Of a stretch of DNA of 64,000 bases, positions 1 to 64,000 are shown piece by piece. Positions within the stretch are counted from its first letter, which is position 1. Each line of letters opens with the position of its first letter. The notes beneath the pieces are model-generated. The model worked only from the letters and a program-made list of their open reading frames with translations, had not been told where the DNA came from and did no database searches. The DNA is taken from assembly GCA_965195345.1 (NCBI GenBank), contig OZ239628.1, positions 1,568,001 through 1,632,000 of the forward strand. The letters are read 5' to 3'. The stretch comes from an uncultured Thiomicrospira sp. GTDB lineage: Bacteria > Pseudomonadota > Gammaproteobacteria > CAKMZV01. The position numbers and the translations under genes are program-made.

Positions 1-298
1 GATCGTTATAACTGTAAGTATGGTTATATGATTGCTGAGGAGCCACGACCGAATGCGTTAAGATACGATCCATATGATCATAGCTCATACTCTCTTGACG
101 AGTGAGTACATAGTCTTGTTTCGATACTAAATTGTTCATCGCATCGTAACTAAACTCCAAATCCTGTATATTGGTGTTATCACCTTTAAGCATATTACCC
201 GTCTGCAAACCCATCAAATAACCACTCGCTTGATCGTAATCAAAACTACTCATCAAACTATTACCGCACAAGGCTCGGGTACGCCCCTCAACATCCGT
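1..298 (-). pseudogene. RHS/YD-repeat protein fragment (5'-truncated, runs off the left edge)
   Basis: Manual minus-strand translation gives TDVEGRTRALCGNSLMSSFDYDQASGYLMGLQTG...IQDLEFSYDAMNNLVSKQDYVLTRQESMSYDHMDRIL...HTYSYND, with periodic YD motifs typical of RHS cores. An in-frame TAA lies immediately upstream at 299-301; the first ATG is at 253. Confidence 0.75.
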
Positions 299-540
299 TT
301 AATTAATCAATAGATGGATGCCGTTATAAAAGGCATTCCATTTTATTACGAAACCTGTTTTTTATAATTTACAGGATATATGGGACGTTAATTAAGACCC
401 TATCAGCCATTAACGGCAATGGAAATTTATAATTTCATCCAAACATTTGAGATTTGTCGAAAAATGCGATAAGCGATCAATGATCCTTCATTTCTCTAAT
501 GATTTTTCAACACGATCAAAGAGCAAAACACGTGAGCCGA

Positions 541-569
541 AAATTAAAACGCCCCCACTAGGGAGGGCG
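541..569 (-). terminator. Intrinsic terminator of the tracrRNA
   Basis: GC-rich stem CGCCCTC/GGGGGCG followed by TTTTAATTT on the minus strand. Confidence 0.7.
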
Positions 570-656
570 ATGGCTCGTATTGAAACTTCGCCTGCGAAAT
601 TAAAATTTCTTGGTATGAAAAGCTATTTCGTCAGATTCCTATCAGTTATACTAAGT
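541..656 (-). ncRNA. tracrRNA
   Basis: Plus-strand 630-650 (GTCAGATTCCTATCAGTTATA) is a 21-nt exact match to the repeat in crRNA orientation. The minus strand reads anti-repeat TATAACTGATAGGAATCTGAC, then TCATACC (pairs with crRNA GUUGUGA), then a nexus-like hairpin GAAAT-TTTA-ATTTC, then a terminator CGCCCTC-CCTAGT-GGGGGCG-TTTT. Ends are approximate. Confidence 0.8.
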
Positions 657-686
657 AAATACATTTTAACTTCAAAAGAGAATTCT

Positions 687-3600
687 ATGTTAAAAATATT
701 TAGTTACGATATTGGTAGTAATAGTTTAGGGTGGAGTTATCTTCATAGACCCACTGAATACAATAAAGAAATAACAGGCGAACTAATTGATTGTGGTGTC
801 AGGATTTTCCTTGAAGCTGCGCAAGAAGGAAAACCACCTAAAAACGCTGACCGCCGAAAATATAGACTATTGCGCCGTGTTATTCAAAGACGTGCGAGGC
901 GGAAAGAAAAATTAGAGAACATTTTAATTAAAAACGATTTGCTTCCTGAGCACGTTAAAGATGCAAAACAAAGAGAGCGTTGCTTGAACGAATTAGGCAA
1001 TCCTTATACACTTCGAGCTAATGCTTTAGATAATCGACTTAAACCTTATGAGTTAGGTCGCGCCATCTTACACATTGGACAGCGCCGAGGCTTCTTGAGT
1101 ACTAAAAAAAATATTCTGGGAGATCTTGCCAATAATCCCGATATGATTGATTTGATGGACGACCAAGACGATTTGGAATATCTTGATGAAAGTCAACAAA
1201 AAGAAGAAACTGCATTTAAAGAATCGATCACAAAACTCAATGAAAAAATAAAGGATGCAAACGCTCGTACCTTAGGTGAATTCTTACACTTCCATCTACA
1301 GGATCCAAATAATCATTCTCGTAACCGAAATCATGCGCATGAAGATTTCTTGCGTACTGAGCGCAAAATGTATGAAGATGAATTGGCGCTTCTTTTCAAA
1401 AAACAAAAAGACCATCACAGCGCATTGACCAACCAATTTATAAAAGAAATAACAGATACAATATTTTTTCAACGCCCGCTCAAACTGAAAAAAAATCGCA
1501 TCGGCAAGTGTAGTCTTGAAAAGTCTCGATATCGTTGCGCTCTTGCACGACTTGAAGCGCAGCGTTTCAGATATATGAGCTTCATCGGCAATATTCGCTA
1601 TAACGGAGAATTTGGAAAAGAGGAACCGTTGACCCAAGAGCAACGAAAAGCCTTACACAATCTTTTTGAAAAAAATCCAAAAGTAACCATTACTAAATTT
1701 CGTCAAGCCGTTGGTTTTAATACCCGTGTGAAAATAAATTATTCAACAGCAGACTTTTCTAAACAAGCCATAGGCAACACGACGGCTTGCGCCATAGCAA
1801 AAGTATTTGAAGATTTTGATAAACAAGCCATAAAAAGCAACTCCACAGCTTGCGCCATAGAAAAAAAATGGGGCAACCTATCGCCTGCCAAACAAACCGC
1901 TTTGGTTGAGGATTTATTAACGATTAGATCAAAAAAAGCACTGTTCAACAGGCTACACTCAAAATGGGAGTTTGATCGTGATTTGAGCTTGAGATTGTGT
2001 ACAGTTACTCTTGACCCCAAACACTCGAATCTCTCCTTAAAAGCCATTAATAAAATACTTCCGCATTTGGAAAATGGTCATACCCTTAGTTGCGCAATAA
2101 ATCAGGCAAAATACGAGAAAAAATTAGATGATAATACAAAAATCAATGATCAAAAAGATTCATTAGATAAACTGCCCCTCCCCCCCGTTTTACCAAACCC
2201 AATCGTTAATCGTGGTATGAGCGAATTACGTCGCGTAGTAAATGCCATGATTTTAGAATTCGGCAAACCCGACCTGATTTGTATAGAGTTGGCAAGAGAC
2301 ATTGTGCAATCGAAAAAAAGTAGAAATGCCATAAAAAAACAAAATGATCGTAATGCAAAAATGAACGATGAAGCTAAAAGTGAATACGAAGTGTATGCCT
2401 CCAAACATCGATTAAGCCCTTACGCAAATAGAGAACAAAAATTGAAGTATCGCTTGTGGAAAGATCAAGATTATCAATGCATTTACAGCAATGAGAAAAT
2501 TTCAATAAATCAGCTATTTTCAGCAGAAATTGAAATTGATCACATTGTGCCCCTAAGCAAGAGCCTAGATGATTCTTATATGAATAAAGTTGTTTGTTTT
2601 TCAAATGAAAACAGAACCAAAGGACAACGAACACCTATAGAGGCTTTTGGAGGGAATGATCAAAAATGGCAAGATATAACACATTCATTAAAAGAGTGGA
2701 GCGATGATTTAACATCAAAAAGAAAACGTTTTTATATGACAAAAGAACAAATGAACGAGCATGACTTTACCAAGGCTCAATTAGTTAACAGCGGTTATCT
2801 CGCACGCGAAGCCCATAAATACCTTAAACAACTGGGGGTAGAAGTATTACCTACAAAAGGGCGAGCTGTTAGCTGGCTCCGCGCACAATGGGATCTCAAC
2901 CGTCTTATTAGTGAGGATACGACGAAAAACCGCGAAGATCACCGACACCATGCTATAGATGCGTGTGTGATTGCGCTAACAAACCGTTCACTTTATCAAC
3001 ACCTTGCTAACAACGCAGAAGATGTTGAACAAGGCAGAAAGACTCGCTATAAAGCGCCCGATTTGAGTGACCACCTGAAAAAAACACTAACAGATAAAAT
3101 AGATAAACTTATCATCTCACACCAAGTCATGCGTAAAGTAAAAGGTGCCCTTCATAAGGAAACAGGGCGTGGCTATAATGAACGCCTTAAGATTGCCTAC
3201 TCGCGTAAGCGCGTAGATAAAGATCTTTCAGTCAAAGATATTATTGATCCAATAGTTAAAGAACAAGTACTCCAACATATTCAAAACCATGACGGTGACG
3301 TAAAAAAAGCATTTGCTGAAACAGTATTCCACAAAGATGGAAAAACACCCATTCATCGAGTGCGAATCATTAGTGGATCAAATCTATCCCCTGAAAAAAA
3401 TGCAAAAACTAAACTTGGTATTAAAAGAAAAGGCGCAAATAATGAAATATTCCGTTGGATGAACTATGGAAATACGCATTGTGTGCATGTTTATCAAATA
3501 CAAGACAAATTAAATTGCAAGTTTATCACTTCTTGGGAAGCGGCACAAAAAACAAGAGGAAACCGCCTTCAAATACCCATCAACATTAAGGAAAATCAAA

Positions 3601-3824
3601 ATTTTTTAATGACACTTTATAAAAATGATACTGTACGCATTGCTGGCGAATTGTATCGCGTTCAAAAATTAGATTTACAAAGTAAAAGAATAACTGTGAG
3701 AAAAATACGCGAAGCAACAATAGACAATAAAGAGACAATGTTGCATAAAACCGTTGTTAAGTTTGTTGAAGAAGGGATGAAAAAAGTCAGGATTAATGTG
3801 TTGGGAAAAATAATAGCAAGGTAA
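687..3824 (+). CDS. cas9: Type II-C CRISPR endonuclease Cas9 (~1045 aa)
   Basis: RuvC-I (FSYDIGSNSLGW), Arg-rich bridge helix, RuvC-II (ICIELARD), HNH (EIDHIVPLSKSLDDSYMNKVVC...N..KG) and RuvC-III (HRHHAIDA) are all intact. Start placed at ATG 687 because the upstream ORF extension overlaps the tracrRNA. Confidence 0.97.
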   Translation: MLKIFSYDIGSNSLGWSYLHRPTEYNKEITGELIDCGVRIFLEAAQEGKPPKNADRRKYRLLRRVIQRRARRKEKLENILIKNDLLPEHVKDAKQRERCLNELGNPYTLRANALDNRLKPYELGRAILHIGQRRGFLSTKKNILGDLANNPDMIDLMDDQDDLEYLDESQQKEETAFKESITKLNEKIKDANARTLGEFLHFHLQDPNNHSRNRNHAHEDFLRTERKMYEDELALLFKKQKDHHSALTNQFIKEITDTIFFQRPLKLKKNRIGKCSLEKSRYRCALARLEAQRFRYMSFIGNIRYNGEFGKEEPLTQEQRKALHNLFEKNPKVTITKFRQAVGFNTRVKINYSTADFSKQAIGNTTACAIAKVFEDFDKQAIKSNSTACAIEKKWGNLSPAKQTALVEDLLTIRSKKALFNRLHSKWEFDRDLSLRLCTVTLDPKHSNLSLKAINKILPHLENGHTLSCAINQAKYEKKLDDNTKINDQKDSLDKLPLPPVLPNPIVNRGMSELRRVVNAMILEFGKPDLICIELARDIVQSKKSRNAIKKQNDRNAKMNDEAKSEYEVYASKHRLSPYANREQKLKYRLWKDQDYQCIYSNEKISINQLFSAEIEIDHIVPLSKSLDDSYMNKVVCFSNENRTKGQRTPIEAFGGNDQKWQDITHSLKEWSDDLTSKRKRFYMTKEQMNEHDFTKAQLVNSGYLAREAHKYLKQLGVEVLPTKGRAVSWLRAQWDLNRLISEDTTKNREDHRHHAIDACVIALTNRSLYQHLANNAEDVEQGRKTRYKAPDLSDHLKKTLTDKIDKLIISHQVMRKVKGALHKETGRGYNERLKIAYSRKRVDKDLSVKDIIDPIVKEQVLQHIQNHDGDVKKAFAETVFHKDGKTPIHRVRIISGSNLSPEKNAKTKLGIKRKGANNEIFRWMNYGNTHCVHVYQIQDKLNCKFITSWEAAQKTRGNRLQIPINIKENQNFLMTLYKNDTVRIAGELYRVQKLDLQSKRITVRKIREATIDNKETMLHKTVVKFVEEGMKKVRINVLGKIIAR

Positions 3825-3827
3825 CTC

Positions 3828-4742
3828 GTGATTAAAAGAATCATTGATATTGCCCAACCAAGTATGCTTTCAATAAAGAACAATCAATTATGTATTCAGC
3901 AAAACAAAGAGATTGTTAGCCAAACCCCTGTAGAAGATCTCGGTATATTGATTTTTTCACATTATGCTATTACATTATCATCTTATGTCATTAGCAAATG
4001 CCAAGAGAATAATGTAGTGGTCATCTTCTGCGATAAGAGAATGCTCCCCTGCTCCGTGTTCCTCCCTATATTTCAAGCAAACAATTTGCACCATAAAGTA
4101 CTCCAGCAACAGATGAATGCTTCGGTAACAAAGCACAAACAACTTTGGAAACAAGTCGTTACTCATAAAATAGATCAACAGTCTAAGACATTGAAAAAAC
4201 TTAATAGGCCGACTGCGTATTTACAACGGGTGATGAAAAACATTCTAACAGGCGATCGAACAAACGTTGAAGCACAAGCTGCACAATATTACTGGAAACA
4301 TTTGTTTGGAAAACCCTTTAAGCGCGACACAGCCCTTGATGGGTACAATCAACTATTCAATTACGGCTACGCTATAGCACGTTCAATGGTTGCGCGCGCG
4401 TTATGTGGCGCAGGGCTTCACCCTACCATTGGTATATTTCATCGCAATCAAAACAATGGGCTATGTTTAGCCGATGATTTAATTGAACCTTTTCGTCCTT
4501 GGGTTGATTATCTAATTGTTACACATCTCAATGATTGCGATAATGCAACAGTCGATAAGCTTTTCAAGTCTCGGATTCTTTCGTTACCTGCACTGCAAAT
4601 CCAGTATAAAAGCAAACGCATGCCATTGATGGTTGCTCTGCATTATTTAATGGCAGATTTCAAAGAAGGATTGAGCAGACCTCTAAAATTGGAGTATCCA
4701 CAATGGGATCGAGACATCACCGAGTGGTTTACGGAGGATTAG
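3828..4742 (+). CDS. cas1: Type II CRISPR-associated integrase Cas1
   Basis: NVEAQAAQYYW, FNYGYAIARS, GIFHRN and LADDLIEPFRP motifs; directly after cas9. Confidence 0.97.
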   Translation: MIKRIIDIAQPSMLSIKNNQLCIQQNKEIVSQTPVEDLGILIFSHYAITLSSYVISKCQENNVVVIFCDKRMLPCSVFLPIFQANNLHHKVLQQQMNASVTKHKQLWKQVVTHKIDQQSKTLKKLNRPTAYLQRVMKNILTGDRTNVEAQAAQYYWKHLFGKPFKRDTALDGYNQLFNYGYAIARSMVARALCGAGLHPTIGIFHRNQNNGLCLADDLIEPFRPWVDYLIVTHLNDCDNATVDKLFKSRILSLPALQIQYKSKRMPLMVALHYLMADFKEGLSRPLKLEYPQWDRDITEWFTED

Positions 4743-5053
4743 ACAGCATGTGGGTTATCGTACTTTTCGATTTACCAACAGATACCAAGAAAGCACGCAG
4801 ACAATACACGCTATTTCGCAAGCACCTATTAAACGATGGTTTCACCATGATGCAGTATTCAGTTTATATGCGCCACAGTGCGAGCGATGAAAATGCTGAA
4901 GTTCATGTAAAGAGAGTAAAGCAAACATTACCTCCCGATGGAGAAGTGCGAATTATAAAAATTACTGATAAGCAGTTCTCACGTATTCAAGTATTTTATG
5001 GGAAAAACCGCAAACCCATCGAACAAGCCCCATCACAATTATCACTTTTATGA
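4724..5053 (+). CDS. cas2: CRISPR-associated endoribonuclease Cas2
   Basis: MWVIVLFDLP...FRKHLLNDGFTMMQYSVY...ITDKQF motifs. The start is uncertain (GTG 4724 or ATG 4748). No csn2 or cas4 follows, which indicates subtype II-C. Confidence 0.95.
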   Translation: MVYGGLDSMWVIVLFDLPTDTKKARRQYTLFRKHLLNDGFTMMQYSVYMRHSASDENAEVHVKRVKQTLPPDGEVRIIKITDKQFSRIQVFYGKNRKPIEQAPSQLSLL

Positions 5054-5103
5054 CAATCTTAACGGGGCTAAATTTAACAAAATCAAATATTTACAACAAC
5101 TCA
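5054..5103. promoter_or_regulatory. Probable CRISPR leader (spacer-integration end)
   Basis: Short AT-rich stretch between cas2 and repeat 1. The degenerate repeats lie at the opposite end, consistent with II-C polarity. Confidence 0.55.
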
Positions 5104-7750
5104 GATTATAACTGATAGGAATCTGACTGCAAATCACAACTACAAACGTATACGAAGACCTTTTGAGAAGATTATAACTGATAGGAATCTGACTGCAAAT
5201 CACAACTCTCAGAATTACAGCTCCGTAATTCCTCACGATTATAACTGATAGGAATCTGACTGCAAATCACAACCTCCAGACAAGACTATGTTATTCAGTC
5301 GGTGATTATAACTGATAGGAATCTGACTGCAAATCACAACAGACAAAGTGCCACCGCCATCAGCGCAAGAGATTATAACTGATAGGAATCTGACTGCAAA
5401 TCACAACCGGATATACGGCTGTTAATAAACGTTAGCTGATTATAACTGATAGGAATCTGACTGCAAATCACAACCTCTAAGGGTGTGCATGATGATATTG
5501 TGGAGATTATAACTGATAGGAATCTGACTGCAAATCACAACTGAGCGGCGACAGCGTAATTGTGCTTTCTGGATTATAACTGATAGGAATCTGACTGCAA
5601 ATCACAACTTTGACAAATACCTCCCCGATTGCAACCATGATTATAACTGATAGGAATCTGACTGCAAATCACAACACGTTAATACCTTTAATCACTTTAT
5701 TTTTTGATTATAACTGATAGGAATCTGACTGCAAATCACAACGCTAAGCAGGTTGTAGAAAAACCTGATATGGATTATAACTGATAGGAATCTGACTGCA
5801 AATCACAACTCTTCTAATGTCACTACTGCCATTGTTCTTGATTATAACTGATAGGAATCTGACTGCAAATCACAACTATTATAACTCACTCCCATTGGTT
5901 TAGCAGATTATAACTGATAGGAATCTGACTGCAAATCACAACTATGAATAATCCAGCTTACACCTACAGAGAGATTATAACTGATAGGAATCTGACTGCA
6001 AATCACAACTTGTGTTGATGATTTGGCACTTGAAATTTTGATTATAACTGATAGGAATCTGACTGCAAATCACAACAAAAATGACGCAAGAAGAATTTAA
6101 CGATTTGATTATAACTGATAGGAATCTGACTGCAAATCACAACCTGTAGTTTAGTAGGTATTTGTTGCTGCGGGATTATAACTGATAGGAATCTGACTGC
6201 AAATCACAACAATGAACAGTAAAACCCAGTTCAGCATCTGGATTATAACTGATAGGAATCTGACTGCAAATCACAACTTGTGTATGTGTCTATCAATTGT
6301 TGAACAGATTATAACTGATAGGAATCTGACTGCAAATCACAACAGCCAAGCACAAACATATCAGTCCCTTTGGGATTATAACTGATAGGAATCTGACTGC
6401 AAATCACAACTTGAGCATAGGCAGTAGCAAAAAGGAAGTAGATTATAACTGATAGGAATCTGACTGCAAATCACAACTGAAACAGCTGTGGTATCTTTTT
6501 CAGTGATGATTATAACTGATAGGAATCTGACTGCAAATCACAACTTGTGGCCAATGGGAGCGTTACTTCATAGCGATTATAACTGATAGGAATCTGACTG
6601 CAAATCACAACTACAAAGGTAATCTCACAAAAAGTCAAACTGATTATAACTGATAGGAATCTGACTGCAAATCACAACTCAAAATCAAGAATGATGCGAC
6701 TGGAACATGATTATAACTGATAGGAATCTGACTGCAAATCACAACTCTACAAAGGTTCTTTTATATCTATGGAAAGATTATAACTGATAGGAATCTGACT
6801 GCAAATCACAACCATTTTAGTCGTCTTTAATCATGGAGTGCGGATTATAACTGATAGGAATCTGACTGCAAATCACAACTTCTTCCGTGACCACCCTCTA
6901 CTGCAATTTGATTATAACTGATAGGAATCTGACTGCAAATCACAACTTATTGAAAAAATACATCGACCGCTGTAGTGATTATAACTGATAGGAATCTGAC
7001 TGCAAATCACAACTATGCTCACAAAACTATCAAACAGCCATTTGATTATAACTGATAGGAATCTGACTGCAAATCACAACTGTTACTGAAGAAGATAGGC
7101 TAATTATCTGGATTATAACTGATAGGAATCTGACTGCAAATCACAACAAGAGGTTGTGTTTAATGGAATATTTACCTGATTATAACTGATAGGAATCTGA
7201 CTGCAAATCACAACTGTTACTGAAGAAGATAGGCTAATTATCTGGATTATAACTGATAGGAATCTGACTGCAAATCACAACAAGAGGTTGTGTTTAATGG
7301 AATATTTACCTGATTATAACTGATAGGAATCTGACTGCAAATCACAACTAAGCATTTGCGCACTAAAAGAAGCCCTGCGATTATAACTGATAGGAATCTG
7401 ACTGCAAATCACAACTCTCAGCCTTTGGCGTGTCATTTATTTTCTGATTATAACTGATAGGAATCTGACTGCAAATCACAACTAAGTAGAAGGTGCTATT
7501 CGCAGATGAATAGATTATAACTGATAGGAATCTGACTGCAAATCACAACGGGGGTGGGCGTGTGCGTTTTCAAAACCAAGATTATAACTGATAGGAATCT
7601 GACTGCAAATCACAACACTAAGAACTAACGCAAATTCTACAACCGAGATTATAACTGATAGGAATCTGACTGCAAATCACAACTGTGACATTAGTCGGGG
7701 TGGCAGGAGTGGGGATTATAACTGATAGGAATCTGACTGCAAATCACAAC
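5104..7750 (-). CRISPR. CRISPR array: 40 identical 37-bp repeats and 39 spacers of 29-30 bp
   Basis: Plus-strand repeat GATTATAACTGATAGGAATCTGACTGCAAATCACAAC, period 66-67 bp, starts 5104 to 7714. The minus orientation (GTTGTGATTTGC...CAGTTATAATC) begins GTT and carries a TATAAT -10 box at its 3' end, as in II-C arrays with repeat-internal promoters. Confidence 0.98.
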
Positions 7751-7779
7751 TGGTTAGGATAATGGGATTTAGAAAAGAA

Positions 7780-7803
7780 GACTTTGCGCGCATGCAAACA
7801 ATC
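7780..7803 (-). terminator. Weak hairpin or possible terminator after the small ORF
   Basis: Minus strand TTTGC-ATGCGC-GCAAA followed by GTCTTCTTTTCT, just downstream of the stop at 7814. Confidence 0.35.
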
Positions 7804-7813
7804 GAGCGTGCTT

Positions 7814-7903
7814 TTATTTTAAAAACAATTGCCGAATAATCTCGACAAGCGAACGGTAAAAGATAACGATGCACACGAGCATTCCAAGTATTATTAACTC
7901 CAT
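7814..7903 (-). CDS. Unannotated 29-aa hydrophobic peptide, type I toxin-like
   Basis: ATG GAG TTA...AAA TAA translates as MELIILGMLVCIVIFYRSLVEIIRQLFLK: a TM-length hydrophobic run plus an amphipathic basic tail. An extended -10 lies 7 nt upstream of the ATG. Confidence 0.5.
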   Translation of the reverse strand: MELIILGMLVCIVIFYRSLVEIIRQLFLK

Positions 7904-7910
7904 TAGAGGG

Positions 7911-7938
7911 ATTGTAGCATGAATGATTTAAGAGTTAA
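7911..7938 (-). promoter_or_regulatory. Putative sigma70 promoter for the small ORF / pre-crRNA
   Basis: Minus strand TTAACT-16 nt-TACAAT with a TG extension (TGCTACAAT). The predicted start at ~7903-7904 implies a leaderless mRNA. Confidence 0.5.
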
Positions 7939-7944
7939 TATTGA

Positions 7945-8024
7945 GATTATAACTGGTAGGAATCTGACTGCAAATCACAATCTCGCAGTTAAAGCAATAC
8001 CTATAAGGTCAGGTAATAACTTAT
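7945..8024. CRISPR. Isolated degenerate repeat, 30-bp spacer-like segment and eroded repeat remnant
   Basis: 7945-7981 is the repeat with 2 substitutions (GATTATAACTGGTAGG...CACAAT). Exactly 67 bp later, at 8012, GGTAATAACTTAT matches the repeat start at 10/13 positions. Confidence 0.75.
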
Positions 8025-8103
8025 CATCTTTCATTTCCTGAATAACGTTTTCTTTTTGCCATCTCAAGTTAAATCGTGGACAATATGCATATTACCAAAA
8101 TCA

Positions 8104-8136
8104 TAAAAAACGGGGGTTTTTCCTTCAAAAACCCCC
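8104..8136 (-). terminator. Strong hairpin with U-tract on the minus strand
   Basis: GGGGGTTTTT-CCTTC-AAAAACCCCC is a perfect 10-bp inverted repeat at 8112-8136, with an A-run at 8105-8110. Confidence 0.6.
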
Positions 8137-8165
8137 ACTAAATAGACTGGAGCAGTTTTATCAGC

Positions 8166-10727
8166 ATGACCACCCATACTCCTATGATGCAGCAGTACCT
8201 ACGGATAAAAGCTGATCATCCAGATATGCTGTTGTTTTATCGTATGGGCGATTTCTATGAATTATTTTTTGACGACGCTAAACGTGCTAATAGCCTTCTT
8301 GATATTACGTTAACGCACAGAGGGAAATCTAGTGGTGAACCCATCCCAATGGCTGGCGTTCCCTATCATAGCGTCGATAATTATTTGAGTCGCTTGCTTG
8401 AATTAGGTGAGTCAATCGTCATTTGTGAACAGGTTGGGGAGGTCACAGGAAAGGGCCCTGTTGAACGCCAAGTTACTCGCATCATCACTCCTGGCACTTT
8501 AATTGATGAAAACCTTTTAAAAAATTCAAGCGCAAATTATTTATTAAGCGCTTGGTGTGAGAATAACATTTGGGGCTGTGCTTGGTTGGATTTATCAAGT
8601 GGCGAATTTTGTTGCAAACAGGTTGACGATAAGCTTCAACTTGAAGCTGAAATTGAGCGCATGCACCCACAAGAGATATTAATCACTTATGAGCATGCAC
8701 TATTGCTAAAAAACGAGCGTGTGCACAACATTCCCGAATGGTGGTTTGATAAAGATAACGCTTTCAATGTCTTATGCAAACAATTTAAAACGCATGACCT
8801 ATCTGGATTCGGCGTCAACGAGAAGCCTTTGGCTTTGATGTGTGCAGGAGCTGCTTTAATATACGCGAAAGAAATGCATCGGACTTCGCTGGCACATATA
8901 AATACCATTCAAGTTGAAAACAATAACGAGTACGTCTATCTTGATGCTGTTTGTAGACGTAACCTTGAAATTGAATATAACTTGCAAGGCACACGGCTTC
9001 ATACATTAATGGCCGTTCTTGATAATACCCAGACCCCCATGGGGAAAAGACTTTTAAATCAATGGATTAATGCTCCTTTGAGAAGCAACTCAATACTAAT
9101 GCAACGTTTAAATTCCATTGAAAGTATGATGCAAAATGAGCAAAGTCCTAAGATACGCCATTTACTAAAATCATTTGGGGACATTCCACGAATATTAACA
9201 CGTATAGCCCTCGAAACAGCAAGACCTCGCGATCTCTCGCAATTAAGACTGGCGCTTGATAACATTCCCATCCTAAATGATCTTTTACAACCATGTATTG
9301 AGTCAATTAATCCTTTGAAGTCTTGTCCTGAAGTACTTGAATTATTACAAAAATCAATAGTTGAAGAACCGCCTGTACTGATTCGCGATGGAGGCGCTAT
9401 TAAGAAAGGTTTCAATGAAGAGCTGGATGACTTGCGTACATTACGCGAAAATGCTGCAGAATATTTGTTAAAACTTGAAGGAGAAGAAAAAGAACGAACA
9501 AACAACCCCAATCTGCGTGTTAGTTACAATCGCGTGCACGGCTATTACATTGAAATATCTCATGGTTTCAAAGGAGAAATACCAGCACACTATCAGCGCA
9601 GACAAACACTTAAAAATGCGGAGCGTTATATCACTCCCGAGTTGAAAAGTTTTGAGGACAAAGTATTAAGCGCGAATGAAAAGGCATTAGCGCTTGAGAA
9701 AAAACTGTTTATTGAAGTTCAAGGCAGCATTTTCAAGCATCTTAAGCTATTACAAGAGATTGCCAATCATTTTGCGTTAATCGACGTTTATTCAACGTTA
9801 GCCGAGCGCGCAACAACATTAAACTGGAACAAACCAGAATACGTAGACGACATATGTATGGACATAAAAGAAGGCAGACATCCTGTTGTGGAAGAGTCCC
9901 TCAATGAAAATTTTATTCCAAATGACTGCCACCTTGATCCTGATAAATCTTTACTGCTGATTACAGGACCTAATATGGGAGGAAAGTCGACTTATATGCG
10001 CCAAACGGCACTCATTGCTTTGCTTGCACGCAGTGGCTCTTATGTTCCAGCCAAGCATGCAAAAATAGGCAATATAGACCGTATATTTACGCGAATAGGA
10101 GCGTCCGACGATCTGGCATCCAATCGATCCACTTTTATGGTTGAGATGACAGAAACAGCCAATATTTTAAATAATGCCACGAAGCATTCTTTGATTTTAA
10201 TGGACGAAATTGGTCGCGGGACATCAACATTTGATGGATTATCTTTAGCATGGGAATGTGCTGTTTCCTTGATACAGAGGAAGGCTTTATGTTTATTTGC
10301 CACACACTATTTTGAATTAACCGCTTTAGCTCGTTCTTACGACAATGTGAATAATGTGCACCTAAAAGCAATCGAATACAAAAATGAAATTCGTTTCCTT
10401 TATCACATCGAGAATGGAGCAACCAATCAATCGTATGGTTTACAAGTTGCCCAGCTTGCAGGCATACCCCAAAAGGTTATTAAGGCGGCAAGCAAGAAGC
10501 TTTGTGAATTAGAAAATCAAAATGTAAAAATAAACAACCAACTTGACCTTTTTGTTTCTTCGGATGCGGCATTACCATTGGAGAAACAAGATAGCATTGA
10601 TGACAAGGTGCAGCCTATCATAGATGAAATAAAATCAATACAACTCAATAGTCTTTCGCCTTTACAAGCTCTGAATATTTTGTCGGACATTCAAGAAAAA
10701 ATTGAAAAAGTCAATAATGAAATATAG
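8166..10727 (+). CDS. mutS: DNA mismatch repair protein MutS
   Basis: HTPMMQQY...[12 protein letters not shown]-terminus, Walker [26 protein letters not shown]. Confidence 0.98.
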
Positions 10728-11332
10728 TCTATTCACAATCCGCAATTTTGATATTAAACTTAACAAGAATCACAGAGATATTTCCGAGCACCAAGAATTT
10801 CACGTACGCTAATTCAGTGAAAGGTCACTGTTTAAAATAATCTCTAGCGTGCGCTTTAGGCATCCAGCCCGCCAGTGCGCGAAAACGAAGCGCTTGATAA
10901 TTGCGCCAAATAGGTAAAACCAACAAAATTGCAAATAACTTTTTAGGCATTGACCAACTTATATCAGAAGGACAACTACTCCACCACCGGTTATTAACGC
11001 CGAAATGTTTTGTTTTCAACAATAGATGCACGACAAACTTCCAGTTATTTGAAAAATAATGAAGTTTTTTAATCATCGATCTACCGCTCTAAAAGTTACT
11101 AAAATGCTGGTTTCATGTCCAATCATAGATAACACATGGAATAACCGAGGGGATGAGAGATAAGGCATTTAGAGGATTATATCCTAAAAGCATACCTGCA
11201 CTATTTTAACATTCTTTCTATATATCACCTTCATGATAAGATCTCATCAGACCACCAAATTACTCCAATATTAAGGATGTGCTTTTCAAATTTACAAAAC
11301 TGTAATGCAACAATGGTAGAATCTGTCAAGTT

Positions 11333-12073
11333 ATGCGTTCGGTTATATTTTATTTGTGTATTACTTTTTTCAGCTCCTTTGCTGTAGCAGAAGCGTGGCG
11401 CTTTGAAAGTGGCAACAACAAGGTCCAACTGATTGAGCTATTTACTTCACATGGGTGCAGCTCTTGCCCTCCTGCTGAAAAATGGATCAACAAATACAAA
11501 AATAATTCAAAATTGTGGAATCGTTTTGTTCCAGTTTCCTTTCATGTCGATTATTGGAATTTCCTTGGATGGAAAGATCCTTATTCAAACGCATCTTATT
11601 CGCAACGCCAATATAACCATGTATCAAATAGCAACCTAAGTTATCGATATACACCTGGATTTGTAGTCAACGGGAAAGAATGGAAAGGATTTTTCTTTCA
11701 TCACCCTCTTCCTCTACTCACTCAATCGGCAAAAAATTTAAGCGTCCATGTTGTTGATAATTCGTTACTTGTTCGTTACGAGAATGCAAAATCGGACGAG
11801 TTAATTGTCAATGTTGCCACTCTTGGATTTGGTTTGAAGGACGCTATAGAGCGCGGAGAAAATAAGGGCAAAGTTCTCGAGAGTGATTTTGTTGTTTTAC
11901 ATTTCAAACAAAAACCTTCTAAAACTGGAGTTTGGAACGTTGTTTTGCCTGAAAGCATAGATGTCCAAGGAGCCAATAAATTGGCTTTAGCAGTATGGGT
12001 AAGTGATTTACAACAGCGACCTATTCAGGCAACGGGAAACTGGGCACCTAAGTCATGGTTGCTTACTAAGTAG
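11333..12073 (+). CDS. Secreted DUF1223-family thioredoxin-like protein
   Basis: Signal peptide; ELFTSHGCSSCPPAE, FHVDYWNFLGWKDPY and YTPGFVVNG motifs. Confidence 0.85.
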   Translation: MRSVIFYLCITFFSSFAVAEAWRFESGNNKVQLIELFTSHGCSSCPPAEKWINKYKNNSKLWNRFVPVSFHVDYWNFLGWKDPYSNASYSQRQYNHVSNSNLSYRYTPGFVVNGKEWKGFFFHHPLPLLTQSAKNLSVHVVDNSLLVRYENAKSDELIVNVATLGFGLKDAIERGENKGKVLESDFVVLHFKQKPSKTGVWNVVLPESIDVQGANKLALAVWVSDLQQRPIQATGNWAPKSWLLTK

Positions 12074-12127
12074 TAACTTCTTGAGTTTACTACTTGAATT
12101 AAGAATTTTTGGACTATCAAATCAGTT

Positions 12128-12748
12128 TTAATCTTTAGCATAGAAAATGCTCAAAGTCCTTCGCTTTTTTAAACTTATCATCCTCCAGGACAATAAAGCT
12201 ATGAAAACAATTGCATACAAAATAGGTTCTACTAAATCTGCTTTGACTAAAAGCAGGAAATGAACGACGCCCAAAACAGGTACTATATATATCCAATTGT
12301 GGATTTTTTGCCATGTTTTTTTAAGCTTCCTACGCAAACCTTGCGTTGATGTCACAGCTAACAAAAGCATAATCAACACAGCAATCATGCCAACCCAAAC
12401 GTATGGGTGTTCTAGCAAATCAATCCAAATCTCTTGCCAATAAAAACCCAAATCAACGCCAAAGTATATAACTGCGTGTAACGCAGCATAATAGAAAGCA
12501 AATAACCCTAATTGACGGCGATATTGCATGATTTGAAAAAAACCAAAAACCTCTTGCGCTGGCCTAATCATCAAAGTCACCCCAAGGAAAAAAAGTGATA
12601 ACTGCCCTGTCTGATGGGTAGCATACTCAATGGGATTTCCTCCGAGGCTGTCTGTGTAGATTCCCCATGCAAAATAGATGGAAGGAAGCACTGAACCCAC
12701 AAACAATGCCATTCGCCAAAAGGACCATTGATACATGTTATATATCAA
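12128..12748 (-). CDS. msrQ: Methionine sulfoxide reductase heme-binding membrane subunit MsrQ
   Basis: YRRQLGLFAFYYAALH and LAVTS...WQKIHNWIY motifs; downstream of msrP. Confidence 0.92.
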   Translation of the reverse strand: MIYNMYQWSFWRMALFVGSVLPSIYFAWGIYTDSLGGNPIEYATHQTGQLSLFFLGVTLMIRPAQEVFGFFQIMQYRRQLGLFAFYYAALHAVIYFGVDLGFYWQEIWIDLLEHPYVWVGMIAVLIMLLLAVTSTQGLRRKLKKTWQKIHNWIYIVPVLGVVHFLLLVKADLVEPILYAIVFIALLSWRMISLKKRRTLSIFYAKD

Positions 12749-13674
12749 TAGTACTTAGTTAGATTCATTCCTTCATAAAGATCAGCAACTTGTTCTCGAT
12801 ATCCATTAAATGGTAGCGTATTAACTTTCCCAAAACTACCAAGTGGGCGCTCGCGACTTTGCAGCCAACGTGGATGGTGGACATCAGGGTTAACGTTAGA
12901 ATAGAATCCGTATTCGCTAGGAGCGGCTTCATTCCATGCGGTTTTGGGCATCTCTTCCATAAAATGAATTTTATTTATTGACTTAATGCTTTTAAAGCCA
13001 TACTTCCATGGAACCACTAAGCGTATAGGCGCGCCGTTTTGAGGCAACAATTCCTTCCCATATAAGCCAACTGCTAAAATTGTCAGTGGATGCATTGCTT
13101 CATCCATCCGTAATCCCTCATGATAGGGCCATTTCAGCACAGGGTAACGTTGCCCTCTTAAGACTTTTGGATCATAAATAGTAGAAAAACGAACGTATTT
13201 TGCTTTACTTGTAGGCTGGAATTGATTGATCAAATGGCGAAGTTCAAAACCGTTCCACGGAACAACCATAGACCAACGCTCCACGCATCGAAAACGATAG
13301 ACTCTTTCTTCAAGTGGAAATTTCAGCAATTCTTCCATGCCTATTTTCCCTGGGTTTTTCACTTCCCCAGACACCTCAATTGTCCAAGGATCATACTTTT
13401 TCAAGGCTTTATCCATCCACTTTCTATTACGAGCTGGATCAGATTTATCTGTGCCTAATTCATAAAAATTATTATAAGTTGTAACGCGTTTATAACTTGT
13501 ATGCTTCAAATCAACACTCATCTCTGGATTTATTTTTCCAAGATGAGCAAAGGCAGAAGGGATCATCAGGCTTGTCGCACCGACCAAACCTGCTTTCATT
13601 AATGCTCTGCGTTGATCAAATACCGATTCTGAGGTTATTTCGTTAGAGGATATTTTGGGAATTTTAAATGACAT
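12745..13674 (-). CDS. msrP: Periplasmic molybdoenzyme MsrP
   Basis: Tat signal (RRALMK); YNNFYELG, YRFRCVERWSMVVPW and GAPIRLVVPWKYGFKSIK motifs. Start placed at ATG 13674. Confidence 0.95.
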   Translation of the reverse strand: MSFKIPKISSNEITSESVFDQRRALMKAGLVGATSLMIPSAFAHLGKINPEMSVDLKHTSYKRVTTYNNFYELGTDKSDPARNRKWMDKALKKYDPWTIEVSGEVKNPGKIGMEELLKFPLEERVYRFRCVERWSMVVPWNGFELRHLINQFQPTSKAKYVRFSTIYDPKVLRGQRYPVLKWPYHEGLRMDEAMHPLTILAVGLYGKELLPQNGAPIRLVVPWKYGFKSIKSINKIHFMEEMPKTAWNEAAPSEYGFYSNVNPDVHHPRWLQSRERPLGSFGKVNTLPFNGYREQVADLYEGMNLTKYY

Positions 13675-14029
13675 GAATAGAACCAACTAGTTGTAGTAAA
13701 ACATTTTTAAATATGTGATTACATGTGAATTATTTTAATCGAACAATCCTATTAATTTAAAGGTTATTCTAACTTATGAAAAATAAAAAAGTCATATAAA
13801 TTATGCTCTGTAATTTACTTTTTCCCCTACGCTTAGCATTAAAAACAATGTTCCTAAAACTCAACACCTTATCCTCAGCAATGACATAAAATCACTCGAG
13901 GGGGATTATCTATTTTACAATGCCATTGCATAATTAGAAAAATTGATTGCTTGAAATCAGATTCAATACTATAGTACATAATCAATATCTCATGTCAAGC
14001 TCTAAACCAAAAGCATCAAAAGAATAACT

Positions 14030-15238
14030 ATGAAAAGTAAATTGCTTAGTCCTTTGACAGTCATAATAACCGCTTCATTATTAGTTACTCTTTCTCTCGG
14101 ATTCCGTCAATCTTTAGGAGTTTATACAGCTCCTTTTGATGAGATAAGTGATGCTGGTCGACAAATGTTTGGACTAGCAATTGCTGTGCAAAATTTGCTT
14201 TGGGGTATTGCCGCTCCTATTTTCGGAGGGCTTGCTGATCGCTATGGCGCGCATAAATCCGCCCTAATCGGAGCCATACTTTACTCCATGGGCTTGTTTT
14301 TCATGCAGGATGCAAGCTTAACGAATCTTTTTTCAGGACAAATATTGATTGGGCTTGGCTTAGGCGCTTGTGGAATGTCTACTGCTCTCGGGGCTGTATC
14401 AAAAATAAGTACTCCGGAAAAACGCTCCATGCTCCTCGGTGTCGTATCAGCTGCTGGATCACTTGGTCAATTCTTGCTGGTACCTATTGCTGGGCAATTA
14501 CTAATGGAATTTGGCTGGGCTTCATCATTACTTATTCTAAGCATGATTGCAACAATTATGATTCCTCTATCCTATGGTTTGAAAGGATCTCATATTCGAC
14601 AGCCTGAAAAAGGCAATCATTTTTCAACCAAAGAAGCCATCTCTCAAGCTTTTAATCATCGAGACTACTTATTGCTTATGGCTGGTTTTTTTGTATGTGG
14701 CTTTCAGGTTGTTTTTGTTGCAACGCATTTAATCGCTTATTTAGTTGAGCATCATATTTCTTCAGAGATTGCCTCGTGGTCTTTGGCGTTAGTTGGACTT
14801 TTCAACATATTTGGAACGCTATTGTGCGGCTATTTGGGAGGGAAGTATCGCAAAAAAGTGATTTTGACTTGGTTTTATTTGCTTCGATCACTCGTCATCG
14901 CATTATTTTTAATCTTACCACTAACCCCGATAACGGCTATAGGGTTTGGTGCGCTTATAGGTTTTCTCTGGTTAGGAACCGTTCCATTAACCAGTGGACT
15001 AGTCATCTATTTTTTTGGAGTACGTTACGTGACTTTAATATACGGAATTATATTTTTCTCACATCAATTGGGTTCTTTTCTGGGTGCTTGGCTTGGTGGT
15101 TGGGCTTACGAGAACTTTCAAAGTTACTCAATTGTGTGGGGTTTGGCTATTTTATTTGGGATTATTTCCGCCGCTTTGCATCACCCTATTCGTGAGTCTG
15201 CACCCAAAGTTGAAATAAAATCGGAGTCTATCACCTGA
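14030..15238 (+). CDS. MFS transporter
   Basis: About 12 hydrophobic segments; motif A GGLADRYG; GFFVCGFQ and HQLGSFLGAWLGG. Confidence 0.9.
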   Translation: MKSKLLSPLTVIITASLLVTLSLGFRQSLGVYTAPFDEISDAGRQMFGLAIAVQNLLWGIAAPIFGGLADRYGAHKSALIGAILYSMGLFFMQDASLTNLFSGQILIGLGLGACGMSTALGAVSKISTPEKRSMLLGVVSAAGSLGQFLLVPIAGQLLMEFGWASSLLILSMIATIMIPLSYGLKGSHIRQPEKGNHFSTKEAISQAFNHRDYLLLMAGFFVCGFQVVFVATHLIAYLVEHHISSEIASWSLALVGLFNIFGTLLCGYLGGKYRKKVILTWFYLLRSLVIALFLILPLTPITAIGFGALIGFLWLGTVPLTSGLVIYFFGVRYVTLIYGIIFFSHQLGSFLGAWLGGWAYENFQSYSIVWGLAILFGIISAALHHPIRESAPKVEIKSESIT

Positions 15239-15768
15239 TAACGAGTAATAGTCTCTGCATCGAATGCTGCCATTAAAACAACTTCAGAAAAATCTACTTT
15301 CCAATTAATAGGAAATAAAACGTGTTGTTGCAAATTTTTACCAAATTCAATACAAGGGCAAAAAGTTTCGTTATCGTTCCTGTATCCAAGTGCATTGCAA
15401 CCTTTGCTAATTTGCGAATGAAAACTTTCTAATTCAAAAGATACTCCACCATACGCTGCGAGTATGGGAGAGTCAAGTTGAGGGAAGTTTCCAAGACTTG
15501 ATAATGCAATATTTGGAAGTTTTGAGAACCGCATCGCTTGAATTAAACCAAGAAAGTTATTAGCACCTCGTCGAGTGATGCTACCAATGCTGTATAGCCT
15601 AATAAACCAATCTGATGGATCGCACCAATGTAAGGAGTCCAAGCGTGTGTCTTTTCGGACTGCACTGAGTTTATCGTGTATCAATTCAATGGACTGATCT
15701 GACGGAATAAAGGCAAGAAAAGACTTTTCACAAATAACAGGTCCTGTATCAGGAGGTATGTCAGTCAT
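15181..15768 (-). CDS. 2H phosphoesterase / ThpR-like protein with degenerate catalytic motifs
   Basis: ThpR-like layout (FLAF..., LHW..P.DW.I.L..IG, GNFP, LGY....FCPCIEFG, FSEVVLM, TRYQVI), but neither HxT/S motif is present. Confidence 0.55.
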   Translation of the reverse strand: MTDIPPDTGPVICEKSFLAFIPSDQSIELIHDKLSAVRKDTRLDSLHWCDPSDWFIRLYSIGSITRRGANNFLGLIQAMRFSKLPNIALSSLGNFPQLDSPILAAYGGVSFELESFHSQISKGCNALGYRNDNETFCPCIEFGKNLQQHVLFPINWKVDFSEVVLMAAFDAETITRYQVIDSDFISTLGADSRIG

Positions 15769-16049
15769 TCCTTAACGACCCAGTACCAAGTTTCATCTTT
15801 CTTAATACGTCCCAAATTACGCCTTGCAATTCCTTCTAATGCTTCTGGATATTTACGCAAAATTTCAACGTCAACTTGCAACTTCACCAATTCATTTTGA
15901 GCTGCACTGTTAGCGTCTTGTTGTTGAACGATTGCTTGATTACGTTTTATAAGACTAACTATTCCCGTACTTCCAAACCATAACCGTGCCTGAAGCACTA
16001 ATACCACAATTACCGCCAATCCGATGTATAACTTCGTATTAAACTGCAT
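15765..16049 (-). CDS. ftsB: Cell division protein FtsB
   Basis: TM helix followed by LQARLWFG..G, a coiled coil and EGIARRNLGRIKKDET; follows eno. Confidence 0.9.
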   Translation of the reverse strand: MQFNTKLYIGLAVIVVLVLQARLWFGSTGIVSLIKRNQAIVQQQDANSAAQNELVKLQVDVEILRKYPEALEGIARRNLGRIKKDETWYWVVKE

Positions 16050-16050
16050 A

Positions 16051-17358
<1,308 letters not shown>

Positions 17359-17369
17359 TTATCTCCTTT

Positions 17370-19918
<2,549 letters not shown>

Positions 19919-20112
19919 TCAAAAACAAATCAAACATCTTACAAAGTAGAGCGCGCTTTTGCTGTTTTGAATACTTATAAGAAAAAGTCATCAGTGGACG
20001 TAAAGAAGGCTAAAAATGCTGGTTCTTAAAACATTTCGACTTATAAAGCCACACTAAAAAAATTCAACGCTGACTTGAAATTTACTGAAGACTTACCTAA
20101 AAACTCTCGTGC

Positions 20113-21513
20113 TCATCTTCCGTACTTATCTTCTACCCGTTCAATGTCGTCTTCGCCCGTATACTCCCCTACTTGAACTTCAATCATTACCAGATCTTCG
20201 CTCTCGTGATTTTCTAAACGATGCAACTGTCCCATTTTTATATAAGTCGACTCATTTGGATAGACAATAAATATATCCTCACCCACTGTAACCGTTGCTT
20301 TTCCAGAAACAACAACCCAATGCTCATTGCGATAGCGATGCTTTTGTAAAGATAACCTACCCGATGTTTTAACCACGATCCGTTTAACCTTGTAACCCGT
20401 TCCTACTGCAAGGATTTCATAACTTCCCCATGGACGGTGTGCTTTTTGATGAATTTCAGTCAATTCTGGAATGGACTGTTTTATCAAGGTCACTAGCCCC
20501 TTGATGCCTTGAGAAGAACCAATCTTCGATATCATCAAAGCATCGCTTGTATCGACAATCAGTGTATCCTCTATATCAAGCAATGAGATGTGCCTCGTGT
20601 CGGAAACAATTAAATTATTTTTTGAATTAATGCATATAGGCTCAGGATCATCTGCTGATTGCTTCAAATTAGAATTTGAGGAAGAGTCATTATCAATAAC
20701 TTCTTTCAATGAATCAAAGCTACCCACATCAGACCAACCCATATCGCATACAACTACTTTAACTGCATCCGAATGCTCCATCACTGCATAGTCAATACTT
20801 TCATCTGGTATCAATTGCATGTGCTCCATTAAAATTTGTAGGGAGTCTTCAGAATTTCTTTGTGCGGAATCATATGCCAATTTTGAACGCTCAAATATTT
20901 CCCCATTAAATTTTTTCAACTCCTCTAAGTAAACACCTGCTTGGAAACAAAACATGCCACTATTCCATAAATAATTGCTTTTCTTTAAATAAGATTGGGC
21001 AACATCTAAAGTGGGTTTTTCATTGAACGACAGTACACGACTCCCTTCAACTTCTATGTAGCCATAGCCCGTTTCAGGTTTATCAGGTTTAATTCCAAAA
21101 GTAACCAGCCCCCCTTCTTTCGCTAATAAGAAGGCATTATTAACTGCTTCATTATAAGCACTTACATTTCTAATCAAATGATCTGAAGGTACAACCAAAG
21201 CAACTTCTTCTGGATCCATATCAAAACATGCCAAAGCAATAGCTGGTGCTGAATTTTTCCCAATAGGTTCAATTAAAAAGTTTAAATCGTCGGTGTTTTT
21301 TAATACCCCTTCTAACTGATCAATCGCCAAAAAGTATTGATCCTGATTTGAAACAACCATTAATTTCGAGCATAAACTTTGATTTCTTTCAATCGTTTGC
21401 TGAAATAAAGAACGCCCCTCAAACATCCTCACAAATTGCTTAGGCATTAGCTTTCGACTTAATGGCCAAAGCCTTGTTCCAGAACCTCCAGCTAATATAA
21501 TTCCTTTAATCAT
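20113..21513 (-). CDS. manC: Mannose-1-phosphate guanylyltransferase / mannose-6-phosphate isomerase
   Basis: ILAGGSGTRLWPLSR..PKQF, WNSGMF, SIDYAVME, and a C-terminal cupin RPWG...LSLQKH..R.EHW. Confidence 0.95.
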   Translation of the reverse strand: MIKGIILAGGSGTRLWPLSRKLMPKQFVRMFEGRSLFQQTIERNQSLCSKLMVVSNQDQYFLAIDQLEGVLKNTDDLNFLIEPIGKNSAPAIALACFDMDPEEVALVVPSDHLIRNVSAYNEAVNNAFLLAKEGGLVTFGIKPDKPETGYGYIEVEGSRVLSFNEKPTLDVAQSYLKKSNYLWNSGMFCFQAGVYLEELKKFNGEIFERSKLAYDSAQRNSEDSLQILMEHMQLIPDESIDYAVMEHSDAVKVVVCDMGWSDVGSFDSLKEVIDNDSSSNSNLKQSADDPEPICINSKNNLIVSDTRHISLLDIEDTLIVDTSDALMISKIGSSQGIKGLVTLIKQSIPELTEIHQKAHRPWGSYEILAVGTGYKVKRIVVKTSGRLSLQKHRYRNEHWVVVSGKATVTVGEDIFIVYPNESTYIKMGQLHRLENHESEDLVMIEVQVGEYTGEDDIERVEDKYGR

Positions 21514-21549
21514 AATCTTCCAAGCATCATCAAATACAAAATACGCTAT

Positions 21550-22641
21550 TCATACGTTAAATAAAAAGTGAATAACGTCGCCATCGTTAACAATATACCC
21601 TTTCCCCTCTAATCGCAACAAACCTTTTTCCCTTGCCCCTGCTTCACCATTGCATGCGATATAACTGTCAAAGTCAATCACTTCGGCGCGAATAAAGCCT
21701 TTTTCAAAATCGGTGTGAATTTTTCCTGCTGCTTGCGGTGCACTTGCGCCAATTGGAAGCGTCCAAGCACGCACCTCTTTTTCTCCAGCAGTAAAATACG
21801 TCTGCAACCCAAGCAATTCATAGCCTGCCCTAATCAATCGATTCAAACCTGGTTCAACCAAACCTAAATCGGATAAAAATAATGCCTGTTCCTCCAAATC
21901 CAATGCTGCAATTTCCCCTTCAATTTGAACACATATCGCTAAAACTGCCGCATTATCTTTTTCAGCTTGGGCTTTTACTTTATCCAACAAAGGGTTTTCT
22001 TTTAAACCATTTTCGTCCACATTAGCAACATAAAGCAAAGGCTTTGACGTCAAAAGCTGAAAAACAGACAATACGCTCAACTGTTCCTCCGTCCATTGAA
22101 ATGTACGCAACCACAATCCTTTTTCTAAATGTTCTTTTGCCTGCTCCAGAGTTTCAATAGCAGCCAGCACAGATTTATCACCCGATTTAGTTTGTTTCTT
22201 ATAACGCTCGATTGCTTTCTCAACACTTGCTAAGTCAGCTAATGCCAACTCATAATTAATAACTTCAATATCTTCAATCGGATCTACTTCTCCCGAAACA
22301 TGCACCACATTATCGTCACTGAAACATCGAACCACTTCCACTATCGCATCCGTTTCCCGAATATTGGCAAGAAATTGATTGCCTAACCCTTCGCCAGTTG
22401 AGGCACCTTTAACCAACCCAGCTATGTCAACAAACTCCATCGCTGCAGGTATTACTTTTTGTGGGTGCACCACATCGGCTAACTGCTGCAACCGCAAATC
22501 GGGAACAGGCACAATGCCTACATTTGGTTCAATAGTACAAAAAGGATAATTAGCCGCTTCAATTTGAGCATTAGTCAGCGCATTAAATAATGTTGACTTC
22601 CCAACATTTGGCAATCCTACAATACCGCATTTAAATCCCAT
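21550..22641 (-). CDS. ychF: Redox-regulated ATPase YchF
   Basis: [28 protein letters not shown] and a C-terminal TGS domain. Confidence 0.98.
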
Positions 22642-23240
22642 CAATTGACCTCACTGGATTGGTTAACATTATTGCCATGTAAATCATTCATTGCTTTTTC
22701 ATAGTCCCCTCGCAAAATACCATCCATCTCCTGTACAAAACCACCTATTCTTTGCATGATTTCCTCCGCTTCATTTAATGGTGGATTCGATAGAACATAC
22801 GAACTCACCAAATCAGGAGAACCAGGATGATCAATGCCGATGCGTACTCGAGCAAAACCATCTCCCCCACAATGGCGGATACAATCGCGTAAGCCATTAT
22901 GTCCTCCATGCCCACCACCTAATTTTAGACGTATTTTCCCTACTGGGAAATCTAATTCATCATGCGCAATTAATATTGATTCTAAAGGGATCTTGTGATA
23001 TCGCATCAGCTGACCAACACCTTGTCCATTCTGATTCATATACTGATCGGAATGGTATAGGAAAACTTTCTCACCTTCAAATTCAAATGCAGCTATTTGC
23101 CCTGTGAAATTTGGCTTTTTTTTGAATTCAGATTGATAACGTCGTGCTAATAAATGCAGAAACCAAATCCCAGCATTATGTCTATTAAAAACATATTTGC
23201 TTCCAGGATTCCCTAAACCAACGATCAACCGTGTTTTCAT
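22641..23240 (-). CDS. pth: Peptidyl-tRNA hydrolase
   Basis: [30 protein letters not shown]. Confidence 0.97.
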
Positions 23241-23320
23241 CAAAAAATTCTCAAGTAAGACGTCTTAAAACAGCGATGCCGCATAATGCGGCATCGTATC
23301 AAGTGTTATACAAATGCTTT

Positions 23321-23899
23321 TTATCGCACTTTACCGACGATCAAAACAGCATGGTCGTATTCCGTTCCACCTTTGCGCAACGCAACCAAATCAACGCCTT
23401 TAGGCAATTGCACATCCGACATTTTCATTGATACACCACTTTCAAGCATACTGCAATCGATGTTGATAGATTCTGGCAAATCCTTTGGCAAACAACGCAC
23501 TTCGACAGTTGACATCAAAGGAGTTAACAACGCGCCCAACTTAACAGCAGCGGATTTTTCCACGCCATCAAAACTCAACGGAACTTTTTTAGTAAGCATG
23601 CGTTTTTCATCCAAACGTTGAAAGTCAATATGATTGATTTTATTTGCAAAAGGATGGCGTTGTAAATCTTTGATAATGACTTTTTCAGCTTTGCCATCTA
23701 TTTTCAAAGTAATGATAGTAGTGAATATTCGCTCATCTTCAAGCATGTTCCATAGCATATTATGATCAACCCCAAGTGATACAGGCTTGCTATTCCCACC
23801 ATAGACTATTGCCGGCACTACGCCTGATAGACGAAGACGGCGGCTCGCACCCTTCCCTTCATCGGTACGTTTTTTTGATTCCAAAGTAAACTCAGACAT
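23321..23899 (-). CDS. rplY: 50S ribosomal protein L25 (Ctc form)
   Basis: GKGASRRLR...VPAIVYG and QRHPF...HIDFQR. Confidence 0.97.
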   Translation of the reverse strand: MSEFTLESKKRTDEGKGASRRLRLSGVVPAIVYGGNSKPVSLGVDHNMLWNMLEDERIFTTIITLKIDGKAEKVIIKDLQRHPFANKINHIDFQRLDEKRMLTKKVPLSFDGVEKSAAVKLGALLTPLMSTVEVRCLPKDLPESINIDCSMLESGVSMKMSDVQLPKGVDLVALRKGGTEYDHAVLIVGKVR

Positions 23900-24061
23900 T
23901 CTAAACTCCTAAAAATTAATGTAGACACCATCCAATGCTTGGTATGCTCTACAATATAAAAACCTATCAACACCGCGACCAGTGTTTAGTTCAAAAATTT
24001 AACACTGTAAACAAAACATTGACAACCACTCACAAATTGTTTACACAATAAAGCGCGCGTA

Positions 24062-25924
24062 TTGTACAGGGTGAACCACCAAATAATCGTGCAAATGTAC
24101 AAAAATATAAGCAAAATCAGTATTACACAGATCATTATGCTCATTTGTTTTTGGACATACTCAAATTCAATACACGCACAAGCATCCACGGAAGAGAAAA
24201 TTTACTCTTTGGTAGCAACCGCATTACCTGGTGAGATACGATTGAATTGGCTGCAAGATGACCTACTGACCTATACGCTAACTTGGCAAAGTTGTACACC
24301 TAGTCAAAAAAGAAATTCAGCAGCGCAAGAATGCACTGGTCAACAGCAATCTGGTCAACAGCACAGCATTAGTTCTCCGCATTTTTTTGGTCCTTTTGCA
24401 GCGAACACTGAAGTTAAGTGGTGGCTCACTGCATACCAAGAAAATAACAGCATCCAGCACAGCAGTGGCTCTGAGTTGGTTCAACACTCTGGGTTACAAC
24501 TTCTGTCATCCTATCCAACAACCAACACAGTGGAATGGCAAAGCTATGAACCTATAACGTTAGAATTCACCCAAGTTATTTTGCTTCTCGACACCGGCAC
24601 TATCAAAATCACACCTTTAGATGTCACTAAAGCACGCTTTGACTACCCACACACCAATACTTTCATAATTAAAGCAAACAGTTCTTGGATACGCATTAAT
24701 AACAACCAGTTGCATATTGCCTCTCCTGCTTTTTATAAAACAGGCGTTCATCGAACAGGCATCAATTTACTATTTGACACAGAATATCAAATAATTCTTG
24801 ATCGTGTTGTTGAAGGAGCAGTCAATCAAGCAGCTATGCATGGATATCAACTAACCACTTTCCGTACCCCCGCATTAAAATTATTCACACCATCCACTCA
24901 AGAACCCAATTTAGAGCCCTTTAAAGTTGATGCAGATCTTGACGAAGAATCACTCAAAAGTCTTAATTTATCAAGGAAGAAGCATGGTAAATCGATTCTC
25001 CAAGAAAACAACTCTTCGTTCAGTGGCTTGGGAGTCAAAGTAGCTTTTATGGATGAAGGCATTTTACAAAACCACCCTGTCAACGATAATGTCGTATGGC
25101 GACTAAAACAGCTAAACGATCAGTTTCTACTGCCCTTAGATGCATTTTCACGAAACAACCACGGCACATTAATGGCAGGTTTCTTACTTGACTATGCGCC
25201 CGATGCCCAGCTTATTGACTTTCATGTTTTTGCAGGACCCGCACACACACACATCCCTTTACTAAACGGGTTCAATCGTAAACAGATCTCTCCCTTTGCC
25301 TACGCTCAACTTGCTAAAGAGCTGCAAGCTGATATACTCAATGTATCCCTTATTAGTAGGGATTTCCAAAATCGTCCTAAAGATTGGGCAACAGCAATCG
25401 ATAATGGGCTCATAGTAAGCAAATCTTTAGGTAATCATCGAAACCACCCTAATTTATGGGCAAGTGCTAAATGCCTCGACCCTACTAATTTATTGCCTTA
25501 TTTTTATGATTTTTCACAAGCATCTGGTGCGATTGTTACCCTTCAAGCGGTCGTTTTTGATGGTAATCAATACCTAAGTGTCCGAGCTCGAGCCGATGAT
25601 GCCGCAAGCTACACGCTTAGCGTCCTTGAGACTGGAAAAGGCGCAACTTCGCAAGCTGCTGCTACTTTTTCTGGCATCCTTGCCACTCTAATACAGGCGG
25701 CGCGATTTTATAATCGTCCATATACGCCTAAACAAATTGTAGAACTGCTTTTTGAAACAGCAGAAGACATCGGAGAAGCTGGTGTCGACCCAATATTTGG
25801 ATACGGGCTAGTCAACTTACCAGCTGCGTTAAAACGCATAGAAAATGGGCATGCTCCTCTTTTTCATCTCTATAGCGACTTGAGTATTCACCACTATATT
25901 TCTTCTTTTAAGTGCTCCAGCTAA
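24062..25924 (+). CDS. Secreted S8 (subtilisin-like) serine peptidase with N-terminal beta-sandwich domains
   Basis: Catalytic triad motifs VAFMDEG, NHGTLMAG and ATSQAA; C-terminal DIGEAGVDPIFGYGLVN; signal-like N-terminus. Start uncertain. Confidence 0.8.
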   Translation: MYRVNHQIIVQMYKNISKISITQIIMLICFWTYSNSIHAQASTEEKIYSLVATALPGEIRLNWLQDDLLTYTLTWQSCTPSQKRNSAAQECTGQQQSGQQHSISSPHFFGPFAANTEVKWWLTAYQENNSIQHSSGSELVQHSGLQLLSSYPTTNTVEWQSYEPITLEFTQVILLLDTGTIKITPLDVTKARFDYPHTNTFIIKANSSWIRINNNQLHIASPAFYKTGVHRTGINLLFDTEYQIILDRVVEGAVNQAAMHGYQLTTFRTPALKLFTPSTQEPNLEPFKVDADLDEESLKSLNLSRKKHGKSILQENNSSFSGLGVKVAFMDEGILQNHPVNDNVVWRLKQLNDQFLLPLDAFSRNNHGTLMAGFLLDYAPDAQLIDFHVFAGPAHTHIPLLNGFNRKQISPFAYAQLAKELQADILNVSLISRDFQNRPKDWATAIDNGLIVSKSLGNHRNHPNLWASAKCLDPTNLLPYFYDFSQASGAIVTLQAVVFDGNQYLSVRARADDAASYTLSVLETGKGATSQAAATFSGILATLIQAARFYNRPYTPKQIVELLFETAEDIGEAGVDPIFGYGLVNLPAALKRIENGHAPLFHLYSDLSIHHYISSFKCSS

Positions 25925-26526
25925 TTTACCAAGACCCTTGGTTTATTGCTATCGATAAGCCAGCAAATCTTTTGGCTGTTCCTGCAAAAGATCCAAATCG
26001 GACAAATGCATTAACCAGCATTCAACAATCTTTCCCAGAAGCACGCATTGTGCATCGCCTTGATGAGCCTACCTCGGGTGTTTTATTGTTTGCTTTGAAC
26101 AAACAAAGTCAAAGTGCAATACAAATGCAGTTCCGCCAACGTACCATTCATAAAATTTACGTTGCCATCGTTGCAGGAGTAGTTCACAGTGCGCGTGGAG
26201 ATATTCATTTACCTCTACGTGCCGATTGGCCTAACCGACCAAAACAGATCGTGTGCCATGCTTTGGGAAAACCTGCACATACCCATTGGTACACCCTACG
26301 CAATGACCAATGCTCAACGCGGTTAAAACTTATGCCCAGTACTGGACGAACGCATCAATTGAGACTGCATCTTGCGTCCATTGGTCATCCAATTATTGGC
26401 GACACTCTATACCAACCACATTCCAACAAAACCACCTGCCGATTGCATTTACATGCGCATGAACTTACTTTTCATCATCCTTACATCAATCATGCGATTA
26501 CTCTGAAAACCCAGCTGCCTTTTTAA
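25912..26526 (+). CDS. rluA: RluA-family pseudouridine synthase
   Basis: DKPANLL, VHRLDEPTSG, DWPNRPKQ, TGRTHQLR. Confidence 0.88.
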   Translation: MLQLIYQDPWFIAIDKPANLLAVPAKDPNRTNALTSIQQSFPEARIVHRLDEPTSGVLLFALNKQSQSAIQMQFRQRTIHKIYVAIVAGVVHSARGDIHLPLRADWPNRPKQIVCHALGKPAHTHWYTLRNDQCSTRLKLMPSTGRTHQLRLHLASIGHPIIGDTLYQPHSNKTTCRLHLHAHELTFHHPYINHAITLKTQLPF

Positions 26527-26677
26527 CTTCATAGAATCACAAACCCATCAAATCTTTACAAAGCCCGTAACCTCCTCTAAGCAGTTATCGTATAATTTGA
26601 TCAAATTTTCTGGGAAAAATCTATTGTAGATATTCAAATAGAATCTCAAGAATAAAACACCAAACTAAACCACCAAA

Positions 26678-28258
26678 TTGAATTCACTTATAACCGTACT
26701 ATTCATCCTCCGTGTAGCCTTAAAACATGGCGTAGATGAACTCTTTGTAAAAACACCAATCCTCAGGCATTTTAATCTGCTACTGTTGTTTTTTCCATGG
26801 ATCTGCTTTAAAAGAAAAACACAAAAGAAAAGAAGCCGTGGAGAGCGCGTTCGGTTGATGTTGATTGAGTTAGGAACCATATTCATCAAACTTGGACAAA
26901 CATTATCTGCAAGACGCGACTTCATCCCCGACGACATAGCAGATGAATTAAGTCAGTTGCAGGATAACTGCCCACCATTTCCTACAAACATCGCCCGTGA
27001 AATAATCGAAAAACAGCTTGGTCAACCAATTGATAAAGTGTTTAAAAACTTTGACGATCAACCTTTAGCAGCCGCTTCTATTGCTCAAGTTCATCAAGCC
27101 ACCCTACTTACTGGTGAGTCGGTTATTGTCAAAATAGTCCGCCCAGATATCGAATCACGAATTAATAAAAGTGTATGTACGATGCGTCATCTCGCCAACA
27201 TTGCTCAACGACTTATTCCTGCCGCTCAACGCATACGACCCAAAGAAATAGTTGAAGAGTTTGTATATACGCTATGGAACGAAACCAACATGACACGTGA
27301 AGGTTCAAACGCCAGCGTTATTCGGCGAAACTTTACCGGGGATGATACCGTATATACTGCAAAAATCTATTGGAAATTTACCACTGAGAAAATACTCGTA
27401 ATGGAACGAATCGATGGCATCCCAATAACAAACATAAAAGCCCTTGAAGCGGCCGGATTGGATCGAGAACAACTATCAACAAATGGAGTTCTTATTTTCT
27501 TCAAACAGGTTTTTCGTGATAATTTATTCCATGCCGACATGCACCCTGGCAATGTCTTTGTCAGTACAGATGGCAAATACAAAGCCATTGATTTTGGAAT
27601 AGTTGGATCACTCTCAGAAAGAGACAAGCGTTATCTTGCAGAAAACTTTATTGCGTTTTTCAACCAAGACTACCATCGCGTCGCTCAACTTCACATTGAC
27701 TCTGGATGGGTCAACCCTAATACGCGGTGCCAAGATTTAGAAGCCGCTATACGTTCAATTTGTGAACCTATAATGAACCTGCCACTTAGCCAAATTTCGT
27801 TTGGGAAATTTTTATTACAGCTTTTCTCCGTTGCTAGGCAGTTTGACATGGAAGTACAACCTCAATTGGTTCTATTTCAAAAAACCTTATTTAACATTGA
27901 AGGTTTAGGAAGACAACTTTATCCTGATTTAGACTTGTGGGATACAGCAAAACCTTTTCTTGAACAATGGTTGAAAAAACACTATGGCGCACGCTCTCTT
28001 GTAAAAGAATTACGTGCTCATTGGCCTGCAATACGACAAGAGTTACCGACACTCATACGCTCCCGAATTGAATCACCGAAGCCATTAAATGTTCAAAAAG
28101 AAAAAAAGAACTACCTGTTGCCTATTGGAATTCTAATAGCGGGCATTCTCAGCATCAGCCAAGATGCAGGAAACATTACTCCTCTGCTATACAACGCCCT
28201 ACCTCTGTCCAGCGGACTATTTTTATTACTCTCTATCTGGTTATTCTGGAGAAAGTAG
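26678..28258 (+). CDS. ubiB: Ubiquinone biosynthesis kinase-like protein UbiB
   Basis: IKLGQTLS, AAASIAQVH, FHADMHPGN, DFGIVG, QPQLVL.QKTL. Confidence 0.96.
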   Translation: MNSLITVLFILRVALKHGVDELFVKTPILRHFNLLLLFFPWICFKRKTQKKRSRGERVRLMLIELGTIFIKLGQTLSARRDFIPDDIADELSQLQDNCPPFPTNIAREIIEKQLGQPIDKVFKNFDDQPLAAASIAQVHQATLLTGESVIVKIVRPDIESRINKSVCTMRHLANIAQRLIPAAQRIRPKEIVEEFVYTLWNETNMTREGSNASVIRRNFTGDDTVYTAKIYWKFTTEKILVMERIDGIPITNIKALEAAGLDREQLSTNGVLIFFKQVFRDNLFHADMHPGNVFVSTDGKYKAIDFGIVGSLSERDKRYLAENFIAFFNQDYHRVAQLHIDSGWVNPNTRCQDLEAAIRSICEPIMNLPLSQISFGKFLLQLFSVARQFDMEVQPQLVLFQKTLFNIEGLGRQLYPDLDLWDTAKPFLEQWLKKHYGARSLVKELRAHWPAIRQELPTLIRSRIESPKPLNVQKEKKNYLLPIGILIAGILSISQDAGNITPLLYNALPLSSGLFLLLSIWLFWRK

Positions 28259-28259
28259 C

Positions 28260-29219
28260 ATGCCCGCTCAATCGCAACCTTCACTTCAGCACTTCCCAAC
28301 ATTCCTTTTCACTAGCTCAATGGGGGTATCCACCTTATCAATCGCTGGATTTACTCTAAACGAATACTATGGACTGCCTTTAGAAATCCCAATATTTATA
28401 CGATTTATTGCAGGCATACTATTTTTTAGCCTGCTCGTTTTACAAATTTTAAAAACCATCAAACACTTTGATACTATAAAAGAAGAAATAAGCGAACCTA
28501 CTCTAGTGTGTTCGTATTCAACTATAGCAATCACAGTGCTTTTGCAAGCCAAATCATGGAGTTTTACCACGTCTGTAGCCCATCAACCACTGTGGTGGAT
28601 TGGCAGTATTCTCATCCTATTGTCTGCCATGCGTGTTTTCACCATTTGGATTTATAACGACACCAAACTAGACAACATATCACCCTTATGGATCATTCCT
28701 ATGGTTGGCAATATGATTGTGGCTCTGCTGGCTAAACAAATAACGAATATTGAAGTTGGTTGGGCATTTTTTAGTATCGGATTGATCCTTTCAATGATGG
28801 TGTTCACTACGGTTGTATTTCGTGTGATTGCCTCAGCGACCTTGCCTGAAAAAATCATGCCGAGTCTTTTCGTATTGATCTCTCCATTAGCCGTTGGCAC
28901 AATTAGTTACATGGAACTCATTGACAAGGTCGACCCTTTTGCACGCATGCTCTTTTACCCTGCGGCGTTTCTATGGTTGTTATTGCTTAGCCAGTACAGG
29001 CGTTTTTCAAAATTACCACATACTCTTACTTCGTGGGCATACATCTTTCCATCTGCTGCTCTTTCTATCGGTGCAATCAATATTGCCTACTACTTAGATT
29101 CTGTATATCACCTATACTTTGCATACGTCGTACTATTGCCTACTAGTATTTTCTCCGTATTCCTGTTAGCATCAACCATCAACCAACTTATCAATGGTAA
29201 AGCACTATCAGCACCATGA
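28260..29219 (+). CDS. SLAC1/TehA (TDT family) anion channel
   Basis: About 10 TM helices; F..SMG, SPLWIIPMVG and WAYIFP motifs. Start placed at ATG 28260. Confidence 0.85.
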   Translation: MPAQSQPSLQHFPTFLFTSSMGVSTLSIAGFTLNEYYGLPLEIPIFIRFIAGILFFSLLVLQILKTIKHFDTIKEEISEPTLVCSYSTIAITVLLQAKSWSFTTSVAHQPLWWIGSILILLSAMRVFTIWIYNDTKLDNISPLWIIPMVGNMIVALLAKQITNIEVGWAFFSIGLILSMMVFTTVVFRVIASATLPEKIMPSLFVLISPLAVGTISYMELIDKVDPFARMLFYPAAFLWLLLLSQYRRFSKLPHTLTSWAYIFPSAALSIGAINIAYYLDSVYHLYFAYVVLLPTSIFSVFLLASTINQLINGKALSAP

Positions 29220-30589
29220 AACATGTACATATTTTAGGCATTTGCGGAACTTTTATGGCGGGCATTGCTTCCATTGCTAAGCAAGCTGGTTGGCGTGTGA
29301 GCGGTTGCGATCAAAATGTTTATCCTCCAATGTCAACTTTACTTGAAAAATTAGACATCGAAGTGATTCAAGGATTTGATTCAAATCAGATAAAATTAAG
29401 ACCTGACGTTTTTTTGATTGGCAATATCGTCTCCAGAGGCAACCCTGTAGCAGAAGCGATTTTAAGAGAAAAACTACCCTATCAAAGCGCCCCTCTTTGG
29501 CTGTATGACAATGTATTAAAAACACGTCACGTCATTGCTGTCAGTGGTACGCATGGTAAAACTTCCACGACCGCTATGCTTGCACACATTCTTGATCAAT
29601 GTCAAAATGATTGTGGCTTTTTAATTGGCGGTGTGGCTGAAAACTTTGGACTATCCGCTCGCATTGGTAGTAGCAACCACTTCGTTATTGAAGCAGATGA
29701 ATATGATACGGCTTTTTTTGATAAGAGCGCAAAGTTCCAGCACTACTATCCGAACACACTCATCATCAATAACTTAGATTTTGATCACGCTGACATCTAC
29801 CCTGACATTCATTCAATTATTCGACAGTTCCATTATTTACTGCGTAAGTTACCCGACAACGCCCTCATCTTATGCGCACACAACAATCCGAATATTGACG
29901 AGGTATTGGCTCAAGGCGTTTGGAGCAACGTAGAGCGTATCAATAGCGATTGGCTTTTTAATCAACAAAACCAACTTTTGTATAAAGGAGAGCGCTTCGA
30001 TGCCTTAGACTGGCAGCTCATTGGACAATGCAACCGATTGAACGCCTTAGCAGCAATCGCCGCAGCCAATCATATAGGCATTGAACCTAACAAAAGTTTA
30101 CACGCACTACAAAGTTTTCAGCATGTCAAACGTCGACAACAGCTTCGTGGAGAAGTTCATGGAATTAGCGTTTACGATGATTTTGCCCACCACCCGTCAG
30201 AAATTCAAGCAACCTTATCAGCATTTAAAGAAGAGCACGCAAAAAGGAATACTTATTCAGTTGGCACAACCGCATCAAAAAAACATGAAACACATGGGAA
30301 AATATGGGCTGTTTTTGAACCCGCGTCAAATTCAATGCGCCAAGGTGTGCATACCGCTCAACTTGCTTTATCCTTTAAAGATGCCGATGAAATTATTTTC
30401 TTTGATAATCAAAGATTAGAGTGGGATTTAAATGCATTAGAAATCCCAAATAAATTAGTATTTGATGACCTGTACCAAATGATTCAACATATTAAAAAAG
30501 GCGCTACTACAGGGGATTCAATCATCGGGATGAGTAACGGAAATTTTAGCAACTTCCACAATTTAATGCTTGAACAGCTTGATACTTGA
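29216..30589 (+). CDS. mpl: Murein peptide ligase Mpl
   Basis: HILGICGTFM, GTHGKTST, EADEYDTAFFDK, YDDFAHHP. Confidence 0.97.
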   Translation: MKHVHILGICGTFMAGIASIAKQAGWRVSGCDQNVYPPMSTLLEKLDIEVIQGFDSNQIKLRPDVFLIGNIVSRGNPVAEAILREKLPYQSAPLWLYDNVLKTRHVIAVSGTHGKTSTTAMLAHILDQCQNDCGFLIGGVAENFGLSARIGSSNHFVIEADEYDTAFFDKSAKFQHYYPNTLIINNLDFDHADIYPDIHSIIRQFHYLLRKLPDNALILCAHNNPNIDEVLAQGVWSNVERINSDWLFNQQNQLLYKGERFDALDWQLIGQCNRLNALAAIAAANHIGIEPNKSLHALQSFQHVKRRQQLRGEVHGISVYDDFAHHPSEIQATLSAFKEEHAKRNTYSVGTTASKKHETHGKIWAVFEPASNSMRQGVHTAQLALSFKDADEIIFFDNQRLEWDLNALEIPNKLVFDDLYQMIQHIKKGATTGDSIIGMSNGNFSNFHNLMLEQLDT

Positions 30590-30763
30590 TGCTTATGGTT
30601 TAAAACGCATCGTGAGAAACTGATCACACTGGCAAGTGGGCGCATTGATAAACGCATAAATAAGGATAAAAAATGCACTGGAATGCACACTCTCCTCCGC
30701 AACCTCTAATGCAAAAGTTGCATCAACCAATCATTTCTTCAACAGCACTTAAGAGTCGAATTT

Positions 30764-31258
30764 TTAGAATGGAATGTCGTCATCAAAATTTGATTCCGTT
30801 GAAGGAGGTTCTGATGGAGAAAATGGCTGCTGTGGCGCACTTTGCACTGCAGGTTGATTCTGATTACTCTGGTTATGGCTCTGATTAACGTTGTATTGCT
30901 GATTATTCTGTTTGTAGCCACCTCCTTGAGAGTCAAGCAACTGCATATTATCAGCCACAGTCTCGGTAGTGTAACGATCACCACCATCTTGCGCTTGCCA
31001 TTTGCGGGTTTGTAACCGCCCTTCAACATACAACTTTGATCCTTTTCGCGCATACTCACAAACAACTTCCGCTAACCGTCCAAAAAACACAACTCGATGC
31101 CACTCCGTTCGCTCTTGCGTTTCTCCAGTATTTTTGTCTTTCCAACGTTCGCTCGTTGCTATGCTAACGGATGCAATAGCGTTGCCATTGTTTGCAGTCC
31201 GTCGTTCTGGATCTGCTCCTAAATTACCTACTAAAATCACTTTATTCACACCGCGCAT
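30764..31258 (-). CDS. ssb: Single-stranded DNA-binding protein
   Basis: [21 protein letters not shown] and a C-terminal DDDIPF. An SD (AGGAGA) supports the 31258 start. Confidence 0.98.
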
Positions 31259-31812
31259 GTGGTCTTCTCCTTTCCTAATAAGCCAAATAATAAAAAATGG
31301 AACAAGCACAACCTTCCATAGTACCTAACCATTTGTTTTTGCTGAAAACTTTCACTTCAAGTATTATATGATTATCCAATACAATCAATGCAATAAACGA
31401 GCGCTGAACTGTACCATATTTCAAATGAACATAAAGGGCAATTCTCTATGTAACAAGATGGGTCAAAAATGAATGCTTTGAACAAATTATAAGCGTATTC
31501 AATTCATCGAAACAGGCTAATTCACGCACCTATAACTTTAGGGAGATTTCAAAAACAAAACCACTTTGCGATTATGCATATTGAGAACAGCCTCACTAAT
31601 CCTTGTCTTACTAAGCCACTGGCGTAGCGCAAGCAAATTAACATCAAAGATTGTCCGACTGTACGATTTCACATAAATGTATAATCCCAATAGAAATCAT
31701 CAATGGCAAAAAGTACGCCTTTTGAACAAAACCAAATCGAAGAAAAAAGAAAGAAAATCTATTAGATAAACAAACCCATTTTTTTGCGAACCGTTAGCAT
31801 GGATTCTTTTGA

Positions 31813-31886
31813 TGGAGGCTGGGAACGGAATCGAACCGATGTCTATGGATTTGCAATCCACTGTATAACCACTCTACCACCCAGCC
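31813..31886 (-). tRNA. tRNA-Cys (GCA)
   Basis: GGCTGGGTGGTAGAGTGGTTATACAGTGGATTGCAAATCCATAGACATCGGTTCGATTCCGTTCCCAGCCTCCA: acceptor stem, GCA anticodon, U73 discriminator, encoded CCA. Confidence 0.96.
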
Positions 31887-32000
31887 TAAATAACAACATC
31901 CAATCTATATATTGCGCAAAACACGCCTTGACCCTTTAACGCTGTAAAAAACGCTACAGACACAAATTTAAACGCCAACATTTTACCTTATTTCCAACCC

Positions 32001-32987
32001 ATGCACCTTGAAATCGAAAAGATAATTAATGCAAATTTCAACACATCTCTGCCCTTTCCATGGAACGCAGCCGATGCTAAATCGGCTGTACATAACCACT
32101 TGATCGCTCTCAAACATGGGGACACTTATCGCTGGCAAGCAAGCGTTGAAAAAATTCGACACTCATCACCCAAAACCGCTCACTTCAACCTCAAAAATCG
32201 CCTTATACAAGTTGGTGATAACTCATGCCCAGAAACGCTTGACCTTCAAAATTATTTTATGGAACTTCGTCCATGGCGAAAAGGACCCTACGTAATTCAT
32301 GGCTGCATGATAAATTGTGAATGGCGGAGCGACTTTAAATGGCAAAGATTAAAACCTTTTGTCGATTTCAAAAACAAAACCATCCTCGACATTGGTTGCA
32401 ATAATGGCTACTATGCTTTGCGTATGATTGGTGCTGGAGCAAGCAGCGTGCTCGGCGTTGATACTAATTTATTGGCTTTCCACCAATATCAAGCAATAAC
32501 CACCTCCGTACCACAACTGCCCTTTTGGCTACTCACTTTGCCCTTTGAGCAACTACCAACAAACATAGCAGACTTTGACATCGTTTGTTCAATGGGCATA
32601 ATCTACCACCGGAAAAACCCACACGAACATCTACAAAGTATACTTCAACGTCTAAAATCAGGCAGTCAACTTGTACTCGAAACACTTACCCTACCAAATG
32701 ACTTTCCTGAGGACTCCATCCAACCAGCTCCCCACAAACGCTATGCACAGATGCGCAATGTTTGGTGGATTCCAAAAATTAGCGTCCTAATAAAGGCACT
32801 CCAACAGTCAGGGTTTGAGACAATCACTCACATTATGACAAACCAAACAACACCCTCGGAGCAGCGTCACACTTCATGGATGCGCTTTCACTCCTTACCT
32901 GAATTTCTCTCCCCAAGCAATCCGCAATGCACCATTGAGGGCTACCCATCACCTCAACGAACAATATTAACGGCACGTAAACCATGA
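32001..32987 (+). CDS. cmoB: tRNA U34 carboxymethyltransferase CmoB
   Basis: LRPWRKGP, EWRSDFKW, LDIGCNNGY, RYAQMRNVW. Confidence 0.95.
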   Translation: MHLEIEKIINANFNTSLPFPWNAADAKSAVHNHLIALKHGDTYRWQASVEKIRHSSPKTAHFNLKNRLIQVGDNSCPETLDLQNYFMELRPWRKGPYVIHGCMINCEWRSDFKWQRLKPFVDFKNKTILDIGCNNGYYALRMIGAGASSVLGVDTNLLAFHQYQAITTSVPQLPFWLLTLPFEQLPTNIADFDIVCSMGIIYHRKNPHEHLQSILQRLKSGSQLVLETLTLPNDFPEDSIQPAPHKRYAQMRNVWWIPKISVLIKALQQSGFETITHIMTNQTTPSEQRHTSWMRFHSLPEFLSPSNPQCTIEGYPSPQRTILTARKP

Positions 32988-33946
32988 ATCAACAAACTGT
33001 CCAGCACCACACCATTGAAGAATCTGATCAAGACAAAAGGCTTGACAACTACCTCATCCGTGTTTTAAAAAATGTCCCAAAATCACGCATTTATCGCATG
33101 ATACGCTCTGGCGAAGTACGCGTCAACAAAGGGCGTTGCAAGGCAGGAATGCACCTTAAAGTAGATGATTTGGTCCGTATTCCTCCATTGTTTATGGAGG
33201 AAAAAGATGCCCCTAAAATACCTCTTTCAGCAATTGAACAAATACGTAAATGTGTTTTATATGAAGACGATCATTTACTGATTATAAACAAACCTGCTGG
33301 CATTGCCGTACACGGTGGTACTGGCATTGCATTTGGACTAATTGAGACACTCTGGCAACACCCTCCATGGGGGAAAGCTGAATTAGCCCACCGATTAGAC
33401 CGCGACACCAGTGGTTGCTTGCTAATAGCAAAAAAAGCACAATGTTTAAAACTGCTGCATGTACTCTTACGACAACATTCAATAAAGAAAGACTACACGG
33501 CAGTAGTTCATGGACGTTGGCCAAAAAAACTAACAACCATCGATCTCCCATTGAAGAAATTTAGTGCCGCCAACGGTGAAAGATTTGTGCGTGTTCATCC
33601 TGAAGGAAAACCCAGTATCACACACTTTAAAGTGTTGGCTCAAAACATTTCATCAAGCCTGCTTGAAATTAACCTTGAAACTGGACGTACCCATCAAATT
33701 CGAGTGCATTGTCACCATGCTGGACATCCTATAATTGGGGATGCAAAGTACACCGATAAAACGGCTTATCAAGTGAAGGAAAAAAAACGAAAATCAAAGG
33801 ATTTAAAAGGCTTGATGTTGCATGCAGGTAGTTTGAAATTTCGTCACCCATTCACTGACAAAACAATTGAAATTGACGCACCATTACCAATCAAATTCCA
33901 ACAATTCATTAACAATAATCTTGCCTATCCCCTACAAAAAAAATAA
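32984..33946 (+). CDS. rluC: 23S rRNA pseudouridine synthase RluC
   Basis: S4 domain RLDNYL...VPKSRIYRMIRSGEVRVN, HRLDRDTSG, GRTHQIR. Confidence 0.93.
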   Translation: MNQQTVQHHTIEESDQDKRLDNYLIRVLKNVPKSRIYRMIRSGEVRVNKGRCKAGMHLKVDDLVRIPPLFMEEKDAPKIPLSAIEQIRKCVLYEDDHLLIINKPAGIAVHGGTGIAFGLIETLWQHPPWGKAELAHRLDRDTSGCLLIAKKAQCLKLLHVLLRQHSIKKDYTAVVHGRWPKKLTTIDLPLKKFSAANGERFVRVHPEGKPSITHFKVLAQNISSSLLEINLETGRTHQIRVHCHHAGHPIIGDAKYTDKTAYQVKEKKRKSKDLKGLMLHAGSLKFRHPFTDKTIEIDAPLPIKFQQFINNNLAYPLQKK

Positions 33947-34206
33947 AAAAAATTACTCCAAAAAATACAGCTTGACTCATAGCATTCACCCATTAAATCA
34001 AGATCATTCACAAATTTTGTGTTCCGCGCAGTATGCAACTATTGTGCTACAATCGTATTTAATTAAGTCATCGCTTGATAATATTTTTTCGCGTTAACAA
34101 ATCTTAACCGTGTCGTATATGTACTTCAGAATACAAACGCTTAAATAACAACTTTCATTTAGAAAAAAACGCCAAGAAAAATCACCATTACTAGATAGGA
34201 ATCACA

Positions 34207-35043
34207 ATGCACAAACTTGCATCAATCATTGAAGACGCTTGGGAAAATAGAGATAAATTAACACCCTCTAGCGTGTCTGCTGACATTAACAATGCCGTTG
34301 AAGAAGTCATCGCCAGCCTTGACTCTGGCTCTGTACGGGTTGCTACTCAACGCGGTTGCGGCGATTGGGAAGTCAATCAATGGGTAAAAAAAGCTGTATT
34401 ACTCTCTTTCAGGTTGCGCGAAAATCGTTCAATGTCATGCGGTGATGGGCTACGATTCTACGACAAAGTAGAGACAAAATTCAACAACTGGAGTGATGCA
34501 CAATTTACCGAAGCAGGCATTCGCATAGTTCCTTCGGCAATTGCTCGAAAAGGGGCATACATAGCACCCAATACAGTGCTTATGCCTTCCTATGTTAACA
34601 TTGGCGCTTACGTGGACAGTGGCACAATGGTTGATACTTGGGCTACCGTTGGATCGTGTGCACAAATTGGCAAAAATGTCCACCTTTCAGGTGGCGTAGG
34701 TATCGGCGGCGTTCTTGAACCCATTCAAGCAGCCCCTACAATTATTGAAGATAATTGTTTCATTGGCGCACGTTCTGAAGTAGTAGAAGGTGTCATTGTT
34801 GAAAAAGGATCTGTCATTTCAATGGGCGTATATATTGGACAAAGCACCCGTATCTATGATCGTGAAGCGGACACCATCAGCTACGGAAGGATTCCTGCTG
34901 GATCGGTAGTAGTTTCTGGAAATTTACCTTCTAAAGATGGAAAGTACAGCCTATACTGCGCTGTCATTGTTAAAAAAGTCGATGATAAAACTTTATCGAA
35001 AGTGGGTGTAAATGAACTCCTACGACAAGCCAATCAACTTTAG
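34207..35043 (+). CDS. dapD: Tetrahydrodipicolinate N-succinyltransferase
   Basis: [33 protein letters not shown]. Confidence 0.98.
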
Positions 35044-35045
35044 CA

Positions 35046-36194
35046 ATGCAGTCACTTGAAATAGCCAAAGAGTTGATCGCTCGCCCTTCTGTTTCACCCG
35101 ATGACAAAGGGTGTCAAGAATATTTAGCCAGCCTTCTTGAACCAATGGGATTTACCTGTCATCGACTGCAATACGGTGACGTCAGCAACTTGTGGGCAAC
35201 AAGAGGCAGTGGTGCTCCGTTAGTAACATACCTTGGTCATACAGATGTCGTTCCAAGTGGAGAAGATTCTCAATGGCACACCCCTCCTTTTGAACCACGT
35301 GTTATAGATGGCAAGCTATTCGGTAGAGGCAGTGCTGATATGAAAGGTTCGGTTGCTTGCTTTGTTAGTGCCTTGGAGAACTTCCTTGCCAAAAATGCAC
35401 AACACAAAGGAACCATTGGCTTTCTCATAACCAGCGATGAAGAGTCAATAGCCATTGACGGCATTAAACGCGTTGTCAACGATTATTTCAAAAAAAACAA
35501 TATTCAAATAGATCATTGTTTAGTTGGTGAACCAACGAGTGAGGAAGTATTGGGAGATACTATCAAAAATGGTCGACGTGGCTCTCTTGGTGCGAGGGTA
35601 ACTATTTTTGGCAAACAAGGACACATTGCCTACCCTCATTTTGCTCGCAACCCTATCCATCTTGCATCCCCACTGATTGAAGAGTTAACCACTAAAGTTT
35701 GGGACAAAGGAAACCAAGACTTTGAGCCCACTGGTTTTCAAATATCGAATATTAATGCAGGCACCGGTGCCACTAATGTTATTCCAGCACAGTTAAGTTT
35801 TAACATGAATTTTCGTTACAACACAGAGCATACCGATACCGAACTACGCACAACGGTGGAAAGAATGATGCAACGGCACGAACTTGAGTATCAAATCGAC
35901 TGGAAGTTATCTGGTGGACCATACATCTGTCCAACTGATGGCGCTTTGGTTCGAGCATGCAAAAAAACAGGTTTAAAAGTGTTTGGCAAAGAACCTGCCC
36001 TTTCTACTTCGGGTGGCATCTCAGATGGTCGGTTCATCGCTCCTACTGGCGCAGAAACCGTCGAATTTGGTGGTTTAAGCAAGACCATTCACCGCACCAA
36101 TGAGTGTATAGGGCTTGATGAAATTGAAGGACTAACACGCTCCTTTGAAATGATTTTGGAAGAGTTGCTTTGCCGAAACTCAATGACTGGATAA
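35046..36194 (+). CDS. dapE: Succinyl-diaminopimelate desuccinylase
   Basis: GHTDVVP, GRGSADMKG, SDEE, GRRGS, QGHIAYPH. Confidence 0.97.
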   Translation: MQSLEIAKELIARPSVSPDDKGCQEYLASLLEPMGFTCHRLQYGDVSNLWATRGSGAPLVTYLGHTDVVPSGEDSQWHTPPFEPRVIDGKLFGRGSADMKGSVACFVSALENFLAKNAQHKGTIGFLITSDEESIAIDGIKRVVNDYFKKNNIQIDHCLVGEPTSEEVLGDTIKNGRRGSLGARVTIFGKQGHIAYPHFARNPIHLASPLIEELTTKVWDKGNQDFEPTGFQISNINAGTGATNVIPAQLSFNMNFRYNTEHTDTELRTTVERMMQRHELEYQIDWKLSGGPYICPTDGALVRACKKTGLKVFGKEPALSTSGGISDGRFIAPTGAETVEFGGLSKTIHRTNECIGLDEIEGLTRSFEMILEELLCRNSMTG

Positions 36195-36988
36195 GTCACG
36201 CAAAATTAAAGCTCCAAGGCATTAGCAGTAATCCACACGTGGAATTGCAACTCATCATTGATAAACATTTGCAGTTATCATTCGTTGAGCAACTTGATGT
36301 CTTCGTTATTTCTCAACACCAACAACAACAACTTAATCGCGACATTGAGCGTCTCATAAAGGGCGAACCCATCGCTTATGTTGTTGGATTCGCTGAATTT
36401 TACGGCTTACAATTCAATGTAGAAAAAGAAGTCCTCATTCCACGTTCAGACACTGAAGCGCTGATTGAGTGGGTTTTAAGTAACACAGCGGTGACTTTTT
36501 CTGGATCAGTCCTCGATATGGGTTGTGGCAGTGGCGCCATTGCCATTAGTATTAAAAAGCATCGTTCTGCTGCGGAGGTTACCGCTATTGATGTAAATGA
36601 AAAAGCATTAGCTCTCACTCAAATAAATGCAAGGAAAAATCAAACAGAAATAGAATGCATAAAATCTAATTGGTTCAGTAATATTGATAAATCTTTTGAT
36701 TTAATCGTTTCAAATCCCCCCTATATCGCAGAAGACGACCCACATATACCCGCACTGCAATATGAACCTCGATCTGCCCTAATTGCCGACAATCAAGGGT
36801 ACACTGACATTGAGAAAATAACATCTTCCGCCAGAAAATACCTCTGTGACAAAGGCATGTTGATTATCGAGCATGGTCACAATCAAGCGAATCGGTGCAT
36901 GCAACTGTTAATTGACCATGGTTATAGTGAGATATACAATCACCCTGACTTGTCAGGTCGATCTCGATTCTGTACGGCTATACGTTAA
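36170..36988 (+). CDS. prmC: Release factor glutamine methyltransferase
   Basis: GEPIAY, LIPRSDTE, LDMGCGSGAI, SNPPY. Confidence 0.95.
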   Translation: MPKLNDWISHAKLKLQGISSNPHVELQLIIDKHLQLSFVEQLDVFVISQHQQQQLNRDIERLIKGEPIAYVVGFAEFYGLQFNVEKEVLIPRSDTEALIEWVLSNTAVTFSGSVLDMGCGSGAIAISIKKHRSAAEVTAIDVNEKALALTQINARKNQTEIECIKSNWFSNIDKSFDLIVSNPPYIAEDDPHIPALQYEPRSALIADNQGYTDIEKITSSARKYLCDKGMLIIEHGHNQANRCMQLLIDHGYSEIYNHPDLSGRSRFCTAIR

Positions 36989-36997
36989 AATATATTC

Positions 36998-37849
36998 ATG
37001 AAATTCGATAGTGCACAAAATTTTCTTGATTGGCAATTCAAAAACATAACCCTGTTGGGCATGTCAGGTGTCGGTAAAACGTACCAATCAGTAAACCTTG
37101 GTAAGCAAGGCTGGTATCACTATTCAACCGATTACCGTATTGGCAGCGCCTACATGAAAAAAGCAATCGAAGAGAGTGTCTTGAAGGATATTGTACTAAC
37201 TCCTGCATTACAACCCCTATTCGACAATCAAAACATCCGCGTATGTAGTGCGCTTACCATTGAAGATCTAAGCCCGCTGTCAAATTTTATCGGCAAACTT
37301 GGAAATCCTGAACTTGGTGGAATCAATTTCCCTGAATTTTTACGTCGCCAGCAGTTGCACTATCATTCAGAAGTTCAAGCCACACTGGATGCCAAACAAT
37401 TTGCAGAGCATGCAAAACAACAAAATTACACTGGTTTCATCAACGATGCCAGCGGCAGTTTGTGCGAAATAGTCGATAGTGGTATTTTTGAGAAAATGCA
37501 ACAATACACACTTATCCTTCACATTAAATCAAGTCAAGAAGATAAAACAGAATTAATTGAAAGAGCACAAGCCTATCCAAAGCCGATGTATTTCAACAAA
37601 GAATTCTTAGAGGAACAAATTCAAATCTTTATGCACGAGCGCAACCATGAATACGTTGCCTTAATCGACCCCTATGCTTTTGCGCAATGGATATTGCCGA
37701 AATTAGTTTACCACCGTGCTGAACTCTATCAATCGCTTGCTGACAATTACGGTTATACAGTAACATCTCAATCAATGAAAGCGGTGCGCACCCAACACGA
37801 TTTTATCAACCTCATTGCTCAAACAATAGAACAATCGCCATGCCTTTAG
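36998..37849 (+). CDS. P-loop ATPase/kinase-like protein, coupled to metA
   Basis: Walker A GMSGVGKT, HYSTDYRIG, PKPMY; overlaps the metA start. Confidence 0.75.
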   Translation: MKFDSAQNFLDWQFKNITLLGMSGVGKTYQSVNLGKQGWYHYSTDYRIGSAYMKKAIEESVLKDIVLTPALQPLFDNQNIRVCSALTIEDLSPLSNFIGKLGNPELGGINFPEFLRRQQLHYHSEVQATLDAKQFAEHAKQQNYTGFINDASGSLCEIVDSGIFEKMQQYTLILHIKSSQEDKTELIERAQAYPKPMYFNKEFLEEQIQIFMHERNHEYVALIDPYAFAQWILPKLVYHRAELYQSLADNYGYTVTSQSMKAVRTQHDFINLIAQTIEQSPCL

Positions 37850-38919
37850 TAGCATTAACCGACCTTCCTTCATTCGCCCATCTCAAACGAAAAGGTGAAT
37901 TGGTATTGCAACCCAACCAAGCGGTTAAACAGGATATTCGCGAGCAACATATAGGCTTATTGAACATGATGCCTGATGCTGCCCTTGAGGTAACTGAACG
38001 CCAATTCCTTAGTCTGATTGGACAGAGCAATGAAATTGTTCAATTTCATACACACCTGTTTACCATTCCTACACTTCCTCGCAACGATGAAGCCAAAAGG
38101 CACATTGCACAATATTATGAAACTTTCGATCAAATAAAAGAAACTGGATTGGATGCACTCATCATAAGCGGTGCTAATGTGACACGTGAAAACCTTACCG
38201 AGGAGCCTTTTTGGCAACCACTGGGTGAAGTAATTGACTGGGCGTATGATAATGTAACTTCCACCCTGTGCTCTTGCCTAGCAACGCACGCCGTTATGGA
38301 ACTTCGATACCAGCAAAAACGCAAACGACTCGACAGCAAATGCTGGGGTGTTTTTGATCACCACGTTACCGACCAAACACATCCTCTGGTACGCAACATC
38401 AATACACGCTTTCAGGTCCCCCATTCACGATTTAATGAAGTTAATTATCAGCAGTTTAAAGAAAATAAATTGAAAGTACTAGTTAAAAGTTCTCAAGCCG
38501 GTGTGCACATGGCTACCAGTCCAGATGGCTTTAGGTTGATTTTATTTCAAGGGCATCCTGAATACGACAACATTAGCCTACTAAAGGAATACAAACGAGA
38601 AATAATGCGCTACCAAAATAACGAGAGCACGGACTACCCACCCTTTCCAAGCAACTACTTTGACCTCCAATCGCAAGCTATTTTTCAAGAGTATCGTCAA
38701 CGCATGGAAAATGCACAAAAGGGGTACAACAAACACAACTCGCTGCCTGATTTTCCAGAAACAATCGTTGCAAAAAAAATCCACAATGCTTGGAGCGACA
38801 CTACCAAATCGATTTTTAGCAATTGGACTGGGCTGGTTTATCAACTAACCAACGTTGACCGTAGAATAGCCTTTATGGATGGCATTGATCCAAACGAACC
38901 TCTAAAAGATCTCTACTAG
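37840..38919 (+). CDS. metA: Homoserine O-acyltransferase (MetA family)
   Basis: IGLLNMMPDAAL..TERQF, catalytic C in CSCLA, PHSR, FQGHPEY. Confidence 0.93.
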   Translation: MPLVALTDLPSFAHLKRKGELVLQPNQAVKQDIREQHIGLLNMMPDAALEVTERQFLSLIGQSNEIVQFHTHLFTIPTLPRNDEAKRHIAQYYETFDQIKETGLDALIISGANVTRENLTEEPFWQPLGEVIDWAYDNVTSTLCSCLATHAVMELRYQQKRKRLDSKCWGVFDHHVTDQTHPLVRNINTRFQVPHSRFNEVNYQQFKENKLKVLVKSSQAGVHMATSPDGFRLILFQGHPEYDNISLLKEYKREIMRYQNNESTDYPPFPSNYFDLQSQAIFQEYRQRMENAQKGYNKHNSLPDFPETIVAKKIHNAWSDTTKSIFSNWTGLVYQLTNVDRRIAFMDGIDPNEPLKDLY

Positions 38920-38979
38920 CACTCTGATTAATCAGTGCGAAATGCCTGATCTATGCACAGAAAATTAGGTGTTTTAAAA

Positions 38980-40791
38980 TCAAATTTTATGCGTCTGTAG
39001 CCACGCTTCAAGCAAGCTGATATGCCACAGCTTAGACCCTTGAAGTCGCGTAAAGTTCTGTGAGTTTTCTGGGTCTTTGAGTAATTTATCTATATATTTT
39101 CGATTGAAAATTCCTCGCTCAATACATTGCTGAGAATGCAAAATATCGTTCATCCAATCGAGAAAAGAACCACGAACATTCTTTAATGCAGGCATCGGAA
39201 AGTAGCCTTTTTTGCGATAAATAAAATCTTTGCTAAAATACTTTTCAGCCATTACTTTTAATGGATTTTTGCCATTATTTTGTAATCGCCATGCTCCAGA
39301 AGTGCAAGCAGCGTATTCAACCAGTGAAGTATCAAGAAAAGGGACACGCGCTTCTAAAGAGAAACCCATCGTCATATTGTCAACACGCTTAACGGGATCA
39401 TCAACAATCAATGTTGTCATATCCAGCCCCAACACTCGATTGATAAAGTCGCCATGCCCATTGCCAAACTCACCGCCAAGCCGCTGATTGATCCAAGGGC
39501 TTACAGGGTCATCAGCCAACCACTCAGTGTTAAGCATTTGTTGCATTTCGCTCCATTCCCTGTCTACATAAAAGGGCGCAAACTTTTCAACCGCTTCCTT
39601 ATCAGGATTTTGATGATCAAACTGCATCATTTGAGGATACCAAAAATACCCACCAAATACCTCATCAGCTCCCTGCCCGCTCAACACCACTTTAACGTGT
39701 TGAGACACCTGTTCTGCCAACAAATAAAAAGCAATCGCATCCTGACCAAACATGGGTTCAGACATACACTCAATTGCTTCCCCTAACCGTTGTAATACTT
39801 GAGTATTTGGTATGTGTATACGCTGATGTTTGGAGTGATACGCAGAAACCACTTGATCGGAATAATAAAATTCATTCCCTTGTTCTTTTCCTATGTCTTC
39901 AAAACCAATGGAAAAGGTAAGCAACTCGGACATCTCCTGTCCTTGCTGCTTCAAATCCTGTCGAACCTCCTCGACCAATGAAACGATTAATGATGAATCT
40001 AATCCGCCTGAAAGCAAAACCCCGACTGGTACATCCGCTGCCATTAATCTTTTCTTCACCGCTTTTTTCAGCAAACTTTCTATTGACCCTTGCCAGTCTT
40101 TTTCGTCATTCTTCACAGCTGTTTCAAGTACCCAGTAAGGCTTGATTGTATGCTCGCCATTATTGTCAATACGCATGTAATGCGCTGGCGGGAGCTTCTT
40201 AACACCTTTAACAATTGTATCTGGAGCAGGCACCACTGCGTGCAAACTGTACATGAAATGCAAAGCATTCGAGTTGATGCTTTTGTCGATGCCTTCAGTT
40301 TTAATTAATGCGGGTAGTGTTGAAGCAAACCGTAATCGCTGTTGATTGATTGAATAGTATAAAGGCTTGATGCCAAACCGATCACGGCATAAGAAAGTAG
40401 TCCTCTCTCGAGGATCATAAATAGCAAAAGCAAACATCCCATCCAATTTCTTCAGCGCGTCCTCTCCCCAAACTTGCCAAGCACGTAATAATACTTCTGT
40501 GTCACTCGTAGAAGAGAAAGCAACGCCACGCAATTGCATTTCTTCGCGCAGCTCTTTGTAATTGTATATACAACCATTAAAGACCAACATCCAGTCGCCG
40601 TCAACCATCGGTTGAGCACCCGATTTTGTTAAATCTATAATTGATAGCCTACGATGTCCAAAAACAACACCACCACACGAATGCGTGCCATGGTCGTTGG
40701 GACCACGCTTTAGCATGTCTGCCTTCATCACTTCAATCGCCTGAAAATTAAGACGACCTACAAAACGGATTTCCCCACAAATGCCACACAT
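38980..40791 (-). CDS. Asparagine-synthase-family amidotransferase (N-acetylglutaminylglutamine amidotransferase-like)
   Basis: Ntn MCGICG, HRRLSIID, LLSGGLDSS, SGQGADEVFGGY, DDPVKRVDNMTM, GSKLW. Confidence 0.88.
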   Translation of the reverse strand: MCGICGEIRFVGRLNFQAIEVMKADMLKRGPNDHGTHSCGGVVFGHRRLSIIDLTKSGAQPMVDGDWMLVFNGCIYNYKELREEMQLRGVAFSSTSDTEVLLRAWQVWGEDALKKLDGMFAFAIYDPRERTTFLCRDRFGIKPLYYSINQQRLRFASTLPALIKTEGIDKSINSNALHFMYSLHAVVPAPDTIVKGVKKLPPAHYMRIDNNGEHTIKPYWVLETAVKNDEKDWQGSIESLLKKAVKKRLMAADVPVGVLLSGGLDSSLIVSLVEEVRQDLKQQGQEMSELLTFSIGFEDIGKEQGNEFYYSDQVVSAYHSKHQRIHIPNTQVLQRLGEAIECMSEPMFGQDAIAFYLLAEQVSQHVKVVLSGQGADEVFGGYFWYPQMMQFDHQNPDKEAVEKFAPFYVDREWSEMQQMLNTEWLADDPVSPWINQRLGGEFGNGHGDFINRVLGLDMTTLIVDDPVKRVDNMTMGFSLEARVPFLDTSLVEYAACTSGAWRLQNNGKNPLKVMAEKYFSKDFIYRKKGYFPMPALKNVRGSFLDWMNDILHSQQCIERGIFNRKYIDKLLKDPENSQNFTRLQGSKLWHISLLEAWLQTHKI

Positions 40792-40793
40792 AC

Positions 40794-41054
40794 TTAGCTT
40801 AACTTGCCTGATTTACGATACGTCACTTCATGCCAATTAGTTAAAATCTCACGTACTTTCTTTTCCCCTAATAGCTTACTCATATACAGTTTCACTTCGT
40901 CAATGGTCTCAAAGCTATCCTCTATATCTGCTTTGGAATTTGAAATATTCAGTTGAATAAGGTTATTCTCAAAAGAAAGTTTAACAATATAGTCGCTGTT
41001 TATGTATTTCAAGCAAACGGTTTCCCACTGCCCTTTGGGTTTTTCTGGAAACAT
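40794..41054 (-). CDS. Hypothetical protein (86 aa)
   Basis: Fills the gap between pgsA (1-bp overlap) and the amidotransferase (2-bp gap) exactly. Confidence 0.65.
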   Translation of the reverse strand: MFPEKPKGQWETVCLKYINSDYIVKLSFENNLIQLNISNSKADIEDSFETIDEVKLYMSKLLGEKKVREILTNWHEVTYRKSGKLS

Positions 41055-41608
41055 TATTTTTGACTAGCTGAGTATACAGCATACATATAACTAACCATTG
41101 ACCACAATGACAGAACAGTTGAAATAACAAGCAACACGTCCCCTATAAAACGAATGTCTATCCCTATAAAATCCCTTCCAAAAATCAATAACGACAGTGC
41201 CCAAAATTGCACGAATGTTTTAGACTTACCCCACCAAGATACTTGCAAAGATGATCGAACTTCAGTCGACGTTGCCCATTCTCTAAGGGCAGAAACAATT
41301 ATGTCCCGACCAATAATGAGTATAGCAGCGATTGAATACCACCAGTGATCATAGCTGCCCGCAATAGCAATTGCTGCAGAAGCAATAATCAATTTATCAG
41401 CTATTGGATCAAGAAATTGTCCCAGCTGAGAGGTTGCATTCCAACGTCGAGCAATAAAACCATCAATCCCATCGCTAACCCCGGCAACTACAAATGTAAT
41501 TAAAGCAAACCAATGCGCATTTTCCATACCTGAAAAATAAAAAAACAGCATCACCGGTATCAAAGCAATGCGAGAGAAAGTTATTAAATTAGGGAGGTAG
41601 CGTACCAT
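41054..41608 (-). CDS. pgsA: Phosphatidylglycerophosphate synthase
   Basis: PNLITFSR and the CDP-alcohol motif DGIDGFIARR...GQFLDPIADK. Confidence 0.95.
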   Translation of the reverse strand: MVRYLPNLITFSRIALIPVMLFFYFSGMENAHWFALITFVVAGVSDGIDGFIARRWNATSQLGQFLDPIADKLIIASAAIAIAGSYDHWWYSIAAILIIGRDIIVSALREWATSTEVRSSLQVSWWGKSKTFVQFWALSLLIFGRDFIGIDIRFIGDVLLVISTVLSLWSMVSYMYAVYSASQK

Positions 41609-41611
41609 GTG

Positions 41612-43648
41612 TTAAATCTGTAGACAGGAAATATCAGCCACACTTAAAAAATACTTTCGCACCTGAGCAAGCAGTGCAAAACGATTATTACGTCTACCCA
41701 TATCTTCCGTCATCACCATTACTTTTTCAAAAAACGCTGTGATGGGCTGTTCAAATTCAATCAACTCTTCAAAACGAGTATCATAATCAATAGTATTAGT
41801 TCCTTCATTAGCAAGCAGCAGATTGTACAACTCCTTTTCTTCAGATAACTCAAATAAATCAGCATTTATTGTCTGGACTTTCACATCAAAATCGACTTTA
41901 GCCAAAATATTAGCTATGCGCTTATTGGCATCACTCAAAACCTGTGCAGAAGGATTTTTTGTGAACCGTACTACTGCATTGAGTCGATTTTCAAAATCGA
42001 GCGGCTGATACACATTAATGCTTCTTACCGCCTGTATTGCTTGCGCTGCAATGCCTTGCTCAACAAAGTGATTGTTCAACCTCTCCATAAAAAATTCAAG
42101 AATGTTTTTTTCGAGACCGCTGTCGTATCGGTGCAAAATATTGAGTGTATTCACAATGAGTTGCTGCAAATCTATTGCCCACTTCCCTTCAAGGATGATA
42201 CGCAATACCGCAATCGCATGTCGACGCAATGCATAAGGGTCACTGGTTCCTGTTGGTGCTTTTCCAATAGCAAAAATGCCGCATATAGTATCCACTCGAT
42301 CTGCTAACGAAATAATCTGCGCCAACATCCCTTCAGGGATCGAGTCGCCCGAATATCTCGGATAATAGTGCTGTTCAATAGCATAAGCGATCTCATTACA
42401 ATAGCCATCATTTAAGGCATAATATTTCCCCATTACACCTTGAAGAGATGGGAATTCACCAACCATATCCGTCAATAAATCACATTTACACAGTTTAATT
42501 GCTTTAAATAAAAAGTCAGTATTAACATCAATCCCTTTTTGATCAGCAATCACACCTGCCGCAATTATTTCCATTCTTCCCAGTTTATCAGCTATGCTTC
42601 CTAATTCTTTTTCAAACAGCATTTTATGCAGCATAGAACTATTCGATTCAAGTTGCTGACTGCGATCCTTATTAAAGAAAAATTCCGCATCTTTGAGGCG
42701 CGGAACAATCACTCGTTCATTCCCTTCTTTAATCTTATTTGGATCATTGCTTTCGATATTCGCAACAGTGATAAAATGTGGCAATAAAGCGCCTTCTTTG
42801 TCCAGCAAATGGAAATACTTTTGATTACTTCGCATTGAAGTAATCAGGCATTCTTTAGGGATTTGTAAAAAATTTTCAGGAAAGTCACAAAGTATAGCCA
42901 CAGGCCACTCATTAAGAGCATTTACTTCATCGAGCAACTCTTCATCAATAACAACTGCACCATTAAGCGATTGCGTTTGCTTTTCAATTTGTTGCAAAAT
43001 GCTTTGTTTACGTTCTGCACTATTAACCATTACTTTTGCCGCATGTAAAGTTAACTTGTACTCCCCTGCAGAACGCAATAGTATCGGCTGCGGATGATGG
43101 AACCGATGCCCTCTAGTATGATTGGAACTCTGTACTCCTAATAATGTCGCGTCAACGACTGCATCATTGAGCATAAGCACTAACCAACGAACCGGTCTAG
43201 AAAAGGCAATATTCCCGCCGCCCCATCGCATCCGTTTAGGGATGGGTAATGTATCCAACAATCGCTGCAGCATGGGTTGAATACAGCTTTCAATATGCCG
43301 TCCTTCCTCTTTCTTATGTATGATGAAATGACTACCTTTATTTGACTCGGAACGTTCAAGATCGCTTGGTAATACATTCCATTTGCGCGCAAAGCCCTCA
43401 ATGGCTTGTACAGAAGCATCAACTTTTGGACCCTTAATTTCAACAGTATGTCCTTGTTGCTCCACCTGCAATCCACTTAGAAGAAAGCCTAATCTTCTTG
43501 GAGTGGCAAATATTTCTAACTGCAAAAAAGCAAAGCCTTGTTCAATCAGCTGCACTTGCATAGAATTAAAAACATGTTTCTCCATGCTTTTCAATGCCTT
43601 GGGTGGTAATTCTTCCACGCCCAACTCAAATAACAATTTATTAGTCAT
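41612..43648 (-). CDS. glyS: Glycine-tRNA ligase beta subunit
   Basis: ELGVEELPP, TPRRL, MRWG, EFPSLQG, DPYALRR. Confidence 0.97.
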   Translation of the reverse strand: MTNKLLFELGVEELPPKALKSMEKHVFNSMQVQLIEQGFAFLQLEIFATPRRLGFLLSGLQVEQQGHTVEIKGPKVDASVQAIEGFARKWNVLPSDLERSESNKGSHFIIHKKEEGRHIESCIQPMLQRLLDTLPIPKRMRWGGGNIAFSRPVRWLVLMLNDAVVDATLLGVQSSNHTRGHRFHHPQPILLRSAGEYKLTLHAAKVMVNSAERKQSILQQIEKQTQSLNGAVVIDEELLDEVNALNEWPVAILCDFPENFLQIPKECLITSMRSNQKYFHLLDKEGALLPHFITVANIESNDPNKIKEGNERVIVPRLKDAEFFFNKDRSQQLESNSSMLHKMLFEKELGSIADKLGRMEIIAAGVIADQKGIDVNTDFLFKAIKLCKCDLLTDMVGEFPSLQGVMGKYYALNDGYCNEIAYAIEQHYYPRYSGDSIPEGMLAQIISLADRVDTICGIFAIGKAPTGTSDPYALRRHAIAVLRIILEGKWAIDLQQLIVNTLNILHRYDSGLEKNILEFFMERLNNHFVEQGIAAQAIQAVRSINVYQPLDFENRLNAVVRFTKNPSAQVLSDANKRIANILAKVDFDVKVQTINADLFELSEEKELYNLLLANEGTNTIDYDTRFEELIEFEQPITAFFEKVMVMTEDMGRRNNRFALLAQVRKYFLSVADISCLQI

Positions 43649-43661
43649 CTATTGCAACCAA

Positions 43662-44603
43662 TCATTTCACTTTCTCAGCCGATTTGTCAGCCAATTGGTC
43701 ATTGAATTCCTTACATAAAGGAAACCCCATTTCTTGTCGCTTGTTGTAATAGGATTTAGCAACTTTTGCAGCCATGCGCCGTACTCTAAAAATGTAACGC
43801 TGTCTCTCTGTTACGCTGATTGCCTTACGCGCATCAAGCAAATTAAAAAAATGAGAAGCTTTAAGCACCTGTTCATAAGCAGGCAGTGGTAAATCGTTAT
43901 CCGCATCATCCAATAATTTCCCAACCATTTTTTCTGCTTCATCAAACTGCTGGAATAAGAAATCAACATTGGCGTAATCAAAATTGTAAATAGACTGCTC
44001 TATCTCATTTTGTTGATAAACATCTCCATACGTTATAGCTTGTCCCTGTGCATTTTCAGTCCATACCAAATCATACACATTCTCTACCCCTTGCAAATAC
44101 ATTGCAAGACGCTCAAGTCCGTAAGTAAGCTCGCCACTAACTGGCGCGCACTCGAGCCCACCAATTTGTTGAAAATAAGTAAATTGAGTAATTTCCATCC
44201 CATTGAGCCAAACTTCCCAACCCAGTCCCCATGCGCCAAGAGTGGGAGACTCCCAGTTATCTTCAACAAATCGTATATCGTGCACTAACGGATCTATCCC
44301 TACTACACTCAGCGAATCTAGAAATAGTTGCTGTATGTCATCTGGTGATGGTTTGAGGAGCACTTGATACTGAAAATAATGTTGTAATCGATTGGGATTT
44401 TCCCCGTAACGACCATCGCTCGGTCGTCTTGACGATTGCACATACGCGCATCTCCATGGTTCTGGACCTATAGAGCGCAAAAAAGTGGCAGGGTGAAAAG
44501 TTCCCGCTCCTACCTCCATATCGTAAGGCTGCAAGACAACACAGTTATGCTGTTGCCAGTAACTTGACAACATCTCAATAAGTTTTTGAAACGTTAATGT
44601 CAT
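43662..44603 (-). CDS. glyQ: Glycine-tRNA ligase alpha subunit
   Basis: [35 protein letters not shown]. Confidence 0.98.
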
Positions 44604-44676
44604 AAAAAGCAAAGAGTAGCAAGCATCAGTGAAACCTAATTAAGGTTATCTACCGAGAGAGAAGAAGCATGACTTT

Positions 44677-45093
44677 TTAATAAGCCGAAATTTTTTCAAG
44701 ACGCTCAATAACACGATCAACTCTCTGAACAATTTGCATTACTGAGTCAAACAATGTCGATTGAGATATTGTTGTCATTTTTTCAGCAGGAGAACCTTTC
44801 GTTTTATTCTGCTTATTTGTATTTTGACCGCTAATATATTTGCGAGCACCTTGAATAGTGAATCTTTTTACGTGCAATAAACTTCTTATGAGGGCAATAA
44901 TCTCAATATCTTCGCTACGATAGTAGCGACGCTGATTGCGTTTAAGAGGGCTTAACTGCGGAAATTCCTGTTCCCAATAACGCAATACATAAGGTTTAAC
45001 ACCACACGCCTCACTAGTCTCACCAATACTAAAATATCTTTTATTGGGTAATGAGGTCAAAATCTCCTGAACGTTCTTGACTTTGTGCTTCAT
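44677..45093 (-). CDS. MerR-family transcriptional regulator
   Basis: KRYFSIGE...VKPYVLRYWEQEF...RRYY; the usual neighbour of ihfA. Confidence 0.92.
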   Translation of the reverse strand: MKHKVKNVQEILTSLPNKRYFSIGETSEACGVKPYVLRYWEQEFPQLSPLKRNQRRYYRSEDIEIIALIRSLLHVKRFTIQGARKYISGQNTNKQNKTKGSPAEKMTTISQSTLFDSVMQIVQRVDRVIERLEKISAY

Positions 45094-45370
45094 TGATTCG
45101 ACTCCTTAATTTATTGCCTGCATGAAAACGCACGACCGTACGCGGTTTAATTGTTACTGACTCTCCTGTTTTAGGGTTGCGTCCAGGTCTCTCTCTTTTT
45201 CGGCGTAAGTTAAACACTCCAAAACCTGATAATTTAACAGAATCACCATCTTTTAATGCATGCGTAATTTCGTGAAAAAAACCATCGACAATAATTTTAG
45301 CATCACTGCGATTCAACCCCAGTCGAAAGCGCAACATCTCCGTTAAATTTGATCGTGTTATTGTATTCAT
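45041..45370 (-). CDS. ihfA: Integration host factor alpha
   Basis: VKLSGFGVF..R.K.ERPGRNPKTG; follows pheT. Confidence 0.95.
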   Translation of the reverse strand: MNTITRSNLTEMLRFRLGLNRSDAKIIVDGFFHEITHALKDGDSVKLSGFGVFNLRRKRERPGRNPKTGESVTIKPRTVVRFHAGNKLRSRINEAQSQERSGDFDLITQ

Positions 45371-45380
45371 AGTATGTCAA

Positions 45381-47777
45381 TTATCTTAGTTTGATTTCAA
45401 AAGAAGCTTGCAGGGAGGTAACTATAGTTTGCATTTTATCTTCAATTAGACTGTCTGTGTGAGTAAAATCAAAAGCTTGCCAAATAAAATAAAAGGAAAC
45501 ACTGCGCATTCCTGATTCAATCCCTTGACCATCGTACTCAGCAAACACACCATTTTCAACTAATGCATCAAGACCAAGCCCTTTTATATGAGTAAGTAAT
45601 TGCGCAACAGGCAATGATTTAGGAATCACCAGAGACAAATCTCGTCGCACTCGTGGCTGCATTGAAACAGGCTGGTAGTTGGGTAATGGTTGCTGGCTTA
45701 ATAATGACCAATCAAGCTGTGCGAGTGCCCCAGATAAATGGATATCAAGTTTTTTAGCAATCACAGGATGTAATACCGCCACAAAGCCAAGTTTTTCACC
45801 ATCAACACAAAGAACCGCGCTTTGATGGGGATGCATCCAGGCAGGTAACTCATCTGAACGCCATTCAACAGTCTTTCCACCTGCTCTCCCCATGCCGTAT
45901 CTCAGTAACATCTCAACAACTCCTTTGAGCACGAAAAAATCAGCGTTCTTATTAATCGACTGCCAATTTTCACAATGATGTTTCCCATACCAGGCTAAAC
46001 CAAGACACTTTTTCTGCTCTATACTATCAAAATCAATGGCATCCCCAGTAGGAACAAATGTTAAACCACGCTCAAAAATAGCGATCCGTTCATGCTGATG
46101 GTTCTGATTCCGTTTGACCACTTCAAGCATTCCTGTAACCAAAGACAACCGCATCACCGATTTATCTGCTGAAATAGGGTTGCTCAATGCAATCGCTTGT
46201 GTATCTGGAAAAAGGTGTTTTTGTTGTTGATCGTCAACAAAGCTATAGGTGATAATTTCCTGCATCCCAACATCAACCAGCCTTTGCAATACCGTTGTAG
46301 GACGTTCCAATATCTCAGGGATTGGTTGGATCATTCTTCCAGAATCTGCACGTTTTAACTGTGGAAGCTGATCGTAGCCATTAAAACGAGCAACCTCTTC
46401 AACAACATCTTCGGCAATAGCAATATCAAATCGCCACGTAGGCGGCTTAACCGTCCAACTATCTTCGTTTGCAGTCAACTCAAAACCAATCTCGGCAAAC
46501 CACTTCTCTAGTGCCGGCGATACAACATCAGCGCCAATACACGAAGCCATCTTTGACTTTTTTAATTCAACCGTCATTAGTTCAGGCAAATAAGAGTTGT
46601 CTTCCCATGTGTTTATTGGTCCTGTTTGAGCACCACAAATTGATTGTATCAATGAGGCAGCACGCTGTAATGCTACTGTTTGAATATACGGATCAACCCC
46701 ACGTTCAAAGCGTAATGACGCTTCTGTATGCATACTAAATCGACGAGCAACTCCTGCCAAACGAATAGGATTAAACCAAGCAGCTTCAAGTAATATCTCA
46801 CTCGTATCTGCGTCCACTGAGCTTGATCCCCCGCCCATAATGCCTGCCAAACCAACTGCTTCATTGTCATCAGCAATCACAAGCGTATTCTCATCCATAG
46901 TAATTGTTCGCCCATCGAGCAGAGATATTTTTTCGTTTGAATCTGCCCAACGTGCCTTGAGTGAACCATTTATTTTAGAAGCATCGTATGCATGCAATGG
47001 TTGCCCAAGCTCAAGCATAACAAAATTTGTAACATCGACCACTGGATGAACACTCCGCACATTTGCACGCCGTAAAGATTCGACCATCCAATCAGGTGTT
47101 TTCGCTTGAGAGTTTACATTGTGCACTACACACGTTGAAAACCGAGCACATGCTTCTGGCGCAAGACTGCTTCCGTGATGTTGGTCTTGATGATTTGGAG
47201 CATATTCTTCAGTAAACTCAAATTGAGAACAATTATAAATAGCAGCTAGTTCTCTTGATACACCTAGTACGCTGTAACAATCCCCGCGATTTGGTGTTAA
47301 AGCAATATCTATAACCCAATCATCAAGTTGTAGATATTCTTCAAGCGGCATGCCAATAGGGGCATCTAGCGCCAGCTCCATAATTCCATTATCATCACTG
47401 CCAAGATTAAGTTCTTTCCGAGAACACAACATCCCTTGTGACTCTACTCCACGCAACGTAGTCTGCTTAATCGTCAGCCCTGGTAAAACACCACCCTCAA
47501 CAATGCAGGCAACTTTTAGACCAGCTCGCGCATTAGATGCACCACAAACAATCTGCAAAACGCTCTTGCCTGTATCAACAGCACACACTCTAAGCTTGTC
47601 TGCTTGAGGATGTTTTTCAATAGATGTTATTTGGGCAACGACAACTTGACTAAATTGCACTGATATTCTTTCAACCGCATCCACTTCGAGCCCAAGTAGA
47701 GTCAATTTTTCTGCAACAACGTTAACATCCACTGGCAAGGAGACCATCTGATTGAGCTGCTTCCAACTGATTTGCAT
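45381..47777 (-). CDS. pheT: Phenylalanine-tRNA ligase beta subunit
   Basis: HPQADKL, TPNRGDC, RFERGVD and a C-terminal FDX-ACB domain. Confidence 0.97.
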   Translation of the reverse strand: MQISWKQLNQMVSLPVDVNVVAEKLTLLGLEVDAVERISVQFSQVVVAQITSIEKHPQADKLRVCAVDTGKSVLQIVCGASNARAGLKVACIVEGGVLPGLTIKQTTLRGVESQGMLCSRKELNLGSDDNGIMELALDAPIGMPLEEYLQLDDWVIDIALTPNRGDCYSVLGVSRELAAIYNCSQFEFTEEYAPNHQDQHHGSSLAPEACARFSTCVVHNVNSQAKTPDWMVESLRRANVRSVHPVVDVTNFVMLELGQPLHAYDASKINGSLKARWADSNEKISLLDGRTITMDENTLVIADDNEAVGLAGIMGGGSSSVDADTSEILLEAAWFNPIRLAGVARRFSMHTEASLRFERGVDPYIQTVALQRAASLIQSICGAQTGPINTWEDNSYLPELMTVELKKSKMASCIGADVVSPALEKWFAEIGFELTANEDSWTVKPPTWRFDIAIAEDVVEEVARFNGYDQLPQLKRADSGRMIQPIPEILERPTTVLQRLVDVGMQEIITYSFVDDQQQKHLFPDTQAIALSNPISADKSVMRLSLVTGMLEVVKRNQNHQHERIAIFERGLTFVPTGDAIDFDSIEQKKCLGLAWYGKHHCENWQSINKNADFFVLKGVVEMLLRYGMGRAGGKTVEWRSDELPAWMHPHQSAVLCVDGEKLGFVAVLHPVIAKKLDIHLSGALAQLDWSLLSQQPLPNYQPVSMQPRVRRDLSLVIPKSLPVAQLLTHIKGLGLDALVENGVFAEYDGQGIESGMRSVSFYFIWQAFDFTHTDSLIEDKMQTIVTSLQASFEIKLR

Positions 47778-47779
47778 AT

Positions 47780-48775
47780 TTAAAATTGACGGAGAAAATC
47801 GAGATGATTATCAAAAAACTGTCGCAGATCCTTTACCCCATAGCGCAACATTGCAAGGCGCTCAACACCAAGACCAAATGCATAACCTTGCCATTCATCT
47901 GGATCTAAATGCATTGAACGGATAACGTTCGGATGCACCATGCCGCATCCAAGCACCTCCAACCATTTATCATTGCCTAACTTATCATTACGAATATCGA
48001 CTTCAGCAGAAGGTTCAGTAAATGGAAAATAGGAGGGGCGAAAACGAATTTGTAAATTTTCGTCTTCAAACAAAGCACGAAGAAAATCCATTAACAAACT
48101 TTTAAGCTCTGCAAAATTTGCACTCTTATCGATAACTAAACCCTCAACCTGATGAAACATCGGTGTGTGAGTTATATCTGAATCACAACGATAAACTCGC
48201 CCAGGAGCTATAACTCGAACGGGCGGTTTACTCCGCTCCATTGTGCGAATTTGCACAGGCGAAGTATGGGTTCGCAAAAGCATTTTTTCATCAAAATAAA
48301 AAGTATCGTGCATCGCTCTTGCTGGATGATGCTCTGGTATATTTAGCGCTGTGAAATTATAGTAATCATCTTCGATTTCAGGACCTGTTTGCACTTGAAA
48401 TCCTGCTTGAGAAAAAAGCAAATGAATGCGTTCAAGCATCCGTGTAATAGGATGAAAACCTCCACTATCAAAAGGATAGCCGGACATGCTCACATCGATT
48501 TTTTCTTTCTCAAGTTGAGCACTCTGATCAGTTGTCTCAATTTCAACCTGACGATTAGCAAGCGCCTTTATCACATTATTTTTCAGTTCATTTGCCGTTT
48601 GAGCGGCTTGCTTGCGCTCTTCGTGTGGCAAAGACCCCACTTTTTTAAGAAGCAGGGTTATTTCGCCTTTACGACCAAGGTACTGTAATCTCTGTTGATT
48701 GAGTGCCGATAAATCGTGCGCTGCTAAAATATTTGTTAACGCCTGATTTTTGATAGCATCGGCATGATTAGCCAT
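47780..48775 (-). CDS. pheS: Phenylalanine-tRNA ligase alpha subunit
   Basis: [34 protein letters not shown]. Confidence 0.98.
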
Positions 48776-48791
48776 AAAACAAATTCAATTA

Positions 48792-49148
48792 TTACGACAA
48801 CGCAGCTCTAACCTGCGTTACAAGAGCTGTAAATGCAAGTTTATCATTAACTGCAATATCAGCCAAAACTTTACGATCAATCTCAATGCCAGCTTTACTC
48901 AAGCCATTCATAAACACACTGTACGTCATGTCGTTCGAGCGCGCAGCAGCATTTATACGGGCTATCCATAAACTACGGAATGTTCTTTTGCGTACTCGAC
49001 GATCTCGATACGCGTATTGGCCCGCTTTTATAACTGCTTGCTTAGCGACTTTAAATGTGCGCGATCTAGCGCCATAATAGCCTTTAGCTTGGTTTAGAAT
49101 TTTTTTATGTGCTTTTTTTGCGGTAACACCGCGTTTTACTCTTGCCAT
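48792..49148 (-). CDS. rplT: 50S ribosomal protein L20
   Basis: MARVKRGV...[20 protein letters not shown]. Confidence 0.99.
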
Positions 49149-49163
49149 TTCAACTTTCTCCTG

Positions 49164-49361
49164 CTAACTATATGGATTCATGCGCTTTACGGATGCTACA
49201 TCAACTGCTGATACAGTAGACATATCACGTAAATGACGCTTACGCTTCGGTGCTTTTTTAGTCAGGATGTGTCGTTTGTTAGCCTGAGCCCTTTTGAGTT
49301 TCCCACTACCAGTCACTTTAAATCGCTTGGCAGCCGAACGAACCGATTTTATTTTCGGCAT
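49164..49361 (-). CDS. rpmI: 50S ribosomal protein L35
   Basis: MPKIKS...AAKRFKVTG...HILTKK. Confidence 0.98.
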
Positions 49362-49976
49362 TGTGCTTTCTCCTTAGAATGTACAGCAAAGTTTGTTTAA
49401 TTAGCTAAAGCTTATTAAATGCATTCAGGAAGGTACTTTGCTCACCCGCCCCAATGCGAAGCGGGCAGGATTATACTTCAAAATCGGATATGAGATACGC
49501 TAAACATGCAATTCCTTCATCATTTCCCATAGTCGTATTCTATTTAACTCACCTTGAAAAAAATTCATAAATTCAGAGATAAATTCTGAAAAAAACCAAG
49601 CACGTTTTTTAAAAGTTTAAAACTTATTGCCCATGTTACAATAATCTATACATTTGTTATCCAAACTCCTTGATAACATAATAGGATGCAAAGTTATTTA
49701 TAATGCATAACCTGATTAAAAAATTGAAACGGATTAAATCATTTTCTTTTTCAAAAAACTTCTTAAAGTGAGAAAAGTCATGCCATTTTTCACTACTTCC
49801 TACACTACTTCACTAAAGTCATTCAGCTCAACTGCATTAGAATTACAGCATGGGACCATGATTATTCACGTATCAAATGTATCTGCCAATTTCACTACTT
49901 TGTTACGCTTATTTTAAATTAACCGTATGCAAGCGCCAATGGAAAAATCACACGCTAATCAAACCTCACAGGACAA

Positions 49977-52900
49977 GTGAACGTGCGTCATTTTTCAACA
50001 CTTGCGCACGCTTTTCCATTAAGGGCTTCACTAACATTAGTCATAATTACTCTGATGCTCTATCTGTTGCAAGGATGTGGCAGCAACAACGGGAATAATA
50101 ATCCTACAATCACTGGCGATGGTGCTAACTCAACCACCGTATCATCAACGGCAACCGTCTCTATAACCGACCCTGCTGGCACCAATATCTACAGTGCCGC
50201 ACAGGTAAGAGAGATTTTCTCAAACAACAGCTCGGTTATATTTACAGCATTTTCAATTACCACTGACCCTGCCTTAACTCTTCCTCTATTCTCTATAAAC
50301 CCTATCAATGGACACCTCATTTTGGCACGCAGTCCTTTAGCCGCTGATCCCTCCACCCACACTATTCAAATAACAGCAAGCAGTATCAATGATCAAACAG
50401 TAACGGCAACAGCGACATTGGTGATTAACATCGACGTTGGTGCACTCACAAGAACCATTCCAGCAAAGTCAACCATCTTTGCTAATACTCCTGCAGGCAC
50501 ATCTATCTACACAGCTTCACAGGTTAGTGGTAGTTTCTTGAACGATGGATCACTCGTATTTTCAACATTCTCAATCAGCATCACGCCTGCAACAATTAAT
50601 CCTCTGTTTACAATCAACTCCACTAATGGAGCAATCACTCTGGCACGTATACCCACACTCGCAGACATTGCCACACAAACCATTGCAATAACCGCTTTTA
50701 ATAACGATGATCGAACAGCACTATCAACCGCAACATTGGTGGTTAGCGTTCAAGCGGGTGTACTTACAAGAGTCATTCCAGCAACAGCAACCATCTCTAC
50801 TAATGCTCTTGCAGGCACATCTATCTACACCGCTTCACAGGTTAGTGGTAGTTTCTTGAACGATGGATCACTCGTATTTTCAACATTCTCAATCAGCATC
50901 ACGCCTGCAACAATTAATCCTCTGTTTACAATCAACTCCACCAATGGTGCAATCACTTTAGTACGGAGCCCTGAAGCAGCCGATGCCTCTACCCAAACAA
51001 TTCTAATTACAGCATTTGCTGGCACTCAAAGATTAACTTCCACATTGACCGTGTTTGTTCAAGTCAGCGCGGGCTCACTCGCAAGAGTCATTCCAGCAAC
51101 GGCAACCGTCTTTACTGGCAATCCTGTGGGAACTCCTATCTACACAGCTTCACAGGTTAGTGGTAGTTTCTTGAACGATGGATCACTCGTATTTTCAACA
51201 TTCTCAATCAGCATCACGCCTGCAACAATTAATCCTCTGTTTACAATCAACTCCACTAATGGAGCAATCACTCTGGCACGTATACCCACACTCGCAGACA
51301 TTGCCACACAAACCATTGCAATAACCGCTTTTAATAACGATGATCGAACAGCACTATCAACCGCAACATTGGTGGTTAGCGTTCAAGCGGGTGTACTTAC
51401 AAGAGTCATTCCAGCAACAGCAACCATCTCTACTAATGCTCTTGCAGGCACATCTATCTACACCGCTTCACAGGTTAGTGGTAGCTTTTTAAACGATGGA
51501 TCACTGAACTTTTCAACATTCTCAATCAGTGTCACTCCTTCAACAACTAATCCACTGTTTACAATCAATGCCACTAATGGAGCAATCACTTTAGTACGGA
51601 GCCCTGAAGCAGCCGATGCCTCTACCCAAACAATTCTAATTACAGCATTTGCTGGCACTCAAAGATTAACTTCCACATTGACCGTGTTTGTTCAAGTCAG
51701 CGCGGGCTCACTCGCAAGAGTCATTCCAGCAACGGCAACCGTCTTTACTGGCAATCCTGTGGGAACTCCTATCTACACAGCTTCACAGGTTAGTGGTAGT
51801 TTCTTGAACGATGGATCACTCGTATTTTCAACATTCTCAATCAGCATCACGCCTGCAACAATTAATCCTCTGTTTACAATCAACTCCACTAATGGAGCAA
51901 TCACTCTGGCACGTATACCCACACTCGCAGACATTGCCACACAAACCATTGCAATAACCGCTTTTAATAACGATGATCGAACAGCACTATCAACCGCAAC
52001 ATTGGTGGTTAGCGTTCAAGCGGGTGTACTTACAAGAGTCATTCCAGCAACAGCAACCATCTCTACTAATGCTCTTGCAGGCACATCTATCTACACCGCT
52101 TCACAGGTTAGTGGTAGCTTTTTAAACGATGGATCACTGAACTTTTCAACATTCTCAATCAGTGTCACTCCTTCAACAACTAATCCACTGTTTACAATCA
52201 ATGCCACTAATGGAGCAATCACTTTAGTACGGAGCCCTGAAGCAGCCGATGCCTCTACCCAAACAATTCTAATTACAGCATTTGCTGGCACTCAAAGATT
52301 AACTTCCACATTGACCGTGTTTGTTCAAGTCAGCGCGGGCTCACTCGCAAGAGTCATTCCAGCAACGGCAACCGTCTTTACTGACAATCCTGTGGGAACT
52401 CCTATCTACACAGCTTCACAGGTTAGTGGTAGTTTCTTGAACGATGGATCACTCGTATTTTCAACATTCTCAATCAGCATCACGCCTGCAACAATTAATC
52501 CTCTGTTTACAATCAACTCCACCAATGGAGCAATCACTCTGGCACGTATACCCACACTCGCAGACATTGCTACACAAACCATTGCAATAACCGCTTTTAA
52601 TAACGACGATCGAACAGGACTATCAACCGCAACATTGGTGGTTAGCGTTCAAGCGGGTGTACTTACAAGAGTCATTCCAGCAACAGCAACCATCTCTACT
52701 AATGCTCTTGCAGGCACATCTATCTACACCGCTTCACAGGTTAGTGGTAGCTTTTTAAACGATGGATCACTGAACTTTTCAACATTCTCAATCAGTGTCA
52801 CTCCTTCAACAACTAATCCACTGTTTACAATCAATGCCACTAATGGAGCAATCACTTTAGTACGGAGCCCTGAAGCAGCCGATGCCTCTACCCAAACAAT

Positions 52901-55649
52901 TCTAATTACAGCATTTGCTGACACTCAAAGATTAACTTCCACATTGACCGTGTTTGTTCAAGTCAGCGCGGGCTCACTCGCAAGAGTCATTCCAGCAACG
53001 GCAACCGTCTTTACTGGTAACCCTGTGGGAACTCCTATCTACACCGCTTCACAGGTTAGTGGTAGTTTCTTGAACGATGGATCACTCGTATTTTCAACAT
53101 TCTCAATCAGCATCACGCCTGCAACAATTAATCCACTGTTTACAATCAACTCCACCAATGGAGCAATCACTCTGGCACGTATACCAACACTCGCAGACAT
53201 TGCCACACAAACCATTGCAATAACCGCTTTTAATAACGATGATCGAACAGCACTATCAACCGCAACATTGGTGGTTAGCGTTCAAGCGGGCACACTTACA
53301 AGAGTCATTCCAGCAACAGCAACCATCTCTACTAATGCTCTTGCAGGCGCATCTATCTACACCGCTTCACAGGTTAGTGGTAGCTTTTTAAACGATGGAT
53401 CACTGAACTTTTCAACATTCTCAATCAGTGTCACTCCTTCAACAACTAATCCACTGTTTACAATCAATGCCACTAATGGAGCAATCACTTTAGTACGGAG
53501 CCCTGAAGCAGCCGATGCCTCTACCCAAACAATTCTAATTACAGCATTTGCTGGCACTCAAAGATTAACTTCCACATTGACCGTGTTTGTTCAAGTCAGC
53601 GCGGGCTCACTCGCAAGAGTCATTCCAGCAACGGCAACCGTCTTTACTGGCAATCCTGTGGGAACTCCTATCTACACAGCTTCACAGGTTAGTGGTAGTT
53701 TCTTGAACGATGGATCACTCGTATTTTCAACATTCTCAATCAGCATCACGCCTGCAACAATTAATCCACTGTTTACAATCAACTCCACTAATGGAGCAAT
53801 CACTCTGGCACGTATACCCACACTCGCAGACATTGCTACACAAACCATTGCAATAACCGCTTTTAATAACGATGATCGAACAGCACTATCAACCGCAACA
53901 TTGGTGGTTAGCGTTTTGCCATCTAATGTCCTAAGCTTAACAACAGGTGTAAAAACCATCAATTTTTCATGGGAGATTCTCCCAAACAGCATCAATCACT
54001 ATCAACTCTTAACAAACCCTGAGGGTACGTCTGGCTTTATTGACTTGAGCACCAATGGTGTAATCGTTAGCCCAAACAGCACTAATATCACTGCGACAAC
54101 AGCCAGTGCCCGCATCGCTTTGCATAAATATTTCGCTATCGCCAACAATCCGCAATATATCGTCGAAACATGTGCTTCTGTTGATAACAGCAATTGCGCG
54201 AATCAACACACTCAACGTTCACTGACCAATGCACAAGTGCGGAGTTTAATTGAGCAATTCTCACCCTCTAATCTAGACTTTGCAGATCAATTTGGAGCAG
54301 CAGTAAGCATCAGTTCAGACGGCAACACCTTTGTGGTAGGCGCTTTTTCAGAAGATGGCGACTCTTCTTCCACTATGGCGACACCCAATGACAATGCTCT
54401 CAATTCGGGTGCTGCCTATGTCTTTACCCGTTCAGGCAATACTTGGACACAGACAGGCTATCTGAAAGCATCTAATACTGGAGGAGGCATTCCCCCTAAC
54501 GGTCCTGGTGATCAATTCGGTGTTTCCGTTGCCATCAGCGCAGACGGTTCGATTATCGTTGTTGGTGCGCCAGCTGAAGATGGCGACTCTAATTCTTCTG
54601 CATTAAACCCCAATGAAAATGCCCAACTGGCAGGAGCCGCCTATGTATTCAGCCGTTCGGGCTCGGTTTGGTCACAAACCGCCTATCTCAAAGCAACTAA
54701 TGCCAGTTTTAATGCTTTCTTTGGTCGTTCTGTGAGTATTAATGGTGACGGTTCGGTCCTCGTAGTTGGTGCTAATTTTGCTAATGCATTCAATGGTTCC
54801 GCCTATGTGTTCAGCCGTTCGGGTTCAGTTTGGTCACAAACCGCCGAACTGGTTGCCTCAAATCCAAGTGTACTTGATGAGTTTGGCCTTACTGTAAGAA
54901 TCAATAACGCTGGTACGGTCATTGCCATCGGTTCTCCAAATGAGGATGGGAGTGGCACCTCTAGTATGGCAGTACCCAATGACTCTGCCATAGATGCGGG
55001 TGCCGTTTACATATACGCTCGCACTTCTACTACCATTCCTTCTTGGACTCAAACTGCCTATATCAAAGCGTCTAATGCCGAGGGGGCTGACACCAACGCC
55101 AATGGAGATCAATTTGGTCGATCTATTGATTTCAATGCCGACGGTTCAATCCTCGTTGTTAATGCGCAGAATGAAGATGGAAGTTCTACTTCTACTATGG
55201 CAATGCCCAATAATTCCTCCACCGACACTGGTTCCGCCTATGTATTCAACCGCTCAGGTCCAGTTACGAGTACGACTTGGACACAAACCGCCTATGTCAA
55301 AGCGCCTAATGCTGACGATGGTGATCAATTTGGCAATTCAGTTGCGATTAGTGGCAACAGTCAAATTCTACTCATCGGTACTCAGCAAGAAAATTCAAAT
55401 GCTTTTTCAGGAATGAACCCCAGTTCCGATAACAGTCTAACAAATGCAGGAGCAGCCTATACCTATGCTATTGACAATGGTAATATAAGGTTTTTGAGCT
55501 TTCTTAAGGCACGTATTTCAGCTAATAATGAAGATTTTGGTAATTCCGCCGCATTAGATCACAGCGGCAATAACGCAATTGTTGGTGCACCAGGTACAAT
55601 AAATGCATTAGGTGTGGCTTCACCAGCTGACTTTGTCACTCTTTATTAA
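49977..55649 (+). CDS. Giant surface lipoprotein/adhesin with cadherin-like repeats and an FG-GAP (integrin-alpha-like) beta-propeller
   Basis: Hydrophobic signal with lipobox LQGC; ~12 modules of ~105 aa containing F.IN..NGAITL; seven (D/A)xFGxxV...G repeats with GAAY/GSAY motifs at the C-terminus. Confidence 0.85.
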   Translation: MNVRHFSTLAHAFPLRASLTLVIITLMLYLLQGCGSNNGNNNPTITGDGANSTTVSSTATVSITDPAGTNIYSAAQVREIFSNNSSVIFTAFSITTDPALTLPLFSINPINGHLILARSPLAADPSTHTIQITASSINDQTVTATATLVINIDVGALTRTIPAKSTIFANTPAGTSIYTASQVSGSFLNDGSLVFSTFSISITPATINPLFTINSTNGAITLARIPTLADIATQTIAITAFNNDDRTALSTATLVVSVQAGVLTRVIPATATISTNALAGTSIYTASQVSGSFLNDGSLVFSTFSISITPATINPLFTINSTNGAITLVRSPEAADASTQTILITAFAGTQRLTSTLTVFVQVSAGSLARVIPATATVFTGNPVGTPIYTASQVSGSFLNDGSLVFSTFSISITPATINPLFTINSTNGAITLARIPTLADIATQTIAITAFNNDDRTALSTATLVVSVQAGVLTRVIPATATISTNALAGTSIYTASQVSGSFLNDGSLNFSTFSISVTPSTTNPLFTINATNGAITLVRSPEAADASTQTILITAFAGTQRLTSTLTVFVQVSAGSLARVIPATATVFTGNPVGTPIYTASQVSGSFLNDGSLVFSTFSISITPATINPLFTINSTNGAITLARIPTLADIATQTIAITAFNNDDRTALSTATLVVSVQAGVLTRVIPATATISTNALAGTSIYTASQVSGSFLNDGSLNFSTFSISVTPSTTNPLFTINATNGAITLVRSPEAADASTQTILITAFAGTQRLTSTLTVFVQVSAGSLARVIPATATVFTDNPVGTPIYTASQVSGSFLNDGSLVFSTFSISITPATINPLFTINSTNGAITLARIPTLADIATQTIAITAFNNDDRTGLSTATLVVSVQAGVLTRVIPATATISTNALAGTSIYTASQVSGSFLNDGSLNFSTFSISVTPSTTNPLFTINATNGAITLVRSPEAADASTQTILITAFADTQRLTSTLTVFVQVSAGSLARVIPATATVFTGNPVGTPIYTASQVSGSFLNDGSLVFSTFSISITPATINPLFTINSTNGAITLARIPTLADIATQTIAITAFNNDDRTALSTATLVVSVQAGTLTRVIPATATISTNALAGASIYTASQVSGSFLNDGSLNFSTFSISVTPSTTNPLFTINATNGAITLVRSPEAADASTQTILITAFAGTQRLTSTLTVFVQVSAGSLARVIPATATVFTGNPVGTPIYTASQVSGSFLNDGSLVFSTFSISITPATINPLFTINSTNGAITLARIPTLADIATQTIAITAFNNDDRTALSTATLVVSVLPSNVLSLTTGVKTINFSWEILPNSINHYQLLTNPEGTSGFIDLSTNGVIVSPNSTNITATTASARIALHKYFAIANNPQYIVETCASVDNSNCANQHTQRSLTNAQVRSLIEQFSPSNLDFADQFGAAVSISSDGNTFVVGAFSEDGDSSSTMATPNDNALNSGAAYVFTRSGNTWTQTGYLKASNTGGGIPPNGPGDQFGVSVAISADGSIIVVGAPAEDGDSNSSALNPNENAQLAGAAYVFSRSGSVWSQTAYLKATNASFNAFFGRSVSINGDGSVLVVGANFANAFNGSAYVFSRSGSVWSQTAELVASNPSVLDEFGLTVRINNAGTVIAIGSPNEDGSGTSSMAVPNDSAIDAGAVYIYARTSTTIPSWTQTAYIKASNAEGADTNANGDQFGRSIDFNADGSILVVNAQNEDGSSTSTMAMPNNSSTDTGSAYVFNRSGPVTSTTWTQTAYVKAPNADDGDQFGNSVAISGNSQILLIGTQQENSNAFSGMNPSSDNSLTNAGAAYTYAIDNGNIRFLSFLKARISANNEDFGNSAALDHSGNNAIVGAPGTINALGVASPADFVTLY
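50448..53914 (+). repeat. Intragenic tandem repeat, 633-bp period (A 106 aa + B 105 aa), 5.5 units
   Basis: Near-identical DNA units. The shadow ORFs recur at 50825, 51458, 52091, 52724 and 53357, each 633 bp apart. Confidence 0.95.
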
Positions 55650-55928
55650 GCATAGCAATAATCTTTGAGTGCATGGATCATATCATTGGCGTGCATACTT
55701 TCTAAGCATTCTTCTTATTTTTAAAAGCTATTCCAAAACCACATCCCAAAGTGCGTGCCTTTAACCTTTCCACGCTTACTTAGAGTTACAGCAACAGCAC
55801 AGAATACCTATGACAACTGCACACACCTAATAAATAACTCAAATTACAATAAAGTCGCAATGAAATCGCATTACCCCTCACGTCAGTCCATACAACGCAT
55901 TTAATCAATTCTTCGCTCAAGCATTTAG

Positions 55929-56070
55929 TTGTCGCTGATAATCCTTGCCCTGATGGTTTTGCTGTCTTGCAAGGATATAAAAGTTGTACAGACGCTTCAC
56001 CCAAAAACAATTCTACTAACTCTGTCTATACTGCTTCACAGATTATCGATAGCTTTTCGAACAATGCCAT
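55929..56070 (+). pseudogene. Decayed paralog remnant of the adhesin
   Basis: A signal-like LSLIILALMVLL sharing TTGCAAGGAT with the adhesin lipobox, then SVYTASQIIDSFSNN (compare repeat SIYTASQVSGSFLND) in another frame; in-frame stop upstream. Confidence 0.55.
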
Positions 56071-56611
56071 CTCGCATTGTTATCGCTGTCAACATTTGAT
56101 ATTAACCAGCGTAGCATCTGATGAGCAAGATAGTCTCCTCACGAGACTTCATAGTGAAGATACAAAATACGATGCCTGTATGGAGTGCTATTTGATAACG
56201 AACAATATTGCAATGGTGTTGCTAAGAAAATTAAGAAAAAACCGATCAGAAATTAAAGAAGCCAAGCCCTCAAAATACAGTTACCAAAGCACGAGAAAAA
56301 CCTAAAGAAAAACTACAAAAAAATTGAGACGGATGAAGAATTGGAACGAGTAAAGAAGAAAATAGAGCTTACCAAAAGTAATCCTAATACAAAAAATATT
56401 AATATAGGATCATAAATTGAATAGCAGTGATTCGTAGTTGATTAGCACTGAAAACCTGCTATTTTATTAAATTCCTCATACAGCATATGCGCCGATATGA
56501 CATTGATAAAACTGTTAGAATACGGACTATAAATTCATTGAGTGTACTGGTGCACTTTTCAAAAATCAGTTATCTTTTAATACTTAATTTACAAACGGAG
56601 TGATATTTAAC

Positions 56612-57010
56612 ATGGAACGTACTCTATCCATTATTAAACCTGATGCAGTAGCCAAAAACGTTATTGGTGAAATCTATAGCCGATTTGAACGTGGCGGTCT
56701 AAAAATTGTCAATGCGCGTATGTTGCATTTAACTAGAGAGCAAGCCGAATCGTTTTACGCAATACATAAGGATCGACCTTTCTTTGCTGACTTAGTTGAC
56801 TTTATGACTTCTGCCCCAGTCATGGTACAAGCCCTTGAAGGGGATGATGCTGTCTCGAAAAATCGTACGTTAATGGGCGCAACGAACCCTAAAGAGGCAG
56901 AAGCTGGAACGATACGAGCAGATTTTGCTGACAGTATTGATGCCAACGCTGTTCATGGATCGGATTCCTTAGAAAATGCAGCCATAGAGATTAAGTTCTT
57001 TTTCGGTTAA
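56612..57010 (+). CDS. ndk: Nucleoside diphosphate kinase
   Basis: [27 protein letters not shown]. Confidence 0.98.
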
Positions 57011-57052
57011 ACTTGGTTGATTAATTTTTTTGGTTAAATATAAAATTCGACG

Positions 57053-58171
57053 GTGACCAATCAAAAAACAAACCTACTTGGTTTAGACGCAAAACAAATG
57101 CAGGAGTTGTTTGCAGGCATCAGTGAACCTTCGTACCGCGCAAATCAAATGCTGCGGTGGTTGCATCAAACAGGTATAAGCGATTTTGAGCAGTGTAGCA
57201 ATTTCTCTAAAAAGTTACGCCAGCATTTGAATGATAATTTCTGCATTGAACTCCCTACTATTTTAAACACGCAGTTATCAGCAGATGGAACTTGCAAATG
57301 GCTGCTTGGCTTGAACGAGAACAACTCTATTGAGATGGTTTTTATTCCAGAAGAAAAAAGAGGAACACTGTGCATTTCTTCACAGATTGGATGTGCGCTG
57401 GATTGCAGTTTCTGTGCTACAGGAAAACAAGGGTTTAACCGCAATCTCAAAGCTTGGGAAATTATTGCTCAGGTGTGGATTGCTACTCAAAGCCTACTTA
57501 AAGAAGAAAGCAATCAACGTATTACAAACATTGTATTTATGGGGATGGGAGAGCCGCTGCTTAATATTCAACAGGTAGGCATTGCCGCACGGCTATTATT
57601 GGACGACAATGCTTATGGTCTCTCCAAACGACGAGTTACAGTCAGCACTGCAGGTGTCGTTCCAATGATATTAAGATTAAATGAAGAAGCAGATGTCTCA
57701 TTGGCTATTTCTCTTCATGCACCGAATGATAATTTGCGTAACGAACTGGTACCAATTAATAAAAAATATCCTATAAAAGACTTGCTTGCTGCATGTAAGA
57801 CCTCTTTAAAAGGATGCGATCAACGCAAGCATATTCTGTTTGAATACGTTTTGCTTGATGGTGTAAATGATCAACCTGAACATGCACATCAGTTGGGTAA
57901 AATTGTTCGAGATATACCTTGCAAGGTTAATTTGATTCCATTCAACCCATTCTTTGGCTCTGGATATAAAACGTCTCCTGTCCATGTTCAGCTACGATTC
58001 CAGAATATTTTACGGAGCCATAAAGTCCGATCATTACTTAGACGTACGCGAGGCAGTGATATAGAAGCGGCTTGTGGGCAATTGGCAGGAAAAGTTAAGG
58101 ATCGTACTCGACGCACCATTAGTTGGAAAAAATCCATCGAAAATCAAGCGATCGTGGCAAGTAAAGCATGA
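57053..58171 (+). CDS. rlmN: Radical SAM RNA methyltransferase RlmN
   Basis: CISSQIGCALDCSFC, MGMGEP, ACGQL. Confidence 0.97.
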   Translation: MTNQKTNLLGLDAKQMQELFAGISEPSYRANQMLRWLHQTGISDFEQCSNFSKKLRQHLNDNFCIELPTILNTQLSADGTCKWLLGLNENNSIEMVFIPEEKRGTLCISSQIGCALDCSFCATGKQGFNRNLKAWEIIAQVWIATQSLLKEESNQRITNIVFMGMGEPLLNIQQVGIAARLLLDDNAYGLSKRRVTVSTAGVVPMILRLNEEADVSLAISLHAPNDNLRNELVPINKKYPIKDLLAACKTSLKGCDQRKHILFEYVLLDGVNDQPEHAHQLGKIVRDIPCKVNLIPFNPFFGSGYKTSPVHVQLRFQNILRSHKVRSLLRRTRGSDIEAACGQLAGKVKDRTRRTISWKKSIENQAIVASKA

Positions 58172-59436
58172 GCAATAAAATACAGTCGGTACGCGGCATG
58201 AGCGACTTCAAAGGCTTGGAAGCACGCGCATATAATGACATAGTCAATTGCATTGCAAATATTTTGCAACAATTTAACTTTGAAGCATGTTCCACTCCTA
58301 TCGTTGAAAAGACCGCTTTGTTTGTGCGATCGGTTGGTGAGGTAACCGATATTGTTGAAAAAGAAATGTACACGTTTAATGATCGAAATGGAGACAGCCT
58401 TTCTTTACGACCTGAATGTACTGCCAGTTGCGCTCGCGCATTGATTGAAAATAGTTGGTTGCAAACTGCTAATCCCTTAAAGATTTTTTATCACGGCGCT
58501 ATGTTTCGTCATGAACGTCCACAGAAAGGACGTTATCGCCAGTTTCATCAATTTGGTGCAGAAATATTTGGCAGCACATCGCCCTATCATGATGCTGAGT
58601 TGGTTGTTGCAACACATCGATTATGGCGCTCGTTAAAAATTGATTCATCTCTTCATCTTGAAATCAATACATTAGGCAGTAATGAAGATCGCCAAAATTA
58701 TAAAAAGGCGTTGGTTGCATATTTGAAAGGTTGCTATAACTTATTAGACGAAGATAGCCAAAAAAGGATGGTAACCAACCCGTTGCGAATACTGGACTCT
58801 AAAGCTGAAAAAACGCAAGATTGCTTACGTGACGCACCCAAAATGAATGATTTTATCAGTGAAAAAAGTCGTGAGGCTTTCAATATTTTCACAAAAGCAC
58901 TGGATGTATGTGGTGTTGAATGGCAACTGAACCAACGGCTTGTTCGTGGTTTGGATTATTATAATGATACGGTGTTTGAATGGGTCAGCGATGCTTTAGG
59001 GTCTCAGGGTACAATCTGTGGTGGTGGACGTTATGACGGTTTGGTTGAATTGCTTGGTGGGAAAAGCACACCTGGTGTTGGTTTTGCTATGGGTATTGAG
59101 CGCATAATGCTTTTGTATTTAGATACAGAACCTTATAAAAGCGAAAAAAACAATCGCATATTTGTTATTTCTCAAGATAATACTGCCGTCAGTGCATTTT
59201 CTTTGAGTGAACGTCTTCGTAAGAATACGAATTGGCAGGTTTATGGCGCATTTGATGGCTCAAGCATGAAAAGTCAATTCAAAAAGGCTGATAAATCTGG
59301 GGCACAAATTGCGTTGATTTTGGGTGAAGATGAGCTGAATGCAAATGCCGTTACTTTAAAGAATATGCAGACGGATACGCCACAACAACTTATTAATATT
59401 GATGAACTGGAAAATTTTTTAGAAACATTTTTATAA
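58168..59436 (+). CDS. hisS: Histidine-tRNA ligase
   Basis: FRHERPQKGRYRQF, LVRGLDYY, GGRYDGL. Confidence 0.98.
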   Translation: MSNKIQSVRGMSDFKGLEARAYNDIVNCIANILQQFNFEACSTPIVEKTALFVRSVGEVTDIVEKEMYTFNDRNGDSLSLRPECTASCARALIENSWLQTANPLKIFYHGAMFRHERPQKGRYRQFHQFGAEIFGSTSPYHDAELVVATHRLWRSLKIDSSLHLEINTLGSNEDRQNYKKALVAYLKGCYNLLDEDSQKRMVTNPLRILDSKAEKTQDCLRDAPKMNDFISEKSREAFNIFTKALDVCGVEWQLNQRLVRGLDYYNDTVFEWVSDALGSQGTICGGGRYDGLVELLGGKSTPGVGFAMGIERIMLLYLDTEPYKSEKNNRIFVISQDNTAVSAFSLSERLRKNTNWQVYGAFDGSSMKSQFKKADKSGAQIALILGEDELNANAVTLKNMQTDTPQQLINIDELENFLETFL

Positions 59437-59454
59437 GCTATTAAGTAGGAAAAT

Positions 59455-60099
59455 ATGGATCAAACATTAACACAACAACAACAGTGGTTGTTAGTAAAAA
59501 GATGGTTTAAGAAAAACGGGCTACCAATTGTTATTGGAGTAGTCATTGGCATTGGTGGCGTTATCGGGTGGAAGTACTGGCAATCAAGTGTTGAAAACCA
59601 TCGTGCAGATGGTGCAACTTTATACATTTTATTGCAACAAGCTGTAGCTAAAGAATCATTTGAAGTCGCTCAGCAGTTAACTGATGAATTAATTTCTGAG
59701 TATGCAGATACTCCTTATGGCAACAGCGCGCGCTTGATTTTTGCAAAACTATTGTATAAGTCGGGTAAGAAAGAAAATGCTGTGGAACAGCTGAAAGCAG
59801 TTTTAAACAATAATCCGAATCAAATTGTAAGAGAGGCCGCTGCCAACCGCTTAGCTCGTTTGTATATTGATTTAAATCAAATAGACAACGCATTGATGCT
59901 TATTTCAGCACAACTCGGAGAAATATTGGGTGGCAATGCTGTTTCTCACTTATATCTGATTGAAGCAGATGCGTTCATTGCCCAGAATCAGTTTTCTGCA
60001 GCACGTGCAGCTCTAAACAATGCCTTGAAAAATTTGCCTACAAACTCACCATTGAAAAATTTAATAGACTTAAAAATCAATAATTTTCAAAATCGATAA
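59455..60099 (+). CDS. yfgM: YfgM ancillary SecYEG subunit (TPR)
   Basis: WFKKNG plus TM, TPY...A.L and RLARL; lies between hisS and bamB. Confidence 0.85.
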   Translation: MDQTLTQQQQWLLVKRWFKKNGLPIVIGVVIGIGGVIGWKYWQSSVENHRADGATLYILLQQAVAKESFEVAQQLTDELISEYADTPYGNSARLIFAKLLYKSGKKENAVEQLKAVLNNNPNQIVREAAANRLARLYIDLNQIDNALMLISAQLGEILGGNAVSHLYLIEADAFIAQNQFSAARAALNNALKNLPTNSPLKNLIDLKINNFQNR

Positions 60100-61322
60100 T
60101 GCACAAAATACTACAGTTCTTGTGCTGTGTAAGCTTGTTTTTTTTGAGTGCCTGCAGCAGTTCCGAATTCAAAAATGATGATGCTATTGAAAAAGTTATC
60201 ATAAACGGGGAGCAACAAACTTCATCTACTCAACCTGTAGAAGATGTGAAATCTTTGCCAATTGCTTTGTCTGATTATGAGCAAAAGGCTTTTCCATACA
60301 TAGACTGGTGGCAAGAGTTCTCTCCTTATTCTCTTGATGAATACAGTCATCTCACTGCGCATAATATAAAAATGGCAATTGATTGGGAGTATTTATATGT
60401 CCCGCTTCCTTATGGAGAGCTTTATGCCCTTGAGATGGAAACAGGTGATGAAATATGGAGCGTGAAATTCTCTAACCCAATAAATACGGGGGCAGCAGTC
60501 GATAATGGAATAGTATATGTTGGATTATTAGAGGGTGAAGTTATTGCACTTGATAGCCTTACTGGAAAAGAGTTGTGGCGCAAACGCTTAAACAGCTCGG
60601 TAAATGCTATAAGCCCTCAACCGAGTGGGATCTATGCTCGAGATGTGGAAGGTAATGTTTATAAAATCAATCCGAAAAACGGTTCAGACATTTGGCAGGA
60701 GAAGGACTTCATTCCTAAATTAACAATTGTTGGCAACTCTCTCCCTTTGGAGAGGGGGGCATTTGTTGTGTATGGTGATGATAATGGGCATGTGATTTTT
60801 CGTAACAAGGATGATGCTCATTTGATAAAGCGCATCGTTGTTGGTGGGTCTCGCGGTTATTCTGAGCTTGATAATATTCTCGATGTACAACCCGAGCTTA
60901 TTAAAAATAATGTTTTCTACACAGCCGCTTGGAAGTCGCAGCTCGCTGCTATTGATTTAGAATCTCAAAACCTTTTATGGCTTAGAAAAGAAGGAAACTT
61001 CAAGAGCATTCAGTCACATGAAAACCTTCTTTTAGTTCAAAAAGAAAACGGCAATATCGAAGGCATGTTGCCCAGAAGCGGTAAAACAATATGGCAAAAA
61101 ACTTATTCAAATCGTCCTTCGAGCACTATAGTTAAACATGGAAATTGGTGGGTAATAAGTGACAATCAAGGGGTAATGCATTGGTTTGATGGCGAAGATG
61201 GTAATGCTGTTGCCCGTTTTAGAGATGAGATCGCATGGGGCATTCAAGCTGCCAGCGTAGATGATCAGATATTTATCCTTAATCAATTAGGTCAGTTGAT
61301 CAAATTCAAAATTAATCCATAG
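60099..61322 (+). CDS. bamB: Outer membrane assembly lipoprotein BamB (divergent)
   Basis: Lipobox LSAC, PQQ-type propeller repeats (ALD..TG..LW) and conserved synteny. Confidence 0.8.
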   Translation: MHKILQFLCCVSLFFLSACSSSEFKNDDAIEKVIINGEQQTSSTQPVEDVKSLPIALSDYEQKAFPYIDWWQEFSPYSLDEYSHLTAHNIKMAIDWEYLYVPLPYGELYALEMETGDEIWSVKFSNPINTGAAVDNGIVYVGLLEGEVIALDSLTGKELWRKRLNSSVNAISPQPSGIYARDVEGNVYKINPKNGSDIWQEKDFIPKLTIVGNSLPLERGAFVVYGDDNGHVIFRNKDDAHLIKRIVVGGSRGYSELDNILDVQPELIKNNVFYTAAWKSQLAAIDLESQNLLWLRKEGNFKSIQSHENLLLVQKENGNIEGMLPRSGKTIWQKTYSNRPSSTIVKHGNWWVISDNQGVMHWFDGEDGNAVARFRDEIAWGIQAASVDDQIFILNQLGQLIKFKINP

Positions 61323-61348
61323 TTAATCTCAGTCAATCCGTAGAACTT

Positions 61349-62737
61349 ATGTTTCAACTTCCAATAATAGCCATCGTCGGTCGTCCTAATGTCGGAAAAT
61401 CAACGCTGTTCAATTGCCTCACTCGCAGTCGTGATGCTTTGGTCGCTGATTATTCGGGCCTTACGAGAGATCGGAAATATGGCGTTGGAAAAGTAGGTGG
61501 CAAACCTTATATGCTGGTTGATACTGGCGGATTGTTCGGAAACCCTGACGATCTTGAATTGTTGATGCAAAAACAAGTAAACGAGGCGATTGAAGACGCT
61601 GATCTTATTCTTTTTGTAGTTGATGGTCGTGAAGGATTGACACAAGGTGATCGTGAAATTAGTGACAAACTACGACCTTTGAAAGATCGAGTATTATTAG
61701 TCGTCAACAAATCTGAATCGGTTGATATTAATATATTATTAGGAGATTTTAGTGAATTGGCAATGGGTGAAATATACACTATCTCTGCCAGTCATTGGAA
61801 AGGGGTTCGCCAACTTGCCGATGTCATTTGCGATGCAATCCCAGATAGAACTTCCTCTTTGGACGAAGTAAATACTAAAGCTATCCGCGTGGCAATTATC
61901 GGTCGCCCCAACGTTGGCAAGTCGACTTTGATCAATCGTCTAATCGGTGAAAATCGTGTTTTGGAATACGACATGCCTGGCACTACTCGGGACAGTATTA
62001 GCATTCCATTTCAGCGCGCTGATGTGGATTATGAATTGATTGATACTGCTGGAATTAGAAGGCGATCACGGGTCGATCATCGCATTGAAAAATTCAGCGC
62101 TATTAAAGCTATCCAAGCAATTGAAATGTGCTCAGTTGCCGTTATATTATGCGATGCAAAAGAGGGGATTACCGATCAAGACTCCCATCTTATCGGCTTA
62201 ACTATCAGTAGTGGACGAGCATTGTTGATTGTTCTTAACAAGTGCGATGGCTTAGATGCAGGGCAGAAATCAAAGATTGAACGTAACCTTGATCTTAAAT
62301 TAAATTTCATCAACTACGCGCAACGATTGCGTATTTCCGCTCTATACGGCAACGGAGTTAGAGCGTTATGGAAAAATATTGAACAGGCGCATGCAGCAAG
62401 CAATAAGAAGATCACAACTGGTGAGTTAAATGCTGCTTTTGAAAACATCAAAGCGCATAATCCACCACCTACTGTAGGAGGACGTACTATTCGTATGCGT
62501 TATGCGCATATTGGTGGGCATAACCCTCCAACGATAATAATTCATGGGAACACGCTTGGCCATTTACCTGGCAGCTATAAACGTTATTTAGAAAATGCTT
62601 TCCGAGAAACTTTTTCACTATTTGGAACGCCACTTAAACTTGTTTTTAAAACCAGCGTTAACCCATACGCTGACAAGAAAAAACGACAAGAAGTACATCA
62701 CAAAAAACGCCCAAATCCATTACGTAAAAAACGCTGA
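61349..62737 (+). CDS. der: Ribosome biogenesis GTPase Der
   Basis: Two GRPNVGKST G-domains and a C-terminal KH-like domain. Confidence 0.98.
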   Translation: MFQLPIIAIVGRPNVGKSTLFNCLTRSRDALVADYSGLTRDRKYGVGKVGGKPYMLVDTGGLFGNPDDLELLMQKQVNEAIEDADLILFVVDGREGLTQGDREISDKLRPLKDRVLLVVNKSESVDINILLGDFSELAMGEIYTISASHWKGVRQLADVICDAIPDRTSSLDEVNTKAIRVAIIGRPNVGKSTLINRLIGENRVLEYDMPGTTRDSISIPFQRADVDYELIDTAGIRRRSRVDHRIEKFSAIKAIQAIEMCSVAVILCDAKEGITDQDSHLIGLTISSGRALLIVLNKCDGLDAGQKSKIERNLDLKLNFINYAQRLRISALYGNGVRALWKNIEQAHAASNKKITTGELNAAFENIKAHNPPPTVGGRTIRMRYAHIGGHNPPTIIIHGNTLGHLPGSYKRYLENAFRETFSLFGTPLKLVFKTSVNPYADKKKRQEVHHKKRPNPLRKKR

Positions 62738-62772
62738 TTAGGCTACAGAAAAGTTACCCTAATCATTGTTTT

Positions 62773-64000
62773 TCAGCGTCGTTTTTTGTCATCATAAAAC
62801 TCAATTTCTACCGCATGCTCATCTTTTAAATCAGCGGCGCGCGTTATCACTTTATTCTGCTGTCGAACTATCGCAAATCCTTTTTGTAAAATCCGTTGAG
62901 GGTGCGATTGTTTGACAATTTTTACTGTTTGCTCTAATTCTCTCCTTTTACGAAGGCAATTTTTGGGTATTTGAGTAATCAATGGATTGTAAATATGAAA
63001 CAGTACTCGTTTGTGGTTATTCAAGTGATTTTGCATCGTTATCAAAAGGTATTTAATGCTAATCAGATTGTCTTTCTTCCTACGTAAAGTATTCACCGCA
63101 TTGACAGAAAAGTCAGCATAACTGTTATGCAATCTTTCCTTATTACGCATAGACAACACCTGAGACAAATGAGATAGGTTATTTTTTTGCTGAGCTAATC
63201 TTTCAATCGCATTAATCATCGTATTGCGAATCAGTAATAGATGATTATTCGATGAATTCAGTTTGTATTTATTGTTGTTTAAACACTGTCTGCAATCCGA
63301 CATAACACGCTGTAAAAGCGTGTTTATATTTTGAGCGCGATTTTCTAAAACTGAATAACATTTTTGTTCTATTTGACTCCAAAAAACAATCGTTTTCTGT
63401 CCACTTTCAAGTATTTGATTACGAATAAACATGGCTGTTTTCGTCGGCGTTGAGAATCGAATATGCGCTACTTCATCAATGATAGTTTGATCACTATCGT
63501 GCCCAATCCCAGATAGCACAGGCACGGGGAATGTACATATTCTATTTGCTAAGTCATACTCATTAAGATAGTGCAGGTCGCCTTTCGCTCCTCCTCCGCG
63601 AATTATTATCATTGCATCAAATGCCTGCTTAGCGTGCTTTTTTTCTACTCTTTTAAGGGCAGACAGCAAAGATTCCGTGCATGCAACGCCTTGAAAAGTT
63701 GCCGTGAAATATTCAAAATGGCAAAGCGCATGTAAATCATCCGCAATTCTTCTGAAGTCGCCCAGTGCTTGCGCTTTCTGCGGACTTATTACTGCAATAC
63801 GAAAAAAATCATTCGGTAAGCTAAAGGAAGATTGTCGAGAGTAAACGCCCTCCAATTTTAATTGCGTGCGTATTTTCTTCAATTTAAGAGCCATCGCTCC
63901 AAGAGTATAGGCAGGGTCAATGTCCTCCACAGCGACAGAAACGCCGTACAACATGTGCATATCAGCACGCAATTTCAGCATTACTTTATGGTTGATACTA
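62773..64000 (-). CDS. xseA: Exodeoxyribonuclease VII large subunit (5' end outside the window)
   Basis: IIRGGG, SGIGHDSD, TPT and PQRILQKGFAIV; the frame is open to the window edge. Confidence 0.85.
   Translation of the reverse strand, partial: SINHKVMLKLRADMHMLYGVSVAVEDIDPAYTLGAMALKLKKIRTQLKLEGVYSRQSSFSLPNDFFRIAVISPQKAQALGDFRRIADDLHALCHFEYFTATFQGVACTESLLSALKRVEKKHAKQAFDAMIIIRGGGAKGDLHYLNEYDLANRICTFPVPVLSGIGHDSDQTIIDEVAHIRFSTPTKTAMFIRNQILESGQKTIVFWSQIEQKCYSVLENRAQNINTLLQRVMSDCRQCLNNNKYKLNSSNNHLLLIRNTMINAIERLAQQKNNLSHLSQVLSMRNKERLHNSYADFSVNAVNTLRRKKDNLISIKYLLITMQNHLNNHKRVLFHIYNPLITQIPKNCLRKRRELEQTVKIVKQSHPQRILQKGFAIVRQQNKVITRAADLKDEHAVEIEFYDDKKRR

Follow-up and report, generated by a model that had tools for sequence, protein, structure and literature searches.

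A 194-bp segment with a putative membrane-peptide gene between the cas-distal repeats of a type II-C CRISPR array from an uncultured Thiomicrospira sp.

Introduction

What is a 194-bp segment with a promoter and a short hydrophobic reading frame doing between the last two repeats of a CRISPR array? The question is raised by a 64,000-nt stretch of DNA from an uncultured Thiomicrospira sp. (GCA_965195345.1, contig OZ239628.1, positions 1,568,001 to 1,632,000), here called the window, in which position 1 is the first letter. An initial annotation saw at this place a hidden membrane-peptide gene and a candidate CRISPR-linked toxin or addiction module, and all the sequence features that it described are present. 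The reading tentatively favoured here is a different one, namely that an oversize spacer from a mobile element occupies the terminal slot of the array and carries a complete mini-gene, the RNA of which would be made independently of Cas9.

The CRISPR-Cas locus and the polarity of its array

541..657, minus strand: candidate tracrRNA, with anti-repeat 650-630 and terminator 569-550
687..3824, plus strand: cas9, 1045 aa from the ATG at 687 (TIGR01865, E 5e-175)
3828..4742, plus strand: cas1, type II class (cas1_NMENI)
4703..5053, plus strand: cas2 (profile match)
5054..5103, no strand assigned: leader, the cas-proximal flank, with the family motif AA.TCAA....TT
5104..7750, minus strand: CRISPR array of 40 identical 37-nt repeats and 39 spacers of 29-30 nt
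7751..7944, minus strand: inter-repeat segment of 194 nt, single copy in its own genome
7945..7981, minus strand: terminal cas-distal repeat (isolated, 41st), with two transitions and both promoter hexamers intact

The locus is a type II-C CRISPR-Cas system. Its cas set comprises cas9, cas1 and cas2 only, without csn2 or cas4, and no other plus-strand ORF of at least 60 aa is found in the interval between cas2 and the array. The anti-repeat of the candidate tracrRNA is a 21-nt perfect complement of the crRNA repeat, its intrinsic terminator is followed by a T-run, and the two RNAs are predicted to form a bulged duplex of -37.2 kcal/mol. The tracrRNA candidate is encoded immediately upstream of cas9 and on the other strand, a position and strand shared by 35 of 39 related loci; an Rfam search over 1-12000 at E up to 1 returned zero matches. 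The related loci were sampled with an alignment scan, which gave 589 Cas9 relatives, 80 of them kept (a scan with the single protein found zero). In two genomes of the same genus mutS follows a purH-like gene and CRISPR is absent there, so that they are uninformative for synteny.

The 40 array repeats show no mismatches and follow a period of 66-67. The crRNA strand is the minus strand, on which every repeat, the isolated one included, contains a predicted promoter called by consensus match (TTTGCA-17-TATAAT, 10/12). In the isolated repeat, for which the chance expectation is zero matches, this promoter (P1; -35 at 7974-7969, -10 at 7951-7946) is aimed into the 194-nt segment, as the initial annotation had noticed of its TATAAT. 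The same repeat is predicted to pair with the tracrRNA candidate at -32.2 kcal/mol.

The leader motif is conserved in 48 related loci and in the window, and the cas-distal flanks are without conservation. Because this conserved motif adjoins cas2, the isolated repeat is placed at the old (trailer) end of the array. A degenerate last cas-distal repeat is found in 14 of the 33 related loci with complete ends, and the first repeat is degenerate in 1/48. In Neisseria meningitidis the leader is likewise described as adjoining the repeat that is last in transcription order (PMC12477760). The simplest view of the isolated repeat is that it belongs to the array as its terminal and oldest one.

Anatomy of the inter-repeat segment

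7911..7938, minus strand: promoter P2 with an extended -10 (TTAACT, 16 nt, TG-n-TACAAT)
7814..7903, minus strand: ORF of 29 codons and a stop, a hydrophobic peptide with a basic amphipathic tail
7819..7848, minus strand: weak terminator-like hairpin and T-run, 8 pairs of which 3 are G-C, over ORF codons 19-29
7786..7811, no strand assigned: GC-rich hairpin of 6 pairs, past the ORF stop codon

The 194 nt are not a multiple of the array period, just as first described, and contrast with the 29-30 nt of all 39 array spacers. The extended -10 with TTAACT upstream also stands as it was reported: the transcription start of P2 is predicted at about 7904, and the ATG (7903-7901) lies 7 nt past the -10 box. 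With the ATG at +1/+2 of P2 the mRNA would be leaderless; no Shine-Dalgarno sequence precedes it. Leaderless translation is generally weak. A variant copy of the segment has TATAAT as the -10 of P2 (at the place of 7914).

The ORF at 7903-7814 translates as MELIILGMLVCIVIFYRSLVEIIRQLFLK. Its length is unremarkable, since an ATG ORF of at least 29 aa arises in 34% of dinucleotide shuffles of the 194 nt. Its hydrophobicity is exceptional: it is matched in 0.12% of the shuffles, and among 512 ATG ORFs of 25-45 aa from 164 kb of intergenic-like sequence of the genome it is the sole one to reach this level. The peptide has the look of a type I toxin, being shorter than 60 aa and hydrophobic with a charged C-terminal part. 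A homologue of the peptide was found neither in 300 genomes of the class, where the best non-self match (E = 0.011) has a stop within, nor by tblastn in phage and plasmid collections (0 matches, with a low-complexity filter that may mask the peptide). Pfam and PADLOC gave 0 matches, and the best PHROGs values were E = 0.04 and 0.38.

The single hairpin with a U-rich tail that had been proposed is in fact two hairpins. The stem of the terminator-like one (7848-7829) lies inside the ORF and its T-run ends upstream of the stop codon. The GC-rich one follows the stop codon; it is trailed by a T-run in the plus-strand direction and by a poor U-tract in the minus-strand direction. It is disrupted in two variant copies without compensation (at the places of 7786, 7787 and 7789). 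RNA folding is nothing unusual (z-scores of -1.86, +0.77, -0.95 and -0.44), and with z = +0.77 for the short RNA the segment does not resemble a structured sRNA. By inspection, a hidden degenerate repeat upstream of P2 was rejected (11/36 positions match the family repeat), as was the identity of the segment as a MITE or an IS, there being no terminal inverted repeats, no transposase and a single copy.

Variant copies in other contexts

Copies of the segment in other contexts were sought in Logan contigs of one study, mainly of run X1, and are known as contig pieces. The terminal 79 nt of a 13.6-kb X1 contig resemble 7751-7829 with 7 differences and stop short of the repeat. Spacer 6478-6507 together with one flanking base is matched over 31 nt, with 1 difference, in this contig too, and by a joint row 7482/7751 a second 31-nt piece, spacer 7483-7512 plus one base, abuts the 7751 end; both pieces are at the presumed detection limit, and one is deduced from the joint row alone. 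A variant copy of the segment appears to lie in a contig of at least 13.6 kb that also has one or two protospacers of the same array. An adjacent protospacer fits what is described for type II-A systems, in which further spacers are taken up beside the Cas9 cut site (PMC7105378). In a 7.3-kb contig the initial 88 nt resemble 7858-7945 with 7 differences, after which the contig departs from the isolated repeat. The homology therefore spans the whole inter-repeat segment, and no old spacer remains. In yet another context, a low-depth contig of 515 nt, a repeat-like stretch is followed by a variant of 7751-7829.

The core 7800-7887 is one unitig with 0 differences in X1, its flanks differing by 12-25%, and run X2 has a single change in this core, at 7833. 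The undiverged core fits better with constraint at the nucleotide level or with recent recombination than with selection on the protein. Across the variant copies the coding changes are two silent and three amino-acid changes, two of the latter hydrophobic-for-hydrophobic and one R24Q. The X1 variant has four differences in codons 2-6 (two silent, L3F and L6I), and four random changes in these codons would keep the start, introduce no stop and leave the hydrophobic residues hydrophobic with P = 0.031.

Exact searches found a 28-mer of the core in 0 viral and 0 metagenome contigs, a 28-mer of the repeat likewise in none of either, and spacer 7483-7512 in 0 viral contigs. The 194 nt gave 0 matches to phages and two short chance-level matches to plasmids, and a 466-nt query gave two short matches only (21 and 32 nt) in 40 relatives. 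In its own genome no spacer has a match beyond 19 nt. The three inferred protospacer flanks, two from public-run contigs without direct reading and one from phage CRP-5, all have T at position 6 and G at position 8, n = 3 being too few for a PAM.

Related arrays

Of the 33 related loci with complete ends, 0 have an ORF comparable to that of the peptide within the 400 nt that follow the final repeat. A single analogous case (L073) turned up in 65 other arrays; here a 335-nt insert occupies the same terminal slot. The crRNA strand of this insert has an ORF for a 52-aa membrane protein, preceded by a Shine-Dalgarno sequence, and another ORF that the repeat truncates. No homologue of the 52-aa protein was found, and the 47-aa ORF gave nothing convincing, with 4 matches to long repetitive proteins (E 2e-5 to 9e-4). 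The insert itself has 0 phage or plasmid matches and no second copy in its own genome, and 17 further arrays with repeats of 36-37 nt (20 regions) have no insert of 100-600 nt. Kilobase-size insertions between repeats are present in 5 of 48 related arrays, 4 of them with transposase-like genes (one a weak match).

Comparison with known systems

The crRNA side of the locus closely follows that of Neisseria meningitidis type II-C, where, as described (PMC12477760), a repeat of about 36 nt ends in a -10 box, crRNAs begin within each spacer, transcription of the array runs towards cas2, the cas-proximal leader lies at the transcription-downstream end, and the tracrRNA lies beside cas9; no gene-bearing spacer slot was found described there. 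Repeat-embedded promoters are also present in Campylobacter, and it was Zhang and colleagues who in 2013 reportedly described the Neisseria meningitidis array with such promoters.

As in an ordinary spacer, the segment stands exactly between two repeats with nothing left over, and it is about 90% identical to DNA that has other protospacers of the array (contig pieces, one run). It differs in being 194 nt long against the 29-30 nt of the Cas1-Cas2 ruler and in having its own promoter, ORF and terminator; a Cas1-Cas2 reaction that would integrate 194 bp is not known to us. The insertion sequences inside CRISPR arrays (L028, L066, L071 and L083) are likewise foreign DNA that breaks the regular spacing, but they are 1.3-3 kb with transposase-like genes (one a weak match), whereas the segment has 194 bp and no transposase.

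Small hydrophobic peptides with a charged C-terminal part are encoded next to arrays by the type I toxin-antitoxin modules of Clostridioides difficile, some of which are in prophages (Maikova et al. 2018, PMC5961336). As reported there, those toxins have 50-53 aa and lie outside type I-B arrays, whereas here 29 aa are encoded between type II-C repeats; their toxicity is proven and an overlapping antisense RNA acts as the antitoxin, whereas no antisense promoter was found here in 7600-8050. With CreTA/CreP of type I systems, so far as these are described, the locus shares a degenerate stand-alone repeat beside a small, potentially toxic gene within a CRISPR-cas locus. However, the CreT toxin is an RNA, and CreP is a KilAC protein of 103 aa, in contrast to the 29-aa peptide ORF, and the complementarity of a guide to the toxin promoter that defines CreTA/CreP was looked for and not found. 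In the literature searched no CreTA/CreP-type toxin was found described for Cas9 systems.

Origin and function of the segment

On the favoured reading, the 231 bp of 7751-7981 would be the last and oldest repeat-spacer unit of the type II-C array. In place of the customary 30 bp, its spacer slot would hold 194 bp of foreign DNA that probably came from a mobile element. This fragment would represent one complete miniature transcription unit of the element, with a sigma-70 promoter of the extended -10 kind, an ATG at the expected start and hence a leaderless mRNA, 29 codons for a single hydrophobic helix with a basic tail, and a weak terminator. The terminal repeat, a putative promoter like every array repeat, would read into the unit as well, and with an own promoter and a repeat promoter the peptide RNA is expected to be independent of Cas9. 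The ORF is probably a genuine gene for a small membrane peptide, presumably a protein of the mobile element. Such a gene is plausible in view of the hydrophobicity outlier, the promoter and leaderless geometry and the mostly conservative changes, and to this extent the initial annotation is borne out; the addiction role attached to it is unsupported. Transcripts that read through the terminators would end in the first array repeat, and pairing with tracrRNA followed by RNase III cleavage could still yield a crRNA against the element. Points that weigh against this reading are the 31-nt size of the protospacer pieces and the origin of the foreign contexts in contigs of one study, the want of a known Cas1-Cas2 reaction for 194 bp, and the empty exact searches for the core and for spacer 7483-7512.

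Two other accounts keep a foreign or relic origin, or the repeat itself, in view. It is somewhat unlikely that the ORF is untranslated and the segment a non-coding remnant or a small RNA whose frame has no function in the host. Such an account takes in its stride the lack of a Shine-Dalgarno sequence and the usual weakness of leaderless translation, as well as the T-run that finishes before the stop codon, and the first and last of these also count against the favoured reading. It agrees, too, with the 88-nt core without a synonymous difference in X1 and the lack of a peptide homologue, both of which likewise weigh on the favoured reading, and with an ORF length common in shuffles. It sits badly with the hydrophobicity (a 0.12% outlier and 1/512 genome-wide), the conservative or silent changes in codons 2-6, the ATG that coincides exactly with the start expected for an extended -10 promoter, and the lack of any predicted stable RNA structure. 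Improbable is that the repeat and the 194-nt segment together are the primary unit, either a native trailer whose relic repeat a mobile element copied as a decoy, a solitary-repeat RNA device resembling an anti-CRISPR, or an element-borne repeat that entered by recombination with the terminal repeat. It draws on the 515-nt contig, which joins a repeat-like 7717-7750 (with differences) to the variant of 7751-7829 after unlike sequence, and which weighs against the favoured reading in that repeat and segment could be a mobile or ancestral unit. Phage-borne solitary repeats that inhibit CRISPR are indeed reported (PMC10651486; bioRxiv 10.64898/2026.06.03.729762), and kilobase insertions between repeats do occur in the related arrays. 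Nevertheless, the 13.6-kb contig, which is of higher depth, has a spacer-like piece and not a repeat at 7751, exact searches of viral and metagenome contigs did not recover the repeat 28-mer, and one crossover alone would place the entire element, rather than 194 bp, between the repeats.

The accounts that make the repeat a regulator fare worse. The one put forward initially, a type II analogue of CreTA/CreP in which a toxin is silenced by Cas9, tracrRNA and a repeat-derived guide, would make the cell dependent on cas9 or trigger abortive infection upon Cas9 inhibition, and we regard it as distinctly improbable. The hydrophobic helix with a basic tail does resemble type I toxins (see also PMC5961336), toxins repressed by CRISPR effectors are known from type I systems, the slightly degenerate stand-alone repeat adjoins and is predicted to pair with tracrRNA, and the RNA leader made from the repeat promoter is predicted to form 9-10 bp across the start region. 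When, however, 41 possible guides (the 39 spacers, plus one taken from the end of the 194-nt segment and one from the 30 nt that lie upstream of the isolated repeat) were compared with 7751-8165, self matches aside, none had a PAM-proximal seed of at least 8 nt; a guide partly complementary to the toxin promoter by a PAM was thus not found, as the initial annotation itself had conceded of this promoter. The sole promoter-like site upstream of the isolated repeat scores 9/12 and overlaps a terminator hairpin. No plus-strand (antisense) promoter passes the scan of 7600-8050, one poor candidate being visible by eye (cTGACt, 19 nt, GATAAT) with a hairpin that is broken in the variant copies, and the tracrRNA lies elsewhere. 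Since the variant copies occur outside any array, the gene appears independent of a CRISPR context, and an unrepressed toxin behind two good promoters should kill. With no guide-promoter match, no antisense promoter, no homologue and one analogue among 65 arrays, a Cas9-controlled toxin or addiction module is unsupported. Very improbable is, finally, a role of the isolated repeat as an scaRNA-like regulatory RNA or as the anti-repeat of a second, plus-strand tracrRNA, which would make the ORF irrelevant. In a pairing of its plus strand with the crRNA repeat, both substitutions become G-U wobbles (-60 kcal/mol), an scaRNA is described for type II-C Neisseria (PMC13431127), and stand-alone repeats are reported as common in II-C loci, in 76% of 1167 (PMC10120712). 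Against this, a tracrRNA with a bulged duplex and a terminator is already at the family's usual place, the plus strand offers neither a promoter in that scan nor a U-tail after the hairpin at 8109-8139, and no target turned up in the locus for the 30-nt stretch upstream of the isolated repeat.

Implications

Because every repeat of a type II-C array would act as a promoter, a spacer slot could express mini-genes. A further step, to which we give a low probability, is that the slot serves as an expression site for captured mini-genes and that the 29-aa peptide and the 52-aa protein of L073 are selected cargo, an effector linked to Cas9. The L073 protein would then be an unrelated, independent case in the same terminal slot, and the cargo would be a toxin or an abortive-infection effector whose mRNA couples it to the CRISPR machinery. 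Read-through RNA would end in the first array repeat and, therefore, would be processed by tracrRNA, RNase III and Cas9, so that loss or inhibition of Cas9 or tracrRNA would alter the output of the peptide.

If the favoured reading is true, an array can accept invader DNA far longer than its ruler permits, and an intact invader gene may stand between repeats and, as each type II-C repeat is itself a promoter, be transcribed there. Cargo would thus reach arrays by a new route, and there would be a specific example on which to examine whether small membrane peptides next to arrays stabilise these or serve defence; to our knowledge such peptides were previously reported beside arrays in Clostridioides difficile only. 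If the ORF is untranslated, the finding is an unusual oversize spacer only. There is also a caution for annotation, because array finders and gene callers both skip a unit of this kind.

The CRISPR-Cas locus

Judged by its sequence, the locus at the start of the window is a type II-C CRISPR-Cas system, from which csn2 and cas4 are absent. Its components are as follows.

541-657, minus strand: candidate tracrRNA, upstream of cas9 and on the opposite strand
687-3824: cas9, 1045 aa from ATG 687 (TIGR01865, E 5e-175)
3828-4742: cas1, type II class
4703-5053: cas2
5104-7750: CRISPR array, 40 identical 37-nt repeats and 39 spacers of 29-30 nt
7945-7981: isolated repeat, the 41st copy, with two transitions, separated from the array by a 194-nt gap
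8166: start of mutS

The recorded Cas9 protein (P0002) has 1114 aa, 69 aa more than the reading from ATG 687, which is the likelier start; if the additional residues are N-terminal, the start of P0002 would overlap the tracrRNA candidate. The perfect 21-nt anti-repeat of this candidate (650-630, minus strand) lies 36 nt upstream of cas9 and precedes, by approximately 60 nt, a strong intrinsic terminator (569-550). In the predicted anti-repeat:repeat duplex (-37.2 kcal/mol), a bulge separates the lower from the upper stem. An anti-repeat of -35 kcal/mol or below was found at the same place and strand in 35 of 39 related loci (L015, with its cas9 away from the position assumed, was left out of the original 40); the plus-strand control in the related loci gave -15 to -37.

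A consensus scan detected a sigma-70-like promoter (TTTGCA-17-TATAAT) on the minus strand of every repeat, the isolated one included. Type II repeats begin GTTGTG-like in the crRNA orientation, and here it is the minus-strand repeat that starts GTTGTG. Taken together, these features place the crRNAs on the minus strand, heading to cas2, and crRNA production is thus predicted from within each repeat. Repeat-embedded crRNA promoters were reportedly the subject of the original 2013 study on Neisseria meningitidis. The same layout, with the crRNA promoter inside the repeats, is described for that species (PMC12477760).

The array contains a 134-bp tandem duplication (7081-7311), in which spacers 7081-7110 and 7148-7177 are present again at 7215-7244 and 7282-7311. 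Spacer 6344-6373 agrees at 29/30 positions with the Roseobacter phage CRP-5 gene for thymidylate synthase, the sole mismatch being at the PAM-proximal base, which hints that the targets may include marine phages. Two genomes of the same genus (L090, L091) have a purH-like gene immediately before a mutS 62% identical to that of the window and no CRISPR-cas, indicating that the whole cas-array block is specific to this lineage. Between the isolated repeat and mutS there is a strong terminator-like hairpin (8109-8139, minus strand; 13 pairs and a T-run) with no upstream gene able to use it and a promoter-like site (9/12) overlapping it.

Polarity of the array

Among 80 loci of Cas9 relatives (37-51% identity), 48 had an array with a repeat definable over at least 30 nt, and the orientation of the array relative to cas9 was identical in all of them. 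A common motif, AA.TCAA....TT, occurs in the 40 nt that adjoin the first repeat on the cas side. It is found in the window too (5064-5103; same cas2-side flank in the related loci L010-L087) and is likely a leader-anchoring element for spacer integration. On the distal side of the last repeat, the 40 nt of the related arrays show no conserved sequence. Of the 33 loci in which the distal end is complete, 14 have a degenerate last repeat (1-9 mismatches); a degenerate first repeat occurs in 1/48. In N. meningitidis the leader is described as adjoining the repeat that comes last in transcription order (PMC12477760). The cas-proximal motif, the degenerate distal repeats and the N. meningitidis case together put the isolated repeat at the trailer, the oldest end. 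The simplest reading makes it the terminal repeat of the array itself, with the 194 nt (7751-7944) filling the oldest spacer slot.

Anatomy and variants of the 194-nt segment

Read from the isolated repeat towards the array, the segment presents the following features.

7951-7946, minus strand: -10 of promoter P1, inside the terminal repeat and the first element on reading into the segment
7938-7911, minus strand: promoter P2, TTAACT-16-TG-n-TACAAT
7903, minus strand: ATG, seven bases past the P2 -10, at the expected transcription start and without Shine-Dalgarno
from 7903, minus strand: ORF of 29 codons, MELIILGMLVCIVIFYRSLVEIIRQLFLK
7848-7829, minus strand: weak terminator-like hairpin, its T-run overlapping the final ORF codons
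7816-7814, minus strand: stop codon
7811-7786: GC-rich hairpin after the stop codon, followed by 35 nt and the first array repeat

The sequence features noticed in the initial annotation are thus present, including the second TATAAT that the isolated repeat directs at the ORF (P1). The segment is single-copy in its own genome, and a search of 40 relatives did not recover it.

The region is represented by contigs in four runs, all from one study, and these were compared with the window over 4900-8400. Run X1 has 7800-7887 as one shared unitig, free of differences, with differing continuations on either side. A 13.6-kb contig (depth 19.7) ends in 7751-7829 with 7 differences. By the joint table, a piece of 31 nt that ends at 7482 (spacer 7483-7512 and one base, other strand) directly abuts 7751 in it. 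Another stretch of 31 nt in this contig, 5.1 kb off on the opposite strand, matches spacer 6478-6507 and one base with 1 difference. A 7.3-kb contig (depth 17) opens with 7858-7945 (7 differences) and then departs from the isolated-repeat sequence, and in a 515-nt contig (depth 4.7) a repeat-like 7717-7750, preceded by sequence unlike the window, is joined to another variant of 7751-7829 with 10 differences. A 260-nt contig of run X2 spans 7781-8040 with 3 differences, confirming the arrangement of the window in another sample.

If these matches are taken as they stand, DNA targeted by one or two ordinary spacers of the same array would contain a homologue, approximately 90% identical, of the complete segment, and the segment would fit the definition of a spacer in all but length. 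A protospacer adjoining the homologue would fit cleavage-primed spacer acquisition, described for type II-A (PMC7105378). The segment is distal to spacer 7483-7512 and therefore older, an order that agrees with the array polarity.

Inserts in other arrays

Kilobase-size gaps occur in 5/48 related arrays, and four of the five contain transposase-family genes (L028, L066, L083 and, weakly and below the Pfam cut-off, L071); the matches are to rve, Mutator and Mu with IS21, and to MULE in the weak case. The L083 insert (18315-21301) carries a 509-aa Fic/DOC-domain gene between two degenerate repeats.

Closer in kind is L073, a type II-C locus of a different phylum (Cas9 40% identical) with a 335-nt insert (14769-15103) between the penultimate and terminal repeats, the same slot as in the window. 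On the crRNA strand, again as in the window, this insert has GGAGG-ATG and a 52-aa ORF encoding an extended hydrophobic stretch and a basic tail, and a second GGAGG-ATG ORF that runs into the repeat and is cut off at the insert boundary. No homologues were found for either ORF. The truncated second gene looks like a random foreign DNA fragment, which favours an oversize spacer over a designed cassette. Such analogues are rare: L073 is the one case in 65 other arrays, a total that includes, besides the 48 related ones, 17 with 36-37-nt repeats that were sampled from the phylum and had no such insert.

Origin of the segment and alternative explanations

As the mechanism overall we tentatively propose, as a quite possible account, an oversize mobile-element spacer carrying a whole mini-gene. 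A 194-bp piece of an element would have been fixed in the terminal spacer slot, by aberrant integration or element-array conversion, bringing the complete mini-gene with it. P2 would give a leaderless peptide mRNA, and P1 a longer RNA, in which 9-10 bp can form between the leader and the start region. The weak terminators would halt most transcripts, while those reading through would end in the first array repeat and, with tracrRNA, could become a crRNA against the element.

That the ORF goes untranslated appears rather unlikely. Its length is ordinary (an ATG ORF of at least 29 aa occurs in 34% of 5000 dinucleotide shuffles), but its hydrophobicity is unusual: 0.12% of shuffles match its best 15-residue hydropathy window of 2.87, and so does no other of the 512 ATG ORFs (25-45 aa) counted in 164 kb of intergenic-like DNA from the same genome. 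No homologues of the peptide were found in 300 genomes of the class, phages, plasmids or family libraries. The four listed ORF differences of the X1 variant all fall in codons 2-6 (two silent, L3F, L6I); when four changes were placed at random in those 16 bases, 32% of trials retained the start without creating a stop, and in 3.1% the changes were additionally all silent or hydrophobic-for-hydrophobic. The P2 -10 of this variant is TATAAT (place 7914). In X1, codons 7-29 have no synonymous difference, while the flanks differ from the window by 12-25%; this points to nucleotide-level constraint or recent recombination and speaks against reading the conservation at the protein level alone. The X2 variant carries R24Q, the same change turning a T-G pair of the first hairpin to T-A. 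The second hairpin is disrupted in variants (7786, 7787, 7789) with no compensating change and is thus not conserved as a structure. Under the proposed mini-gene account, a genuine small membrane protein is the probable nature of the peptide.

The initial annotation had proposed here a hidden membrane-peptide gene as a candidate CRISPR-linked toxin or addiction module, the peptide being held in check by Cas9/tracrRNA or a repeat-derived RNA. A peptide gene is plausible, but the toxin or addiction reading is unsupported, and we consider the Cas9-controlled toxin quite improbable. CRISPR-effector-repressed toxins are described for type I systems, and CreTA-like modules are defined by a guide matching the toxin promoter. 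Here 41 guides (39 spacers, the array-proximal end of the segment and the 30 nt upstream of the isolated repeat) had no PAM-proximal run of at least 8 nt in 7751-8165 except two self matches; the lack of a guide-promoter match conceded from the outset is upheld, against control by Cas9, tracrRNA or a repeat-derived guide. None of the 39 spacers matches the own genome beyond 19 nt, no plus-strand promoter for an antisense RNA passed the scan, and a comparable ORF was present in 0/33 related loci with a complete distal end, in the first 400 nt beyond the array. These results give no evidence for a Cas9-repressed toxin. It is improbable that the primary unit is repeat plus segment, which a mobile element would have copied or which would have arisen by recombination with a solitary repeat borne by such an element. 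A cr-like RNA or second tracrRNA is very improbable indeed. Stand-alone repeats are described as frequent in II-C loci (PMC10120712), and N. meningitidis is described as having a scaRNA (PMC13431127). With a candidate tracrRNA beside cas9 the isolated repeat is not required as one. The folding of the segment is nothing out of the ordinary (z -1.86 to +0.77), so that a structured small RNA is not indicated.

The known kinds behind the finding are spacers and small hydrophobic-peptide genes adjoining arrays. No description of genes or small proteins between CRISPR repeats, or of Cas9-linked membrane peptides, was found in the open-access literature. Closest among published cases are the type I toxin-antitoxin modules of C. 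difficile, which co-localise with CRISPR arrays (PMC5961336). As described there, those modules lie outside the arrays, encode 50-53 aa and have proven antisense antitoxins, whereas the ORF of the window lies between repeats and encodes 29 aa.
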